Shown here piece by piece: positions 1 through 64,000 of a DNA stretch of 64,000 bases (position 1 is its first letter; each line of letters begins with the position of its first letter). This DNA is from Candidatus Binataceae bacterium (GTDB taxonomy: Bacteria; Desulfobacterota; Binatia; Binatales; Binataceae), in contig DASPOF010000108.1 in the NCBI GenBank assembly GCA_035626155.1, positions 45,286 to 109,285 of the forward strand, read 5' to 3'. The notes beneath the pieces are model-generated. The model made no database searches and was not told the DNA's origin. It saw only the letters and a list, made by a program, of their open reading frames with translations. The position numbers and the translations under genes were made by a program.

Positions 1-2257
1 TCACGCGGTAGCCGTTGTTCGAGAGAATTATCTCGACCAGGTTCTTGCCGATATCGTGGACGTCGCCCTTGACCGTGGCGAGCACGATGGTGCCCTTGGC
101 CGCGATCTCGGCCTTCTCCATGTGCGGCTTAAGGTGCGCGACCGCGGCCTTCATCACCTCGGCCGACTGGAGCACTTCGGCGACGATCATCTGATTCGAG
201 TTGAAGAGCCGCCCGACCTCATCCATCCCCTTCATCAGCGGGCCGTTGATGATCTCGAGCGGCTTCATGGTCTTGAGCGCTGAGTCGAGGTCGGCGATTA
301 GCCCGTCCTTCGAGCCTTCCACGATGTAGAGCGCGAGCCGCTCCAGGAGCGGGAGATCCTTGTGGTAGCGTTCCGCCTCGGGCGCTGCTTTCTTCTCGCG
401 GAAGTACGCGGTGAACGCGGCGATCGGGTCGGCGCCCCGCCACCAGATAAGGTCCTCGGCAAGCCGCCGCTCGTTTTCGGGAATCGACGGGTAGCGCTCC
501 AGCTTCTCCGCGTTGACGATCGCGAGATCGAGCCCCGCCTGCACGCAGTGATAGAGCATCACCGCGTTCAGTACCTCGCGCCCGGCGGCGGGAAGGCCGA
601 ACGAGACGTTCGAGATTCCGAGGATCGTTTTCGCACGCGGCAGCGCCTGCTTGATGAGCCGGATGCCTTCGATCGTCTCGACGCCGTTTCCCTTCAGCGA
701 GGCATCGCCGGTGCCGATCGGCAGGCAGAGCGGATCGAAAATGATGTCCTCGGGCGCGATGCCGTGCTTTTCGGTGAGCAGCTTGTAGGATCGCTCCGCG
801 ATCGCGAGTTTGCGCGCGCGGGTTACGGCCTGCGCCTGCACCTTGTCCTCATCGATGCATCCGACGATCAGCGCCGCGCCGAATTGCTTCGCCGCGCCAA
901 TCACCCTGAGCAGCCGCTCGGCGTCCTCGCCGTCCTCGAGATTGATCGAATTGATGATCGATTTGCCGGGCGTGCGCTTGAGCGCCTCCGCGATGACCCG
1001 ATGGTCGGTCGAGTCGATCATCAGGGGCGCTTTGACCTTCCTCACCAGAATTTCGATGAAGCGGGTTACGCCCGCGAGTTCATCGCGGTCCGGATCCTGA
1101 AGGCATACGTCCAGCACCTGTGCGCCGCTCCGGACCTGCGCGCGGCCGATCTCGGATGCTTCCTCGAACTTCTCCCCGGCGATGAGCTGCTTGAACTTGC
1201 GGCTGCCCAGGACGTTGGTCCGCTCGCCGACGATGACCGGGCGGTTGCTCTCCTCGATCGGCAGGGCCTCGATGCCCGAGACGATCGACCGCCTGAGCGC
1301 GGAGCGAACGCGCGGCCTTGCGCCGGCGGCGGCCTCGGCAAGAAGCCGGATGTGTTCGGTCGTCGTCCCGCAACATCCGCCGACCAGGTTCACCCATCCG
1401 TTGCGGATGAACATCGCCATCTTGGCGGCGAGCATCTCGGGCGTTTCGTTGTAGCGCCCCTCCTCGTCGGGCAGCCCGGCGTTCGGCACGCAGGCGACGC
1501 AAAACCGCGAGATCTCCGCGAGCGTGCGCAGGTGATCGGTCATGAAGTCGGGGCCGGTCGCGCAGTTGAGTCCGATCCAGAGCAGGTCGCGATGCGCAAC
1601 CGAGGTGTAAAAGGACTCGATGTCCTGGCCCGCGAGCAGAGTGCCCATCGTCTCGATCGTCGCCGAGATCGCGATTCCCGGATGGACGCCGGTCCTTCCG
1701 ATCGCGCGGTCGACCCCGATCAATCCCGCCTTGCAGTTGAGAGTATCGTTGACCGTTTCCAGCAGCAGGACGTCGGCGCCGCCCTCGATAAGTCCGATCG
1801 CCTGCTCCTCGTAACCGGCGGCGAGTTCGTCGAAAGTCGTGTTGGCGGTGACCGAGATGCTCTTGGTGGTGGGGCCCATCGAGCCGGCTACGAAGCGCGG
1901 CTTTTGCGGCGTGCTGAATTTTGCCGCCTCTTCGCGGGCGATGGCCGCCGCGATGCGGTTGATTTCGCGCGTGTGCGGCGCAAGCCCGAACTCGGCGAGC
2001 ACGACCGGGGTTGCCTGGAAGGTCGCGGTCTCGATGATATCGGCGCCGACCTTGAGAAAGCCGTCGTGCATCTCCCGAATCAGGTCGGGGCGCGTGCGCA
2101 CGACATTTTCGTTGCAACCCTCCGCGCTCGCGCCGCCGTAATCCGCGGCGCTCAGATGACGGCCGAGGATGAACGTCCCGAAGGCGCCGTCGAGCACCAT
2201 AATTCGCTCGGCGAGCAATTCGGCGAGCCGCTTGATCCTGTGCGCATCGGTGGCCAT
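1..2257 (-). CDS. metH: Cobalamin-dependent methionine synthase, N-terminal ~752 codons; the 3' end runs off the left edge of the window
   Basis: Absent from the ORF track because no stop lies inside the window. Reverse translation from the ATG (complement of 2255-2257) reads MATDAHRIKRLAELLAERIMVLDGAFGT..., a homocysteine S-methyltransferase domain. It stays open in frame down to position 2. It ends ...KGDVHDIGKNLVEIILSNNGYRV, which contains the DxHxxG cobalamin-binding motif. The plus-strand ORF 362..2287 is its antisense shadow. Confidence 0.9.
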   Translation of the reverse strand, partial: MATDAHRIKRLAELLAERIMVLDGAFGTFILGRHLSAADYGGASAEGCNENVVRTRPDLIREMHDGFLKVGADIIETATFQATPVVLAEFGLAPHTREINRIAAAIAREEAAKFSTPQKPRFVAGSMGPTTKSISVTANTTFDELAAGYEEQAIGLIEGGADVLLLETVNDTLNCKAGLIGVDRAIGRTGVHPGIAISATIETMGTLLAGQDIESFYTSVAHRDLLWIGLNCATGPDFMTDHLRTLAEISRFCVACVPNAGLPDEEGRYNETPEMLAAKMAMFIRNGWVNLVGGCCGTTTEHIRLLAEAAAGARPRVRSALRRSIVSGIEALPIEESNRPVIVGERTNVLGSRKFKQLIAGEKFEEASEIGRAQVRSGAQVLDVCLQDPDRDELAGVTRFIEILVRKVKAPLMIDSTDHRVIAEALKRTPGKSIINSINLEDGEDAERLLRVIGAAKQFGAALIVGCIDEDKVQAQAVTRARKLAIAERSYKLLTEKHGIAPEDIIFDPLCLPIGTGDASLKGNGVETIEGIRLIKQALPRAKTILGISNVSFGLPAAGREVLNAVMLYHCVQAGLDLAIVNAEKLERYPSIPENERRLAEDLIWWRGADPIAAFTAYFREKKAAPEAERYHKDLPLLERLALYIVEGSKDGLIADLDSALKTMKPLEIINGPLMKGMDEVGRLFNSNQMIVAEVLQSAEVMKAAVAHLKPHMEKAEIAAKGTIVLATVKGDVHDIGKNLVEIILSNNGYRV

Positions 2258-2378
2258 TCTAATGTTCCGCCCGGACGCGGATGGTAAACTCAAACCTTAT
2301 CTTAGCAATGCTGACCAGGCAATTTTCTGCCGCGCAAAGCGAGCGCCGCGCGCGCTCGCGCGAGCGGGCATCAACGCG

Positions 2379-3302
2379 ATGAGCACCGCCGAGGCCATCG
2401 CGCCGCGCGCGCGCACGGTGCTCGTCACCGGCGGCGCGGGATTCATCGGATCGCACCTCGTCGATGCGCTCGCCCAGCAGGGCCATCGCGTCCGCATCAT
2501 CGACAACTTCTCAACCGGGCGCCGCGAGAACCTCAATCGTGCCGCCGAGCTGATCGAGGCCGATGTCCGCGACCCCGGCGCGATCGCGCCCGCGTTCGGC
2601 GGCGTCGATTGCGTGTTCCACACCGCCGCCCTGGCGCGCATCCCGCTCTCGATCGAAAAGCCCGTCGAGACGCACATGACCAACGTGGTCGGGACGCTGA
2701 ACGTGCTCGTGGCGGCGCGCGATGCCAAGGTCAGGCGGGTCGTGCTTTCCGGTTCGTCTTCGGTGTACGGCGAGCAGAAGAGCCTGCCGATGGTCGAGAC
2801 GATGACGCCGAATCCGCTCAACCCGTACGCGCTGCAAAAGTACGCCGGCGAGCAGTACGCGCGGATCTTTCATCGCCTGTTCGGCCTCCAGACACTCACC
2901 CTGCGCTACTTCAACGTGTATGGGCCGCGGATGGACGAGGAGGGCGCATACGCGCTCGCGATAGGGGCGTTCCTGCGCGCGCGGCGCGCCGGGCGTCCGC
3001 TCACGATTTTCGGCGACGGAGAGCAGACCCGCGACTTCACGCACGTGAGCGATGTCGTGGCAGCCAACCTGCTCGCGATGGATGCGGCGGTGGCCGACGG
3101 ACGCGCGATCAATATCGGGCGCGGCCAGAACGTGAGCATCAACCGCGTCGCGGCGATTATCGGGGGACCCATCACGCGGCTTGCGGCCCGCCCGGGCGAG
3201 ATTCGCGACACGCTCGCCGATCGCACCGAGGCCGAACGCGTGCTCGGATGGCGTCCGCGTGTGTCGATCGAGCAAGGTCTCGCCGATTTGCTCGGCTGCT
3301 GA
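2379..3302 (+). CDS. NAD-dependent epimerase/dehydratase (UDP-sugar 4-epimerase-like SDR)
   Basis: Rossmann motif VLVTGGAGFIGSHLV and catalytic YxxxK (YALQKYAGE). Start moved from track 2169 to the in-frame ATG at 2379 (MSTAEAIAPR...), because the upstream extension overlaps the metH start and looks non-coding. Confidence 0.85.
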   Translation: MSTAEAIAPRARTVLVTGGAGFIGSHLVDALAQQGHRVRIIDNFSTGRRENLNRAAELIEADVRDPGAIAPAFGGVDCVFHTAALARIPLSIEKPVETHMTNVVGTLNVLVAARDAKVRRVVLSGSSSVYGEQKSLPMVETMTPNPLNPYALQKYAGEQYARIFHRLFGLQTLTLRYFNVYGPRMDEEGAYALAIGAFLRARRAGRPLTIFGDGEQTRDFTHVSDVVAANLLAMDAAVADGRAINIGRGQNVSINRVAAIIGGPITRLAARPGEIRDTLADRTEAERVLGWRPRVSIEQGLADLLGC

Positions 3303-3400
3303 CTACACCGCAGACTTATCCAACAAGGTCCCGGATTTTCGGACGATAAGACGCCGCAGATTACACTCACGAATCTGCACTGAGTCGAGGTATCGGGAAA

Positions 3401-4036
3401 ATGGCTGAAAACGGCAGACCGATCGTCAGTGTTCTGTATCCTGAGCAGCACGAGCAGGCCGCAGTCGCGCTCGGCCGCGCTTTCATCAACGATCCGGGCT
3501 TCAAGGTGATTCTTCCCGATATCACCGAGCCGGTCGCGCGCGCCGAGCATCTGGCGGACTTGTTTCGCGCGCAGCTCGCGGTGGAACGCAGCAGCGGGCA
3601 GCCGGTCTTCGGCATAGTCGATAACGGGCGCGCCGTTGCCGCCGCGGTGACTGAAGGCGTGGGACATGGCGGCGTGCTCGGTCTGGTTGTTACCGGGCTT
3701 TTCCAACTCCCGCGTCTGGTGCGCGGCGTGGGATTCGGCGGAATGATCCGCGCGCTGAGAATGTTTGGCATGCTTGCCCGGCACCATCCCAAGGAGCCGC
3801 ATCTATATCTGCAAACCCTCGGAGTCGATCCGGATTTTCAGGGCAAAGGCTACGGAAAGGCGCTGCTCGACCGGCTCGCGCTGGAAGCGCGGGTGCGCCC
3901 CGAGATCGCCGGCGTTTACCTCGAGACCGGGACCGAGGCCAACGTCGCGTTCTACAGTTCCAAGGGCTATGAAATCCTGGGCGAGCTGTACCCGTTGGGC
4001 GTCAAGCAGTGGAGGATGTACCAGCGCAAACGCTAG
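3401..4036 (+). CDS. GNAT family N-acetyltransferase
   Basis: Acetyl-CoA binding motif A: LQTLGVDPDFQGKGYGKALL. GC3-rich codon usage. Confidence 0.8.
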   Translation: MAENGRPIVSVLYPEQHEQAAVALGRAFINDPGFKVILPDITEPVARAEHLADLFRAQLAVERSSGQPVFGIVDNGRAVAAAVTEGVGHGGVLGLVVTGLFQLPRLVRGVGFGGMIRALRMFGMLARHHPKEPHLYLQTLGVDPDFQGKGYGKALLDRLALEARVRPEIAGVYLETGTEANVAFYSSKGYEILGELYPLGVKQWRMYQRKR

Positions 4037-4082
4037 CCGCGCGCTGCGCACGGCGGCGCCGATGTCGTCAGGGGGATGAACG

Positions 4083-4814
4083 ATGATACCTGCGTGGCTC
4101 GCATTCTTTGACGGACTGCTCGCGATCGCTCTGGTGGCGGCCGGAATCATCGGCGCTCACTTTTACATGATCGATGGGTTTTTCGGTTTTCAGCTCTTCG
4201 TGTTCGGGTTCCTGCTGAGCATCATCGGTTTCATCATGGGGCTTATCGGAATTGCGATTACCCGCTCGGCGGAGCTCCGCTCCGCGCGCCAGCGCGCGAA
4301 CGTCGGCCTCGCGTTCAGCGTGGCCGTCGCGATTCCTCTGCTCGTCTTGGCTTTCTCGGTCCGAAATTACCCGGCCATCAACGACATCACGACTGACTTC
4401 GACAATCCTCCCGAGTTCACGCACGCGCAGGAACTCGCATCCAACCGCGGCCGCGACATGCGATACGACAAGGCGAGGTGCGCCGAGCGCCAGCAATCCG
4501 GCTACGGCCCGCTGGGGCCGATCGTGATCGCGGGTGACGCCGCGGGCACCTTCGAGAAGGTCAAAGCGGTTGCGGCCCAGATGCCGCAGTGGGAAATCAC
4601 CACGACCGACCCCAAATCGATGACGCTGGAGGGCGTGGGCACGACGAGCCTGTTCCGCTTCCAAGACGATTTCGTGATCCAGGTGCGGCCGGGCGAGGCC
4701 GGCAGGAGCCTGGTCGAGATGCGCTCGAGGTCGCGGGTCGGCATCGGCGACTTCGGCTCGAATTACAATCGCATCGTGCACTTCTTCGATCGGCTGAAAG
4801 CATCCGCGTCCTAA
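4083..4814 (+). CDS. Membrane protein with DUF1499-like C-terminal domain
   Basis: Three N-terminal hydrophobic helices, then FRFQDDFVIQVRP...VEMRSRSRVGIGDFGSNYNRIVHFF, which resembles the DUF1499 signature. Confidence 0.7.
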   Translation: MIPAWLAFFDGLLAIALVAAGIIGAHFYMIDGFFGFQLFVFGFLLSIIGFIMGLIGIAITRSAELRSARQRANVGLAFSVAVAIPLLVLAFSVRNYPAINDITTDFDNPPEFTHAQELASNRGRDMRYDKARCAERQQSGYGPLGPIVIAGDAAGTFEKVKAVAAQMPQWEITTTDPKSMTLEGVGTTSLFRFQDDFVIQVRPGEAGRSLVEMRSRSRVGIGDFGSNYNRIVHFFDRLKASAS

Positions 4815-4896
4815 CGCGCGACGCCTCACGGCCGCGGGCATCCCGAGAAAAATCAAGAGGAATATCCGCTCGCGCGGCAGGGTGGCCAAGGGCAGT

Positions 4897-4946
4897 TTGC
4901 ATTGCAACTTGCAATTTTCATAATGTAAGAATCCATGCAAATTGCA
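4897..4946 (+). promoter_or_regulatory. Two 11-bp palindromes, TTGCAtTGCAA at 4897-4907 and TGCAAaTTGCA at 4936-4946, plus an extra TTGCAA, in an AT-rich gap upstream of the permease gene
   Basis: Read directly from the sequence. The arms are exact reverse complements. The site lies 30-80 nt upstream of ATG 4976. Candidate operator; the binding protein is unknown. Confidence 0.35.
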
Positions 4947-4975
4947 CTGAGCCCGGGCGAGGCTCAACCACCGAT

Positions 4976-7048
4976 ATGGTGCCGGCGGATGAGATGAGCG
5001 TGGCTGCGCCCATATCCGCGGCCGGTGGCGACGGGACTTCGAGCAACGGCGCAGCCGTCGACTCTAGAAAGCGCACACAGGTCATCCTTGTCACGACCGG
5101 GATGCTCACTTTCATCTCGTTCTGGCGAGCCTCTGCGGTGGTGCTGTGCGACCTCGCCTCGACCGCATACTACATCGGCGGGATCGTCGAGGCGTCAGTG
5201 GGCAGATCGGCGCCCTACTTCATCCTGGCCGTGATGTTGTTTTCGTACGCGGTACGCGCGGTGTACGTCGAGTCGTGCTCGATGTTTACCCGGGGCGGCG
5301 TATACCGCGTGGTGAAGGAGGCGATGGGTTCGACGCTGGCGAAGCTTTCCGTCTCCGCGCTGATGTTCGACTACATACTGACCGGCCCGATTAGCGGTGT
5401 GTCGGCGGGCCAATACCTGGTCGGTCTGATCAACGAACTGCTGAACCTCGCCCACATCAATCTGACGCTCCCGCCCGATTTGACTGCGGCGGGGTTTGCA
5501 ACCGCGGTCACGCTGTACTTCTGGCGCCAGAACATCCTCGGGATCGAAGAATCGAGCGGCAAGGCGATGCGCATCATGCAAATCACCACCGTGATGGCGG
5601 TGCTGATGATCGCGTGGTGCGGCATCACGCTTTATTTGCGCGGGGCGCACCTGCCGCCGCTGGAACTCAGATACACGGATCAGTCGCTGGGATGGCTCAG
5701 GCATTGGCCGGCGGCGCGGACGATCGGGGCGATCGGCATAATGATCGGTTTCGGGCACTCGATCCTCGCGATGTCGGGCGAGGAGTCGCTGGCGCAGATC
5801 AACCGCGAAATCGAGGCGCCCAAGCTCAAGAACCTGCTCCGCACCGGCTTCGTCATCTTCATCTATAGCCTGCTGCTGACGTCGCTGATTTCCTTTTTCG
5901 CCGTGATGATCATCCCTGACAACGTGCGGATGGCGCGCTACGGCGACGACTTGATCGGCGGGCTGGCGATGTTTGTGGTGGGGCCGGTCTGGATCCGAAT
6001 TGCGCTGCGCGCGTTCGTGGTGCTCGTGGGGTTCCTCATCCTCGCGGGCGCAGTGAACACCGCGATCGTCGGCTCCACCGGCGTGCTGACCCGGGTCGCG
6101 GAAGACGGGGTGATGCTCGACTGGTTCCGCCATCCGCATCGCAAGTACGGAACCAACTACCGGATCGTGAACCTGGTTGCGTTCCTTCAGATCGCGACGA
6201 TCGTGCTTTCGCGCGGCAACATTTATTTGCTGGGCGAGGCGTACGCGTTCGGCGTGATCTGGAGTTTCGTATTCAAGACGATGTCGGTCCTGGTGCTTAG
6301 GTACAAGCAGAGGTACGTGCGGCTGTGGCGGGTGCCGCTGAATCTCACGTGGTTCCGCCCCTGGGGACAGGACTTCCCGCTCGCGCTCGCCTTCACGCTC
6401 CTGGTGCTGCTCGCGACCGCAATGATCAACCTCTTCACCAAGGAAAGCGCGACCATTACCGGCCTCGGCTTCACGCTCTGGCTGTTCACGGTTTTCGAGT
6501 TCTCCGAATGGGCGAACGGCCAGGTAGAGCACGAATACGGCGAGGAGCCCGAAAAGTTCAACCTCGACGTGGTCGAGGAAGAGATGCTCGTCCCCGCCTG
6601 CCTGAACAGCGATGGAACGATCAAGAAGCTGATCGCGATGCGGGATCCGAACAACCTCTCCCACCTCCATCGCTACCTTGCCGAGCGCGACAATGCGGAG
6701 CTGGTTGCACTTACCGTGCGCACCGAGCGCGGACTCGCCTCCAGCGAGGGCGCGCAGGTGTTCAGCGACGCCGAGGAAAAACTTTTCAGCAAGGTGGTGA
6801 AGATCTGCGAGGATCACGGGCGCGCGGTGGTGCCGCTGGTCGCGGTGTCGAACGATCAGATCTACGCGATCGCCCGAATCGCTTACCTGCTCGGCGTCGA
6901 TGAAATCGTGATGGGCGTCTCGGAGCGCTTCAAACCCGACGTGCAGTTGGAGAATTTCGCGATGCACTGGGGGTCGCTTGCGGACGGCGATCATCACGTC
7001 AAACTGCGCGTGCTCTCCGACACCCGCGACATCCGCGCCGAGATCTGA
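4976..7048 (+). CDS. APC superfamily amino acid/polyamine permease with C-terminal universal-stress-protein-like domain
   Basis: About 12 hydrophobic segments. The C-terminal ~150 aa (LIAMRDPNNLSHLHRYLAERDNAELVALTV...VPLVAVSNDQIYAIARIAYLLGVDEIVMGVS) is USP-like. Start moved from track 4589 to ATG 4976 (MVPADEMSV...), since the upstream part is Arg/Gly-rich junk overlapping the previous gene. Confidence 0.8.
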   Translation: MVPADEMSVAAPISAAGGDGTSSNGAAVDSRKRTQVILVTTGMLTFISFWRASAVVLCDLASTAYYIGGIVEASVGRSAPYFILAVMLFSYAVRAVYVESCSMFTRGGVYRVVKEAMGSTLAKLSVSALMFDYILTGPISGVSAGQYLVGLINELLNLAHINLTLPPDLTAAGFATAVTLYFWRQNILGIEESSGKAMRIMQITTVMAVLMIAWCGITLYLRGAHLPPLELRYTDQSLGWLRHWPAARTIGAIGIMIGFGHSILAMSGEESLAQINREIEAPKLKNLLRTGFVIFIYSLLLTSLISFFAVMIIPDNVRMARYGDDLIGGLAMFVVGPVWIRIALRAFVVLVGFLILAGAVNTAIVGSTGVLTRVAEDGVMLDWFRHPHRKYGTNYRIVNLVAFLQIATIVLSRGNIYLLGEAYAFGVIWSFVFKTMSVLVLRYKQRYVRLWRVPLNLTWFRPWGQDFPLALAFTLLVLLATAMINLFTKESATITGLGFTLWLFTVFEFSEWANGQVEHEYGEEPEKFNLDVVEEEMLVPACLNSDGTIKKLIAMRDPNNLSHLHRYLAERDNAELVALTVRTERGLASSEGAQVFSDAEEKLFSKVVKICEDHGRAVVPLVAVSNDQIYAIARIAYLLGVDEIVMGVSERFKPDVQLENFAMHWGSLADGDHHVKLRVLSDTRDIRAEI

Positions 7049-7171
7049 CTGGCGTCGCGAGGCTCCAATCGCCGCGCCATGACCGAAGCCCGAGCCGGAC
7101 GCGGGGCGCCTTGGGTCGTACCCTGAATGTCGCTAATATCTGTTGAGTAATTCGCGTTCAGGGACTTCGCG

Positions 7172-7792
7172 ATGATTGCGATAGTCGACTATCGGGCCGG
7201 GAACCTCGCCAGCGTCAAGCGCGCGCTCGAGCATCTCGGGCACCCGTCGGAAATCACCGACCGCGCCGAGCGCATCCGCTCGGCCGACCGCGTGATTCTG
7301 CCCGGCGTGGGCGCCGCAGGCGCCACGATGGAGAACCTGCGCGCGCTCGGACTCGATTCGGTCCTCAAGCGCGACGTCGCCGCGGCGGGCAAGCCGTTCC
7401 TCGGCATCTGCATCGGCATCCAGGTCCTGCTCGATCGCAGCGAGGAGGACGACGCGGACTGCCTCGGCATAATCAAGGGCCGGGTGGTGCGCTACCCGCG
7501 CTCGGTGGACGGGCGGCCGCTCAAGGTGCCGCAGATCGGATGGAACCGGGTGCACCAGACGCAGCCGCATCCGATTTTTACCGGCGTCCCGGACAACACG
7601 CACTTCTACTTCGTCAATTCGTACTACCCGGTGCCCGACGATCGCGATGCGGTCATCGCGGCATCCGATTACGGGATCGCGTTCTGCGCGGCGATAGCGC
7701 GCGGCAACGTAATCGCGACGCAATTCCATCTCGAAAAAAGCGGCGCCGCCGGATTGCAGATGCTCGACAACTTCTGCCGCCTGAAGTCCTGA
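7172..7792 (+). CDS. hisH: Imidazole glycerol phosphate synthase, glutamine amidotransferase subunit
   Basis: MIAIVDYRAGNLASVKRALEHLG, ILPGVGAAG, and the catalytic Cys in FLGICIGIQVL. Confidence 0.92.
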   Translation: MIAIVDYRAGNLASVKRALEHLGHPSEITDRAERIRSADRVILPGVGAAGATMENLRALGLDSVLKRDVAAAGKPFLGICIGIQVLLDRSEEDDADCLGIIKGRVVRYPRSVDGRPLKVPQIGWNRVHQTQPHPIFTGVPDNTHFYFVNSYYPVPDDRDAVIAASDYGIAFCAAIARGNVIATQFHLEKSGAAGLQMLDNFCRLKS

Positions 7793-7795
7793 GCG

Positions 7796-8596
7796 ATGCT
7801 CGCCAAGCGCATCATCCCGTGCCTCGACGTGCGCGACGGGAAAGTCACCAAGGGCATCCGGTTCCTTGCGAACGTCGATGTCGGCGACCCGGTCGCGATG
7901 GCGCGTTACTACTACGAGCAGGGCGCCGACGAGATCGTCTTCTACGACATCACCGCATCCAACGAGCGGCGCGGCATAATGCTCGACGTGGTGCGCGCGG
8001 TCGCGCGCGAAATCTTCATCCCGTTCAGCGTCGGCGGCGGCCTGCGCACGCTCGACGACATGCGCGCGGTCGTGCTGGCGGGCGCCGAGAAGGTCTCGAT
8101 CGATTCGGGCGCGGTGCGCAATCCCGCGATAATCACCGAGGGCGCGCGCGCCTTCGGCAGCCAGGCGGTCGTGCTCTCGATGCAGGTGAAGATGACCGGC
8201 GCGCGCCCGGCGCTTGAGTCCGGCTACGAGGTGGTGATCGATGGAGGCCGGGTCTTCACAGGCCGCGATGCGATCGAGTGGGCGCATGAGGGCGAACGGC
8301 TGGGGGCGGGCGAACTGGTGATCAACTCGATCGATCGCGACGGCACCAAGCTCGGCTACGACCTCGAAATCACGCGGCGGATCAGCGAGTCGGTCTCGAT
8401 CCCCGTGGTCGCCTCGGGCGGCGCGGGAACGCCCGAGCATCTGCGCGATGCGTTCACGCGGGGCGCTGCCGACGCCGCGATCGTCGCCTCGATCGTCCAT
8501 TACGGCGAGTTCCCGATCCCCGACATCAAGCGCTACCTGAGGACCGCGGGAATCGAGGTCCGCGAACCGGCCGCGCTCGAGAGGCCGGTTCCGTGA
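7796..8596 (+). CDS. hisF: Imidazole glycerol phosphate synthase, cyclase subunit
   Basis: [23 protein letters not shown]..., [23 protein letters not shown]. Typical HisF. Confidence 0.93.
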
Positions 8597-9006
8597 AAAT
8601 CGCGCTGGTGGTCGCCGAGTTCAACTCCGAGGTGACAGGGCCGATGGAGCAGCGCGCCCGCAGCCATGCCGAGGCGCTCGGCGTCGAGGTGGCGCGCATC
8701 GTTCGCGTCCCCGGCGTGTACGACATGGGCCCGGTGGTCAAGCGCCTGCTCCGGAAGAAGGATATCGACGGCGTCGTGATGATCGGCGCAGTCATCAAGG
8801 GCGAGACCAAGCACGACGAACTCATCGCGCACGCGATCGCAAACGCAGGCGTCGCCCTCTCGATCGAGTTCGAAAAGCCGGTCGGCCTGGCGATTACCGG
8901 CCCGGGGATGAGCGATGAACAGGCCGAGGCGCGAATCGTGAACGCGACGCGCGGCGTGGATGCGGTGGTCAAGGTCGCGCGCGTCCTGAACGAAATCGGC
9001 GGCTGA
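8593..9006 (+). CDS. ribH: 6,7-dimethyl-8-ribityllumazine synthase, short (archaeal-like) form
   Basis: [63 protein letters not shown]. The GTG start overlaps the hisF stop (GTGA). Confidence 0.75.
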
Positions 9007-9070
9007 CCTCTCGCGCGGTTGTGAACATTTCAACGTGTTCGGCGTTGAGGCAGCGCGCGCGAATTCTTAT

Positions 9071-9083
9071 ACTCGATTCGAGT
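9071..9083. promoter_or_regulatory. 13-bp palindrome ACTCGAtTCGAGT, 5 nt upstream of the MerR-like gene start
   Basis: Exact 6+1+6 inverted repeat read from the sequence. Possible autoregulatory operator or translation-initiation-region hairpin. Confidence 0.3.
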
Positions 9084-9087
9084 CACA

Positions 9088-9909
9088 ATGGTTGAGGCGG
9101 ACGGAGGGGGCGGGACGTTTTCCACGCGAGCGGCTGCGAGGATCCTCGCGGTCTCTCCCGAACGAATTCGCTATTGGGTCAGGCGCCGGCTGGTAAGGCC
9201 CGCCGCGACGCGCGGGCGCAACTACCGATTCGCGTTCAACGACCTGCTCGTGATGCGCCTGGCGAAGGAGCTGCTGCCCAGCCGCCGCCATCTCGAGCTG
9301 GTCCAGCGATGCTTCCAGCGCGTGCGCGAGTTCGTCGAGCCAGGGCGTCCGGTCACATCGCTCAAGCTGGTCAACGAGGATGGCCAGATCGTCGTCAGCG
9401 ATGGCGGCGTTCTGATCGACGCCGAATCGGGCCAGCTCCTGTTCGATTACCGCCGCGAGCGCCCCGAGGGCAAAGTCGAGGACTCGTTCGGTCCCGCACG
9501 AGTGCGCGAGCGTTTCGAGGAGGCGCGCCGAATCGCGGAGGAGGACCCGCTGCGCGCGCTCACGATTTATTCCGGCCTGCTCGGGCGCGAGCCGGGAAAC
9601 TTCGAGGCGCACATGCGGCTTGCGACTCTGCTCGAACGCGAGGGCGACTTGCAGGGCGCGCTGCGCCACCTGCTCGGCGCCGCGGCGATCGTTCCCGCCA
9701 GCGGCGAGGTCCACGTCAGGCTCGGGCTGCTGTACCGAAAGCGCGGCGAGGAGCAGAACTCGCTCAAAAGCATGCTTCGCGCGCTGGAATGCGATCCCAC
9801 CTCGGTGGAGGCGCATCGCAACCTCGCCGAGGTCTACGAGGCGGCGGGCCGCAAGCGCGACGCGCAGAAACATCTGAACGCGATCCACCGGCTTATCAAG
9901 GGCGACTGA
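9088..9909 (+). CDS. MerR-type HTH domain protein with C-terminal TPR repeats
   Basis: N-terminus FSTRAAARILAVSPERIRYWVRRRLVRP...YRFAFNDLLVMRLAKELL is a MerR/excisionase-like HTH. The C-terminus has TPR-like repeats (EAHMRLATLLEREGDLQGALRHL..., EAHRNLAEVYEAAGRKRDAQKHL). Confidence 0.7.
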   Translation: MVEADGGGGTFSTRAAARILAVSPERIRYWVRRRLVRPAATRGRNYRFAFNDLLVMRLAKELLPSRRHLELVQRCFQRVREFVEPGRPVTSLKLVNEDGQIVVSDGGVLIDAESGQLLFDYRRERPEGKVEDSFGPARVRERFEEARRIAEEDPLRALTIYSGLLGREPGNFEAHMRLATLLEREGDLQGALRHLLGAAAIVPASGEVHVRLGLLYRKRGEEQNSLKSMLRALECDPTSVEAHRNLAEVYEAAGRKRDAQKHLNAIHRLIKGD

Positions 9910-9969
9910 ACGGCGCGCTCGCCGCGCGGCGTTGAATCGATCCGAGCGGCGGCGATAAGCTCATCCGCG

Positions 9970-10311
9970 ATGGCCCCGCGCGAGACGCTGAAGCGAATCG
10001 ATATCCTGCGTCACGAGCTGAAGGCGCTGCGCTTCATCCTCGACAACTACCATCTGGGCAAGCTCGACGCTCACGCGCTGCCGCCGCGCGGCGACTTTCA
10101 GTCGGCCCAGGCCCGCGAAATCTACGACACGATCGTGAACTCGCCGACCCTTGCGGCCGCCGAGGAGAAAATCCGCGGACTTAAACTCGATGAGGTCGAT
10201 GTCGATTCGTTCCTCCGCTTAAGCGGCGGCCACTATTACACCTATCCGGCGCTGGTCCGCGAGCGCGCGGAGGCGATCCGCACGGGCCTGCTCAAGGTCG
10301 AAAACGCTTGA
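9970..10311 (+). CDS. Hypothetical protein (113 aa)
   Basis: Strong GC3 codon bias in this frame. No motif recognised. Confidence 0.55.
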   Translation: MAPRETLKRIDILRHELKALRFILDNYHLGKLDAHALPPRGDFQSAQAREIYDTIVNSPTLAAAEEKIRGLKLDEVDVDSFLRLSGGHYYTYPALVRERAEAIRTGLLKVENA

Positions 10312-10664
10312 GCGCGCTTCCCTGCAAGGAGCTTCATTTCCTGCTCGATCGATCGGGAGCGCTGATCGTGTTCCAGGAAAAGCGCGCATCGTGGGCCGGC
10401 GTGCTGGCGTTCTCCAGCGAGGAGCGCGCGCGCGGGTTCTGCCGGGCGAGCAACCTCGATGTGGCCGAGGTGGCGGCGATTTCCGCCGACGATCGCGATG
10501 CGGCCGCGCGGCTCATCGCGGACGTAAAGCGGCGCGCGGTCCGCAATCTCCTGCTCGATCTCGACTACGAGACCGGGCGATGCATCCGGGTCGAGTTCGA
10601 GGGGGACGGATTCGGCGCCGCAACCGAGCACCAGTTCACCTCACCGGGTGAGCCGCGCCGCTGA
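10308..10664 (+). CDS. Hypothetical protein (118 aa)
   Basis: The TTG start overlaps the upstream stop (TTGA). Strong GC3 bias. No confident family assignment. Confidence 0.5.
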   Translation: MSALPCKELHFLLDRSGALIVFQEKRASWAGVLAFSSEERARGFCRASNLDVAEVAAISADDRDAAARLIADVKRRAVRNLLLDLDYETGRCIRVEFEGDGFGAATEHQFTSPGEPRR

Positions 10665-10696
10665 GCCCACCCGGTCGCGATGCGGAGCGGAGCCGC

Positions 10697-11908
10697 ATGA
10701 TGGTTACCATCGAAGATATCGAGCTTGCGCGCCGGCGCCTGGCCGGCATCGTCAAGCCCACCCCGCTGGTGCGCAGCGCGACGCTCGAGAAGATGCTCGG
10801 CGCAGAGGTCTTCATCAAGCCCGAGAATCTGCAGAAGACCGGGTCGTTCAAAATCCGCGGAGCGTTCAACCGGATCGCCGCGCTCTCGGACGCCGAGAAG
10901 CGCCACGGCGTCATCGCCGCATCCGCCGGCAATCACGGCCAGGCGCTCGCCTACGCCGCCACCCGCGCCGGCGTAAAGGCGACCGTGGTGATGCCCGAGG
11001 TGGCGGCGATCGCGAAGGTCGATGCGACGCGGAGCTACGGACAGAACGTGGTGCTCGCGGGCGCCGACTACCCGGCGGCGCGCCGCGCGGCCGAGCGCAT
11101 CTGCGAAAAGACCGGCGCAATCTTCGTCGATGCTTACGACGACGCGCTGGTCGTCGCGGGGCAGGGAACCGTCGGCATCGAGATCGCCGACGAACTCAAG
11201 CCCGACGTGGCGCTCGTGCCGGTGGGAGGGGGCGGATTGCTAGCGGGAGTCGCGACCGCTCTGGAAGCGCTCGCGCCGGGCACCGAAGTGATCGGCGTCG
11301 AGGCCGCCGGCTCCCCCCAACTGAGCGCGGCGCTCAGCGCGGGCAAGCCGTCGGTGGTCACCAATCCGATCGACACCATCGCCGACGGCCTGGCGACCGG
11401 CACTATCGGCCGCATCCCGTTCGAGGCTATCCGCGGCCGGGTCAGGCGCAGCGTCACCGTCGATGACTTTGAGATCGGCGAGGCGGTGCTGCTGATGCTC
11501 GAACGGATGAAGCTGCTCGCCGAGGGCGCGGGCGCGGCGGCGCTTGCGGGCGCGCTCAAGATCAAGGACGAGCTTCGCGGCAAGCGCGTGGCGGTTGTCG
11601 TAAGCGGCGGCAATATCGATATCAACCTGCTCGATCGGATCATCGGGCACGGTCTTGCGAAGATGGGCCGGCTGCTTCGGATCGCCTTGAATCTGCCCGA
11701 TCGTCCAAGCGAGCTTGCGAAGCTGCTGGCCTGCGTCGGCGCGACCGGGGCGAACGTGCGCACGATCGAGCACGATCGCACGCGCCGCGACGTCGCGATC
11801 GGCGCTGCGCGCGTCATGCTCGAGCTCGAGACGCGCGGGCCGGATCATATCGCGGCGGTGCGCGATCACATGCGCCGCGCCGGCTACCAAATCGTGGAAG
11901 AGATTTGA
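10697..11908 (+). CDS. ilvA: Threonine ammonia-lyase (threonine dehydratase), short form with one ACT-like regulatory domain
   Basis: PLP-lysine motif GSFKIRGAFN, GNHGQALAYAA, glycine loop VPVGGGGLLAG. C-terminal ACT-like segment LRIALNLPDRPSELAKLL. Confidence 0.88.
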   Translation: MMVTIEDIELARRRLAGIVKPTPLVRSATLEKMLGAEVFIKPENLQKTGSFKIRGAFNRIAALSDAEKRHGVIAASAGNHGQALAYAATRAGVKATVVMPEVAAIAKVDATRSYGQNVVLAGADYPAARRAAERICEKTGAIFVDAYDDALVVAGQGTVGIEIADELKPDVALVPVGGGGLLAGVATALEALAPGTEVIGVEAAGSPQLSAALSAGKPSVVTNPIDTIADGLATGTIGRIPFEAIRGRVRRSVTVDDFEIGEAVLLMLERMKLLAEGAGAAALAGALKIKDELRGKRVAVVVSGGNIDINLLDRIIGHGLAKMGRLLRIALNLPDRPSELAKLLACVGATGANVRTIEHDRTRRDVAIGAARVMLELETRGPDHIAAVRDHMRRAGYQIVEEI

Positions 11909-11935
11909 TCGAAGGGACCGCGCGAGTGCGCGCTC

Positions 11936-13099
11936 TTAGCTGAACATCGAGGCGATGCCCGTGGGCCGAACGAGCTTGCCCGCGGGCCTCCGCTCGCGCG
12001 CGATCCGATCGAGGTCCTTCTTGAACGCATCCAGCTCGGCCGCCTGACGCGCCTTGAAGGCCGCGCCGTCGCCCGCACCTCCACGCTCGAACGCATCGCG
12101 CTCGGCCCGCCGCCGGCCGTAAAACCCCTCGAACGTCTCCCGAATCGTGCGCACCATCGTGGACCTCGGCACGAACGAAGCCGAGCACGACGGGCAGTAA
12201 AACACCACGCCGGCCTGAAAATGCCGATAGGGCACCGCGAATCCCTGATTGCAGCTCTTGCAGATGACCGGGACTTCCCAGGTCATCGGATCGAACTCGT
12301 CTTTGACCGCTGCCGATTGCGGTGGCGCTGCCGGCGGTGCCGCGGGCGTTTCGGGCGGAGCGGCAGCCTTCGCGGGAGGTGGTGTTGCTCCTGATGGGGG
12401 CATCGCTCCTGATGGTGGCGCGGCGGGTTTCGCAGGCGGCGGCGTCGCGGGAGATGCCGGCTTGGGCGGCGCTTCGGCCGGAGCGGCCGCCTTTGGAGCC
12501 GCTTCCGATGATGGCGCCGCCGCCGCGGGCTTTTCCGCGGTCGCCGCTGATGCGGCGGGTTTCGGCGGCGCTTGCGGTGGAGCGGATGCCGACGGCGCGG
12601 GTTTCGGCGCTTCGGGCGCTGCCGCTACTGGCGGCGCCGGCTTCGGTGCCGCCGGCGTTTGCGGCGCGGATGCGGACTTTGCAGGTGCCGGCGCGACAGC
12701 GTTCGCCTGCGCGGCCGCCTTTATTGCGGCGAGCGCGCCGCCGGGCTGCGATGGCGCGGCTCCTTCCTGCTTGCGAAATCGCGACGGCGCATCATCGCCG
12801 ATGGTCTCCTCGGGATGCAGCAGGCGGGCCCGCGCGAGCAGCGGCTCATGAGTCTCGACGTTATTGGGGTCGGGGATGCAGCAATCCACCGGGCATACTG
12901 CCGCGCACGCCTCGTGGTCGAAAAATCCGACGCACTCGGTGCACTTCTGCGGCGAGATGTAGTAGATGTCCTCGGCCAGCGCGGGATGCGACTCGCCATT
13001 GAGTTCCCATGCCGCCCCGCCCGCATAAATCGCGGTGTTGGGGCATTCGGGCTCGCACGCCCCGCAGTTGATGCACTCGCTCGTGATGATCGTCGCCAT
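11936..13099 (-). CDS. 2[4Fe-4S] ferredoxin domain fused to a ~200-aa Pro/Ala-rich linker and a C-terminal CxxC...CxxC zinc-ribbon-like domain
   Basis: N-terminus MATIITSECINCGACEPECPNTAIY...CTECVGFFDHEACAAVCPVDCC has two CxxCxxCxxxCP-type clusters. The middle is APKPAPP-type low complexity. The C-terminus is WEVPVICKSCNQGFAVPYRHFQAGVVFYCPSCSASF. Confidence 0.8.
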   Translation of the reverse strand: MATIITSECINCGACEPECPNTAIYAGGAAWELNGESHPALAEDIYYISPQKCTECVGFFDHEACAAVCPVDCCIPDPNNVETHEPLLARARLLHPEETIGDDAPSRFRKQEGAAPSQPGGALAAIKAAAQANAVAPAPAKSASAPQTPAAPKPAPPVAAAPEAPKPAPSASAPPQAPPKPAASAATAEKPAAAAPSSEAAPKAAAPAEAPPKPASPATPPPAKPAAPPSGAMPPSGATPPPAKAAAPPETPAAPPAAPPQSAAVKDEFDPMTWEVPVICKSCNQGFAVPYRHFQAGVVFYCPSCSASFVPRSTMVRTIRETFEGFYGRRRAERDAFERGGAGDGAAFKARQAAELDAFKKDLDRIARERRPAGKLVRPTGIASMFS

Positions 13100-13317
13100 C
13101 TGGTGACCTCGGCCTCAGTCGAATAAGTAGCAGCAATAATTGCGGGAACCTCAGTTTAGCAACGCTGATTCTGCCCGGCAAACCGGCCCCCGCGCCGCGC
13201 GACCGCCCAGGCAGCACGGCGAGGCCGGGCTTGGCCGGTCCCCGCCAGCGCTTTAGAGTCGGCGGGGTTTTGACTATGCTGGCGCCAGGCTGAAAACGCT
13301 CACGGCAGGAGCCTGCG

Positions 13318-14505
13318 ATGGATCTGAATTTCACTCCCGAAGAAGAGCAATTTCGACTCATGGTGCGGCGCTTTCTCGAAGAGAACGTGCCGAAAAGCGG
13401 TATTACCGGCACCCGCGAGGGCCGCGAAGACAAGGTCTGGCTCGAGCGCGCGAAGGCGTGGCAGCGCAAGCTCAACGATGCCGGTTACGTAGCGCTGGCA
13501 TGGCCCAGGGAATATGGCGGCCAGGCGATGGACCCGGTCAGGCAAACGATCGTGAACGATGAGATGACCCGGGCGAAAGCGCCATACATGATCGGAGGGT
13601 CGGGACTCGGGATGCTCGGCCCGACGCTGATCACGTGGGGCACCGAGGAGCAGCGAAAGCGCTACCTGCCGAAAATTCTCACCGCCGAGGAAATCTGGTG
13701 CCAGGGATATTCCGAGCCCGGGGCGGGTTCGGACCTCGCTTCGCTGCGCACGCGGGCCGAGATGGTCGGCGACGAATTCATCGTCAATGGCCAGAAGGTG
13801 TGGACCTCGGGCGCGCAGCACGCGGACATGATGTTCTGCCTGGTGCGCACCGATCCCGATGCGCCCAAGCATCGCGGGATTTCCTACATCCTGATCGACA
13901 TGCACTCGACGGGCATCACCGTGCGTCCCCTCGTCCAGATGACCGGGGATCGCGGCTTCAACGAGGTCTTCTTCGACAACGTGCACGTGCCGCGCAAGAA
14001 CCTGGTCGGCAAGTTGAACGAGGGCTGGCTGGTCGCCAATGCGACGCTGTTCCACGAGCGCAACATGCTCGGCGCCGCCAGCGGGAGCGAGCAGCGCTTC
14101 AATCGCCTGCTCGCGCTCGCCAAGACGATCAAGCGCGGCGGCCGGCCGCTTACCGAAGATCCGGTCCAGCGCCAGCGGCTGGCGGATCTCGAAATTCGCG
14201 TCGAGGCGATGCGGTATCATTCGCTGCGCCAGCTCACCGATCAGATTCGCCAGAAGAGTCCCGGCATCGAGGCGATGATCAACAAGCTGGTCGGCACCGA
14301 GCTGAACCACGACCTCGCGACCGCCGCGATGGAGGTGATGGGCGGCTATTCGATGCTGTCGCGCGACGACGAGCGCGTGATGGATAACGGGTACTGGCCG
14401 TACGAATGGATGTTCTCGCTCGGACTGGTGATCGGCGGCGGAACGTCGCACATCCAGAAGAACATCATCGCAGAGCGCGGGCTCAAGATGCCGAAGTCGC
14501 GCTGA
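13318..14505 (+). CDS. Acyl-CoA dehydrogenase family protein
   Basis: WCQGYSEPGAGSDLASL, FIVNGQKVWTSGA, C-terminal GGGTSHIQKNIIAERGL. AGGAG RBS upstream. Confidence 0.88.
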   Translation: MDLNFTPEEEQFRLMVRRFLEENVPKSGITGTREGREDKVWLERAKAWQRKLNDAGYVALAWPREYGGQAMDPVRQTIVNDEMTRAKAPYMIGGSGLGMLGPTLITWGTEEQRKRYLPKILTAEEIWCQGYSEPGAGSDLASLRTRAEMVGDEFIVNGQKVWTSGAQHADMMFCLVRTDPDAPKHRGISYILIDMHSTGITVRPLVQMTGDRGFNEVFFDNVHVPRKNLVGKLNEGWLVANATLFHERNMLGAASGSEQRFNRLLALAKTIKRGGRPLTEDPVQRQRLADLEIRVEAMRYHSLRQLTDQIRQKSPGIEAMINKLVGTELNHDLATAAMEVMGGYSMLSRDDERVMDNGYWPYEWMFSLGLVIGGGTSHIQKNIIAERGLKMPKSR

Positions 14506-14544
14506 CGGCGCGGCCTCGATCGGCCCCGGGGGATCGAATCGAAA

Positions 14545-15657
14545 ATGGACTTCGGACTAAGCAGCGAACAACAGCAACTGAAGGACAGCGCACGCGAGTT
14601 CCTAAGTGGCGAATGCTCGACCGCCCAGGTGCGCAAGGCGATGGCGAGCGAAGACGGCAGGATACCCGGCCTCGACGCCCAAATCGCGAAGCTCGGATGG
14701 AACGGGCTGATCGTGCCGGAGAAGTTCGGCGGCCTGGGGCTTTCGATGCTCGACATGGCGGTGCTGCTCGAAGAGCAGGGATACGCCGCGATGCCGGGGC
14801 CGTTCCTGTTTTCCTCGGTGCTCGCCGCAAGCGCGCTCGCAATCGGCGGGAGCGATGAGCTGAACGCGAAGTGGCTCGGCGCGCTCGCCGAGGGGAAGGC
14901 AACCGGCACCGTCGCGATCGTCGAGAAGAGCGACAGCATCATACCCGCCGATTTCGAGACGGTCGCGCGAAAGGATGGCGGGGCGTTTCGGATCCGGGGC
15001 GTGAAGATGTTTGTGCCCTACGCAAACCTCGCCAACTTCATAATCGTCGCCGCGCGCGCGGGCGACGGGGCCGGCGACGCCGGGCTGTTCGCGGTCGAAA
15101 CCGGATCGCCGGGCGTGCGGGTCAAGATGTTGAAGAACCTCGATCTCACGCGGCGAGTCGCCGAGGTCGAGTTCGCGGACGCTCCCGCATCCGCACTCGG
15201 CGGCGGGGCGGGCCTTTACGCGCGCCTGCTCGACATCGGCGCGGTCGCGGTTGCGGCGGACTCGCTCGGCGGCTCCGAGCGCGCGCTCGATATGGCGGTC
15301 GAGTACTCGAAAGTGCGCGAACAATTCGGCAAGCCGATCGGCTCCTTCCAGGCGCTCAAGCACGCCGCGGCGGAGATCGTGGCGGATCTCGAGCCCGCCC
15401 GTGCGCTCTTGTGGTATGCGGCGCACGCGCAGAACTCGGCGCTGGATGAGGCGCCGCGGATGGCGGCGATGGCGAAGGCGCGGCTGTCGGATGTGTATAG
15501 CCGCACCACCGATCGAGCGGTGCTGATGCACGGCGGGATCGGATTTACCTGGGAGCACGATATTCACCTGTGGTTCAAGCGATCGCGCTTCAACGAATCG
15601 TACTTCGGCTCGCCGCCGTACCATCGCGAGCGCGTGGCGCAGCTCGGCGGATATTGA
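14545..15657 (+). CDS. Acyl-CoA dehydrogenase family protein (second member of an adjacent pair)
   Basis: FGKPIGSFQALKHAAAEI and MHGGIGFTWEHDIHLWFKR, a typical ACAD C-terminal domain. Lies 39 nt downstream of the first ACAD. Confidence 0.85.
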   Translation: MDFGLSSEQQQLKDSAREFLSGECSTAQVRKAMASEDGRIPGLDAQIAKLGWNGLIVPEKFGGLGLSMLDMAVLLEEQGYAAMPGPFLFSSVLAASALAIGGSDELNAKWLGALAEGKATGTVAIVEKSDSIIPADFETVARKDGGAFRIRGVKMFVPYANLANFIIVAARAGDGAGDAGLFAVETGSPGVRVKMLKNLDLTRRVAEVEFADAPASALGGGAGLYARLLDIGAVAVAADSLGGSERALDMAVEYSKVREQFGKPIGSFQALKHAAAEIVADLEPARALLWYAAHAQNSALDEAPRMAAMAKARLSDVYSRTTDRAVLMHGGIGFTWEHDIHLWFKRSRFNESYFGSPPYHRERVAQLGGY

Positions 15658-15736
15658 AGCGCGGCCCACTTGCGGGCAGCGATAAGGCGCGCCGGCGCGC
15701 GCCCGATCGGCATTGGCGCGAGCGAGCGTCGCGGCC

Positions 15737-17578
15737 CTAATTCCAGCGAATCGTCTGCTCCGCCTGCTCGGTCTCTTCGAGCCGGCGGCGGTTTGCGGAG
15801 CGGATGTCGCTTTGCGAGAGCATCGCGACCACTTCGGCCGGGTTTTCGCGCTTTACGACCGGCACGCGCCCCATGCGGTGGCGCGCCATCAGATCGACGG
15901 CATCGCGCAGAGTGTTATCCTCGAACACAACCACGCGAGGGCCGCGGACGACCTCGCCGACGCGCGTGCCGGCTGGCGTCACGGGGTCGAGCAAATCGCG
16001 CTGGCTCACGACGCCAACCAGCACCAGGTCGCCATCCAAGACCGGAAAGCCGTGGTGAGCGCTCCCCGGGCGGCCTTCCGCGATCCAGGAACGGATTTCT
16101 CCCAAAGTCAGGTCTGCCCGCAGCGAGACCACCTCGCGCGATGCCACATCACCTACCAATATCTGCGAGAGAAAATCGGCGGTGTAATCCACCGGCACGG
16201 GAATGCCCCGCCGGGCGATCTTTTCGGTCATGATCGTACCTTTCATCAGCAGGCTCGATATCAGGTAGGCAGCAGTGCAACCTGCCGTTAGCGGCAGCAG
16301 GGCGAAAGGCTGCAAGGTAGTCTCGAAGGCGAACACTATCGATGCGAGAAGGGCGCGCGAAGCTCCGGCAAACATCGCGGCCATCCCGATCAGAGCGCAC
16401 AGCCGCAAATCGAGCCCGGCGCCCGGAAAAAGCGCGATTGCTCCGCCGCCGATTGCCGCCCCCATCGCGCCGCCGATCGTAAACAGGGGAGCGAGCGTCC
16501 CTCCCGAAGTGCCGCTCGAGAGCGAGACCGCCCAGGAAACAAATTTGAAGATGCAGAGCAGCACCACCGCCCGCTCGGCGAGACCGTCGGAGAGTTCGCG
16601 GCTGATGTTGTCGTATCCGACGCCCAGGGTCTGAGGAAGCCAGTAGCCGATCGCGCCAACAACCAGCCCACCGAGCGCCGGCCACCACATCCAGTGAATT
16701 GGCAACAAGTTAAAACCGTCCTCGATAAGGTACACCCAGCGCGTCACTGCAACGGACGCGGCTCCGACGAGGACCCCAAGTAGCACATATGCAATCAGCG
16801 CGGTCTGATTCGCCGGCCCGACGCCGGGCATCGCGAAGATTGGCGCGGAGCCCATGAACTCCATCCTGAGCGCTGTTGCAGCCGCGCTCGCGAACGCGAC
16901 CGGAATCAGCGAGCGGGGCCGAAACTCGAACAGAAGCAGCTCGATTGCGAGAAGCACCGCTGACACCGGGCTTCCGAAAGTCGCCGCCATTCCCGCGGCT
17001 GCTCCGGCCGACAGTAGAACCTTCCGCTCGTCGGCGGTCGTCCTGAGCAACTGGCCAATCAGAGAGCCAAGCGCGGCGCCGGTCGCGATGATCGGGCCTT
17101 CGGCGCCGAAGGGACCGCCGGTGCCTATCGCGATCGCGGCTGAGATCGGCTTGAGGAATGTGACCCGAGGCAGAATCCGGCTTTGATTGCGCAGCACCTG
17201 CTCCATCACTTCCGGGATTCCATGTCCGCGAATCGCCTCCGAGCCGTATCGCGCCATCAAGCCGACGATGAGGCCGCCGATTGCAGGGACGACGATCACG
17301 AGCAGTCCGAGCCGGTTCGCGGCGGGCGAAACGAATTGCGGACTCAGGCGGCCATAAAAGGACAGGTTCGTTATGAGGCCAATCAGGGCGAGCAGAATCC
17401 GGGCGGCCAGGCCCGCCATCAGGCCGATCGCGATCGCGATCAGGGAGAGATGCACGACGCGGCCATCGATCGCGGTCGTGCGCTGAGACGCGATCATCGA
17501 CTCCAGCGCCGGTCCCATCGACGGAGCAACCGGCAAGCCCTCGGTGGAAGATGACCGTGCGATGCGCCGCTCGCTCAT
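15737..17578 (-). CDS. ClC family chloride channel / H+-Cl- antiporter with C-terminal CBS pair
   Basis: ClC motifs IRGHGIPEV, GAEGPII, GGTLAPLFTIGG. The C-terminus has two CBS-like repeats (REVVSLRADLTL..., HGFPVLDGDLVLVGVVSQRDLL, MGRVPVVKRENPAEVVAMLSQSDI). Confidence 0.9.
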   Translation of the reverse strand: MSERRIARSSSTEGLPVAPSMGPALESMIASQRTTAIDGRVVHLSLIAIAIGLMAGLAARILLALIGLITNLSFYGRLSPQFVSPAANRLGLLVIVVPAIGGLIVGLMARYGSEAIRGHGIPEVMEQVLRNQSRILPRVTFLKPISAAIAIGTGGPFGAEGPIIATGAALGSLIGQLLRTTADERKVLLSAGAAAGMAATFGSPVSAVLLAIELLLFEFRPRSLIPVAFASAAATALRMEFMGSAPIFAMPGVGPANQTALIAYVLLGVLVGAASVAVTRWVYLIEDGFNLLPIHWMWWPALGGLVVGAIGYWLPQTLGVGYDNISRELSDGLAERAVVLLCIFKFVSWAVSLSSGTSGGTLAPLFTIGGAMGAAIGGGAIALFPGAGLDLRLCALIGMAAMFAGASRALLASIVFAFETTLQPFALLPLTAGCTAAYLISSLLMKGTIMTEKIARRGIPVPVDYTADFLSQILVGDVASREVVSLRADLTLGEIRSWIAEGRPGSAHHGFPVLDGDLVLVGVVSQRDLLDPVTPAGTRVGEVVRGPRVVVFEDNTLRDAVDLMARHRMGRVPVVKRENPAEVVAMLSQSDIRSANRRRLEETEQAEQTIRWN

Positions 17579-17867
17579 GTGGAATCACGGGACCCAACGC
17601 GGGAAAGTGTGCCGGTATGATACATTCGGTTGCCTAGCCGAATTGACACATTTGATTCACTAAATGTAGCAACCTTGCCACAAGAAACATTTGCGGCGCG
17701 GCTATCTGCGCCTGTGGACCCGTGCACGGCGCGCAACGCGGCTAATTTGAAACTATTAGTCGATATTGGCCGAATTCCGGCCGTTTCGAAATTCGCCGCT
17801 GCTCTCAATGATGACTAAGCACGGCTACCGAGCTTATAGCTACAACCAAAATTCAGCCTCGCGGCTG

Positions 17868-17883
17868 TGGCACGGCAATTGGA
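17868..17883 (+). promoter_or_regulatory. Weak sigma-54-like element TGGCAC-GGCAA-TTGGA upstream of the response regulator
   Basis: Perfect -24 box and correct spacing, but the -12 reads TTGG instead of TTGC. Confidence 0.25.
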
Positions 17884-17970
17884 AGGGTCTGTCGCAGCGG
17901 TGATCGTTGTTTCACGCGAGCGTTGCGCGCAGAGCAAACGTTCCAGCAGGACGAAGCCGGAGGCGATCGC

Positions 17971-18456
17971 ATGGGGTCTCCCAGAAGTGGAATTGGCGAA
18001 GAAAAAACCGACGAGATCCTGCTCGGCACTGCGGTCAGAATCTTTCTCGTCGAGGACAACCCCGAACACGCCTTCATCGCGCTCACCGTGATGCGGCAGG
18101 TGCTGGGCGATGCGATCGAGGTGCTTCATGCGCAGACCACCGATGAGGCGCTCGAGATGATCACTCAGTTCACGGAATTCGACCGGCCGGATCTGTTTTT
18201 CGTGGACCTGCGCCTGCCCGACAATGGCGGGTTCGCCGTGCTCTCGGCGGTGCGGGCGAGCGAGGTTTGCTCGACGATTCCGCTGTTCGTGATCACGAGT
18301 TCGATTTACGACCGGGATATCGCGGAGAGCTATGCGCTTGGCGCCTCCGCGGTGCTGTCAAAACCGCTCTCGCGCGGGAAGCTTCGCGAGGAGCTGGCGC
18401 GAATCGGCGCGCTGCCGCGGTCGTCGGTCAACGCCGAGATGACGATCCGGCACTAG
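17971..18456 (+). CDS. Single-domain response regulator (receiver only)
   Basis: RIFLVEDN, phospho-acceptor context LFFVDLRLPDNGG, conserved Lys in VLSKP. No output domain. Start at ATG 17971; the track TTG at 17923 is also possible. Confidence 0.8.
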   Translation: MGSPRSGIGEEKTDEILLGTAVRIFLVEDNPEHAFIALTVMRQVLGDAIEVLHAQTTDEALEMITQFTEFDRPDLFFVDLRLPDNGGFAVLSAVRASEVCSTIPLFVITSSIYDRDIAESYALGASAVLSKPLSRGKLREELARIGALPRSSVNAEMTIRH

Positions 18457-18486
18457 CGCTGCAACCCTGATTCATGCCTTCCGTAT

Positions 18487-18527
18487 CGGGCGGGTGAGCT
18501 TCGGCGACCCCGCCCGCTTTCCCTTTT
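18487..18527 (+). terminator. Rho-independent terminator candidate after the response regulator
   Basis: 8-bp GC stem: CGGGCGGG at 18487-18494 pairs with CCCGCCCG at 18509-18516. It is followed by CTTTCCCTTTT. Confidence 0.5.
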
Positions 18528-18705
18528 GACTGTCCGGTGATCGTCAAATACGATCCGGGCACAACGGGGAATTCAAGGGTGCGCTGATCATTGACGGGAG
18601 ACGCGCCCCCCGACGGCGCCATCCCTCTCGATCGGCGTCCCGACACCCGATTTCGCGCTCTGGTCCGCTCCGGCGGAAATTTATCGCAAGGAGGCGGTCT
18701 ATCTC

Positions 18706-19899
18706 ATGAAGTTCGGCACCTTCTACGAGCATCAACTGCCACGTCCCTGGAAGCCCGGCGCGGAGGCCAAACTTTTTCAGGATGCGCTCGATCAGGTCGA
18801 ACTCGCCGACAAGCTCGGCATCGATCACATGTGGGAAGTCGAGCATCACTTTCTCGAAGAGTATGCGCATTCATCCGCGCCCGAGATTTTTCTTGCGGCG
18901 TGCAGCCAGCGCACGAAGAACATACGGCTCGGCCACGGGATTGTCCTGCTGCCGCCCGCCTACAACCATCCGGCGCGAGTCGCCGAGCGGATCGCGACGC
19001 TCGATCTCGTAAGCAACGGGCGCGTCGAGTTCGGAACCGGCGAGTCATCGGCGGACGCGGAGCTTGGCGGCTTCCTGATTCCGCGCGCCGACAAGCGCGA
19101 CATGTGGCGCGAATCGCTGGGAGTCATCGCGCGGATGTTCGTCGAGGAGCCGTTTCTGGGTCACGAGGGCAAATACTTCAGGATGCCGGTGCGCAATGTG
19201 GTGCCCAAACCGCTGCAGAAGCCGCATCCGCCGCTCTGGGTCGCGTGCTCCCGGCGCGAGACGATTCATCTTGCCGCACAGCTTGGAATCGGCGCGCTCA
19301 CTTTCGCATTCGTGTCGCCGGATGAGGCGCGGCAGTGGGTCGACGATTACTACACCACGCTTGCCACGGAATGTGAGCCGGCCGGATATGCGGTCAACGC
19401 GAATATCGCGATCGTCACCGGCTTCATGTGCGACAAGGACGAGGCGCGCGCTCGCGCGATGGGCGAGGAGGGACTGAGGTTCTTCGCCTTTGCGCTCGGC
19501 CATCATTACGTCTTCGGCCGCCACGAGCCCGGCAAGACCGACATCTGGTCCGCCTTCAAAAACAGCCCGATGGAGATGCCCGGTACCGCGGGCCCCAACG
19601 CGTGCATCGGGACGCCCGCCCGGATCCGCCAGCGGCTGCTCGATTACGAAGCGGCCGGCGTCGACCAGGTCGTCTTCATCTCGCAGGCCGGCAACAACCG
19701 CCACGAGGACATCTGCGCATCGCTCGAACTGTTTGCCAGGGATGTGATGCCCGAGTTCAAGGAGCGCGAGGGCAGGCGAGCGCGCGAGAAGGCCGAACGG
19801 ATGGCGCCGGTGATCGAGCGCGCGATGAAGCGCAAGCCGGAGCCGAAAATCCCGAAGACCGACGGGCCGACGGTGATACAGGCGGGGATGCAGGTTTAG
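18706..19899 (+). CDS. LLM-class (luciferase-like) flavin/F420-dependent oxidoreductase
   Basis: MKFGTFYEHQLPRPW..., LGIDHMWEVEHHFLEEYAHSSAPEIFLAA, RLGHGIVLLPP..HPARVAE. AAGGAGG RBS upstream. Confidence 0.85.
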   Translation: MKFGTFYEHQLPRPWKPGAEAKLFQDALDQVELADKLGIDHMWEVEHHFLEEYAHSSAPEIFLAACSQRTKNIRLGHGIVLLPPAYNHPARVAERIATLDLVSNGRVEFGTGESSADAELGGFLIPRADKRDMWRESLGVIARMFVEEPFLGHEGKYFRMPVRNVVPKPLQKPHPPLWVACSRRETIHLAAQLGIGALTFAFVSPDEARQWVDDYYTTLATECEPAGYAVNANIAIVTGFMCDKDEARARAMGEEGLRFFAFALGHHYVFGRHEPGKTDIWSAFKNSPMEMPGTAGPNACIGTPARIRQRLLDYEAAGVDQVVFISQAGNNRHEDICASLELFARDVMPEFKEREGRRAREKAERMAPVIERAMKRKPEPKIPKTDGPTVIQAGMQV

Positions 19900-19998
19900 C
19901 GCGTTTTGCGCAGTCCGCGATTCGATCGTAAGGCCCGCCGCTTCCGCGCGGCCCAGCCGCAACTTGGAACTCCGCGCCGGGGTGAGTAAACTGCTGCC

Positions 19999-21174
19999 TT
20001 GATGGATTGCGCGATTCGCATCGGGAAGATTGCATCGGCCGCGGCTGTGCTCGCCGCGATTGCGGTCGCACCGCCCGCGTCCGTCCGAGCAGCCGAGCCA
20101 ACCGGCAAGAACGGGGCGAACAGCGCGCCGGCGGACAAGGCCGCGGTGTTGCACGACGTCGTGCGCAAATTCTCAACGGGCGAGAAGATCGACCCCGGCG
20201 AGCTCCGCGCATTCGTCAAAGCGCAGAACGAGGGCGCCACCACCGGCCCCGCGATCGGCTCCCGGGTCCCGGACTTCGAACTGCCGGATCAGAATGGCAA
20301 GCGCTGGCCGCTTCACGATCTGATGGGTCCCAAGGGGCTGCTGCTCGTATTCACGCGCAGCGCCGATTGGTGACCCTTCTGCCGCACGCAGCTCGTCGAG
20401 CTGCAACGATCGCTCCCTGAATTGAAGGCCGCGGGGCTTGGCGTCGCGGCGGTGAATTACGACCCGCCCGAGACATTGAAGCGCTTCGCCGATGCGCATC
20501 GCATCACGTACCCGCTGCTCTCGGACAAGGGCAGCGTCGTAATCCGCAAGTTCGGAATCCTGAACACGAACATCCCGCAGGACCATCCGTTTTACGGCGT
20601 TCCCTTCCCCGGCGATTATGTGATCGCGCCCGACGGTGTCGTACGCGACAAATTCTTCCTGCCCGACTACGAGACGCGGCCGGCCGCATCCGAGGTGCTG
20701 CTCAAGGATTTCGGCGCGACGGCGGGAAAGAACACGGCAGTGGAGACCGCGGGCGATGTCACGATGGCGGTGACGCTGTCGGACGTCACATCCGCCCCCG
20801 GTCACGAACTCGGGGTCACCATTGAAATCGCGGTGGCTCCGGGATGGCACATCTACGGCCGGCCGCTGCCGAAGGAATACGTGCCGACGACGGTCACGTT
20901 CGATCCCGACCTGATCGCGAAGCAGTCAATCGATTTTCCAGCGGCGGTCCCGACCAAGTTCGAGGCTCTCGGCGAGACCATTCCGGTTTATACGGGCCGG
21001 TTCCGCGCGACGGGGACAATCCTTCTCAAGCTCGGACTCAAACCCGGAGATTACAAGCTTGGCGGGACGCTCAAGTTCCAGGAATGCAGCGATACGATCT
21101 GCAAGATGCCGCAGGCCGCGGCATTCGAGTTGCCGCTTAAGATCGAACCGCTCGTGGCGGGCCTGAAACCCTAG
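19999..21174 (+). CDS. Secreted selenocysteine-containing peroxiredoxin-like (AhpC/TSA redoxin) protein fused to a DsbD-alpha-like domain; TGA at 20371-20373 read as Sec
   Basis: Track ORFs 19999..20373 and 20422..21174 are in the same frame, and the only stop between them is TGA 20371-20373. Read-through gives LLLVFTRSADW-U-PFCRTQLVELQ, a W-C-P-x-C redox motif with Sec at the first position. The N-terminus has a signal peptide (AAVLAAIAVAPPASVRA|AEP). The C-terminal half (APGWHIYG...KFQECSDTICKMP) resembles the DsbD N-terminal domain. The start is TTG 19999 or ATG 20002. Confidence 0.75.
20388..20404 (+). promoter_or_regulatory. Candidate bacterial SECIS hairpin
   Basis: Perfect inverted repeat GCAGCTC-gtc-GAGCTGC starting 14 nt after the TGA. 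The apical loop, about 22 nt after the UGA, contains G-U. Confidence 0.5.
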
Positions 21175-21280
21175 CGGAATATCGATCTGAGAGTGCCTGC
21201 GGGACCGTCCGCGCGCGGCGGAGCAACTGAGTTGGCGCGGCCGAAGGCGCGCGACGTGCTCCATCGCGGGAGATTGCGAA

Positions 21281-22801
21281 GTGGGTAACAGCGATATCGA
21301 GGCCGCGCGCGTCTTCCACGAGATCACGAAGCACTCGTACACGAGCGTGCGGTCGTCGGCGCATTATCTCGACTGGGATATCAAACCGCTCCCGTACAAG
21401 ATTTATCCGGATGCGGCCGCAATCGCGCTGCCGCGCGATTTTGAGCTTTCCGCGATGCCGACGCTGCGCGCGATCGCCGGCGAGGCCGCCCCCTTCTCGG
21501 CGGAATCGATCGGACTCGAGAGTCTGACCCGGCTGCTCTTTTGCGGTGGCGGGCTGACGCACCGCTCGCGCGTCGGCGGCGAGGATTATCACTTCCGCGC
21601 TGCGGCGTCGGCCGGCGCGCTCTACCCGATTGAGATCTATGTCGCGGCGGGCGAGATCGATGGTCTGCAGGCGGGCCTGTATCATTTTTCGCCGGCGGAC
21701 CTGAAACTTCGCGGACTCAGGCGCGGCGATTGGCGGCGCACAATCGCGCGCGCGGCCGCGATGCGCCCGTCGCTCGCGAGCGCCCGCGCGGTGCTCCTGA
21801 TGACCGCGATCTACTGGCGAAGCGCGTGGAAGTACCGCGCCCGCGCCTACCGCTACTGCTTCTGGGATGCGGGCACGATTGCGGCCAACCTGCTCGCAGC
21901 CGGCTCGGCGGGCCAGGTTCCCGCCGAGATCGTCACCGCATTCGTGGACTCGGAACTCGAAGCATTGCTCGGAATCGACAGCCGGCGCGAAGGGCTGGCC
22001 TGCCTCGTCGCATTGGGGCGCAGCGAGACCGAGCCCGCCGAGCCGCCCGCGCTTGAGCCGTTCCCCTTCGAGGCGATCGCGCTCTCATCGCGCGAGGTCA
22101 CCTATGATGACCTGGTGAAGATTCACGCCGAGTCGCGCCTTAAGAGCCGGGAGGAAGTCGAGGCGGTGACGAGCGCGCGAATTGAGACGCGAGCGTTGCC
22201 CGCGCCAGGGAGCCAGCTTCGATTCGAAACGATCGACCCCGATCACTCCTCCCCGCTCGGCGCGACGATACTGCGCCGGGGCTCAACCCGCGTGTTCGCC
22301 GAGGCGCCCATCAGCCGCGAGGAGCTTGCGACGATCATGGCGGACTCAAGCGCGCATCCCCGCTCGGATTTCCCGCGTCTTACCAGCACCTACCTGATCG
22401 TCAATGGCGTCGAGGGGATGGAGCCGGGCGCTTACTACTATCGGCGCGAAAACGGATCCTTCGAGTTGCTCAAGCGGGGAAATTTTCGAGCCGACGCCGG
22501 CTACCTGTGTCTCGAACAGCCGCTCGGGATGAAATGCTCGGCGCTGGTCGTGTACGCGGCGAACCTGGATTCCGCCCTCGGCGCGCTGGGTAATCGCGCC
22601 TACCGCGATATGCACCTGGAGGCGGGCATCCTTGCCGGCCGCGCCTACCTGGCCGCCTACTCACTTGGCCGGGGCGCAACCGGGCTCACCTTCTATGACG
22701 ACGATACGACCAAATTTTTCGAACCGCACGCCGCGGGAATGAGCCCGCTCCTGATGGTCGCGCTGGGCGTCCCCCGCTCAGCCGCCGAAGATCAGACCTG
22801 A
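21281..22801 (+). CDS. SagB/ThcOx-type dehydrogenase (tandem nitroreductase-like domains)
   Basis: N-terminus ARVFHEITKHSY is typical of the SagB family. Two nitroreductase-fold halves are present (AGALYPIEIYV..., CLEQPLGMKCSALVVY..., GATGLTFYDD). GTG start. Confidence 0.75.
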   Translation: MGNSDIEAARVFHEITKHSYTSVRSSAHYLDWDIKPLPYKIYPDAAAIALPRDFELSAMPTLRAIAGEAAPFSAESIGLESLTRLLFCGGGLTHRSRVGGEDYHFRAAASAGALYPIEIYVAAGEIDGLQAGLYHFSPADLKLRGLRRGDWRRTIARAAAMRPSLASARAVLLMTAIYWRSAWKYRARAYRYCFWDAGTIAANLLAAGSAGQVPAEIVTAFVDSELEALLGIDSRREGLACLVALGRSETEPAEPPALEPFPFEAIALSSREVTYDDLVKIHAESRLKSREEVEAVTSARIETRALPAPGSQLRFETIDPDHSSPLGATILRRGSTRVFAEAPISREELATIMADSSAHPRSDFPRLTSTYLIVNGVEGMEPGAYYYRRENGSFELLKRGNFRADAGYLCLEQPLGMKCSALVVYAANLDSALGALGNRAYRDMHLEAGILAGRAYLAAYSLGRGATGLTFYDDDTTKFFEPHAAGMSPLLMVALGVPRSAAEDQT

Positions 22802-22971
22802 TCCCATCTCAACACGGCGCGACCACGCGAGGAGTCCCGCGCGCGGCCGCCGCGGTGGTCATTCATCCGGGGCGCGCTCGTTTGCCATGGCGATGACCGC
22901 GGATGAGGCCGATGCTGTTCATGTGAGCATCGCGCACGCCTGATGCGCACGTTCGCCCCGGTTTTCACCGA

Positions 22972-22987
22972 CGGCACCGCCCTTGCA
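22972..22987 (+). promoter_or_regulatory. Sigma-54 promoter candidate (cGGCAC-N5-TTGCA) upstream of the PII gene
   Basis: CGGCAC CGCCC TTGCA. GG and GC are at canonical -24/-12 spacing, about 80 nt upstream of ATG 23069. Confidence 0.55.
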
Positions 22988-23068
22988 AACATGATCAACG
23001 GGGCACCGGACGATTCAGCGATTCGGTGATGTGGGGGCAAAGCCACGGGGCGGGTGCGGTGAGAGGGC

Positions 23069-23407
23069 ATGAAGAAGATCGAAGCGATCATCAAACCCTT
23101 CACCCTCGATGCGGTCAGGATTGCGCTCGAAAAAGCCGGCATCAGCGGTCTCACCACGTCCGAAGTGAAAGGTTTGGCCCGCCAGAAGGGCCGTGCCGAG
23201 CCATCTAAAGGCTCGGACTACTCCATCGAGTTCAAGCCCAAGCTGAAGCTCGAGATCATCGTGCGCGATGAGCAGGCCGACGCGGTTGTGAGCGCGATTC
23301 TCCGCAAGTCCCGCATCGGGGGAGCCGGCGACGGCGACATCTGCGTGATGAGTGTCGAGGACGTCATCCGGATTCGGACCGACGAGCGCGGCGACGCAGC
23401 GATCTGA
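23069..23407 (+). CDS. glnB: PII family nitrogen regulatory protein (divergent GlnB/GlnK-like)
   Basis: MKKIEAIIKPFTLDAVRIALEKAGISGLTTSEVKG..RQKG...IRIRTDERGDAAI, 112 aa. See findings for deviations in the T-loop and signature motif. Confidence 0.88.
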   Translation: MKKIEAIIKPFTLDAVRIALEKAGISGLTTSEVKGLARQKGRAEPSKGSDYSIEFKPKLKLEIIVRDEQADAVVSAILRKSRIGGAGDGDICVMSVEDVIRIRTDERGDAAI

Positions 23408-23595
23408 CGGCGTCTCTCGCTCTCGCAATCATCTCGCCTTGCTCTGCGACGGTCGCGACACTGCTTGAGTGCCGGGCCGCTCCCTGCCAGCAACAGCCGT
23501 TGCGACCTGCAATATGTGATGCGTTCTGAATGGGCGGATGCTCATTTCCTCAGCATTTATCTGCTCGGTACTGCGAATGAACATTGCAATTTGCG

Positions 23596-23611
23596 TGGCA
23601 CCCTTCTTGCG
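23596..23611 (+). promoter_or_regulatory. Sigma-54 promoter candidate (TGGCAC-N5-TTGC) upstream of the APC permease
   Basis: TGGCAC CCTTC TTGCG, a perfect match to TGGCAC-N5-TTGC, about 90 nt upstream of ATG 23702. It is immediately preceded by the near-palindrome TGCAAtTTGCG (23585-23595). Confidence 0.6.
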
Positions 23612-23701
23612 CTTGGGCAGATTCGAGTCCGTGGCAGGCCGGCGCCTGCAAAGCGCGGACGCGTGGAATGCCGCCGATGTGGCGGAGACCAAGGAGGAGA
23701 G

Positions 23702-25375
23702 ATGGCTCAATCGAACGAAGCACCCAAGATGAAGGCGACCCTCGGGCTGACGGGCGTCACCGTCAACGCGATGGCGCTGATCGCCCCGGGAGCGTTTTTG
23801 TGGCTGACTTTCGCGGGGCAGGCCAACGAGGGATTCCCCTCAGGAATCGCGATGTGGTCAGGGATACTGGTGGCCCTACTGCTCGCGTATGCCACGGCGC
23901 TGTCTTATTCGGAGCTCGCGAAGCTGTATCCCGGTTCCGGCAGCTCTTACTTGTTCGCGGAGCAGGCGTTTTTGGGCAAGACGCACGCCTACCGCTTCGC
24001 GCGCATCGCCAAGTTCGTCATCGGATGGTCCTCGCATCTCTACTACTGGGTCTATCCGGCGGTCATGGTCGCCTCGATGGGCGTCATGATTGGCTACATC
24101 GTAGGAAACGTCGCTCCGGGGTTTATGAACTCGGCGGTCCCCGGCCCGGTTTTCATGGCCCTGATGGCGATACTCTCCGCGTATTTCGTGTCGTGGATTG
24201 CGTTTCGAGGGGTGCAGGGCTCGACGATGGTCAATCTTGCGATCAACGCAATTCAGATCGCGGCCTTGCTGTTCTTCTCGGCGCTCGCGATCGCCTACCG
24301 CGTGTCTCATCCGGCGGGATCCACGGGCCTGGGCCTCGATGCGAACGGGAACATCATCACCTCGACGGTGAGCTACGCGCTCACGGGCGACAACCCCGCG
24401 CATCCGAACGCGCTGTCGGTCATCCTGCCGCACCGCTTCGACTACATGATGTTGCAGGCGACGGTCGCGATTCTGCTGCTGGTCGGATTCGAGTCGATAA
24501 CCTCGCTCGGCGAAGAATCGAAGAACCCGACCCGGGACATCCCGCGCGGAGTTCTGCTCTCGCTGACGATCCAGGGACTGTTCTGCTACATGATCGAGTA
24601 CTACGCCGCGAACTACATGCTGAGCAGCGCATACAGCCTCGCGGCCGCAAAGGGCTCGGCCGCTCCGCTGGGCGATATGATGATGATCGTGGGCAACGCG
24701 CTGCTCGGCGGGCACGGTCAGGCGTTCATGCTGATCGAGGCGCTGACGGTCTTTCTCGCACTGATCGGCACCACGCTCAGTTGCATCAACACCGGCGCGC
24801 GCGTGACGTACGCGATGGGTCGAGATGAGGAAGTGGCGGAGCATTTCGGACTGCTCCACGGTCAAAACCTGACGCCGCATCGCGCGATCTGGACGCTCGC
24901 GACGATCTCGGCGGTGCTGGGCGCATTCGGCGCGCTGTACTACTTCGCCGGCGGCTCCGCCCCCGATGACAAGACTATCGCGACGCTGCCCCACTCGATC
25001 TGGTACGCGATGGGAATGAGTTCCAACGCGGCGCTCTCCGCGCTGCCCAATGGATGGCTGCTGATCACGCTGATATCCAACTTCGGCACCTTCATCCTGT
25101 ACGGGCTCACCAACGTCATCTGCATGGTCGCGTTCTACGAGCATCACGAATTCAGCGGGTTCCGGCACATGGTGGTGCCGATTTTCGGGGCGTTCGCCAA
25201 CTTCGCTTGCATGGCCTTCTACGTAATTGGCCCCCTGGAGGGGATCGGCAGCGTGAAGGAGCCGTTGATGGCGGTAGCGCTTTCGGTGGTCTGGGGCGTG
25301 TACGGGGCGATCTACTTCGTTCGCAACTCGAAGAAGAGGGGCAAGGACACCATCCTGGTCGCCAAGCCGGTGTGA
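23702..25375 (+). CDS. APC superfamily permease (amino acid/amine transporter)
   Basis: 12+ hydrophobic segments, LSYSELAKLYPGSGSSYLFA, FESITSLGEESKNPTRDIPRG. Start moved from track 23465 to ATG 23702, which is preceded by AAGGAGGAGAG. Confidence 0.85.
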   Translation: MAQSNEAPKMKATLGLTGVTVNAMALIAPGAFLWLTFAGQANEGFPSGIAMWSGILVALLLAYATALSYSELAKLYPGSGSSYLFAEQAFLGKTHAYRFARIAKFVIGWSSHLYYWVYPAVMVASMGVMIGYIVGNVAPGFMNSAVPGPVFMALMAILSAYFVSWIAFRGVQGSTMVNLAINAIQIAALLFFSALAIAYRVSHPAGSTGLGLDANGNIITSTVSYALTGDNPAHPNALSVILPHRFDYMMLQATVAILLLVGFESITSLGEESKNPTRDIPRGVLLSLTIQGLFCYMIEYYAANYMLSSAYSLAAAKGSAAPLGDMMMIVGNALLGGHGQAFMLIEALTVFLALIGTTLSCINTGARVTYAMGRDEEVAEHFGLLHGQNLTPHRAIWTLATISAVLGAFGALYYFAGGSAPDDKTIATLPHSIWYAMGMSSNAALSALPNGWLLITLISNFGTFILYGLTNVICMVAFYEHHEFSGFRHMVVPIFGAFANFACMAFYVIGPLEGIGSVKEPLMAVALSVVWGVYGAIYFVRNSKKRGKDTILVAKPV

Positions 25376-25400
25376 CGCTTTAGGTGTCGCGAGAAATTGT

Positions 25401-25444
25401 GGGGCGGGCCGCCGCAAAGGCGGCTCGCCCCTTCGGTCGTTTTA
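25401..25444 (+). terminator. Rho-independent terminator after the APC permease
   Basis: 13-bp stem: GGGGCGGGCCGCC pairs with GGCGGCTCGCCCC (one G-U pair), loop GCAAA, followed by TTCGGTCGTTTT. Confidence 0.6.
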
Positions 25445-25494
25445 GGAAAGTGCAAGTCTCTGCACGTGAACTGATTCGAGGATCGCCCGCGCGA

Positions 25495-26328
25495 ATGGAC
25501 CCAGCTTCCGACGAATCGCCCCTCATATCGACGCAGTTCGAACTAGCGTTGCTCTCCGACGTGGGCACGGACCGCCCCGACAACGAGGACTCCTGCGCCC
25601 ACTTCATCGAGGCTTCCGACAGCGCCGTGTTCGCGGTTGCCGACGGGGTGGGCGGCTACGAGGGGGGCGAGGTTGCAAGCGCGATGGCGGTGCAGGTCGT
25701 GCTCGATGCCTACCGGGAGAGCCCGCCCGCATGGGGACCCGGAAAACGCCTGACGCGCGCGGTCCAGCAGGCCAACATCGAAATCCACAACAAAGCCATC
25801 GCGGTGCCCGAATTGCGGCGGATGGGCACCACGCTCACCGCGGTCGCGGTCGAAAAGGGGATGCTCTCGGCGGCTCACGTCGGCGATTGCCGGCTGTACC
25901 TCGTCCGCCGCAATAAGATCCTTCAGCTCACCAAAGATCACACGATGGTCGGGGAGCGGGTGCGGATGGGAATACTCAGCGAGGCCAGCGCGCGGACGCA
26001 TCCCGAACGTTCGGTCCTGACCCGCAGCCTCGGCCGCGAACTCATAGTGCCGGTCGATCGGATCTCGATGCCGCTGGTCAAGGATGACCGCCTGATTCTG
26101 TGTACCGACGGCCTCTACGGCGTGCTCGAAGATCATGATCTCGAGCACCTGACGCGCGAGATCGAGGCGGCCCCCGCCTGCCGCCAGCTCATCGATGCCG
26201 CCAACCAGCGCGGCACCGCGGACAATCTCACGGTCGCCGTGTTCAAGATGCACGCCGAGACCGGCTTCGATCCGACCCCGACCGGATGGCGCGCGCGGCT
26301 GAGCGGCTTCCTGCGGCGCGGCCGATAG
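25495..26328 (+). CDS. PP2C-family Ser/Thr protein phosphatase
   Basis: LSDVGTDRPDNEDS, FAVADGVGGYEGGEVAS, MGTTLTAV, AHVGDCRLYL, LILCTDGLYGVL, ADNLTVAVF. Start at ATG 25495; the track GTG at 25384 overlaps the terminator. Confidence 0.88.
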   Translation: MDPASDESPLISTQFELALLSDVGTDRPDNEDSCAHFIEASDSAVFAVADGVGGYEGGEVASAMAVQVVLDAYRESPPAWGPGKRLTRAVQQANIEIHNKAIAVPELRRMGTTLTAVAVEKGMLSAAHVGDCRLYLVRRNKILQLTKDHTMVGERVRMGILSEASARTHPERSVLTRSLGRELIVPVDRISMPLVKDDRLILCTDGLYGVLEDHDLEHLTREIEAAPACRQLIDAANQRGTADNLTVAVFKMHAETGFDPTPTGWRARLSGFLRRGR

Positions 26329-26449
26329 AGCGTGAGGCCAAATCGACTCAGTTTGGCAGCGGCGGTAACAGGATATACTCAGTTGCTTCGCTCGCGCGCC
26401 GGATGTTAGCGTCCGCTCCCGGAGCCCGGCCCCGAAAGCCCAACCCAGC

Positions 26450-27466
26450 ATGCGCGAAGTCAGCGTCGGCGAGACCCTCGATCAGTACAAGCTCACCAGC
26501 GTGATCGCGCGCAGCGGGATGGCCTCCATCTTCGAGGCCACCGACCTGCTCGACGGCCGCACGGTCGCGATCAAGGTCCCCTACATGCAGTTCGAAAGCG
26601 ACGTGGTCTTCTACGGCCGCTTCCAGCGCGAGGAAGAAATCGGCCAGCGCCTTGACCACCCCAACATCATCAAGGTCCTCACCCCGAAGCATAAGAGCCG
26701 CATGTACATCGCGATGGAGTTCGTCAAGGGGACCTCGCTGCGCGCCATCATGCGCGATGCGCATCCGCTTGCCACCGAGAAGGCTCTCGACCTGGCCCGG
26801 CAAATCTGCGACGCGCTCGTCTATATGCACAAAAACGGCGTGGTCCATCGCGATATCAAGCCCGAGAACATCCTCGTCACCGACGAGGGCCTCGTGAAGA
26901 TAATGGACTTCGGGATCGCGCTCGATGCGTCTGCGCGGCGGCTTACGTGGTCCGGACTGTCCTCGACGATCGGCACGCCCGATTACATGGCGCCCGAGCA
27001 GGTCAGCGGCCGGCGCGGCGACGCGCGCACCGATATCTACTCGCTTGGCGTGATCCTGTACGAGATGCTGACCGCAAATCTGCCGTACACGGGCACCAAC
27101 GTGTACAACATGATGCGGGCGAAGACGAGCCAGGATCCGCAGCCACCCAGCGCCTACCAGCCGGACATCGACCCGAAGCTCGAGGAGATCGTCCTCCACG
27201 CGATCGCGCGCGCGCCGCGCGACCGCTATGCGAGCGCGGCCGAGATGCTCGAGGACCTGCGGGACCCGTCCCGGGTCCAGCCGATGGGCCGCGCACGCGG
27301 GCTGCGTCCGCAAAACTTGAGACTGCAGAAGTTGCGCCGCGCGCTCGGGATCGTGCTGTTCTTTGGATCGCTCGCGGCCTTTTTCGTTTTCCTCATCTGG
27401 CTCGCCAACCGCTACCCGGCGGCTCCGAGCCAGCCGCGCCGCTCATATCGCGGGGAGGTGAAATGA
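26450..27466 (+). CDS. Hanks-type Ser/Thr protein kinase with a single C-terminal membrane anchor
   Basis: VAIKV (catalytic Lys), HRDIKPENIL, DFGIA, GTPDYMAPEQ. C-terminal TM helix ALGIVLFFGSLAAFFVFLIWLA, then only about 20 residues. Confidence 0.9.
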   Translation: MREVSVGETLDQYKLTSVIARSGMASIFEATDLLDGRTVAIKVPYMQFESDVVFYGRFQREEEIGQRLDHPNIIKVLTPKHKSRMYIAMEFVKGTSLRAIMRDAHPLATEKALDLARQICDALVYMHKNGVVHRDIKPENILVTDEGLVKIMDFGIALDASARRLTWSGLSSTIGTPDYMAPEQVSGRRGDARTDIYSLGVILYEMLTANLPYTGTNVYNMMRAKTSQDPQPPSAYQPDIDPKLEEIVLHAIARAPRDRYASAAEMLEDLRDPSRVQPMGRARGLRPQNLRLQKLRRALGIVLFFGSLAAFFVFLIWLANRYPAAPSQPRRSYRGEVK

Positions 27467-28908
27467 TGCGCGCACTACGCCGTCCGATTCGGCTGATTGC
27501 TTCCGCAGCGGCGCTGCTTGCCGCGCTGGTCCTCGCCGCGAACCCCGCGCACGCGCAGCCTGCCCTGGCTGAAGGGCCTCTGGCTCAGTCGCTCAATATG
27601 GCCTGGGTGCTGGTCGCAGGGTTCCTCGTGATGTTCATGCAGGCCGGGTTCGCAATGCTCGAGACCGGGTTCACGCGCGCCAAGAACGCGGTCAATACGA
27701 TGGCGATGAACCTGGTCATTTACCCGATCGGGGTGATTGGCTTCTGGCTGACCGGCTACGGGTTCATGATGGGCGGCGTCGCACGATGGCCATCGCTCGG
27801 CGCGGCCCAAATCGGCCATCACGAACTTGCCGTCGCGATTGGCGCCCATACGTTCGGGCTGATCGGTCTCAGCAAGTTCGCGCTGGTGAGCGTCGCTCAC
27901 GATCCGGCGAGTCTCGCGATGTTCCTTTTCGCAGTGGTCTTCATGGATACCGCCGCGACGGTGCCGACCGGCGCGATGGCGGAGCGGTGGAAGTTCTCGG
28001 CTTTCTTCATCTACGGGCTTTTCATGTCGATGTTCCTCTATCCGCTCTACGGCAACTGGGTGTGGGGCGGAGGATGGCTCTCGCAACTGGGCGCGAACCT
28101 CGGACTCGGTCACGGTCACGTGGATTTTGCCGGATCGTCGGTCGTGCACATGACCGGCGGCGTCGCGGCGCTCGCGGGAGCGTGGATGCTCGGTCCCCGC
28201 ATCGGCAAGTTCCGGCGCGACGGCGCGATCGGCGCGCTGCCGGGGCACAACCTGCCGATGGCGGTGATTGGAACGTTGATCCTCGCCTTCGGATGGTTCG
28301 GGTTCAACGCCGGCTCGTCGCTTGCCGCCTCCGACCCGCGAATCGGCGTGATCGCGGCGAATACGATGTTGGCTTCGTCCGCCGGCGCCGTGACGGCGCT
28401 GTGTTACCTGTGGCAGCGCTTCGGCCGGCCCGACATCGCGATGGCCTGCAATGGACTGCTCGGCGGACTCGTCGCCATTACCGCTCCGTGCGCGTTCGTG
28501 ACGCCGGTCGCCGCGGTGCTCATCGGCACAGTAGCGGGTCTGCTCGTAGTGTGGTCAGTGCTCGCGCTGGAGCGGCGCCTGCGCATCGACGATCCCGTCG
28601 GCGCAATACCGGTCCACGGGGTTTGCGGGCTTTGGGGCGCGCTCGCGCTGGGAATTTTCGCCGACGGATCGTACGGCGAGGGATGGAACGGCGTTGCCGG
28701 TCCGGTGCGCGGCCTGCTCTATGGCGATGCGGGCCAGTTCGCGGCGCAGCTCATCGGGGTCACGATGAACTTCGTCGTCGTGTTCGGCCTCGCGCTGCTG
28801 TTCTTCTGGATTGTCGAGCGCATCATGGGCAACCGCGTGCTGGTGGAGGTCGAATTCACCGGTCTCGATTCGCTCGAAATGGGCACCGACGCCTACCCGA
28901 ACGTGTGA
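27463..28908 (+). CDS. amt: Ammonium transporter (Amt family) with signal peptide
   Basis: MMRALRRPIRLIASAAALLAALVLAANPAHA signal peptide. FLVMFMQAGFAMLETGFTRAKN, VHMTGGVAALAGAWMLGPRIG, AIPVHGVCGLWGALALGIFA. ATG 27463 overlaps the kinase stop (ATGA) and GGAGG lies upstream. The track ORF from 26947 is a spurious 5' extension. Confidence 0.92.
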   Translation: MMRALRRPIRLIASAAALLAALVLAANPAHAQPALAEGPLAQSLNMAWVLVAGFLVMFMQAGFAMLETGFTRAKNAVNTMAMNLVIYPIGVIGFWLTGYGFMMGGVARWPSLGAAQIGHHELAVAIGAHTFGLIGLSKFALVSVAHDPASLAMFLFAVVFMDTAATVPTGAMAERWKFSAFFIYGLFMSMFLYPLYGNWVWGGGWLSQLGANLGLGHGHVDFAGSSVVHMTGGVAALAGAWMLGPRIGKFRRDGAIGALPGHNLPMAVIGTLILAFGWFGFNAGSSLAASDPRIGVIAANTMLASSAGAVTALCYLWQRFGRPDIAMACNGLLGGLVAITAPCAFVTPVAAVLIGTVAGLLVVWSVLALERRLRIDDPVGAIPVHGVCGLWGALALGIFADGSYGEGWNGVAGPVRGLLYGDAGQFAAQLIGVTMNFVVVFGLALLFFWIVERIMGNRVLVEVEFTGLDSLEMGTDAYPNV

Positions 28909-28990
28909 CGAGCCCGAGGAGCGCGCCGTCGCATTGGCTCCTCTCCGGGACTAGGCGAGGGATTGGAGAGACGGACTTCGCCGCGGATAC

Positions 28991-30469
28991 TTACTTAGAA
29001 CTTTCCGGCGGCGATGGCAGGGGGAAGTCCGGCGGCGGAGGGGTGCCGGAGTGCACCGCCTGCGTGGCGGCTCCTGCGAGGCTTAAATACCAGTCGCTCG
29101 GTAACTGACATCCGTCCGCATCGAGCGTGACGAACGAGTATCCGGGCGGGATTCCCGCCACGGGCGCCTGCGCGGCTTGCCGCAGCATCTTGAACATCGC
29201 CGTGCCCTCGTTGAGTTCATCGAACATCGCGCCGTACAGCATCGTTGCTCCCGCCCCCAGCGCGTCATACACCTGCCGCCAGTAGAAGAGCCCGCAGCGG
29301 CGCGGAATCTGGTTGCTGATCGCCAGAGCCGGATCTCCCAACGCACGCTCAGTGTTGGCAAAAGAGTAGCCGGGGAACACGACGGGCATGTAGTCCACGC
29401 CGAGCGCACGCGTGGCCGCCAAATCCGGCTGAGTCACTCTGCTGCTGTAGTTATCCGCCGAGAGATCGTCGTAATAACGTCCAACCGCCCAGGGGCTAAG
29501 CACGCCGAGCCGCTTCCAGACCCGGCGCCAGCCGCGATCGGGCGACGCATCGTTCGTCCCCGTCCGCCAGTACGATGGCACGCCGCCGAGCACGGTGATG
29601 CCGCCATATTTCGCGCTCGCCTTGCCGAGCGCATCGAGCAAGCTCTCAGTACCGGCCGGCGTCAGCGGTCGTCCCGCGAAGCCGAGCCCCCACACCCCGA
29701 GCAGCGGATGGCCGCGATGGTGCAGGTAGGCCGGGCTGCTCGTGATTCCGCCGCGTTCCAGCCGCGCCCAATCCTGCGCGACCGTGATCAGCCTGCCCTC
29801 GGGCAGGCCGGTTAAGTCGTACATAACGAAGAACACCCGGCCGTTGTCTTCCGCCGCCTTGCGGACGTTGGCCAAGACTAGGTTGCGCCCGTACGCCTCA
29901 GCCTTGTCCAGGAGGTCCACCGAGAAGCGCTGGAGCGCGACGCCATCCAGCCCGTATTGCTGCATCCAGGCGAAATGCAGTTCCACGGTCGCCGGATTCG
30001 CGTTGCTGTACAGGTTCACCGGATTTCCGGCGGCATCGAGCATGCCGGTCGTGCACTGATCGGCAACCGGATATGCGGACGCATCCGGCAGCATGTCCAC
30101 GGTCGGGTCGGCGCCCATCATCCAGTGCCACCATCCGAGTTGGGTGCCGTCGCCCGGGCAGTTGAACCAGCCCTGGTAACCCATGATGAGCTTGCCGGTG
30201 AGCGTGGTGGGATCGACGCTGTCGACGGGATTGGCGCGATGTCCATCAGCGGCGCGCGCGAGCCGCTGCGTGCCCTGCGCGTGCGCGTGGCCGCAAGCGA
30301 TCGCGAGCGTACACCCGAGGGTGCCGAAAACCAGCAGCCAAAGTCGGTTGCGTCGTCGAGAAGTTATAATCTTAGCCCCCCAAATTGCGCTAGCATTCGC
30401 GCGACGCAAGCCCGCGGATTCTGTTACAGCCCGGAGCAGGACCGTACCAGCTTGCCGGGGCAAACGCAC
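28991..30469 (-). CDS. Secreted glycoside-hydrolase-like protein (TIM-barrel-like; family uncertain)
   Basis: Signal-like segment RRRNRLWLLVFGTLGCTLAIACGHAHA. Motifs GYQGWFNCPGDG..WWHW and AMFDELNEGTAMFK recall GH99/GH71-like enzymes. The true start is probably downstream of the track ATG (a TTG around 30400) and is not resolved. Confidence 0.45.
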   Translation of the reverse strand: MRLPRQAGTVLLRAVTESAGLRRANASAIWGAKIITSRRRNRLWLLVFGTLGCTLAIACGHAHAQGTQRLARAADGHRANPVDSVDPTTLTGKLIMGYQGWFNCPGDGTQLGWWHWMMGADPTVDMLPDASAYPVADQCTTGMLDAAGNPVNLYSNANPATVELHFAWMQQYGLDGVALQRFSVDLLDKAEAYGRNLVLANVRKAAEDNGRVFFVMYDLTGLPEGRLITVAQDWARLERGGITSSPAYLHHRGHPLLGVWGLGFAGRPLTPAGTESLLDALGKASAKYGGITVLGGVPSYWRTGTNDASPDRGWRRVWKRLGVLSPWAVGRYYDDLSADNYSSRVTQPDLAATRALGVDYMPVVFPGYSFANTERALGDPALAISNQIPRRCGLFYWRQVYDALGAGATMLYGAMFDELNEGTAMFKMLRQAAQAPVAGIPPGYSFVTLDADGCQLPSDWYLSLAGAATQAVHSGTPPPPDFPLPSPPESSK

Positions 30470-30631
30470 ATCAGGGGGGCGCCAGGGACGACGGCACGAT
30501 CGGCGCGCCTGTTCTCGGTGCGTAGCAAGACAATTTGTTGCGCGCGAAATCCCGGTTAAGCGAAAAGTTCCGACAGGCGGCGCGCGGCTTTAATAAAAGT
30601 TCGTTGTCCTGACTTTGTGCCTCAATAACCC

Positions 30632-30660
30632 TTGACAGGGATCGCCCTTCCCGTTACGTT
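30632..30660 (+). promoter_or_regulatory. Sigma-70-type promoter candidate: TTGACA, 17-nt spacer, TACGTT
   Basis: Perfect -35 hexamer at 30632-30637, 17-nt spacer, -10-like TACGTT at 30655-30660. It lies 28 nt upstream of ATG 30688. Confidence 0.35.
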
Positions 30661-30687
30661 CATCGAGCCCACAACGAAAATTGCCTT

Positions 30688-31247
30688 ATGAAGTTAGGCA
30701 GCGATTCGCCCGAACTCGACGCGATCGACCTGCAGATTCTCAATGTCTTGCAGGAGCACGGTCGAATTCCGCACGTCAAGCTTGCCGAGCAGGTCGGCCT
30801 GTCGGCGCCGTCGGTTATCGAACGCGTCAAGAAGCTCGAGGACACCGGCATCATCACCGGCTATCACGCATCGGTGGATGCGCGCCGGCTGGGCAAGGAC
30901 GTAACCGCCTTCATCGGCGTTTCGATCGCGCACCCCAAAGCGGTCCTCCTCTTCGAGCAGGCCATCGATCAGATCGACGACGTGCTCGAATGTCATCACG
31001 TCACCGGCCAGCACAGCGTGTTGCTGAAGGTTAAGACCGACAACACTTCATCGCTCGAGCGGCTCATCAGCACCATCCGTTCGATCGAAGGAGTGGCGAG
31101 GACGGAGACGATGGTGGTGCTTTCGACGCACATCGAGCGCGTCATGATTCCAGTCCACGCCACTGACGATGCCGGCGGCGAGCTGCCCAACGGCCGGCGC
31201 CATCGCCACGGCGCCATGAAAGGCCCGCTTGCGGATTCCAGGCGGGT

Positions 31248-31251
<4 letters not shown>
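30688..31251 (+). CDS. Lrp/AsnC family transcriptional regulator (with about 30-aa C-terminal extension)
   Basis: [50 protein letters not shown] (HTH_AsnC), then a RAM/AsnC_trans_reg-like domain. The stop overlaps the gltB start (ATGA). Confidence 0.88.
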
Positions 31252-35810
<4,559 letters not shown>

Positions 35811-35867
35811 TCCGATTCGAGCGCGAACGAAGAACGTCGAAGAATAACGGAGGTAGAGCCGCGTCCG

Positions 35868-37313
35868 ATGGGTAAGATCACGGGCTTCATGGAGATCAAG
35901 CGCGAGACGCCGGGGCGCCGCGCGGTCGGCGAACGCCTGAAGGACTGGCGCGAATTCGATCTCAAAATGCCCGAGGACAAGCTGCGCGCCCAGGGTGCGC
36001 GATGCATGGACTGCGGGATCCCCTTCTGCCACAAGGGATGTCCGCTCGGGAATATCATTCCCGACTGGAACGACATGCTCTACCGCGGGCGCTGGCGCGA
36101 CGCGATCGAGCGGCTGCACTCGACCAATAACTTCCCGGAGTTTACCGGGCGCGTATGCCCCGCTCCGTGCGAGGAAGCCTGCGTCCTCAACATCAACAAC
36201 GACCCCGTCACCATCAAGCTCATCGAGAAGAGCATCATCGATCACGCGTGGGCCGAGGGATGGGTCGCGCCGCAGCCGGCCGCGCAGCCGAGCGGCAAGC
36301 GCGTCGCGGTGGTCGGTTCGGGCCCGTCGGGTCTTGCCTGCGCGCAGCAGCTTGCGCGCGCGGGCCACGCGGTGACGATCTATGAGCGCGCCGACCGGCC
36401 CGGCGGCCTGCTCACCTACGGCATTCCCGACTTCAAGCTCGAAAAATCGATGGTCAACCGGCGCGTCGAGCAGTTGCGCGCCGAGGGCGTCCAGTTTGTC
36501 ACGGGTTGCCGCGTCGGAATCGACATCCACGCGGACCAGTTGCGCCAGAAGCACGACGCGATCTGCCTCACGATGGGCGCGACCAAGTCGCGCGACCTTT
36601 CCATCCCGGGGCGCGAGTTGAAGGGAATCCATTTCGCGATGGAATTCCTCCCCCAGCAGAACCGCCGCAACTTCGGCGACGTGATCGATCCGGGAACCGC
36701 AATCAGCGCGCAGGGCAAGCGCGTCGTGATCCTCGGCGGCGGCGACACCGGCTCGGACTGTCTCGGAACGTCGAACCGCCAGGGCGCGCTCAGCGTGCAT
36801 CAGTTCGAATTGCTGCCGATGCCGCCCGAACGCCGCACTCCCGAAATGCCCTGGCCCGACTGGCCGATGATCAATCGCACCTCGAGTTCGCACGAGGAGG
36901 GCGTCATCCGCGACTGGAGCATCGACACGAAACGCTTCATCGGCGAAAACGGCGCAGTCAAGAAACTCCATGCCGTGCGCCTGAACTGGAAGCGCGACAA
37001 CGGGCGCATGGTGATGGAGGCGATACCGGCCAGCGACTTCGAGCTCGAGTGCGACCTCGTGCTGCTCGCGCTTGGCTTCCTCGGCCCCGATCCTGAGGGC
37101 ATCATCACCGAGCTTGGCCTCAAGCTCGACGCGCGCAGCAATATCGCGACCGAGAATTACATGTCGAGCGTTCCGGGCGTGTTCGCCGGAGGCGATGCGC
37201 GACGCGGCCAGTCGCTGGTCGTGTGGGCGATATGGGAAGGGCGCGAATGCGCGCGCGCGTGCGATGCCTGGCTGATGGGCCGGACGTTCCTTCCTACGAG
37301 CCCGGAAATCTGA
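35868..37313 (+). CDS. gltD: Glutamate synthase small (NADPH) subunit
   Basis: [22 protein letters not shown], dinucleotide folds [14 protein letters not shown] and [13 protein letters not shown]. Confidence 0.93.
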
Positions 37314-37359
37314 CCACGCAATCCGGCGCGCGACGGAGTCGGCCCTCGCGCTCGCGGCG

Positions 37360-39102
37360 TTACACGATGTGCAATGCCGCCTGGGCGCGCGCGGGATCGA
37401 TCTCGCCGTAACCCGTAAGCTCCTCGAACAGGTTGAGCACCGCGCGGTCGCGCGAGAGCAGGCCGCGCGCGGCGGGCGCGGTCAGATGCGCGCGAACGAA
37501 CAGGTTCGCAATCACCGCCTTGCGAGCGCTGCCGCGATGTTCCAGCTCCCAGGCGGCCTCGTCGAACAGGAGCGCCGCCTGCGCCACGTCGGCCAGGTAG
37601 TTGGCGAAGGTGCGCGCGCGAAGCTGTGCGAGGTCGCGCTCGGCGCGCGACAGGAATTCGAGCGCCTGGCGAATCTCGCCGAGCGCGCGCGCAACCGGCT
37701 CGCGCGCCTCATCCAGGATCGGCGGCGCCGCCGCCAGCCGCCGCTCCAGCGTGCCGAACGCGGCTTTCACCACCTGCTCGTTGCGCAGCGCACGGAGCAC
37801 GTCGAGACAGATGATGTTCTCGGTGCCTTCCCAGATGGTGTGGCATTGCGCATCGCGAAACTGGCGCGCGACCGGCCAATTCTCGATATAGCCGTTGCCG
37901 CCGTGCACCTCGACGGCCTGCGATGCCAACTCGACGCCGCGCCGCGTGGCGCGCAGCTTGGCGAGCGGAACCAGCAGGCGGGAGATCGCGCTGTCGTCCG
38001 CTGCGGAAGCGAACACCAGCGCCGACGCTGCTTCCAGCTCCACCACCATCGCGACCAGCGTTTCCCGCATCAGCGGCAAGTCGCGCAGCAGGTTTCCGAA
38101 CGCAGTCCGGTGCGCCGCGAAGATGGCGGACTCCAGGAACGATCGACGCATGATGCCGAGCCCCATCACGGCGACGCCTTGGCGCGACATGTCCACCATC
38201 TCCATCATGCGGTTGATTCCGCGCCCGTCGCGCGCCGCGCCCGCATCCGCATTCTCGCCCGCCATCAGGTACGCCTCGGCATCGACGAAATCGACCTCGG
38301 CGGTCGGGACCGCGCGGGTGCCGAGCTTGTCCTTGAGGCGGCGGATCTCGATCCCGTTGCGACGCCCGTCAGCGCGGCGGCGGGGCACCAGGAACAGCGC
38401 GATGCCCTTGAGGCCGTCGGTTGCGCCTTCGGGCCGCGCGAGCGTCACGATCACGCCCGCATCGACGTTGGAGCAAAACCACTTGGAGCCGTTGAGAATC
38501 CAGCGATCGCCGTCCTGGCGCGCGACCGTCGTAAGCGTGGCAAGATCGGAGCCGCCGGTCTTCTCGGTCATGAACATCGCGCCGTCCCATGCGTCGTCGA
38601 AGTCCTCGGCGGTAAGATGCGCGAGCATCTCCTCGCGCAGCGCCGCGGGCGCGTACCGCCGCACCAGCGCGATTACGCCGGTGGTCATTCCGACCGCGCA
38701 AAGCATCCCGGTCTCCGCCTGCGAAAGCAGGTAGTTCAGCGCGGCCGTCATCAAATCGGGATAGCGCCGCCCGCGGCGCGCCGCTTCGTTTCGCAGCCGG
38801 GGTCCGCTGATGCCGGCGACCCACGCTTCGCGCTTGGTCGCGAGCGTGCCGGGATGATGGACGATCTCATCGGCGGGCTCGCCCCAGCGATCGTATTTCA
38901 CGAGCTGCGGCGGATTCTTGTCGGTGACTTCGGCGCGCGCCGCGATGTGGCTGCCGACCAGCGCGCCGGCTCTTCTGAGTTCCGGCTCGCACCAATCGAG
39001 GTCGGCCGGTTCGAGCATCCGGTGCGCGATCTGCTGAAGATTCGGATCGGCTTCGTACCAGTTGAGCCCGATTGAGCTTTCGTATTTGCGATAGTCGATC
39101 AT
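37360..39102 (-). CDS. AidB-like acyl-CoA dehydrogenase family protein
   Basis: [62 protein letters not shown]. Start at ATG 39102 (MIDYRKY...), 10 codons inside the track GTG. Confidence 0.8.
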
Positions 39103-39166
39103 GGCGTCACCCCGGCTCAAGCCTACTCGCACGGCGCGTGAGTGAAAAATGCCTCCCGGGCGGGGG

Positions 39167-40465
39167 CTAGCGCGCCGCCGCCATCGCCAGAAAATCGGCC
39201 AGATGCATCACGCGCGTCGCAGCGCCGCGCCGGCGCAGCGCAGCGCCGATCTGAAACTCGCACCCCGGATTTGCGAGCACCACGTAATCGGCGCCGGTCG
39301 CGGCGATATTGTCCGCCTTGCGCCGTGCCAGTTCGCGCGCCATTACCGGTTCGGTCAGGTTGTAACTGCCGGCCGATCCGCAGCAAACGTCGGACTCCGC
39401 CATCTCGATCAACCTGACGCCCGGGATCGATGCGAGCAGCTTGCGCGGCGATTCCCGCACGCCGAGTCCGTGCGAAAAATGGCACGCGTCGTGGCACGTG
39501 ACTGTGCAGCCAAGTTCGCGGAACGCGACCGGCTTGCCGCGCAGGATGAGCGATGCGAGGTCGGTCACTTTCGCCGATACCTCCCGCGCGTCCGCGGCGA
39601 ATTCGGGATCGTCCTTCAAAAGCTCGGCGTACTCCGCGATCGCGAGCGAGCATCCCGATGCGGCGCTCACGATCGCATCGGCTCCGCTCCGCTTGAGCGC
39701 GCGCACGTTGGCGCGGGCAAAGCCGAGCGCGCGCGGGCGCCTCCCGCTGTGCAAGTCGAGCGCTCCGCAGCAGACCGCATCCGCAAGCCCAACGACGCGA
39801 TAGCCAGCCGCAGACAGCATCCGCTCCGCATTCAGGTTTTCCCCGCTCGCGAGCGCCTGGGCGACGCAACCGCGATGGACCACGGCGGCCGGGGCATCGC
39901 GAGATGGCTCCTGGAGCGGTTGCGGGGCTACGCGGGCGCCTTCGTTCTCGAGCTTCGGCAGCAACTCGAGCCACTCGCGCATCGCGCCGGGCACCACCCG
40001 CTCGAGCGCGGGCCGGAATCCCGCGCGCTCGATAAGTCGCAGCGGAGCCAGCACCGCGCGCAGGCGCGCCGGATAGGGAAAGATTGCGCCCGCGATGAAA
40101 CGCCGAATCCGCGCCCCGGCGTCGCGGCGATGGTTCGCCTCGACGAATGCGCGGGCGCGCTCGATTAGCTGCCCGTAATGGACGCCCGAGGGGCACGCGG
40201 TTTCGCAACCCCGGCATCCGAGGCACAAGTCGAGATGGCGCACCGCGTCGGCGTCGAGATCGAGGCGGCCCTCCGCGATTGCCTTCATCAGGTAGATGCG
40301 TCCGCGCGGCGAGTCCATCTCCGCGCGCGTGACGATATAAGTCGGGCAGGCTTCGAGGCAAAGCCCGCAGTGCACGCACTCGAACAGGCGGTCGTAATCG
40401 ACGATGTCGCGGACGGCCGTGGCGGCGCGCTCGGGCTGCGCCATCAGAGTCCCCCCACGAAGCAC
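39167..40465 (-). CDS. glcF: Glycolate oxidase iron-sulfur subunit
   Basis: CVHCGLCLEACPTY and CLGCRGCETACPSGV 4Fe-4S motifs, followed by two CCG-type Cys-rich domains (CCGALD.., CCGSAGSYN). Confidence 0.85.
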   Translation of the reverse strand: MLRGGTLMAQPERAATAVRDIVDYDRLFECVHCGLCLEACPTYIVTRAEMDSPRGRIYLMKAIAEGRLDLDADAVRHLDLCLGCRGCETACPSGVHYGQLIERARAFVEANHRRDAGARIRRFIAGAIFPYPARLRAVLAPLRLIERAGFRPALERVVPGAMREWLELLPKLENEGARVAPQPLQEPSRDAPAAVVHRGCVAQALASGENLNAERMLSAAGYRVVGLADAVCCGALDLHSGRRPRALGFARANVRALKRSGADAIVSAASGCSLAIAEYAELLKDDPEFAADAREVSAKVTDLASLILRGKPVAFRELGCTVTCHDACHFSHGLGVRESPRKLLASIPGVRLIEMAESDVCCGSAGSYNLTEPVMARELARRKADNIAATGADYVVLANPGCEFQIGAALRRRGAATRVMHLADFLAMAAAR

Positions 40466-41712
40466 CCGGGATTGAATACCCCGGCCGGATCGAATGCCTG
40501 CTTCATCCGGCGCATTAACTTAAGAGCGCCGGCGCCCGGCGTATCGAAGAACGCGAGCGAGTCGCGAAGCGCCGGCGCTGCGCGAAGCACGCGAACATTT
40601 CCGCGCGCAGCGCGTGCGCTTTCGCGCCATCGCGCAAGCGCATCGCGCCCCGCATCGCTCGCCAACTCGCCCGCGACGAACACTTGCGCGACTCCCGAGC
40701 CCGCGTGAGCGCGGAACTCGATCGCGCCGCAAGCCGACAGAAATCGCGCCAGCTCCGCGGGAGGAACTGCGACCTGGGCTGCTAGCGCCACCCGCGGCAA
40801 GTCGAAATCGCGAAGCCGCTCGTATGCGGCGATCGCGCCATCGCCGTCGCGGAAAATGACTGCGGCGCCGGCCTTCTCGGAGATCTTTGCGCGCTGGTAA
40901 TCACACTCGGCTCGATTTCCCGAAAATCCCGCCGCGAGCAGCAAGCGGCCCGGCGCGTCGAGCGGAGCGGCAAGCGCGGGGCTCAGGATTTCCAGATGGG
41001 CAAGCGGGAGCGCCTCGATCAATTCGCGTGCGCCTTCGAACGCATCGCCGATGCGCGCATACGGGGCGAGCGCGAGCGTGTAATTCTCCGGGATCGGACG
41101 CACCTTGAACGCCGCTTGCGTGATGATGCCGAGCGTGCCGAACGAGCCGCCCATCACCTTCATCAAATCATAGCCGGCCACGTTCTTGACGACCCGCCCG
41201 CCGCCGCGCACCACGATCCCGCCATGTCCCACATAGTCAATTCCGATCACGAGATCGCGCACTGTCCCCTCCGACAGGCGCAGCGGACCCGCGTGATGGG
41301 CTGCGATGAGCGCACCGATCGTCGCAAGCGCGGGATTTTGCGGATCGACCGGAAGGCGCTGGCGCGACGGCGCCATCACGCGATTCAGTTCCGCGACCGT
41401 GATCCCCGCTTCGGCGACTGCGGTCATGTCGTCAGGTTCGTAGGCGACGATCCGCGCGATTCTGCCGAGCGACACGCCGAGTGCGGCCGGCGCGCGCCGA
41501 ATCTCGGCCAGCGTGCGCGCCGCGCCCACCGGCGCGAGCGCGATTTTTTCGGCCTCGCAAAACCGCACCAGCTCGCCGACTTCATCGACGTTCGCCGGCT
41601 CGGCGATCACACGCGCGGCGCGCGCCTCGAGACCCGCCGGCTCGCGCACGCGATCGGCACCGAGGGCCTCCGCGACCCGCTTGGCAATTTCGATGGTGGA
41701 AAGCTCAGCCAC
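40444..41712 (-). CDS. glcE: Glycolate oxidase FAD-binding subunit
   Basis: FAD_binding_4-like fold (VGHGGIVVRGGGRVVKNVAGYDLMKVMGGSFGTLGII). Position between glcD and glcF, with overlapping stops and starts. Confidence 0.8.
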   Translation of the reverse strand: MAELSTIEIAKRVAEALGADRVREPAGLEARAARVIAEPANVDEVGELVRFCEAEKIALAPVGAARTLAEIRRAPAALGVSLGRIARIVAYEPDDMTAVAEAGITVAELNRVMAPSRQRLPVDPQNPALATIGALIAAHHAGPLRLSEGTVRDLVIGIDYVGHGGIVVRGGGRVVKNVAGYDLMKVMGGSFGTLGIITQAAFKVRPIPENYTLALAPYARIGDAFEGARELIEALPLAHLEILSPALAAPLDAPGRLLLAAGFSGNRAECDYQRAKISEKAGAAVIFRDGDGAIAAYERLRDFDLPRVALAAQVAVPPAELARFLSACGAIEFRAHAGSGVAQVFVAGELASDAGRDALARWRESARAARGNVRVLRAAPALRDSLAFFDTPGAGALKLMRRMKQAFDPAGVFNPGCFVGGL

Positions 41713-41736
41713 GACAGCGCGACCGCGAGATGGCGA

Positions 41737-43275
41737 TCAGGCCGGAACTTGCCGGCGCGGCGCGGCGACCTCGACGCACGCGCCCGGGCGCGGAATCACC
41801 TTGTTTGGATTCGAGCGTTCGAGCGGGTCGAACACGCGGCGCAATTCGCTCATCACGAGCAGGTCGGCGGGCGAGAACAGCAGCGGCATCTCGCCCTGCT
41901 TCTCGACGCCGATCCCGTGCTCGCCGGTGAGACTTCCGCCCATCTCGACGCAGGCTTTCAGAATTTCTGACCCCGCATCGATGGCGCGGCGGACCTGTCC
42001 GGGCGCGCGCTCGTCGTACAGGATGATCGGGTGGATATTTCCGTCGCCGGCGTGAAAGACGTTGCCAACCATCAGGCCGTACTTGCGGCTGACCGCGCCG
42101 ATGACGCGCAGGATGTCGGGCAGGCGCGTGCGCGGAACGACGCCGTCCTGCGTGCAATAGTTCGGTGCGAGCCGCCCGACCGCTCCGAAAGCCCGCTTGC
42201 GCGCTTTCCACAGCGCGGCGCGCTCGGCCTCGTCGCGCGCGAGCTTTGAATCGGTTGCGCCCGTCGCGTCCGCGATCCGCATCACCTCGCCGGCGCGCTC
42301 GGTAAGCCCCGCCTCGAGGCCGTCGAGCTCGACTATCAGCACCGCGCCCGCATCGACGGCGAGACCCGCGTGAAATGCCGCTTCGACGGCCCGGATGATT
42401 AGCTGATCCATCATTTCGATCGCGCCAGGCACGATCCCCGCGGCGATTATCGCCGAGACGCATCGCGTCGCGGCTTCAACGTCCGGGAAAGTCGCGAGGA
42501 TAGTGCGATGGGACTCGGGCGCGCGCACGATCCTGAGGGTCGCGCGCGTGACGATTCCCGCGGTCCCCTCCGCGCCCACGACCGCGCCCACCAGGTCGTA
42601 ACCGCATCGTTCTTCCGACGGTCCGCCCAGCTCGACGATCTCCCCATCCGCCAGCACGAGCGTTACCCCGAGAACGTGATTGGTCGTGACGCCGTACTTG
42701 AGGGTGTGCGGGCCGCCGGAATTCTCCGCGATATTGCCGCCGATCGTGCACGCCTGCTGCGAGGACGGGTCCGGCGCGTAGAAGTAGCCGTCCTTGGCGA
42801 CCGCGTTGGTCACGTGCAGGTTCACGACTCCGCTTTCGACCTCGACGCGCCGATTGGCGAGATCGATCGACACAATCCGGTTCATGCGCGACGTGCAGAT
42901 CATGACCGGCGCTTGCACCGGCAACGCGCCGCCGGAAAGTCCCGTGCCCGCGCCGCGCGGCACGAACGCAATACCGCGCCGCCACAGCGCCTTGAGCACG
43001 GCGCTCACCTGCTCGGTCGTGCGCGGCAGCACAATCGCATCGGGCGCGCTCTTCTCGATCGTCCATCCGTCGCACTCATAGACGTTGAGCTCCGAGCGGT
43101 GCGTGACGATTCCGTCATCGCCGAGGATGCCGCGAAGCTCGGCGATAAGATCCGCGTCGATGCGGCTCGTGGTCGCGCCCGATGCTTCCACGCCTCGCAC
43201 TGTAGCACAGGCGCGGCTGCACCCGCGCGCCGCGGTTTGGCGGACGCCCCCGGCGCAGTCCATAATAGCGAACAT
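41737..43275 (-). CDS. glcD: Glycolate oxidase subunit GlcD (FAD-linked oxidase)
   Basis: YECDGWT, FVPRGAGTGLSGGALP, VVNLHVTNAVAKDGYFYAPDPSSQQACTIGGNIAENSGGPH, GSLTGEHGIGVEK. Start uncertain: ATG 43275 or 43263, or an internal GTG. The track start 43368 would overlap the divergent aminotransferase gene. Confidence 0.85.
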   Translation of the reverse strand: MFAIMDCAGGVRQTAARGCSRACATVRGVEASGATTSRIDADLIAELRGILGDDGIVTHRSELNVYECDGWTIEKSAPDAIVLPRTTEQVSAVLKALWRRGIAFVPRGAGTGLSGGALPVQAPVMICTSRMNRIVSIDLANRRVEVESGVVNLHVTNAVAKDGYFYAPDPSSQQACTIGGNIAENSGGPHTLKYGVTTNHVLGVTLVLADGEIVELGGPSEERCGYDLVGAVVGAEGTAGIVTRATLRIVRAPESHRTILATFPDVEAATRCVSAIIAAGIVPGAIEMMDQLIIRAVEAAFHAGLAVDAGAVLIVELDGLEAGLTERAGEVMRIADATGATDSKLARDEAERAALWKARKRAFGAVGRLAPNYCTQDGVVPRTRLPDILRVIGAVSRKYGLMVGNVFHAGDGNIHPIILYDERAPGQVRRAIDAGSEILKACVEMGGSLTGEHGIGVEKQGEMPLLFSPADLLVMSELRRVFDPLERSNPNKVIPRPGACVEVAAPRRQVPA

Positions 43276-43355
43276 CAATTTTTGCCTGCCGGGCGTCGCC
43301 ACGCGCAGTCGCGCGCGCCGGCGTGCTGCGGGCGTAATCGCGAGGGGAAGCAATC

Positions 43356-44546
43356 TTGCCGGATACATTTTCGGAGCTCCATCCCACCGCCCGGGTCCTG
43401 CTCGGTCCGGGCCCGTCCAACGTCCACCCGCGAGTGATGAAGGCGATGCTCTCGCCGGTGGTGGGCCATCTCGATCCGGACTTCGTCAAGGTGATGGAGG
43501 AGATCAAGCAACTGCTGCGCATCGTCTTCCGCACCCGCAACGAGATCACGTTTCCGGTCTCGGGGACGGGATCGGCCGGGATGGAAGCGGTGATGGCGAA
43601 TCTGATCGAGGATGGCGACGAAGTGATCGTCGGCGTCAACGGCGCATTCGGCGGGCGGCTGGCCGAGGTCGGCGAACGGCTCGGTGCGAAGGTGCACAAG
43701 GTCGAGGCCGAATGGGGCCGCATCATCGAGCCCGCAAGCTTCGCGGCCGCTCTCAAAGCCACTCGCAAGCCAAAGCTGGTCGCGGTGGTGCACGCCGAAA
43801 CTTCCACGGGAATCCATCAGCCGGTCGAAGAGATTTCCCGGCTCGCGCACGAGCACGGCGCGCTCGTGGCGGTCGATGCGGTGACCTCGCTCGCATGCGT
43901 GCCGGTCGAAATCGACGGTTGGCAGATCGACGCCTGTTACAGTTGCACGCAAAAAGGAATCGGTGCGCCGCCGGGCCTGGCGCCGGTGACCTTCGGCCCG
44001 CGCGCGATGGACGTCGTTCGCAAGCGCAAGACGAAGTGCCGCTCGTGGTATCTCGACCTAAAGCTGATCGAGCAATACTGGGGAGCCGACCGGCTCTATC
44101 ATCACACCGCGCCGATCACGATGAACTACGCGCTCCACGAGGCGCTGCGGATGATTGTCGAGGAGGGCCTCGAGCCGCGCTGGCAGCGCCATCGCGCGAA
44201 CGCGGCGGCGCTGCAAGCGGGAATCGCCGCCTTGGGCCTCAAGCTGATCGCGCAGGAAGGATACCGGCTGCCTCAGCTCAATGCCGTCGGCGTGCCCGAC
44301 GGGATCGATGAGGCGAAAGTGCGCGCAGAGATGCTCCGGCTGTTCAATATCGAAATCGCCGCGGGACTCGGGCCGCTGAAGGGCAAGATCTGGCGGATCG
44401 GGCTGATGGGGGAGGGGTCGCAGCGGGTGAACGTGCTGCTGGTGCTGAGCGCGCTGGAGGAGATCCTCGGGTCGATGGGGATGGAGATCGCGCGCGGTCG
44501 CGCGGTGGCCGCCGCCCACGATGCGTACGCCGCCTCGAACGCATAG
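43356..44546 (+). CDS. Class V aminotransferase (alanine/serine--glyoxylate aminotransferase-like)
   Basis: LLGPGPSNVHPRVMKAM, FPVSGTGSAGMEA, PLP-Lys context YSCTQKGIGAPPGLAPV. TTG start preceded by GAGGGGAAG. Confidence 0.85.
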   Translation: MPDTFSELHPTARVLLGPGPSNVHPRVMKAMLSPVVGHLDPDFVKVMEEIKQLLRIVFRTRNEITFPVSGTGSAGMEAVMANLIEDGDEVIVGVNGAFGGRLAEVGERLGAKVHKVEAEWGRIIEPASFAAALKATRKPKLVAVVHAETSTGIHQPVEEISRLAHEHGALVAVDAVTSLACVPVEIDGWQIDACYSCTQKGIGAPPGLAPVTFGPRAMDVVRKRKTKCRSWYLDLKLIEQYWGADRLYHHTAPITMNYALHEALRMIVEEGLEPRWQRHRANAAALQAGIAALGLKLIAQEGYRLPQLNAVGVPDGIDEAKVRAEMLRLFNIEIAAGLGPLKGKIWRIGLMGEGSQRVNVLLVLSALEEILGSMGMEIARGRAVAAAHDAYAASNA

Positions 44547-44660
44547 CACGAGGATTTTTGTTGGCACACGCGTGCGGAGAGTCCGCCGCGCGTCAGGCAG
44601 GCCGCGCGCGAGATTGGGACCGCGAGCCGATTGAATTCGTGAGAGCCGGGCGAGACGCCG

Positions 44661-47216
44661 CTATTCCTCGCCGGAGGAATCGGGGCCGTCTGCGCCGTTT
44701 CCGCTCGCGCCGTTGCCAGCCGGGCCTTCATCCTCTTCTTTTTCGGCAAGCCCGGCCACCGCACGCACGCGCTCGTTCTCCTCGAGCTTCACCAGGTGGA
44801 CGCCCTGCGCGTTGCGCCCGGTGATTCTCACATCCTTCACGTTGAGCCGGATCACTTTGCCGCCGTCGGTTATCAGCATCACCTGATCGTCCGTCCCGAC
44901 CTGCCGCACGGTGACCACCTTGCCGGTCTTGTCGGTGACGTTCATCGTGATGACGCCCTTGCCGCCGCGATGCGTGAGGCGGTACTCGCTGGCCGGCGTG
45001 CGTTTGCCGAAGCCGAGCTCGGAGACGGTGAGCAGCGTCTCGTCATCGCGCACGACCGACATCGAAACCACCTCGTCCTCCACGAGCGTTGTGGTTTTGC
45101 CCTCCCTGATCGCGTGCGATTCCAGCTCCATCCCGACCACGCCGCCGGTGGCGCGGCCCATCGGCCGCACTTCCTCCTCCTTGAAGCGGATCGCCTGGCC
45201 CTCGCGGGTCGAGAGCACGACCTGCTGATTGCCGTCGGTAATTCGGACGTCCACGAGCGAGTCGCCGTCCTCGAGATTGATCGCGATGATGCCGGTGGAA
45301 CGGATGTTCTCGTACTCATCGAGCGGGGTCTTCTTGACGCGGCCGCGGCGGGTCGAGAAGAACACGAATTTCCCGGCGGCATCGCGCGGCGCGGGAATGA
45401 ACGCCTGGAGCGTCTCGTCGTCGCCGAGATTGAGCAGGTTCGCGATTGAGCGTCCCTTAGCGGCGCGGCCGCCCTCGGGCAGCTCGTACGCCTTGAGCGC
45501 GAACACCTTGCCCGCGCTGGTGAAGAACATGAGGCGGTCGTGCGTCGAGACGCGTTCGAGATTCTCGACGAAGTCCTCCTCGCCGGTGGTCGCGCCGATC
45601 TTGCCGCGCCCGCCGCGCCGCTGCGTGCGATAAAGCGAAAGCGGAGTCCGCTTGATGTAGCCGCCGTGAGTGACGGTGACGAGCACGTCCTCCTCGACGA
45701 TGAGATCCTCGACCGAGAATTCGCCCTCGGCCTCGATAATCTGCGTGCGGCGGGGATCGGCGAACTCCTTTTTGATGTCCTCGAGGTCGGCGGCGATGAG
45801 CTTCATCACTTCGCGCTCATCGGCGAGGATTTTGTGCAGCCGCTTGATGGTTTCCTCGGTTTCCTTGTGTTCGGTTTCGATTTTCTCGCGCTCGAGCGAG
45901 GTGAGCCGGCGCAGCGTCAAATCCAGGATCGCCTGCGCCTGCGCCTGGGTGAGCCCGAACTGGCGCATCAGGCCGGTGCGCGCGGAGTCGGCATCGCGCG
46001 AGGCGCGGATGAGCTTGATGACCGCATCGAGGTTCTTTAGCGCGACGAGCAGGCCCTCGAGGATGTGCAGGCGCGCCTCGGCCTCGCGCAGCTCGAACAA
46101 CGATCGGCGGCGGATGACGACTTTGCGATGCTCCAGGAAGGCGAGCAGCATCTCGCGCAGGTTCATCTCGCGCGGCCGGCCTTCGTGGATGCCGAGCATG
46201 ATCATTCCGTAGCCGACCTGCATCTGGCTCAGCTTATAGAGCTGGTTCAGCACGACGCGCGGCTCCGCGTCGCGCTTGAGGTCGATCACGATTCGCATCC
46301 CGTCGCGGTCGGATTCGTCGCGCAGGTCGCTGATGCCGTCGATCCGCTTTTCGTTGACCAGTTCGGCGATCCGTTCGATGAGCCGCGCCTTGTTCACCTG
46401 GTAGGGAATCTCGCGCACGATAATCGATGCGCGGCCCGAGCGCTTGTCGGTCTCGATCGCGGCGAGCGCGCGCATCACGATCGTGCCGCGCCCCGTCAGG
46501 TACGCCTGCCGGATCGCCTCGCGGCCCAGCAGTTGCCCGCCGGTCGGAAAGTCGGGTCCCGGGATGATGTCGAGGATTTTCGCAAGCGGCAGATCGGGGT
46601 CTGCGATCAGCGCGAGCAGCGCATCGCAAACCTCGCCCAGGTTGTGCGGCGGGATGTTGGTCGCCATCCCCACCGCGATTCCGTCGGAGCCGTTAATGAG
46701 CAGGTTAGGGATTTGCGCCGGAAGAACCTCGGGCTCCTCCTGCGATCCGTCGTAGTTGGGGATGAAATCGACAGTGTCCTTGTCGATATCGGCAAGCATC
46801 CGCTCCGCCAGCCGCGTGAGCTTGCATTCCGTGTAGCGCATCGCGGCCGGAGGGTCGCCATCGACGGAGCCGAAGTTCCCCTGGCCGTCGATGAGCGGAT
46901 AGCGGAGCGAGAACGTTTGCGCCATCCGGACCAGCGCATCGTACACCGAGACATCGCCGTGCGGGTGGTACTTCCCGAGCACGTCGCCGACTACGCCGGC
47001 GCATTTTGTGGAGCGGCGATTGGCGAGCAGGCCCGCCCGGAACATCGCGTAGAGGATGCGGCGATGGACCGGCTTGAGGCCGTCGCGGATGACGGGAAGC
47101 GACCGCCCGATATTCACCGACATCGCGTAGTCCAGATAGGACTGACGCAAGTCGTCTTCAATATTGAGCAGCGCAGGCTCGTTTCGGATTGGTTCGTTGC
47201 CGTTCGTTTCAGCCAT
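44661..47216 (-). CDS. gyrA: DNA gyrase subunit A
   Basis: [35 protein letters not shown], active-site AAMRYTE, C-terminal beta-pinwheel repeats. Confidence 0.96.
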
Positions 47217-47275
47217 CTAAATGACGTGCGCCCGAAGGTGCGCAGGTGCGCCCGGGCGGTGGCGCTTCGCGCGGA

Positions 47276-49729
<2,454 letters not shown>

Positions 49730-49986
49730 CTACTAATACAATCGTAGTCATGACCCGTGCCAAAGTAAAGCGGGGCACGGGCGTCATCCACGCTAAAAAC
49801 AAACATCGTCTCGCTATGACTCGGAACGGCAATAAAACGTCGAATTTGCGGACGTTATCTTCCTTTCTCAAGCAGGAATGTTGAGGCGAGATCGGCCCGA
49901 ATTAAGGAGAATCAAATAAAACTATGTTCGATAACTGTGACGGAAGCCTTTGGAGCAAATCCAACCCCTGATTTTCGCATCCCCGC

Positions 49987-51819
49987 TCAATCCGCGCGAC
50001 GGAGATCCGCCCGCAGCTCTTCGGCGCTGACGTAGCCGACCTTGCGCAGCCGCACTTGCCCCTTTGAGTCGATGATCATCGTGGTGGGAACGCCCTGGAT
50101 GCCGAACCGGCTCATGAGCGTCGCATTATTCTTGTCCTGCCGGGTGAGGTCCGCGCGCAGGCGGACGAACCGCTGAGCTTCGCTGACCACCGCGGGATCG
50201 ACGAATGTCGAGCGGTCCATTTCGCGGCACGGGATGCACCAGTCGGCGCGGAAATCGATCAGCACCGGCTTGCGCCCGGCCTGCGCCGCCTGGAGCGCGC
50301 TCGAAAGGAACGGCTGGAATGTAAGTTGAACCGGAGCGCGGCGTGGAATCGATGCGTATATGAGGATGGCAGCCGCGATGGCGCCGACTGCCGATCGGAG
50401 CACCAGGAATGGGCGCCAACTACGGCCTGCGCGTGTCACGAAGCCGAGGAAGATGGCGGCTGCGGCCGCATAGTAGGGCAGGAACCGCATCATCAGGTGG
50501 CGCGGCACGACGGGGTCGAGGAAGTAGATCGCAAGACCGATCAGCACGAAGCCGAATAATTGCTCGATCCACGCAAGCCACTCGCCCGAGCGCGGCAGCC
50601 GGCGGATGCTGCCCGCGGCGAGCGCGATCCCCACGTACGGAATTCCCAGGCCGATCCCGAGCGTGAAGAAAAGCGCGAAACCGAACAGCGCGTTCTGGCT
50701 GCGCTCGACCATCAGCAGCAGTCCGAGCACGATCGGCCCGATGCACGGCGCCGCGACGACGCCCATCCCGAGCCCCATCGCGAACGCCCCGATGAAGCCC
50801 GGCCGCGCCGCAGCCGCCCGCCGCATCATCCATTGCGGCGGCTGCAACACGAAGAACCCGAAGTTCGACAGCGCAAGCCCGACCAGCACCATCGCGAGCG
50901 CGGACAGCACCAGCGGACTCTGCATCGCCGCGCCGAACAATCCGCCCGAGAGCGCGACCGCCACGCCCGCCGCGGAGAACATCATCGTGATTCCCAGCAC
51001 GTAGGTGATCGCGAGCATCAACACGCGGCGTGGCCCGCCGCCCTGATTGCCGAAATAGGCGACCGTCACGCCAATCAGCGGATAGACGCAGGGCGTGAGA
51101 TTGAGCGCGAGTCCTCCGAGCAGGACCGCGAGAAAACCGATCAACCATCCGTGCTTCGCGAACACGTTCGCGATTGCGTTGTTCTCAGCGCCCCCCGCGA
51201 CGGCCTCGCTCGATGCGCCGGTAACGGCCTGGCGCGGTGCGCCCGCGATGGCGCCATCAAGGGCGGCCGCCGCGGCGCCATCTTCGAGCGATGCGATATC
51301 GGCCGTCGCGCTCGTCGAGGTGGGGCGGAGGCACTCGACGTTGTTGCAAGCCTGGTAATCGATCGTCACGGTAACCGGCTTGGCGCCCGACGGATTGAAA
51401 TCGCGCGGGACCGTCAGGGGAACCTCGAAATGCAGCGCGCCCGTGAAGACCGACAGCTTCTGGTCTTTCGAAAATTCGGCCGCAAGCATCTCGGCGGGCG
51501 GATTGGCTACCGGGCCCGCCGTGATGCCGCCCGGTGCGTTCACGGAAACCCGGGTCGGAATATAGAAGTCGCCCGCGGGGCGGTCCGAATTGATATGCCA
51601 TCCGGTCGCCACGAGCGCATCGATCTTGAGCGTGGCGGTCTTGCCGGCCACGAGGCGGCTTGTGAGGCTCACGCGGGTGATTTCGACGATCTGGCCCGCG
51701 ACCGGCATCGCGGCGCTCGCCGCCCCCAGCGCGATCGCGGCCACCACGACCGCCGCGGCGGAAATCGAGGTCAGCCGCCTCGATGCGCGCCGCGCAACCC
51801 AGGCTTCACGTGATTCCAT
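49987..51819 (-). CDS. dsbD: Thiol:disulfide interchange protein DsbD (alpha domain, CcdA-like membrane core, thioredoxin domain)
   Basis: N-terminal domain with DYQACNNVECL, membrane core LNLTPCVYPLI and VAAPCIGPI, C-terminal thioredoxin motif DFRADWCIPCREMD. Confidence 0.88.
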   Translation of the reverse strand: MESREAWVARRASRRLTSISAAAVVVAAIALGAASAAMPVAGQIVEITRVSLTSRLVAGKTATLKIDALVATGWHINSDRPAGDFYIPTRVSVNAPGGITAGPVANPPAEMLAAEFSKDQKLSVFTGALHFEVPLTVPRDFNPSGAKPVTVTIDYQACNNVECLRPTSTSATADIASLEDGAAAAALDGAIAGAPRQAVTGASSEAVAGGAENNAIANVFAKHGWLIGFLAVLLGGLALNLTPCVYPLIGVTVAYFGNQGGGPRRVLMLAITYVLGITMMFSAAGVAVALSGGLFGAAMQSPLVLSALAMVLVGLALSNFGFFVLQPPQWMMRRAAAARPGFIGAFAMGLGMGVVAAPCIGPIVLGLLLMVERSQNALFGFALFFTLGIGLGIPYVGIALAAGSIRRLPRSGEWLAWIEQLFGFVLIGLAIYFLDPVVPRHLMMRFLPYYAAAAAIFLGFVTRAGRSWRPFLVLRSAVGAIAAAILIYASIPRRAPVQLTFQPFLSSALQAAQAGRKPVLIDFRADWCIPCREMDRSTFVDPAVVSEAQRFVRLRADLTRQDKNNATLMSRFGIQGVPTTMIIDSKGQVRLRKVGYVSAEELRADLRRAD

Positions 51820-51837
51820 TGCGGCATTGGTACCGCG

Positions 51838-53019
51838 CTAGCTCGCCTGCGGCGTGTTTTGCGATCCGTCGGTCGAGAGCGGAACCGATCCGACCACCTC
51901 CAGGCCGTAGCCCGGAAGATTGGCGAGCCGCGGGGTCGAATCCGAAAGGATAATCATCTTGCGCACGCCGACATCGCGCAGGATTTGCGCGCCGATTCCG
52001 TAGTCGCGAAAGTCGGCTTCCGTCTGGCCGTAGCGGGTGCTCAAGCGCGGCGCAGGGTGGCGGTTCTCAGTATCGAGTTCGGCGGCGATCTCGTTGGACT
52101 CGCGCTTCACGTAGAGAATCACGCCCTCGCCGGCCTCCGAGATGCGTTCCATGGATGCGCGCAGCAGGTCGCGCGTGTTGCGCAGCGAGTAGCCGAAAAC
52201 GTCGCCGGGCAGGTACTCGCGATGCGCGCGAACCAGGATCGGGCGCGCCGGATCGACCTTGCCCATCACGAGCACGAGATGCTCCGTGTGATCGATGAGG
52301 TTGCGATACACCATCGCGCGGAACTCGCCGTACGCGGTCGGAAGCCGCGCCTCGGCGACCCGATGCACCATCGTCTCGTTGCGCAGCCGGTACTCGATTA
52401 TATCCGCGACGGTCACGATCTTCAGATCGTGGGCCTGCGCGAATTTGACCAGGTCGTCGCGCCGCGCCATCGTGCCGTCTTCCTTGAGAATCTCGCAGAT
52501 GACCCCGGCGGGTTTGAGCCCCGCAAGGCGCGCCAGGTCCACCGCGCCCTCGGTCTGGCCCGTGCGCACCAGCACGCCGCCATCGCGCGCGCGAAGCGGA
52601 TAAACGTAGCCGGGCGTGATGAACTCGCTGCCGCTGGCGTCCTCGCGCACGGCCTGGAGAATCGTGGTCGCGCGATCGCGCGCGGAAATTCCCGACCCCT
52701 TGCAGCGGCGCGCGGTGATCGCGGTGGTGAACGCGGTCCCAAGCGGCGCCTGGTTATCGCCTACCATCATGCTGAGCCCGAGACGGTCGATTCGCTCCGC
52801 GGCCATCGGCAGGCAGATCAGGCCGCGCGCGTGCGTGGCCATGAAGTTGATCGCCTCGGGCGTGACTTTCTCGGCCGCCATGCACAGGTCGCCCTCGTTC
52901 TCGCGCCGCTCATCATCCATGAGGATGAGCATGCGGCCGCGCCGGGTCTCTTCGAGAGCTTCCTCGGTCGAGATGAAAGGGGCCTTGGCTTTCGCCCGTG
53001 GGTTCATCTCACCGAACAT
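51838..53019 (-). CDS. ribBA: 3,4-dihydroxy-2-butanone-4-phosphate synthase fused to a degenerate GTP cyclohydrolase II-like domain
   Basis: The RibB half is intact (MDDERRENEGDLCMAAEKVTPEAINFMATHARGLICL, RTGQTEGAVDLARLAG). The RibA-like half aligns (VAEARLPTAYGEF..) but lacks the Zn cysteines; see findings. Confidence 0.85.
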   Translation of the reverse strand: MFGEMNPRAKAKAPFISTEEALEETRRGRMLILMDDERRENEGDLCMAAEKVTPEAINFMATHARGLICLPMAAERIDRLGLSMMVGDNQAPLGTAFTTAITARRCKGSGISARDRATTILQAVREDASGSEFITPGYVYPLRARDGGVLVRTGQTEGAVDLARLAGLKPAGVICEILKEDGTMARRDDLVKFAQAHDLKIVTVADIIEYRLRNETMVHRVAEARLPTAYGEFRAMVYRNLIDHTEHLVLVMGKVDPARPILVRAHREYLPGDVFGYSLRNTRDLLRASMERISEAGEGVILYVKRESNEIAAELDTENRHPAPRLSTRYGQTEADFRDYGIGAQILRDVGVRKMIILSDSTPRLANLPGYGLEVVGSVPLSTDGSQNTPQAS

Positions 53020-53242
53020 GCGTCCAACCTCTAAGGCGGTAATTGCCGCGAATGGTCATGCTGCACCGGATTCTACAACGTGCAGCAAGCGCCAGTGAAT
53101 CCCTCGCGACAGGGGGTTCGCCCGGCTTCCACGAGCGTCGCCGCGACGCGGGCTCCGTCCCGCCGGGACGCTTCTTCGTTTCCGCCGAAAACTCCAATGC
53201 GCCGGAACTCGCTCTAAATCCGACGCGTGCTATTGTGCGCCG

Positions 53243-54001
53243 ATGGCGGTCGAAATTCGCAAAGCGGTGCTGCTCGCCGCGGGACGCGGGAAGCGTCTGG
53301 GCAGCTTGACCCTGCGCACTCCGAAGCCGCTGCTTGAAGTGGCGGGCGCGCCGTTGGTACAGCATATCGCGCTTGCTCTTGGCGACGCGGCAATCGATCG
53401 ATTCGTGATTGTCGCGGGCTATCTTGCGGAGCAAGTCGAGGCGTGGGCGGCGGCGTTCGGTAAACGCCATCCCGAGTTCGATCTATCGGTCGTTCGGCAG
53501 GGCGAGCTCAGCGGGACGGCCGGCGCGATGCTCGCAGCGAAGGCGGCGGTCGCGGGCGATCGGCGGTTCATCTTCGGATGGGGCGACGTTCTGATGGACC
53601 GCGCGAATTACCGCCGGTTTGCCGCGCGCGCCGCCGAGGATGATTACGATCTCCTGCTGGCCGTGAATCGGACGAAAGATCCCTGGCGTGGCGCGGCGGT
53701 CTATCTGACCGGGGAGATGCGCGTGGAGCGCCTGGTAGAGAAACCGCCCCGCGGCACATCGACAACCCCGTGGAACAACGCCGGCCTCTTCTCGGCCGGG
53801 GCTTCCCTCTTCGACTACCTGGAACGGCTGGAGCCGTCGCCGCGCGGCGAACTCGAATTGCCCCTGGCGATCCCTGCGATGATCGCGGACGGACTCGTCG
53901 TGCGCGCGATCGATATGCGCGGCTTCTGGAGCGATGTTGGCACGCCGGCCGATCTTGAACTTGCCCGGCGCCGATTCAGGCCCAAGAGCGCGTCGCGATG
54001 A
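53243..54001 (+). CDS. Sugar-1-phosphate nucleotidylyltransferase (NTP_transferase domain)
   Basis: KAVLLAAGRGKRLGSLTLRTPKPLLEVAGAPL, the signature G-x-G-x-R-L. Confidence 0.8.
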   Translation: MAVEIRKAVLLAAGRGKRLGSLTLRTPKPLLEVAGAPLVQHIALALGDAAIDRFVIVAGYLAEQVEAWAAAFGKRHPEFDLSVVRQGELSGTAGAMLAAKAAVAGDRRFIFGWGDVLMDRANYRRFAARAAEDDYDLLLAVNRTKDPWRGAAVYLTGEMRVERLVEKPPRGTSTTPWNNAGLFSAGASLFDYLERLEPSPRGELELPLAIPAMIADGLVVRAIDMRGFWSDVGTPADLELARRRFRPKSASR

Positions 54002-55392
54002 ACGCATCCGGCGCGTGGGATAGCGCGGAGCACGAACGTGCGCGGGCGCTCGCGCTCGAGCTTGGTCCCGCCGCGGTCTCCGATGCGCGCCCGATTGCGG
54101 TGCGCGCGCCCGGCCGCGTGAATCTGATCGGCGAGCATACCGACTACAGCGGTCTTCCGGTCCTGCCGATCGCGATCGATCGCTCGACGATAATTGTGGC
54201 CGCGCGTTCGTCGAGCCCCGAGATTTCGCTCCGCAACGCCGATCGCGCCTGGCCGCCGAGGAGCTTCCGAATCGAGCGCCATATCCCGCCCTATCCGACG
54301 GGCGACTGGGCCAATTACGTCAAGGCCGCAGTGCAGGGCGTGATCGATCATTTTTCGGCGCGCGGCACAGCGATGGATCGCTGGGTTGGCGCCGCGATGA
54401 TCGTCGATGGACGCGTGCCGCCATCGGCCGGCCTCTCATCGTCGGCCGCGCTGACGGTCTCATCGGCGCTCGCCTTCATGGCGATCAACGGACTTAAGTT
54501 GGCGCCGATCGAGACCGCATCGATGGTCGCGCGAAGCGAATGGTACGTCGGCACGATGGCGGGCGGGATGGACCAGGCGGCGTCGCTGCTGGGCCGGCGC
54601 GATCACGCGCTCCTGATCGAATTCGAGCCGCTCCGCGTGCGGCCGGTGGCGATGCCGGCCGAGGCGGCGCTGGTCGTCGCGGACAGCCGCGAGGTTGCCG
54701 ACAAGTCGGGCAGGGTGCGCGGCGAGTACAATCGCCGGGTGGTCGAATGCGCGCTTGCGGCGCGAATCATCGCGTGCGCGCTCAAGCTCGACGGCGTAAG
54801 GATTCTCGGCGACGTCGTCGCGCGGCTTGGAAAGTGGGATGCGCCCGAGCTGGTGCGCATCCTCGAAGCGACGGCGCCGGCGCGGCTCGATCCCGATCTT
54901 GCCGATGCGGCGCGAATCGTGGGAATCGCGCGCGACCGCCTCGCGGACGATTTGCTCGGCACGGGCGCGGCGCGGATCATTCTCGATCCCGCCCGCCCAC
55001 TGGAGATTCTCCGCCGCGCGCGCCACGTGCTCGGCGAGACCGAGCGGGTGTACCGCGCCGCGGCCGCGCTCGAGGCGGGCCGTCTCGATGAGATGGGTGT
55101 GCTGATGAACGCATCGCATGAGAGTCTCGCCCGTGACTTCGAGTGCAGCACCGCGCGGCTCGACCGGCTGGTCGAATGCGCGCGGCGCGGAGGGGCGCTC
55201 GGCGCGCGCCTTACCGGCGCAGGGTTCGGCGGATCGATCGTCGCGCTGTGCCGCGCCGGCGATGCGCCGGGCGTGATCGAGGCGCTCGATCGCGAGTACT
55301 ACGCTGCGCTCGCAAGCGGCGCGCCGATCGAATCGGCCCGCGCAATCGTGCACGCCGGCGCGGGCGCGAGCGTGATCGAGCTGGCGGCGTGA
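53998..55392 (+). CDS. galK: Galactokinase-like GHMP kinase
   Basis: Galactokinase signature GRVNLIGEHTDYSGLPVLPIAI. GHMP ATP motif PPSAGLSSSAAL. LTGAGFGGSIVAL. The start overlaps the upstream stop (ATGA). Confidence 0.82.
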   Translation: MNASGAWDSAEHERARALALELGPAAVSDARPIAVRAPGRVNLIGEHTDYSGLPVLPIAIDRSTIIVAARSSSPEISLRNADRAWPPRSFRIERHIPPYPTGDWANYVKAAVQGVIDHFSARGTAMDRWVGAAMIVDGRVPPSAGLSSSAALTVSSALAFMAINGLKLAPIETASMVARSEWYVGTMAGGMDQAASLLGRRDHALLIEFEPLRVRPVAMPAEAALVVADSREVADKSGRVRGEYNRRVVECALAARIIACALKLDGVRILGDVVARLGKWDAPELVRILEATAPARLDPDLADAARIVGIARDRLADDLLGTGAARIILDPARPLEILRRARHVLGETERVYRAAAALEAGRLDEMGVLMNASHESLARDFECSTARLDRLVECARRGGALGARLTGAGFGGSIVALCRAGDAPGVIEALDREYYAALASGAPIESARAIVHAGAGASVIELAA

Positions 55393-57279
55393 TTATCCGC
55401 GCTGCGGGCGCACGATGCGCGCGGCGTGCGGCGGGATTTCGATCTCGTCGCGCGCGGGAACTTCGGCGCCGCCGATCGCGCGCACGCTGAACGGCCCGGC
55501 TCCGATGCCGAGGTCGGCGACTCGCACCCGCTCGTGCGCATCGAGGCGATTAATCAACAATGCGAGCGCTCCGTTGCCTGCCTTCTTGGAAAGGCCGCGC
55601 ACTGCACCCGACGCCATCAGGTCGAGCGCACGCATGGGTTCGCGCGTGAAGCTTGCGTCGATTTCTGCGCCGAGCTTCGCGACCTCGCGGTACAGGCGCG
55701 CTTCGTCTCCGCCCAGCAGGCTCATGTCGTCCGAGATCAGAAGCATCCCGCCCGATGCCGCGATAGTTGCGGCCAAAGTCCCCCGCTCTTCAGCGTTGAG
55801 CTGCGTCTGGCGCGAGCGGAGCATCACGCAGTCGGGGTCGTTCAGCCACAGGCGCCGATGCATGAAGCTGCGCGCGACGATCGCATCGAGGGCGTGCACC
55901 GTCGATGGATCCTCCGCGCCGCCCGCGCCCCAGAACGGCGAGACGTCCGGGCCGATTCTCATCGCGTCAACGATTCCGATCGCCTGCCCGAGCGGACATC
56001 CGCATCCGAGCAGGAAGGTCTCATCGCCTGCGCCAGCGCGAATCGCCTCCAGGCCGCGCCTGAGCGTCTCGGCGCGCGTGATTGCGGGGTCGAAACGGGT
56101 TCCCTCGGCGGCCGCGGCATACAGGAAATCGAGCTTCAGGTAGGAGTAACCGAATTCCCGGACGAGCCTGCCGAAAAGGCGCTCGAGATGCTCGCGGAAC
56201 GCCGGATTGCTCGCATCGAGCGCATACGCGTACGCATCGCGGTCCGCGGTCCAATTGGGATTGTATCCCGCGCGAAGCGGCTCGCCGCTTTCGTGGCGGA
56301 TGAACCAACCGGGATGCTCGCGCATCAGGCGCGAATCGCGCGCCGCGAGAAACGGCGCGGTCCACAGGCCCGGCGTGAATCCCGCGGCGCGAATCTCGTC
56401 CGCGAGTCGCCTTAGTCCCGACGGGAACTTGGCGTTGGTCGCCTCCCAGTCGCCGAGGCCGGCCTGGAAGCCGTCGTCGAGTTGCACGACCTCGAGCGGG
56501 AACTCATCGCGCATCGCGGCGAGCGAGTGGAGGTTCGCGCGCAGAGCGTCCTCGCTAATCGCGTCGAAGTAGTGGTACCAGGAGCACCATCCGCGCTGGT
56601 ACGGCGCGCCCGTCCGCGCATTCATCCGCTTGCCGATGACGCCGGCCCATCGCGACGCGAGCACGGCGGGCGCCGCGCCCTCGGCGAGGAGCAAAGGCTC
56701 GACTTCGCGGACCGACCCCGGCTCGAGCGGAATCCCGTCGAGCAGCACGCGCGCGATGACCCGCTCGGGACCGGGAACGGTCACGGTGGTGAGTTCGTGC
56801 GCCGCGCCGGCAAATCCCGCCAGCACCGCGGCGGGCGCATCGGTGCTCTCGACGATCGCGAACATCTCGGAGGTCAGCGCTTCGGGGAATTCGCGCGGGC
56901 GGCGCGCCTCGCTCTGATGATTGAGGCGCGCGATACGCGACGCACCGTCGCGCCGATGAACGGCCGCGGAAATTACCGGATAGGCGCCCGAGCTGCTCCA
57001 CGATTGATATCCATGCTTGAAGAAGCGCGCGGGCCGCTCAGGCGCAAGCCCCGTTGCGACTTCAATCAGCAGCGCGTCCAGGAAGATCGGCTCCGCGGAC
57101 TTATTTCGAATCGTGGCGCGCACGACGCGGCCCGAATCCGCCGCGCCGGCGCTCGCGGCAATCTCGATGCGGCCCCGCTCGGCCGACGTTGCCGAGAACT
57201 CATCGGGTGGCAGATGGCGAATCGCGCCGCGCGCGCCTCGGCGATCGGCGAAGCGGAGTTCCAGGCTCGTGACTTTCAT
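55393..57279 (-). CDS. GH36 alpha-galactosidase (Thermotoga GalA-like subgroup)
   Basis: GWCSWYHYF, LEVVQLDDGFQAGLGDW, GFTPGLWTAPF, YLKLDFLYAAA (nucleophile region), LLGCGCPLG, RIGPDVSPFW, RLWLNDPDC. Confidence 0.85.
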   Translation of the reverse strand: MKVTSLELRFADRRGARGAIRHLPPDEFSATSAERGRIEIAASAGAADSGRVVRATIRNKSAEPIFLDALLIEVATGLAPERPARFFKHGYQSWSSSGAYPVISAAVHRRDGASRIARLNHQSEARRPREFPEALTSEMFAIVESTDAPAAVLAGFAGAAHELTTVTVPGPERVIARVLLDGIPLEPGSVREVEPLLLAEGAAPAVLASRWAGVIGKRMNARTGAPYQRGWCSWYHYFDAISEDALRANLHSLAAMRDEFPLEVVQLDDGFQAGLGDWEATNAKFPSGLRRLADEIRAAGFTPGLWTAPFLAARDSRLMREHPGWFIRHESGEPLRAGYNPNWTADRDAYAYALDASNPAFREHLERLFGRLVREFGYSYLKLDFLYAAAAEGTRFDPAITRAETLRRGLEAIRAGAGDETFLLGCGCPLGQAIGIVDAMRIGPDVSPFWGAGGAEDPSTVHALDAIVARSFMHRRLWLNDPDCVMLRSRQTQLNAEERGTLAATIAASGGMLLISDDMSLLGGDEARLYREVAKLGAEIDASFTREPMRALDLMASGAVRGLSKKAGNGALALLINRLDAHERVRVADLGIGAGPFSVRAIGGAEVPARDEIEIPPHAARIVRPQRG

Positions 57280-57317
57280 GCGTGGCAGCCTCTGGGAAGG
57301 GACGGTTCGGCCGGCAA

Positions 57318-58910
57318 TTACTCGATTACCTCCTCCGTCTCATCGGGGATACCCTTGCTCGGCAGCAGAAATACAATAGGCAGAAATATCAACATGATAA
57401 TCGCCAGCATGCAATGGACGTCATTGTATGCCAGCATGCGCGCCTCCCGGGTAACTACATGATTGACGACCGAGACGGCCGTCTCCTGCGCAGAGCCCGA
57501 ATTGAATGCCGGGACTCTCAGTACGCGCTGCACCGCGGGGCTCCAGGCGATGAATGCCTCATGGCGAGGAGTGATGTTGTCGACCAGGATGGACCGGTGA
57601 AAGTGCGCGCGCCGGGTCACGACGGTTGCGAGAACGGCGTAGGCGACATTGCCTGCCACCCGGTTTACGAAATTGCTCAAAGCCGCGGCCTGGGTCATGT
57701 TCTGCCGCGCTACGCTGCTCAGCGCGACGGTATTGACCACGGTCCCGGAAAAGGCCAGGCCGAGCCCGGTCGATGCAGTCAGGAGCGCGATATTCCAGAA
57801 CCCCACGCCGGTCGATAAATGGCCGAGTGACCAGTATGTATAAATCAGCACAATCATTGCGAAGGTGACCAGCTTTCGCGGGCTCACGCGATTATACATT
57901 CGGCCGCTGACCTGCATGAAGAACAGCATCATGATCGACCGTGGAATCATCACCAGGCCCGAGGCGAGCGCGGTATAGCCCAGTAGCGTCTGGGTCAACT
58001 GCGGCAGGAGGAAAGTCGATCCGAATACGGCAAAGCCGGTGACCGCGTTGTATGTATTGCCGGCCCTGAGCAGCGGATTTTTGTACAGGCGCAGATTGAT
58101 AATCGGCTCTTTTTGCAGAAGCTCCCAGACCACGAGACTGAGCAAGGCCGATGCGGTGAAAATGACTCCCCAGGTCAGCATCCGCGACTGGAACCAGCCG
58201 ACTTGCTGTCCGCGCTCGAGCACGATTTGCAGGGCGGTGATGCCGGCTGTGAGCAGTCCGATGCCGACCGCATCGATTTTTTCCACGCCGCGCTTGAGAT
58301 AGGGCGGATCGTGGACGAAGGTGCTCACCATGAACAGGCAGATCAGGCAGATCGGCACGTTTATATAGAAAATGAACGGCCAACCATAGTTGTCGATTAG
58401 CCACCCGGCGATGACCGGTCCGGTCGCGGGAGCCAGGATGGTTCCCATCGAGAATGTGGCCATCGCCACACCCTGCTCTTCGGGGGGGAATTTCTCGCGC
58501 ACGATCGCCTGCGAGAGCGGCATCAGAGTGCCTCCGCCTATTCCCTGCAGAATGCGGAAGGCGATCATCTGGGCAAGCGTGTGCGACATCCCGGAAAGAA
58601 CCGATCCGGCGACAAACACTATCATCGAGAATAGGTAAAGGCGCTTTCGCCCGATGAGAGTGGTCCACCAGGCCGCCATCGTGATCATGATCATCGAAGC
58701 GATGTTGTACGAAGTCGCAACCCACGTGACGGTGAGGAGATCGATGCCGAAGCTGCCCATCATGTGCGGCATCGCGACGTTCACGATGGTCACGTCCATC
58801 AGCGCGACGAACGTTCCCAGCAACACGGAGAGCGCGACTATCCACTTGCCGGATTCGGCCGTCCTGCGGGCGGCAACTAGGTCTTCGCTATGAGTCAGGC
58901 CCGCGGCCAC
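57318..58910 (-). CDS. MFS transporter, DHA2 (EmrB/QacA, 14-TMS) family
   Basis: LGTFVALMDVTIVNVAMPHMMGSFG, GRKRLYLFSMIVFVAGSVLSG, about 14 hydrophobic segments. Confidence 0.85.
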   Translation of the reverse strand: MAAGLTHSEDLVAARRTAESGKWIVALSVLLGTFVALMDVTIVNVAMPHMMGSFGIDLLTVTWVATSYNIASMIMITMAAWWTTLIGRKRLYLFSMIVFVAGSVLSGMSHTLAQMIAFRILQGIGGGTLMPLSQAIVREKFPPEEQGVAMATFSMGTILAPATGPVIAGWLIDNYGWPFIFYINVPICLICLFMVSTFVHDPPYLKRGVEKIDAVGIGLLTAGITALQIVLERGQQVGWFQSRMLTWGVIFTASALLSLVVWELLQKEPIINLRLYKNPLLRAGNTYNAVTGFAVFGSTFLLPQLTQTLLGYTALASGLVMIPRSIMMLFFMQVSGRMYNRVSPRKLVTFAMIVLIYTYWSLGHLSTGVGFWNIALLTASTGLGLAFSGTVVNTVALSSVARQNMTQAAALSNFVNRVAGNVAYAVLATVVTRRAHFHRSILVDNITPRHEAFIAWSPAVQRVLRVPAFNSGSAQETAVSVVNHVVTREARMLAYNDVHCMLAIIMLIFLPIVFLLPSKGIPDETEEVIE

Positions 58911-59110
58911 TTTTGCTTAATGCCTCGATGCTGATGCACTGCCGATTTGGTTCGCCAGGCGGCATCGCGGTTCCCAACGCTGTACCCCCGCGTGCCGATG
59001 GCGCCTGGCCGGTTCAGTCGGCGAGGGAATGAGGCTGTTCTTCATTCCCGCCAGTTGGACGCCGCGCACTCGGCATTTTTCAACACCCTCTGAATTGACG
59101 CAACGCGGAC

Positions 59111-59146
59111 GCGGGACGGCGCGCCGATGGCGTCGCGCCGTCCCGC
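59111..59146. other. Strong GC hairpin (13-bp perfect stem) in the MFS/selA divergent intergenic region
   Basis: GCGGGACGGCGCG (59111-59123), 10-nt loop, CGCGCCGTCCCGC (59134-59146). No U-tract follows. Function unknown. Confidence 0.4.
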
Positions 59147-59178
59147 GCTCTTGCCACGGTTGCTCGCGCTCTCAGATA

Positions 59179-60630
59179 ATGCCTTCGATGGCGGGCAAGT
59201 CGCGACAGCGCCAGCGTGCCGTACAATCTGCGCCGGATAGCCGGGGCGATCGGCTTCGCATCGTACCGCCGACCGACGAATGTCTGCGCGCCGTCGAGAA
59301 ACAGCCTGCGTTCGAGGGCCTGAGCCGCGGGTACCTTAAAATGATGGTGCAGCGAGCGCAAGCGGAGCTGCGCGAGGCGATCGTTGCGGGCCGGCGCGAC
59401 TTTGCGCCCGCGCGCGATGCGGTGCTCGAGGCGCTGGTGCATCGAGTCGAGGCGGCCGTAGCCGCAGACGAACCCGCGCTCAAGCCGGTGGTCAATGCGA
59501 CCGGTATCATCCTGCACACGAACCTCGGGCGCGCGATCCTTGCCGAAGATGCCATCGAAGCGCTCGAACAGGCGGCGCGGTCCGCGGTCAACCTCGAGTA
59601 CGATCTCGCCACCGGCGAACGCGGCGATCGCGACTCGCTCGTCGAGACGGAGTTGCGCGCGCTGACCGGAGCCGAGGCGGCCACCGTGGTCAACAACAAC
59701 GCGGCGGCGGTGCTGCTCGCGCTGAACACGCTTGCCGAGGGGCGCGAGGTGATCGTCTCGCGCGGGGAGCTGATCGAGATCGGCGGTTCGTTCCGGCTGC
59801 CGGACATCATGGCGCGAAGCGGCGCGCGGCTGCGCGAGGTCGGCACCACCAATCGCACCCATCCGCGCGACTACATCGACGCGATTGGGCCCGACACCGC
59901 CCTTCTGCTCAAGGTCCATCCCTCCAACTACCGCGTGGTCGGATTCACCAGCGAAGTTCCCCTCGACGAGCTGGTGAAGATCGGCCGCGAGCGCGGGCTC
60001 GACGTGGTGGAGGACCTCGGCGCGGGCGCGCTGGTCGATTTCACCGCTTACGGCCTTGCGCCCGAGCCGGTGGTCGCGGATCGAATCGCCGCCGGCGCTG
60101 CGCTGGTCACGTTCTCGGGCGACAAGTTGCTCGGCGGTCCGCAAGCCGGCCTGATCGCCGGGCGGCGCGAACTGGTCGAACGGTTGCGGCGCAACCCGCT
60201 CAAGCGCGCGCTGCGATGCGACAAGCTCACACTGGCTGCGCTCGAAGCGACGCTCAGGCTCTACCTCCGATCCGCCGATCTCCCATCGGTGGTGCCGACC
60301 TTGAGGCTTCTTCGGCGCACGCCCGGGGAGCTGCGGTCGATCGGCGAGCGCGTTCGTGCAATCCTCGCGGAAAGGCTCGGCGGCGAGTTCCAAGTCGACG
60401 TCGTATCGTCCTTTGCCGAGGCCGGCTCGGGTTCGCTTCCCGCCGAGTCGCTCGAAAGCGCGGCGGTCCGCGTGCGCCATCCGCGGATGTCCCCGGATAA
60501 GATCGCGGAGATCTTCCGCCGTGCGCGAATTATCGGGAGGGTAAGCGACCGGACCTTTCTGCTCGACATGAGGACGATAGAAGACGAATCAGTGTTCGCG
60601 GTCGACTTCGGCCGGATGGTCGAGAAATAG
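59179..60630 (+). CDS. selA: L-seryl-tRNA(Sec) selenium transferase
   Basis: PVVNATGIILHTNLGRA, VVNNNAAAVLLAL, VSRGELIEIGGSFRLPDIM, EVGTTNRTH, PLP-Lys in FSGDKLLGGPQAGLIAGR, RALRCDKLTLAALEATLRLY. Start at ATG 59179 or 59188; the track start 59029 is too long. Confidence 0.92.
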   Translation: MPSMAGKSRQRQRAVQSAPDSRGDRLRIVPPTDECLRAVEKQPAFEGLSRGYLKMMVQRAQAELREAIVAGRRDFAPARDAVLEALVHRVEAAVAADEPALKPVVNATGIILHTNLGRAILAEDAIEALEQAARSAVNLEYDLATGERGDRDSLVETELRALTGAEAATVVNNNAAAVLLALNTLAEGREVIVSRGELIEIGGSFRLPDIMARSGARLREVGTTNRTHPRDYIDAIGPDTALLLKVHPSNYRVVGFTSEVPLDELVKIGRERGLDVVEDLGAGALVDFTAYGLAPEPVVADRIAAGAALVTFSGDKLLGGPQAGLIAGRRELVERLRRNPLKRALRCDKLTLAALEATLRLYLRSADLPSVVPTLRLLRRTPGELRSIGERVRAILAERLGGEFQVDVVSSFAEAGSGSLPAESLESAAVRVRHPRMSPDKIAEIFRRARIIGRVSDRTFLLDMRTIEDESVFAVDFGRMVEK

Positions 60631-60693
60631 GTGATCCGCGTGCGCCGTCACGGCGCAAACCGAATCGCGGCGCAAGCCGCATCAGGAGATCCC

Positions 60694-60915
60694 ATGCCGG
60701 AAAAGACCTACAAGCTCATCGATGTCGTCGGCGTGTCCGACGAAAGCATCCAGCAGGCCGTGCGCAACGCGCTCAAGAAGGCGCGCCAGACGCTGCGCAA
60801 TATCGACTGGTTCGAGGTCAGCAACATCCGCGGCGCGGTGATGAGGAACGGGGAGCCGGAGTTCCAGGTCGAGGTGCGAATCGGCTTCCGTCTGGAAAAC
60901 AACCCCGCCGCCTGA
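60694..60915 (+). CDS. Dodecin family flavin-binding protein
   Basis: 73 aa: MPEKTYKLIDVVGVSDESIQQAVRNALKKA..TLRNIDWFEV...FQVEVRIGFRLE. AGGAG RBS 6 nt upstream. The track GTG at 60631 is a spurious extension. Confidence 0.8.
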   Translation: MPEKTYKLIDVVGVSDESIQQAVRNALKKARQTLRNIDWFEVSNIRGAVMRNGEPEFQVEVRIGFRLENNPAA

Positions 60916-61055
60916 TCTTCGCGCACGGCTGCCCCGGTCTCACCGGGCCTTTCGCCATGCGCCGCTCGATTCGCCGAGCCGGCGCGTGGCCGCGGCGCGT
61001 CCATGCCGCAATCCCCGCTGCTTTTGGGGTTGAACGGACGTGAAGGAGGTCGCGA

Positions 61056-61478
61056 ATGAACCCCCGGATCTGGTTGAGAGTGGCGGCAGTCCTTCAGGCG
61101 CTCGGTATTGTCGGCCATACGATTGCCAGTTCGAAAACAACCGGGCGCGGACCCCAGGAGCAGGCGGTATTCGACGCGATGCGAGCGTTTCATTTCCAGA
61201 TCATGGGGTCGAGCCGCACCTACTGGGATTTCATGCGCGGCTACGCGCATTCGACCACGGTGTTCTTCGCGATCATGGCTGTGCTGATGTGGCAGTTGGG
61301 GAATCTGGGCCGCACGAATGCTCGCGAGGCTCGGCCCTTCATCATCGTGTTGTTCGTGGGCCAGGCTTTTCTGGTGGTCCTGAGCTGGACTTACTTTTTC
61401 GCGGGGCCCGGCGTAGTGGCGACTGCGATCGCCTTGTGCCTCGGGATCGCATCGATTGCGGTATCGCGCGCCGGCTAA
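61056..61478 (+). CDS. Hypothetical integral membrane protein (4 predicted helices)
   Basis: GAAGGAGG RBS upstream of the ATG. Hydrophobic helices and GC3 bias. No confident family. Confidence 0.6.
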   Translation: MNPRIWLRVAAVLQALGIVGHTIASSKTTGRGPQEQAVFDAMRAFHFQIMGSSRTYWDFMRGYAHSTTVFFAIMAVLMWQLGNLGRTNAREARPFIIVLFVGQAFLVVLSWTYFFAGPGVVATAIALCLGIASIAVSRAG

Positions 61479-61712
61479 TCGGCGTCCGAATCTCCCGCCC
61501 GGATCGCGGCCGGCTGAGCATCGGCATCCTGTCAGGCTCATCGCGGTGCGCGGGAGACGAACCGATTGTTTTGCACGGCCGCGCACCCCGCGATAGTCTG
61601 TGAAAATGGCCGTTCGACCAGCGGCGCGACTGGAAAATTGCAATGATATCGGCGCAGGTATTGCGGCGGCCCGCCCAATGTCGCGTGGATGAGGCGCTGA
61701 CCCGGCCAAACG

Positions 61713-63263
61713 ATGAAGACCTGCCCACGATGCGACCGGACTTATCCCGATAGCGAGACCTTCTGCGCGCAGGACGGCATCGCGCTGGTTCCAGCCGGTC
61801 CCGCTTTCACCCAGGGCGCTGACCGGGGCGCAGGCGGAGCCGGCCGTCCGCCCGCATCGGAAGAAACGAAAATCGAGTGTCCCGTCTGCGGTGGCAAAGC
61901 TGAGCCGGGCGAGGTGATTTGCAATTTCTGCGGCGCGCGCCTGAGCGATTCGCAGCCCGAGGCGCCTGCGCCCGCAGCGCCGGCGGCCACGTCCCGCCGC
62001 GCGCCACAATTTTCGAGCAGCCGGCTTGCCGGTCCCACAGGCGCGGCCGATGAAGCACAGGACGAGGAGACGGGCGGCGGGCGCGCGCTTGGCATAATCG
62101 GCTATACGCTTGCGGCGCTGGTAGCGCTTGGCGGCGGCGCCTGGCTCGCGCTTCATCTCACCTCGGCGAAGGCGCCCGAGGAGACCAAAGCAGTTTCGCC
62201 CTCCGCGGTCGCATCGCCGGCCGCCGTGCCGTCGGGACCGCAGGTCGTCCTTGCGACCGGTCTCGGAATCCAGGTTGCGGGGGAATCGGCATCGTCACCC
62301 GAGCGGGATCAGGAAGCGATGCGCAAGGTCTTCGATGCGAACAAGGCCGGGCTGCTCGACATATACAAGCGCGCGCTCGGCAGCGACGCATCGATGCACG
62401 ATGCGATGGATCTCAGGCTCAAGGTGATGCCCGACGGAACGGTGGGCGGTGCGGCGGTCCGCACCTCGAGCGTGCCCAATCCGAGCCTCGATGCGGATGT
62501 GGTCAAAGAGGTTTCGGGATGGTCGTTCACGCCGTTCAGCGGCGGCCAGGTTGAGGTCGATTATCCGGTCATCCTCGCGCGCGATGACGCCGACCGCGCG
62601 TCGCTGGAATCTGACCTCAAGGCGAAGCTCGCAAGTCTCAGTCCCACCGAGACGCCCGAGTATGCCTCGGCCCCGGTTGCGACTCCCGCCTCCGCAGCGC
62701 CATCGCCGCCAGCCGCCCCAGCAGTAGGGGCCGCGACACCGGCCGCCGCTCCCAGCGAGGCGCTTGGAGCGGCCGCTCCATCTCCCGCGGCTCGGGCCGC
62801 GCACAAGCGTCCCCGCCGCGAGTACGCCGCTGTGCCCAAGCCGACCCCGTCGCTGCTGGAGCGCGTGCAAACCGCGCTTAAGGGCAACCGGAAACTCGGG
62901 CGTGTGCGGGCATACACCGACCACGGCACGGTTACGCTTTATGGTAAAGTTTTTGATGACAACGACAAGCTGCTCGCCGAGCGCACCGCGCGCAACGTCG
63001 ATGGTGTCAGCGGCGTCAATAACGTTCTCACCACCGACCTGGGCGAGTGGGCGGCGATGGAGTCGAAAATCCAGCAGCAGCTTCAGAACGCGGGGCTCGG
63101 CAAGGTTACGGTCAAGGTCATCGGGCATGATGCGTACCTCGGCGGATCGGTTAAGACCGATCTTGAGAAGGAGCGGGCGGTTACGATCACGGTTGGCGCC
63201 GCGCCGGTGATGGTGCGTGCGAATCTGATAAGCGTCGAGCCGGGAAGAGTTTTCGGATTTTAA
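61713..63263 (+). CDS. Multidomain envelope protein: double zinc-ribbon, TM helix, AgmX/PglI (TonB_C-like) domain, Pro/Ala linker, two BON domains
   Basis: MKTCPRCDRTY..FCAQDG and ECPVCGG...ICNFCGARL. TM helix ALGIIGYTLAALVALGGGAWLAL. LRLKVMPDGTVGGAAV...VKEVSGWSFTPF. BON-like GTVTLYGKVFDDNDKLLAERTARNVDGVSGVNNVL and VKVIGHDAYLGGSVKTDLEKERAV. Confidence 0.7.
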   Translation: MKTCPRCDRTYPDSETFCAQDGIALVPAGPAFTQGADRGAGGAGRPPASEETKIECPVCGGKAEPGEVICNFCGARLSDSQPEAPAPAAPAATSRRAPQFSSSRLAGPTGAADEAQDEETGGGRALGIIGYTLAALVALGGGAWLALHLTSAKAPEETKAVSPSAVASPAAVPSGPQVVLATGLGIQVAGESASSPERDQEAMRKVFDANKAGLLDIYKRALGSDASMHDAMDLRLKVMPDGTVGGAAVRTSSVPNPSLDADVVKEVSGWSFTPFSGGQVEVDYPVILARDDADRASLESDLKAKLASLSPTETPEYASAPVATPASAAPSPPAAPAVGAATPAAAPSEALGAAAPSPAARAAHKRPRREYAAVPKPTPSLLERVQTALKGNRKLGRVRAYTDHGTVTLYGKVFDDNDKLLAERTARNVDGVSGVNNVLTTDLGEWAAMESKIQQQLQNAGLGKVTVKVIGHDAYLGGSVKTDLEKERAVTITVGAAPVMVRANLISVEPGRVFGF

Positions 63264-63435
63264 GTTCGCGACGGCGCTGTCTTAAGCGAGCCTTGCTTGT
63301 CCTTGCCAGCGCCTTGACCCGGGGCATGACTGAACCGGCACGGGCCACGGCATCTATTGACAACGATTCTTATGAACGGTTAGATGACGCACATAGCGCG
63401 GCTCCGCCGCTCCCACCAGGAGGTGTCCGTTTCCC

Positions 63436-63768
63436 ATGGCTGATGCACCAACGACCCCAAAGCAGATTTTCGCTGAAATGCCGAACCGCTTCAAAAAGGA
63501 TGCGGCTAAAGGCCTGACCGCCACTTACCAGTTCGATCTTTCGGGTGATAATGGTGGCAAGTGGCATGTCGTTATCAACAACCAGGCGTGCGAGGTCAAA
63601 GAGGGCCCGGCGGCATCGCCGAGCATCACGATCTCCATGGCGGCGCAGGATTACGTCGATATGACCACCGGGAAGCTCAACCCCCAGGTGGCTTTCATGA
63701 GCGGCAAGCTCCGGATCACTGGGGACATGGGGCTTGCACTGCGGATGGGCAGCCTGTTCGGGCAATAA
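63436..63768 (+). CDS. SCP2 sterol-carrier-like domain protein
   Basis: ATYQFDLSGDNGGKWHVVI...DYVDMTTGKLNPQVAFMSGKLRITGDMGLALRMGSLF. AGGAGG RBS upstream. Confidence 0.85.
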   Translation: MADAPTTPKQIFAEMPNRFKKDAAKGLTATYQFDLSGDNGGKWHVVINNQACEVKEGPAASPSITISMAAQDYVDMTTGKLNPQVAFMSGKLRITGDMGLALRMGSLFGQ

Positions 63769-63800
63769 CAGGATGAAGATTTTCGCCCGATGATTCGTAT

Positions 63801-63831
63801 AGCGCCGGGTCCGCGCTCCGGACCCGGCGCT
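63801..63831 (+). terminator. Strong hairpin downstream of the SCP2 gene (possible terminator without a U-tract)
   Basis: 13-bp perfect stem: AGCGCCGGGTCCG, loop cgctc, CGGACCCGGCGCT, 33 nt after the stop codon. No T-run follows, so the terminator function is uncertain. Confidence 0.4.
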
Positions 63832-63888
63832 CCAACACTGCCAATATCACTCCCCGGATTGAAATAGCTCGAAGTGTTTAACTCGCGT

Positions 63889-63906
63889 CACTGATCGCGA
63901 TCAGTG
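63889..63906. repeat. Perfect 18-bp palindrome CACTGATCGCGATCAGTG in an AT-rich non-coding tail
   Basis: The sequence equals its own reverse complement. Candidate dimeric-regulator operator. The downstream context is outside the window. Confidence 0.4.
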
Positions 63907-64000
63907 CGCTAGCAAGGAATAGTTTAAGTCACCGAGCAACGAGCTAAGGCGGCTGCGAGCGCGGATGCCATCGTGCTATTCCCGCTCGGCCTTCACAAAA

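Follow-up and report, generated by a model that had tools for sequence, protein, structure and literature searches.

A conserved PP2C phosphatase, membrane-anchored Hanks kinase and ammonium transporter module suggests phosphorylation-based control of bacterial nitrogen uptake

Why should the gene for a bacterial ammonium transporter be directly preceded, in the same orientation, by genes for a Ser/Thr phosphatase and a Ser/Thr kinase? The question is raised by a 64,000-nt stretch of DNA from the soil bacterium Candidatus Binataceae (the window, hereafter), in which PP2C, kinase and amt genes lie head to tail. We found that these genes belong to a conserved nitrogen-uptake module made up, in order, of a sigma-54 promoter, an APC permease gene, a hairpin, the PP2C gene, the gene for a membrane-anchored Hanks kinase and a co-translated amt. 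We count about 150 loci with this arrangement, spread over at least three phyla, and take this to suggest that bacterial nitrogen uptake is under a form of phosphorylation-based control not described before. The first-pass annotation of this DNA knew of no characterised bacterial example, and our search of the published literature likewise found no bacterial precedent for such kinase/PP2C control of Amt. The features on which the analysis draws are as follows.

22972–22987, + strand: possible sigma-54 (-24/-12) motif CGGCACCGCCCTTGCA, about 80 nt before the PII gene, proposed on position only
23069–23407, + strand: PII protein (GlnB/GlnK family), a divergent copy neighbouring the module (Pfam P-II, E = 3e-25)
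23596–23611, + strand: sigma-54 (-24/-12) promoter motif TGGCACCCTTCTTGCG, 88–103 nt before the permease start
23699–25375, + strand: APC-superfamily permease of amino-acid type, 558 aa (Pfam AA_permease, E = 2.7e-9)
25401–25431, + strand: G+C-rich intercistronic hairpin between permease and PP2C, perfect 13-bp stem and 5-nt loop
25495–26328, + strand: cytoplasmic PP2C (PPM) Ser/Thr phosphatase (Pfam PP2C_2, E = 8e-19; also PP2C)
26450–27466, + strand: PknB-like Hanks Ser/Thr kinase, 338 aa (Pfam Pkinase, E = 1.6e-49)
27454–27458, + strand: Shine-Dalgarno sequence GGAGG of amt, within the final kinase codons, read from the sequence
27463–28908, + strand: ammonium transporter Amt, 481 aa (Pfam Ammonium_transp, E = 1.9e-111)

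The kinase has the full set of Hanks catalytic motifs attributed to it in the first-pass annotation, namely VAIK (residues 39–42), HRDIKPEN (133–140), DFG (153–155) and GTPDYMAPE (175–183), in a cytoplasmic catalytic domain followed by a single C-terminal TM helix (27341–27406). The description of a sensor-less protein was also borne out: its sole hydrophobic segment (residues 298–319) is preceded by KLRR and followed by an outside tail of 19 residues (NRYPAAPSQPRRSYRGEVK), and the tail is just 6–9 residues long in kinases from the Planctomycetota/Verrucomicrobiota group (PVC-type loci). Lacking an extracytoplasmic domain, the kinase would have to take its input from a partner. Its nearest solved structures are PknB, StkP and PknA, and the closest of its thousands of homologues are 338–339 aa in length; the hallmarks SRSGMAxI and KVPYMQFESD are conserved across phyla, and as far as its sequence tells the kinase is a distinct orthologous family with motifs of its own. 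The PP2C, lying 121 nt upstream (gap 26329–26449) and with intact metal-binding motifs (DNED, ADGVGG, GDCR, TDGL, ADNLT) as had been annotated, scored 222 bits against the NCBIfam Stp1/IreP model (cut-off 230). In 8 genome loci and in 80 of 80 metagenome loci, PP2C and kinase are joined in frame in a single ORF. The two enzymes are an antagonistic pair, one polypeptide in other phyla, and the fusion implies that both act on a common target.

At the junction with amt, the kinase stop codon (TGA, 27464–27466) and the amt start codon (27463–27465) overlap as ATGA just downstream of GGAGG, exactly as previously described, and an additional in-frame ATG of amt lies at 27466. A 4-nt overlap of this kind is by itself ordinary operon anatomy, and the part that exceeds chance is its conservation. 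Among 64 Binatia-type loci, 52 retained an ATGA or GTGA overlap, even with kinase identity as low as 58%, which implies coupled and roughly stoichiometric synthesis of the two proteins, as with amtB-glnK; translational overlap is rare (4/29) in PVC-type loci. The kinase C-terminal ending YRG(E/Q)x(K/R) was kept, in three inspected loci, only where amt follows, and it is lost in L051 and L054, which have the kinase and no amt.

Should the linkage have been unique to one genome, the gene-neighbourhood comparison proposed in the first-pass annotation would have told; instead, the linkage was kept across about 60 Binataceae-type species and also, with PP2C and kinase fused, in genomes of Verrucomicrobiota/Planctomycetota and on 80 metagenome contigs from soil or peat. 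The gene following the kinase was amt in 61 of 65 evaluable Binatia-type loci, and amt lay within 5 kb of the kinase in 50/51 Binatia-type, 5/6 Verrucomicrobiota/Planctomycetota and 19/22 metagenome loci (74 of 79 evaluable loci overall). Where PP2C and kinase are fused, in Verrucomicrobiota/Planctomycetota and soil metagenomes, amt was no more than 5 kb away in 24 of the 28 loci that could be evaluated. Since a genome carries only few amt genes, we estimate chance kinase-amt adjacency at about 1% or less. The permease, which the first-pass annotation had overlooked, lay next to the pair or no further than 5 kb away in 48/51, 6/6 and 21/22 evaluable loci of the same three sets (75/79 overall), a frequency at least equal to that of amt, and it directly adjoined PP2C in 44/59, 7/8 and 39/44 loci. 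Linkage to both transporters thus persists in three phyla, although genes have changed order and strand, two of them have fused and sequences have diverged by about 50%.

Judging from its motifs, the transcription unit probably starts at the sigma-54 promoter upstream of the permease. A sigma-54 motif precedes the permease in 52 of 55 Binatia-type loci, PP2C in 1/61 and the kinase in 0/65, and this conservation places the unit in a nitrogen-type regulon. Across the whole window, matches to the motif are not above chance (13 found, 21.8 expected); the possible motif before the PII gene has one mismatch to TGGCAC-N5-TTGCW, and such a motif lies upstream of PII in just 1 of 10 Binatia-type loci. 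The unit had earlier been taken to begin after a "good terminator" at 25401–25444. We confirmed a strong stem there (local fold -34 kcal/mol; intergenic region z = -2.8 against shuffles), and it must be a real element because it is present at the same position in 58 of 60 related loci (-23 to -39 kcal/mol) with differing stem sequences. The T tract is weak (TTCGGTCGTTTT), however, and a consensus terminator scan made no call at this position; putative roles of the hairpin are attenuator, partial terminator or mRNA 3′ stabiliser.

Which kind of Amt is linked to the kinase bears on what could serve as its input. The window protein has a signal peptide, 11 TM helices and a short C-terminal region, and it is of the plant-AMT1/sensor-Amt type and not of the AmtB type. 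Its closest solved structures are Ks-Amt5 (6EU6, E = 5.7e-70) and Sd-Amt1 (8QJ3, 5.5e-64), followed by Af-Amt1 (1.3e-47) and AmtB (about 1e-44). Its residues at the positions of Ks-Amt5 E31 and Sd-Amt1 N269 are Glu and Asn, where a Tyr/Ser pair marks assimilatory cluster-1 Amts (PMC11152129). In PVC-type loci this Tyr/Ser hallmark is borne by a second Amt adjoining PII, and of the kinase-adjacent Amts there about half show the pattern Q-E-N-x-x-T-T plus Asn and about half lack Q-E-N-x-x-T-T. Many of the 150 closest Amt representatives are multidomain proteins of 700–2800 aa, and Rosetta-stone fusions occur in diplonemid transcripts, which combine two Amt domains with a protein kinase or with a cyclase. 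Every transport motif is kept in the window Amt (selectivity Trp/Ser, Phe gate, twin His), and it may thus simply be a transporter.

Our preferred reading, which is tentative and may well prove right, is a membrane phospho-switch physically coupled to the transporters, in which kinase and PP2C would form a complex with Amt, and Amt would be the input. The lone TM helix would anchor both enzymes to the membrane next to the transporters, most likely in a complex with the Amt trimer and perhaps also the permease. Having no sensor domain of its own, the kinase would depend on the AMT1/sensor-type Amt to report ammonium occupancy or flux, and the pair would then adjust how far nitrogen-uptake proteins are phosphorylated. 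The transporters are the first candidate targets, the Binataceae Amt at Ser/Thr466, which precedes the GLD motif, and at Thr/Ser475 in its C-terminal region; further possible ones are PII or other regulators. Position 466 speaks for such a switch: it is Ser/Thr in 98% of Binatia-type linked Amts, and the share of Asp/Glu there, 48% among PVC-linked Amts and 58% among unlinked ones, makes a phosphomimetic-like pattern. In functional terms the switch would correspond to the ammonium receptors in which Amt is joined to a histidine kinase, but in a split form and with a Ser/Thr kinase. In these sensor Amts an Amt module is likewise paired with a cytoplasmic signalling enzyme, a histidine kinase in Ks-Amt5 and HAMP plus diguanylate cyclase in Sd-Amt1 (PMC5764959, PMC11152129), whereas transduction here would fall to a protein of its own, a single-pass Hanks kinase co-translated with Amt, together with a PP2C. 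The window Amt resembles them more than any solved transporter, shares Q24, E31, N47, T109 and T112 as well as the cytoplasmic-exit Asn, and has all N1-site ligands (E67, N83, T166 and T169 in its own numbering). The N2 residues Asp50/Thr51 are Ile/Tyr, however, with I86 in place of the Asp, the C-terminal region is short and AmtB-like, and the published N1/N2 receptor signature is matched in 5 of 7 residues with a spacing of 78 rather than 54–60 residues. The earlier proposal that the transporter serves as the kinase's sensor thus gains some support from the Amt type and loses some through the incomplete signature; it is also weakened by the permease, which is linked as tightly as amt, so that Amt need not be the key partner.

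PII proteins offer another candidate target. The kinase had been described as standing "in place of glnK", which we could not sustain: a PII gene lies inside the neighbourhood, two genes upstream and in the same orientation in the window and no more than 8 kb away in 15 of the 22 metagenome loci that could be evaluated (in many cases immediately behind an amt), and the module would therefore work alongside PII. The window copy falls under both NCBIfam equivalog cut-offs; its T-loop (GLARQKGRAEPSKGSDY) and B-loop (IGGAGDGDI) retain Ser49 and Tyr51 with Arg47 changed to Lys and Lys90 to Asp, and orthologues in 9 Binataceae loci have the T-loop GFGRQKGRTELYRGSEY and the B-loop TGRIGDGKI. Binataceae PIIs carry YRGSEY as in cyanobacteria, where PphA, which dephosphorylates PII, is a PP2C and no PII kinase has yet been identified (PMC11863333), and the pair could accordingly be a bifunctional modifier of the PII T-loop at Ser49, a functional GlnD analogue anchored in the membrane beside a PII-plugged Amt. 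We consider this unlikely, as PII lies within 8 kb in only 6 of 51 evaluable Binataceae loci, most having none nearby, and position 49 of the 48 linked PIIs is Ser in 23, Ala in 14 (including a large kin-amt-PII-amt group with canonical YRGAEY) and another residue in 11. Tyr51, retained in 43 of the 48, leaves room for classical uridylylation or adenylylation.

A pure substrate role for Amt, perhaps with the permease, is somewhat doubtful: C-terminal phosphorylation would shut or open the transporter, PP2C would reverse it, and the kinase would respond to a cytoplasmic metabolite or another protein. Its complete transport motifs suit an Amt so controlled, as do Ser/Thr at positions 466 (98%) and 475 (100%) in Binatia-type linked Amts, where other Amts have mostly Asp/Glu or hydrophobic residues. 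Both positions are Ser/Thr in 0% of PVC-type linked Amts, however, and no cytoplasmic Ser/Thr was found that is conserved in all kinase-linked Amts and absent from unlinked ones. With PII Ser49 not universal either, neither of the substrates named in the first-pass annotation, Amt or PII, could be established. The window Amt has Leu at what we take to be the equivalent of plant T460, in a by-eye alignment to the plant AMT1;1 C-terminus, and only the Binataceae lineage has the candidate sites 466 and 475. Stoichiometric, translationally coupled synthesis, moreover, is not something that an enzyme and its substrate require, and the kinase is also without a recognisable cytoplasmic sensing domain. 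Plants do provide a precedent with the same three components, the kinases CIPK23/CIPK15, the PP2C ABI1 and AMT1 (PMC9516733, PMC7737296), an Amt of cluster 2 (PMC11152129), of which our preferred switch would be a bacterial counterpart; yeast Mep2 is similarly regulated by Npr1 (PMC4852598). The short conserved C-terminal region is a plausible control point in all of these, but the plant and yeast kinases are related to the window kinase only through the Hanks fold, and here three genes share one transcription unit and the kinase is membrane-anchored. It is rather improbable that the true partner is instead the APC permease, serving an organic nitrogen compound, with Amt merely a co-regulated neighbour in a nitrogen-scavenging operon. 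The permease linkage counts given above argue for this, as does a further AA_permease_2 gene between PP2C and kinase in some Binataceae, yet the Binatia-type kinase overlaps amt, the conserved hairpin parts permease from PP2C, and in L066 the kinase is flanked by amt genes with no permease or PP2C match in 8 kb upstream. The permease itself has only weak matches to NCBIfam amino-acid transporter models, far under their cut-offs, and its large variable insertion, in the loop after the fifth hydrophobic segment, was read by eye as periplasmic and would be beyond the kinase's reach. Bacterial kinases often have many substrates, and a general PknB/PstP-like pair, for growth or envelope for example, might share an operon or regulon with nitrogen transporters by no direct link. 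The best sequence matches of both enzymes (PknB, StkP and PknA; Stp1/IreP), the phosphatase gene before the kinase gene and the single-TM kinase are all reminiscent of PknB/PstP and Stk1/Stp1. Such a reading is nonetheless very improbable given the persistence of transporter linkage in three phyla, the distinct motifs of the kinase family, the near lack of an extracellular part, the absence of PASTA or other envelope-sensing domains from the kinase (NCBIfam 308 bits, cut-off 450), and a context of nitrogen uptake instead of cell division or cell wall.

Two further systems help to place the proposed transporter-coupled switch. The amtB-glnK pair, whose PII product plugs the channel (PMC10433425), has the same layout of amt and a regulator gene transcribed together and coupled in translation under nitrogen (sigma-54) control, which by analogy implies a stoichiometric membrane complex; the coupled gene here is a kinase and not PII, which lies upstream in the window and, in PVC-type loci, beside the second, AmtB-type Amt. 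In the GlnH-GlnX-PknG-GarA/OdhI pathway of Actinobacteria (PMC6069109, PMC9769921), too, a Hanks kinase has no extracellular sensor of its own and is encoded together with proteins of the membrane or periplasm that sense nutrients. PknG differs in being soluble and in having TPR and rubredoxin domains; it is partnered not by transporters but by a solute-binding protein and a membrane protein of four helices, and no FHA-domain substrate gene was found among the window genes scanned. The PknG pathway controls nitrogen and glutamate metabolism, and gltB-gltD together with an Lrp-type regulator gene lies 2 kb downstream of the module in the window.

On rechecking, the sequence-level statements of the first-pass annotation were all borne out. 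The stop codon of the kinase gene (TGA, 27464-27466) and the start codon of amt (ATG, 27463-27465) overlap as ATGA, with GGAGG at 27454-27458; the kinase carries the motifs VAIK, HRDIKPEN, DFG and GTPDYMAPE and a single hydrophobic helix (residues 298-319) preceded by KLRR and followed by 19 residues; and the PP2C phosphatase, its metal-binding motifs intact, is separated from the kinase by a 121-nt spacer, in which (26329-26452) no unusual structure was found (z = +0.48). The unit as first drawn omitted the permease, which proved to be as constant a partner as amt. Of the terminator proposed ahead of the PP2C gene, the perfect 13-bp G+C stem (25401-25431) held up, but the T tract is weak and a consensus terminator scan made no call.

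Genes and sequence features of the module and its surroundings in the window
21281-22801, + strand: SagB-type double nitroreductase-like gene (506 aa, two SagB/nitroreductase-type domains)
23069-23407, + strand: PII gene
23596-23611, + strand: sigma-54 -24/-12 promoter motif TGGCAC-N5-TTGC
23699-25375, + strand: APC-superfamily permease
25401-25431, + strand: hairpin, perfect 13-bp G+C stem, weak T tract
25495-26328, + strand: PP2C phosphatase
26450-27466, + strand: Hanks Ser/Thr kinase
27463-28908, + strand: ammonium transporter (amt)
28991-30469, minus strand: convergent gene without assigned function (492 aa)
30688-31251, + strand: Lrp/AsnC regulator, stop overlapping the gltB start
31248-35810, + strand: gltB
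35868-37313, + strand: gltD

In sequence, kinase and phosphatase look like a pair of the PknB/PstP type, here without PASTA domains. The kinase is of the Hanks Ser/Thr type by its match to PF00069 (169 bits against a cut-off of 31.7) and its catalytic motifs, including APE; the glycine-rich loop is degenerate (ARSGMASIF), yet conserved family-wide. Besides the generic kinase motifs, the orthologous family is marked by SRSGMAxI, KVPYMQFESD and GxRGDxRTD. It falls outside the Stk1/PknB PASTA kinases (NCBIfam NF033483, 308 bits against a cut-off of 450), since the match spans only profile positions 7-273 of 563 and the few residues beyond the TM helix hold no PASTA repeats. The phosphatase belongs to the PP2C/PPM proteins of the Stp1/IreP type (PF13672, 68 bits; PF00481, 57 bits; metal-binding Asp motifs), scoring 222 bits against the NCBIfam Stp1 equivalog, slightly below the cut-off of 230. 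Binataceae kinases share a highly conserved outside tail, WLANRYPA...RSYRG(E/Q)x(K/R) (window 27407-27463), whose terminal YRG(E/Q) codons also serve as the ribosome-binding site for amt. Both loci without amt have lost the motif, so conservation of the tail probably reflects, in part, a nucleotide-level constraint.

All of the evidence is comparative genomics. A one-genome-per-species scan for kinase relatives gave 79 loci, onto which the window proteins were mapped by tblastn. Many of the loci lie on contigs from MAGs or metagenomes, some carry frameshifts, and the taxon labels are those of the depositors; the nearest kinase relatives are labelled Candidatus Binataceae or Binatus, which places the window in this soil lineage (Binatota). 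The possibility, raised in the first-pass annotation, that the linkage is unique to this genome did not hold, as the kinase/PP2C-amt linkage is conserved across the related loci. The Binataceae-type loci, in which PP2C and kinase are separate genes, number 68; their kinases are 57-82% identical, apart from a frameshifted locus at 45%. Immediately downstream of the kinase gene lies amt in 61 of the 65 loci that could be evaluated, a frequency for which the chance expectation is our own estimate. Within 5 kb, amt was found in 50/51 and the permease in 48/51 loci, and PP2C is adjacent to the kinase in 58 of 66. Of 64 linked loci, 52 have an ATGA or GTGA overlap in the amt frame, among them the most distant (58% kinase identity), and eight more have ATGA with the frame offset. 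Four loci were scored as having no amt as the next gene: L051 and L054, where it is truly missing, L077, with a partial match farther downstream, and L052. The last, like L076, was rejected as an amt-less exception, amt being present but frameshifted in these long-read assemblies.

Verrucomicrobiia, Tepidisphaeraceae and other Planctomycetota MAGs contributed 11 loci with kinases 41-53% identical; in eight of these, a single ORF of about 600 aa encodes PP2C, kinase and TM helix in that order and ends in only 6-9 outside residues. Querying metagenomes with one of these fusions added 80 loci, not to be counted as independent species samples, and all carry the PP2C-kinase fusion. Where 5 kb was available on both sides, amt lies within 5 kb in 19/22, the permease within 5 kb in 21/22 and a PII gene within 8 kb in 15/22 metagenome loci. 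Gene order varies in this fused (PVC) type while the gene set is constant: permease, fusion and amt, optionally followed by PII and a second amt; a divergent amt-permease pair facing the fusion; or the fusion followed by porin, amt and PII. Translational overlap is uncommon here (4/29). Because the association survives rearrangement, gene fusion and about 50% sequence divergence, we regard it as strong evidence for a functional link between kinase/PP2C, amt and permease. In Verrucomicrobia-type loci, a gene for an OmpL-like beta-barrel porin (BBP2) lies directly 5′ of amt-glnK, downstream of the fused PP2C-kinase (L071:9382-10686, L151, L153, L157, L158); the porin may be an outer-membrane entry route for ammonium.

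The TGGCAC-N5-TTGC motif stands 90-150 nt upstream of the permease (88-103 nt in the window) in 52/55 Binataceae-type loci; it was found upstream of PP2C in 1/61 and upstream of the kinase in 0/65. Stable hairpins, their stems differing in sequence, come after the permease gene in 58/60 loci. A sigma-70 promoter scan gave 0 sites, the spacer downstream of amt has no clear terminator (z = -0.13), and no known RNA element was found in Rfam at E <= 1 over 22000-31500. From the conserved motif before the permease and the hairpin after it, the transcription unit likely comprises sigma-54 promoter, permease, hairpin, PP2C, kinase and amt, and we infer that the hairpin sets a lower level of the last three genes. 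In PVC-type loci the sigma-54 motif stands before the PII gene that is followed by the second amt (13/30). In some Binataceae, an extra gene encoding about 690 aa sits between PP2C and kinase (L004:5805-7904, L022:1734-3782; also L006, L033, L035); its product has an AA_permease_2 domain that is extended at the cytoplasmic C terminus by about 180 aa, placing a third transporter within the unit.

The window Amt is an Amt/Mep/Rh transporter (PF00909, 373 bits; TIGR00836, 387 bits against a cut-off of 343) whose transport motifs, aligned to the solved sensor Amt Ks-Amt5, are intact: selectivity W201/S285, Phe gate F160/F281 and twin His H229/H385. Its best matches among solved structures are ammonium receptors, Ks-Amt5 (6EU6, E 5.7e-70) and Sd-Amt1 (8QJ3, 5.5e-64), with the transporters Af-Amt1 (1.3e-47) and AmtB (about 1e-44) well behind. 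According to Pfluger et al., receptors have two intramembrane ammonium sites, N1 and N2, and the AmR signature is Q-x6-E-x15-N-x2-D-[FT]-x54-60-T-x2-[ST] (PMC5764959, PMC11152129). Cluster 1 assimilatory Amts (AmtB, Af-Amt1) have a Tyr (Af-Amt1 Y27) and a Ser (Af-Amt1 S251) lining the cytoplasmic exit (PMC11152129), and cluster 2 comprises the receptors plus plant AMT1 transporters (PMC5764959, PMC11152129). The window Amt has Q60, E67, N83, T166 and T169, with all four N1 ligands among them; the full signature was rejected, as the N2 Asp/Thr are Ile86/Tyr87 and the spacer of 78 is longer than the signature allows. Receptors of the AmR class bind ammonium without translocating it and have a transducer domain fused to the Amt; to the window Amt no such domain is fused, the kinase being a separate gene. 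With Glu67 and Asn330 at the Tyr/Ser exit positions, it is by its residues not of the AmtB type; the same pattern is common to every Binataceae-type linked Amt and about half of the PVC-type ones, and the second Amt beside PII in PVC-type loci has the exact Tyr/Ser hallmark of cluster 1. Since all transport motifs are intact, the most economical reading is that the linked Amt would both transport ammonium and act as its receptor, as has been put forward for AMT1.

Of the 150 closest Amt cluster representatives, many are multidomain proteins of 700-2800 aa. Among diplonemid Amt fusions (protein representatives P0213, P0201, P0161, P0144 and P0147; single transcripts from Namystynia karyoxenos and Artemidia motanka transcriptomes), three have two Amt domains and a C-terminal protein kinase and two have an adenylate/guanylate cyclase domain instead. 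In many Binataceae loci (L008:2733-4028, L024, L026, L029, L030 and about 12 more), the place that PII takes in the window, between the SagB-like gene and the permease, is filled by a second Amt (about 41% identical). Its N1/N2 receptor signature is nearly complete (Q-E-G-D-T-T-S), and it is extended at the C terminus by about 35 aa (EYVVTGDDGCPK...). No second amt or PII lies within the 64-kb window.

The earlier description of the kinase/PP2C pair as standing in place of glnK was inaccurate, because a PII gene is part of the module neighbourhood. The window does not have a canonical amtB-glnK unit: amt is flanked by the kinase upstream and a convergent gene downstream, with PII 4 kb upstream. 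This PII is unusually divergent (T-loop GLARQKGRAEPSKGSDY, B-loop IGGAGDGDI with Lys90 replaced by Asp) and may be decaying or taking on a new function. In nine other Binataceae loci the orthologues have T-loop GFGRQKGRTELYRGSEY and B-loop TGRIGDGKI; relative to them the window T-loop has F/G36-37 changed to L/A, LYR to PSK and Arg47 to Lys.

As read from the genes, the likely transcription unit is of the nitrogen (sigma-54) type, an antagonistic kinase/phosphatase pair has repeatedly been kept together or fused in evolution, its kinase is membrane-anchored without a sensor domain, and its synthesis is coupled with that of an AMT1/receptor-type Amt, an APC permease being in constant company. 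In the integrated model that we favour, at a probability somewhat short of even, the pair would dock on the transporter or transporters, take ammonium occupancy or flux in Amt as its input, and set the phosphorylation of uptake proteins, nitrogen regulators or both, forming a split transceptor and phospho-switch. Alternatively, Amt may be purely a substrate, in the style of plant CIPK23/ABI1-AMT1 (PMC9516733), which we consider unlikely. A column scan of the C-terminal region and cytoplasmic loops found no Ser/Thr column, on the cytoplasmic side, that both linked groups conserve and unlinked Amts lack, and a universal Amt phosphosite was rejected. The plant AMT1 C-terminal phospho-switch was rejected as well: the residue that we take to be equivalent to T460 of AtAMT1;1 (GMD-x-T), aligning the plant sequence by eye, is Leu, the window reading GLD-S-L in this region and Binataceae orthologues GLD-A-L. 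The C-terminal region of Binataceae-type linked Amts, EVE[WF][ST]GLD[AS]LEMG[ST]DAYP, has Binataceae-specific Ser/Thr at positions 466 (98%) and 475 (100%); PVC-type linked Amts never have Ser/Thr at either, and Asp or Glu occupies 466 in 48% of them, as it does in 58% of unlinked Amts. A phosphosite taking the place of an acidic residue would leave such a pattern, but it occurs in one lineage only and, in a diverse set of 94 Amt representatives, the residue preceding GLD differs widely (E 19, A 15, L 9, Q 8, D 7, S/T 7), so that we treat this putative acidic-to-Ser/Thr switch as a weak hint.

Were the pair a kinase and phosphatase of PII, which we judge improbable, the retention of T-loop Ser49 in the window PII and all Binataceae orthologues would fit; across 48 module-linked PIIs, however, position 49 is Ser in 23, Ala in 14 and another residue in 11. 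Ser49 was therefore rejected as a universal target, and a PII-Ser49 switch of the cyanobacterial type cannot be the general function; in cyanobacteria themselves the PII kinase is still unidentified (PMC11863333). A switch centred on the permease, the partner as constant as amt, appears no more probable, and that kinase/PP2C and transporters have no direct link, despite an association that outlasts rearrangement and fusion, is very improbable. Among the neighbour genes scanned in the window, no FHA-domain protein or other obvious kinase substrate was found.

Control of Amt activity in bacteria is textbook PII/GlnK biology; to our knowledge, phosphorylation control of ammonium transporters occurs in plants and fungi only, and the sensor Amts known to us are all fused to histidine kinases or cyclases. 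A literature search for a bacterial Hanks kinase linked to amt found no such system, and a 2023 review of prokaryotic Amts gives GlnK and the Ks-Amt5 histidine kinase as their only regulatory or signalling partners (PMC10433425). The module resembles several systems in logic: Ks-Amt5 and Sd-Amt1, with Amt as receptor; plant AMT1 and yeast Mep2, with kinase control of the transporter; amtB-glnK, with a coupled regulator; and GlnH-GlnX-PknG (PMC6069109), with a sensor-less kinase fed by membrane partners. It belongs to none of them. We tentatively propose, with less confidence than in the integrated model, that co-translated Amt and sensor-less Hanks kinase/PP2C may constitute a split ammonium transceptor, a new class of bacterial nutrient-signalling complex in which a transporter would serve as the ligand-binding module of a Ser/Thr phospho-switch. 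For bacteria it would be the first instance of an Amt that is controlled by Ser/Thr phosphorylation or signals through it. The arrangement is widespread among Binatota, Verrucomicrobiota and Planctomycetota of soils, and it parallels the plant kinase/PP2C/AMT1 circuit. If true, the kinase/PP2C/Amt/permease module in abundant uncultured soil lineages would represent a third regulatory logic, and 'orphan' sensor-less bacterial Hanks kinases would gain a concrete type of input, a transporter. The proteins can be expressed heterologously, making the hypothesis directly testable, and it bears on the origin of the plant AMT1 kinase/PP2C circuit because AMT1 and the linked Amt are of the same subtype. 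For annotation, the kinase family can serve as a marker of nitrogen-uptake loci.

Around the module, the SagB-like gene (21281-22801) is syntenic, lying upstream in most Binataceae loci. The 492-aa protein convergent with amt (28991-30469) has a signal-peptide-like N terminus and no match in Pfam or NCBIfam searches; across related loci amt and lrp are separated by anything from 0.2 to about 6 kb, which places the gene for this protein outside the conserved module. The Lrp/AsnC-type gene overlaps the gltB start by 4 nt in the window, and the lrp and gltB hit coordinates abut in most Binataceae loci; this overlap and kept juxtaposition suggest a dedicated regulator co-translated with glutamate synthase.
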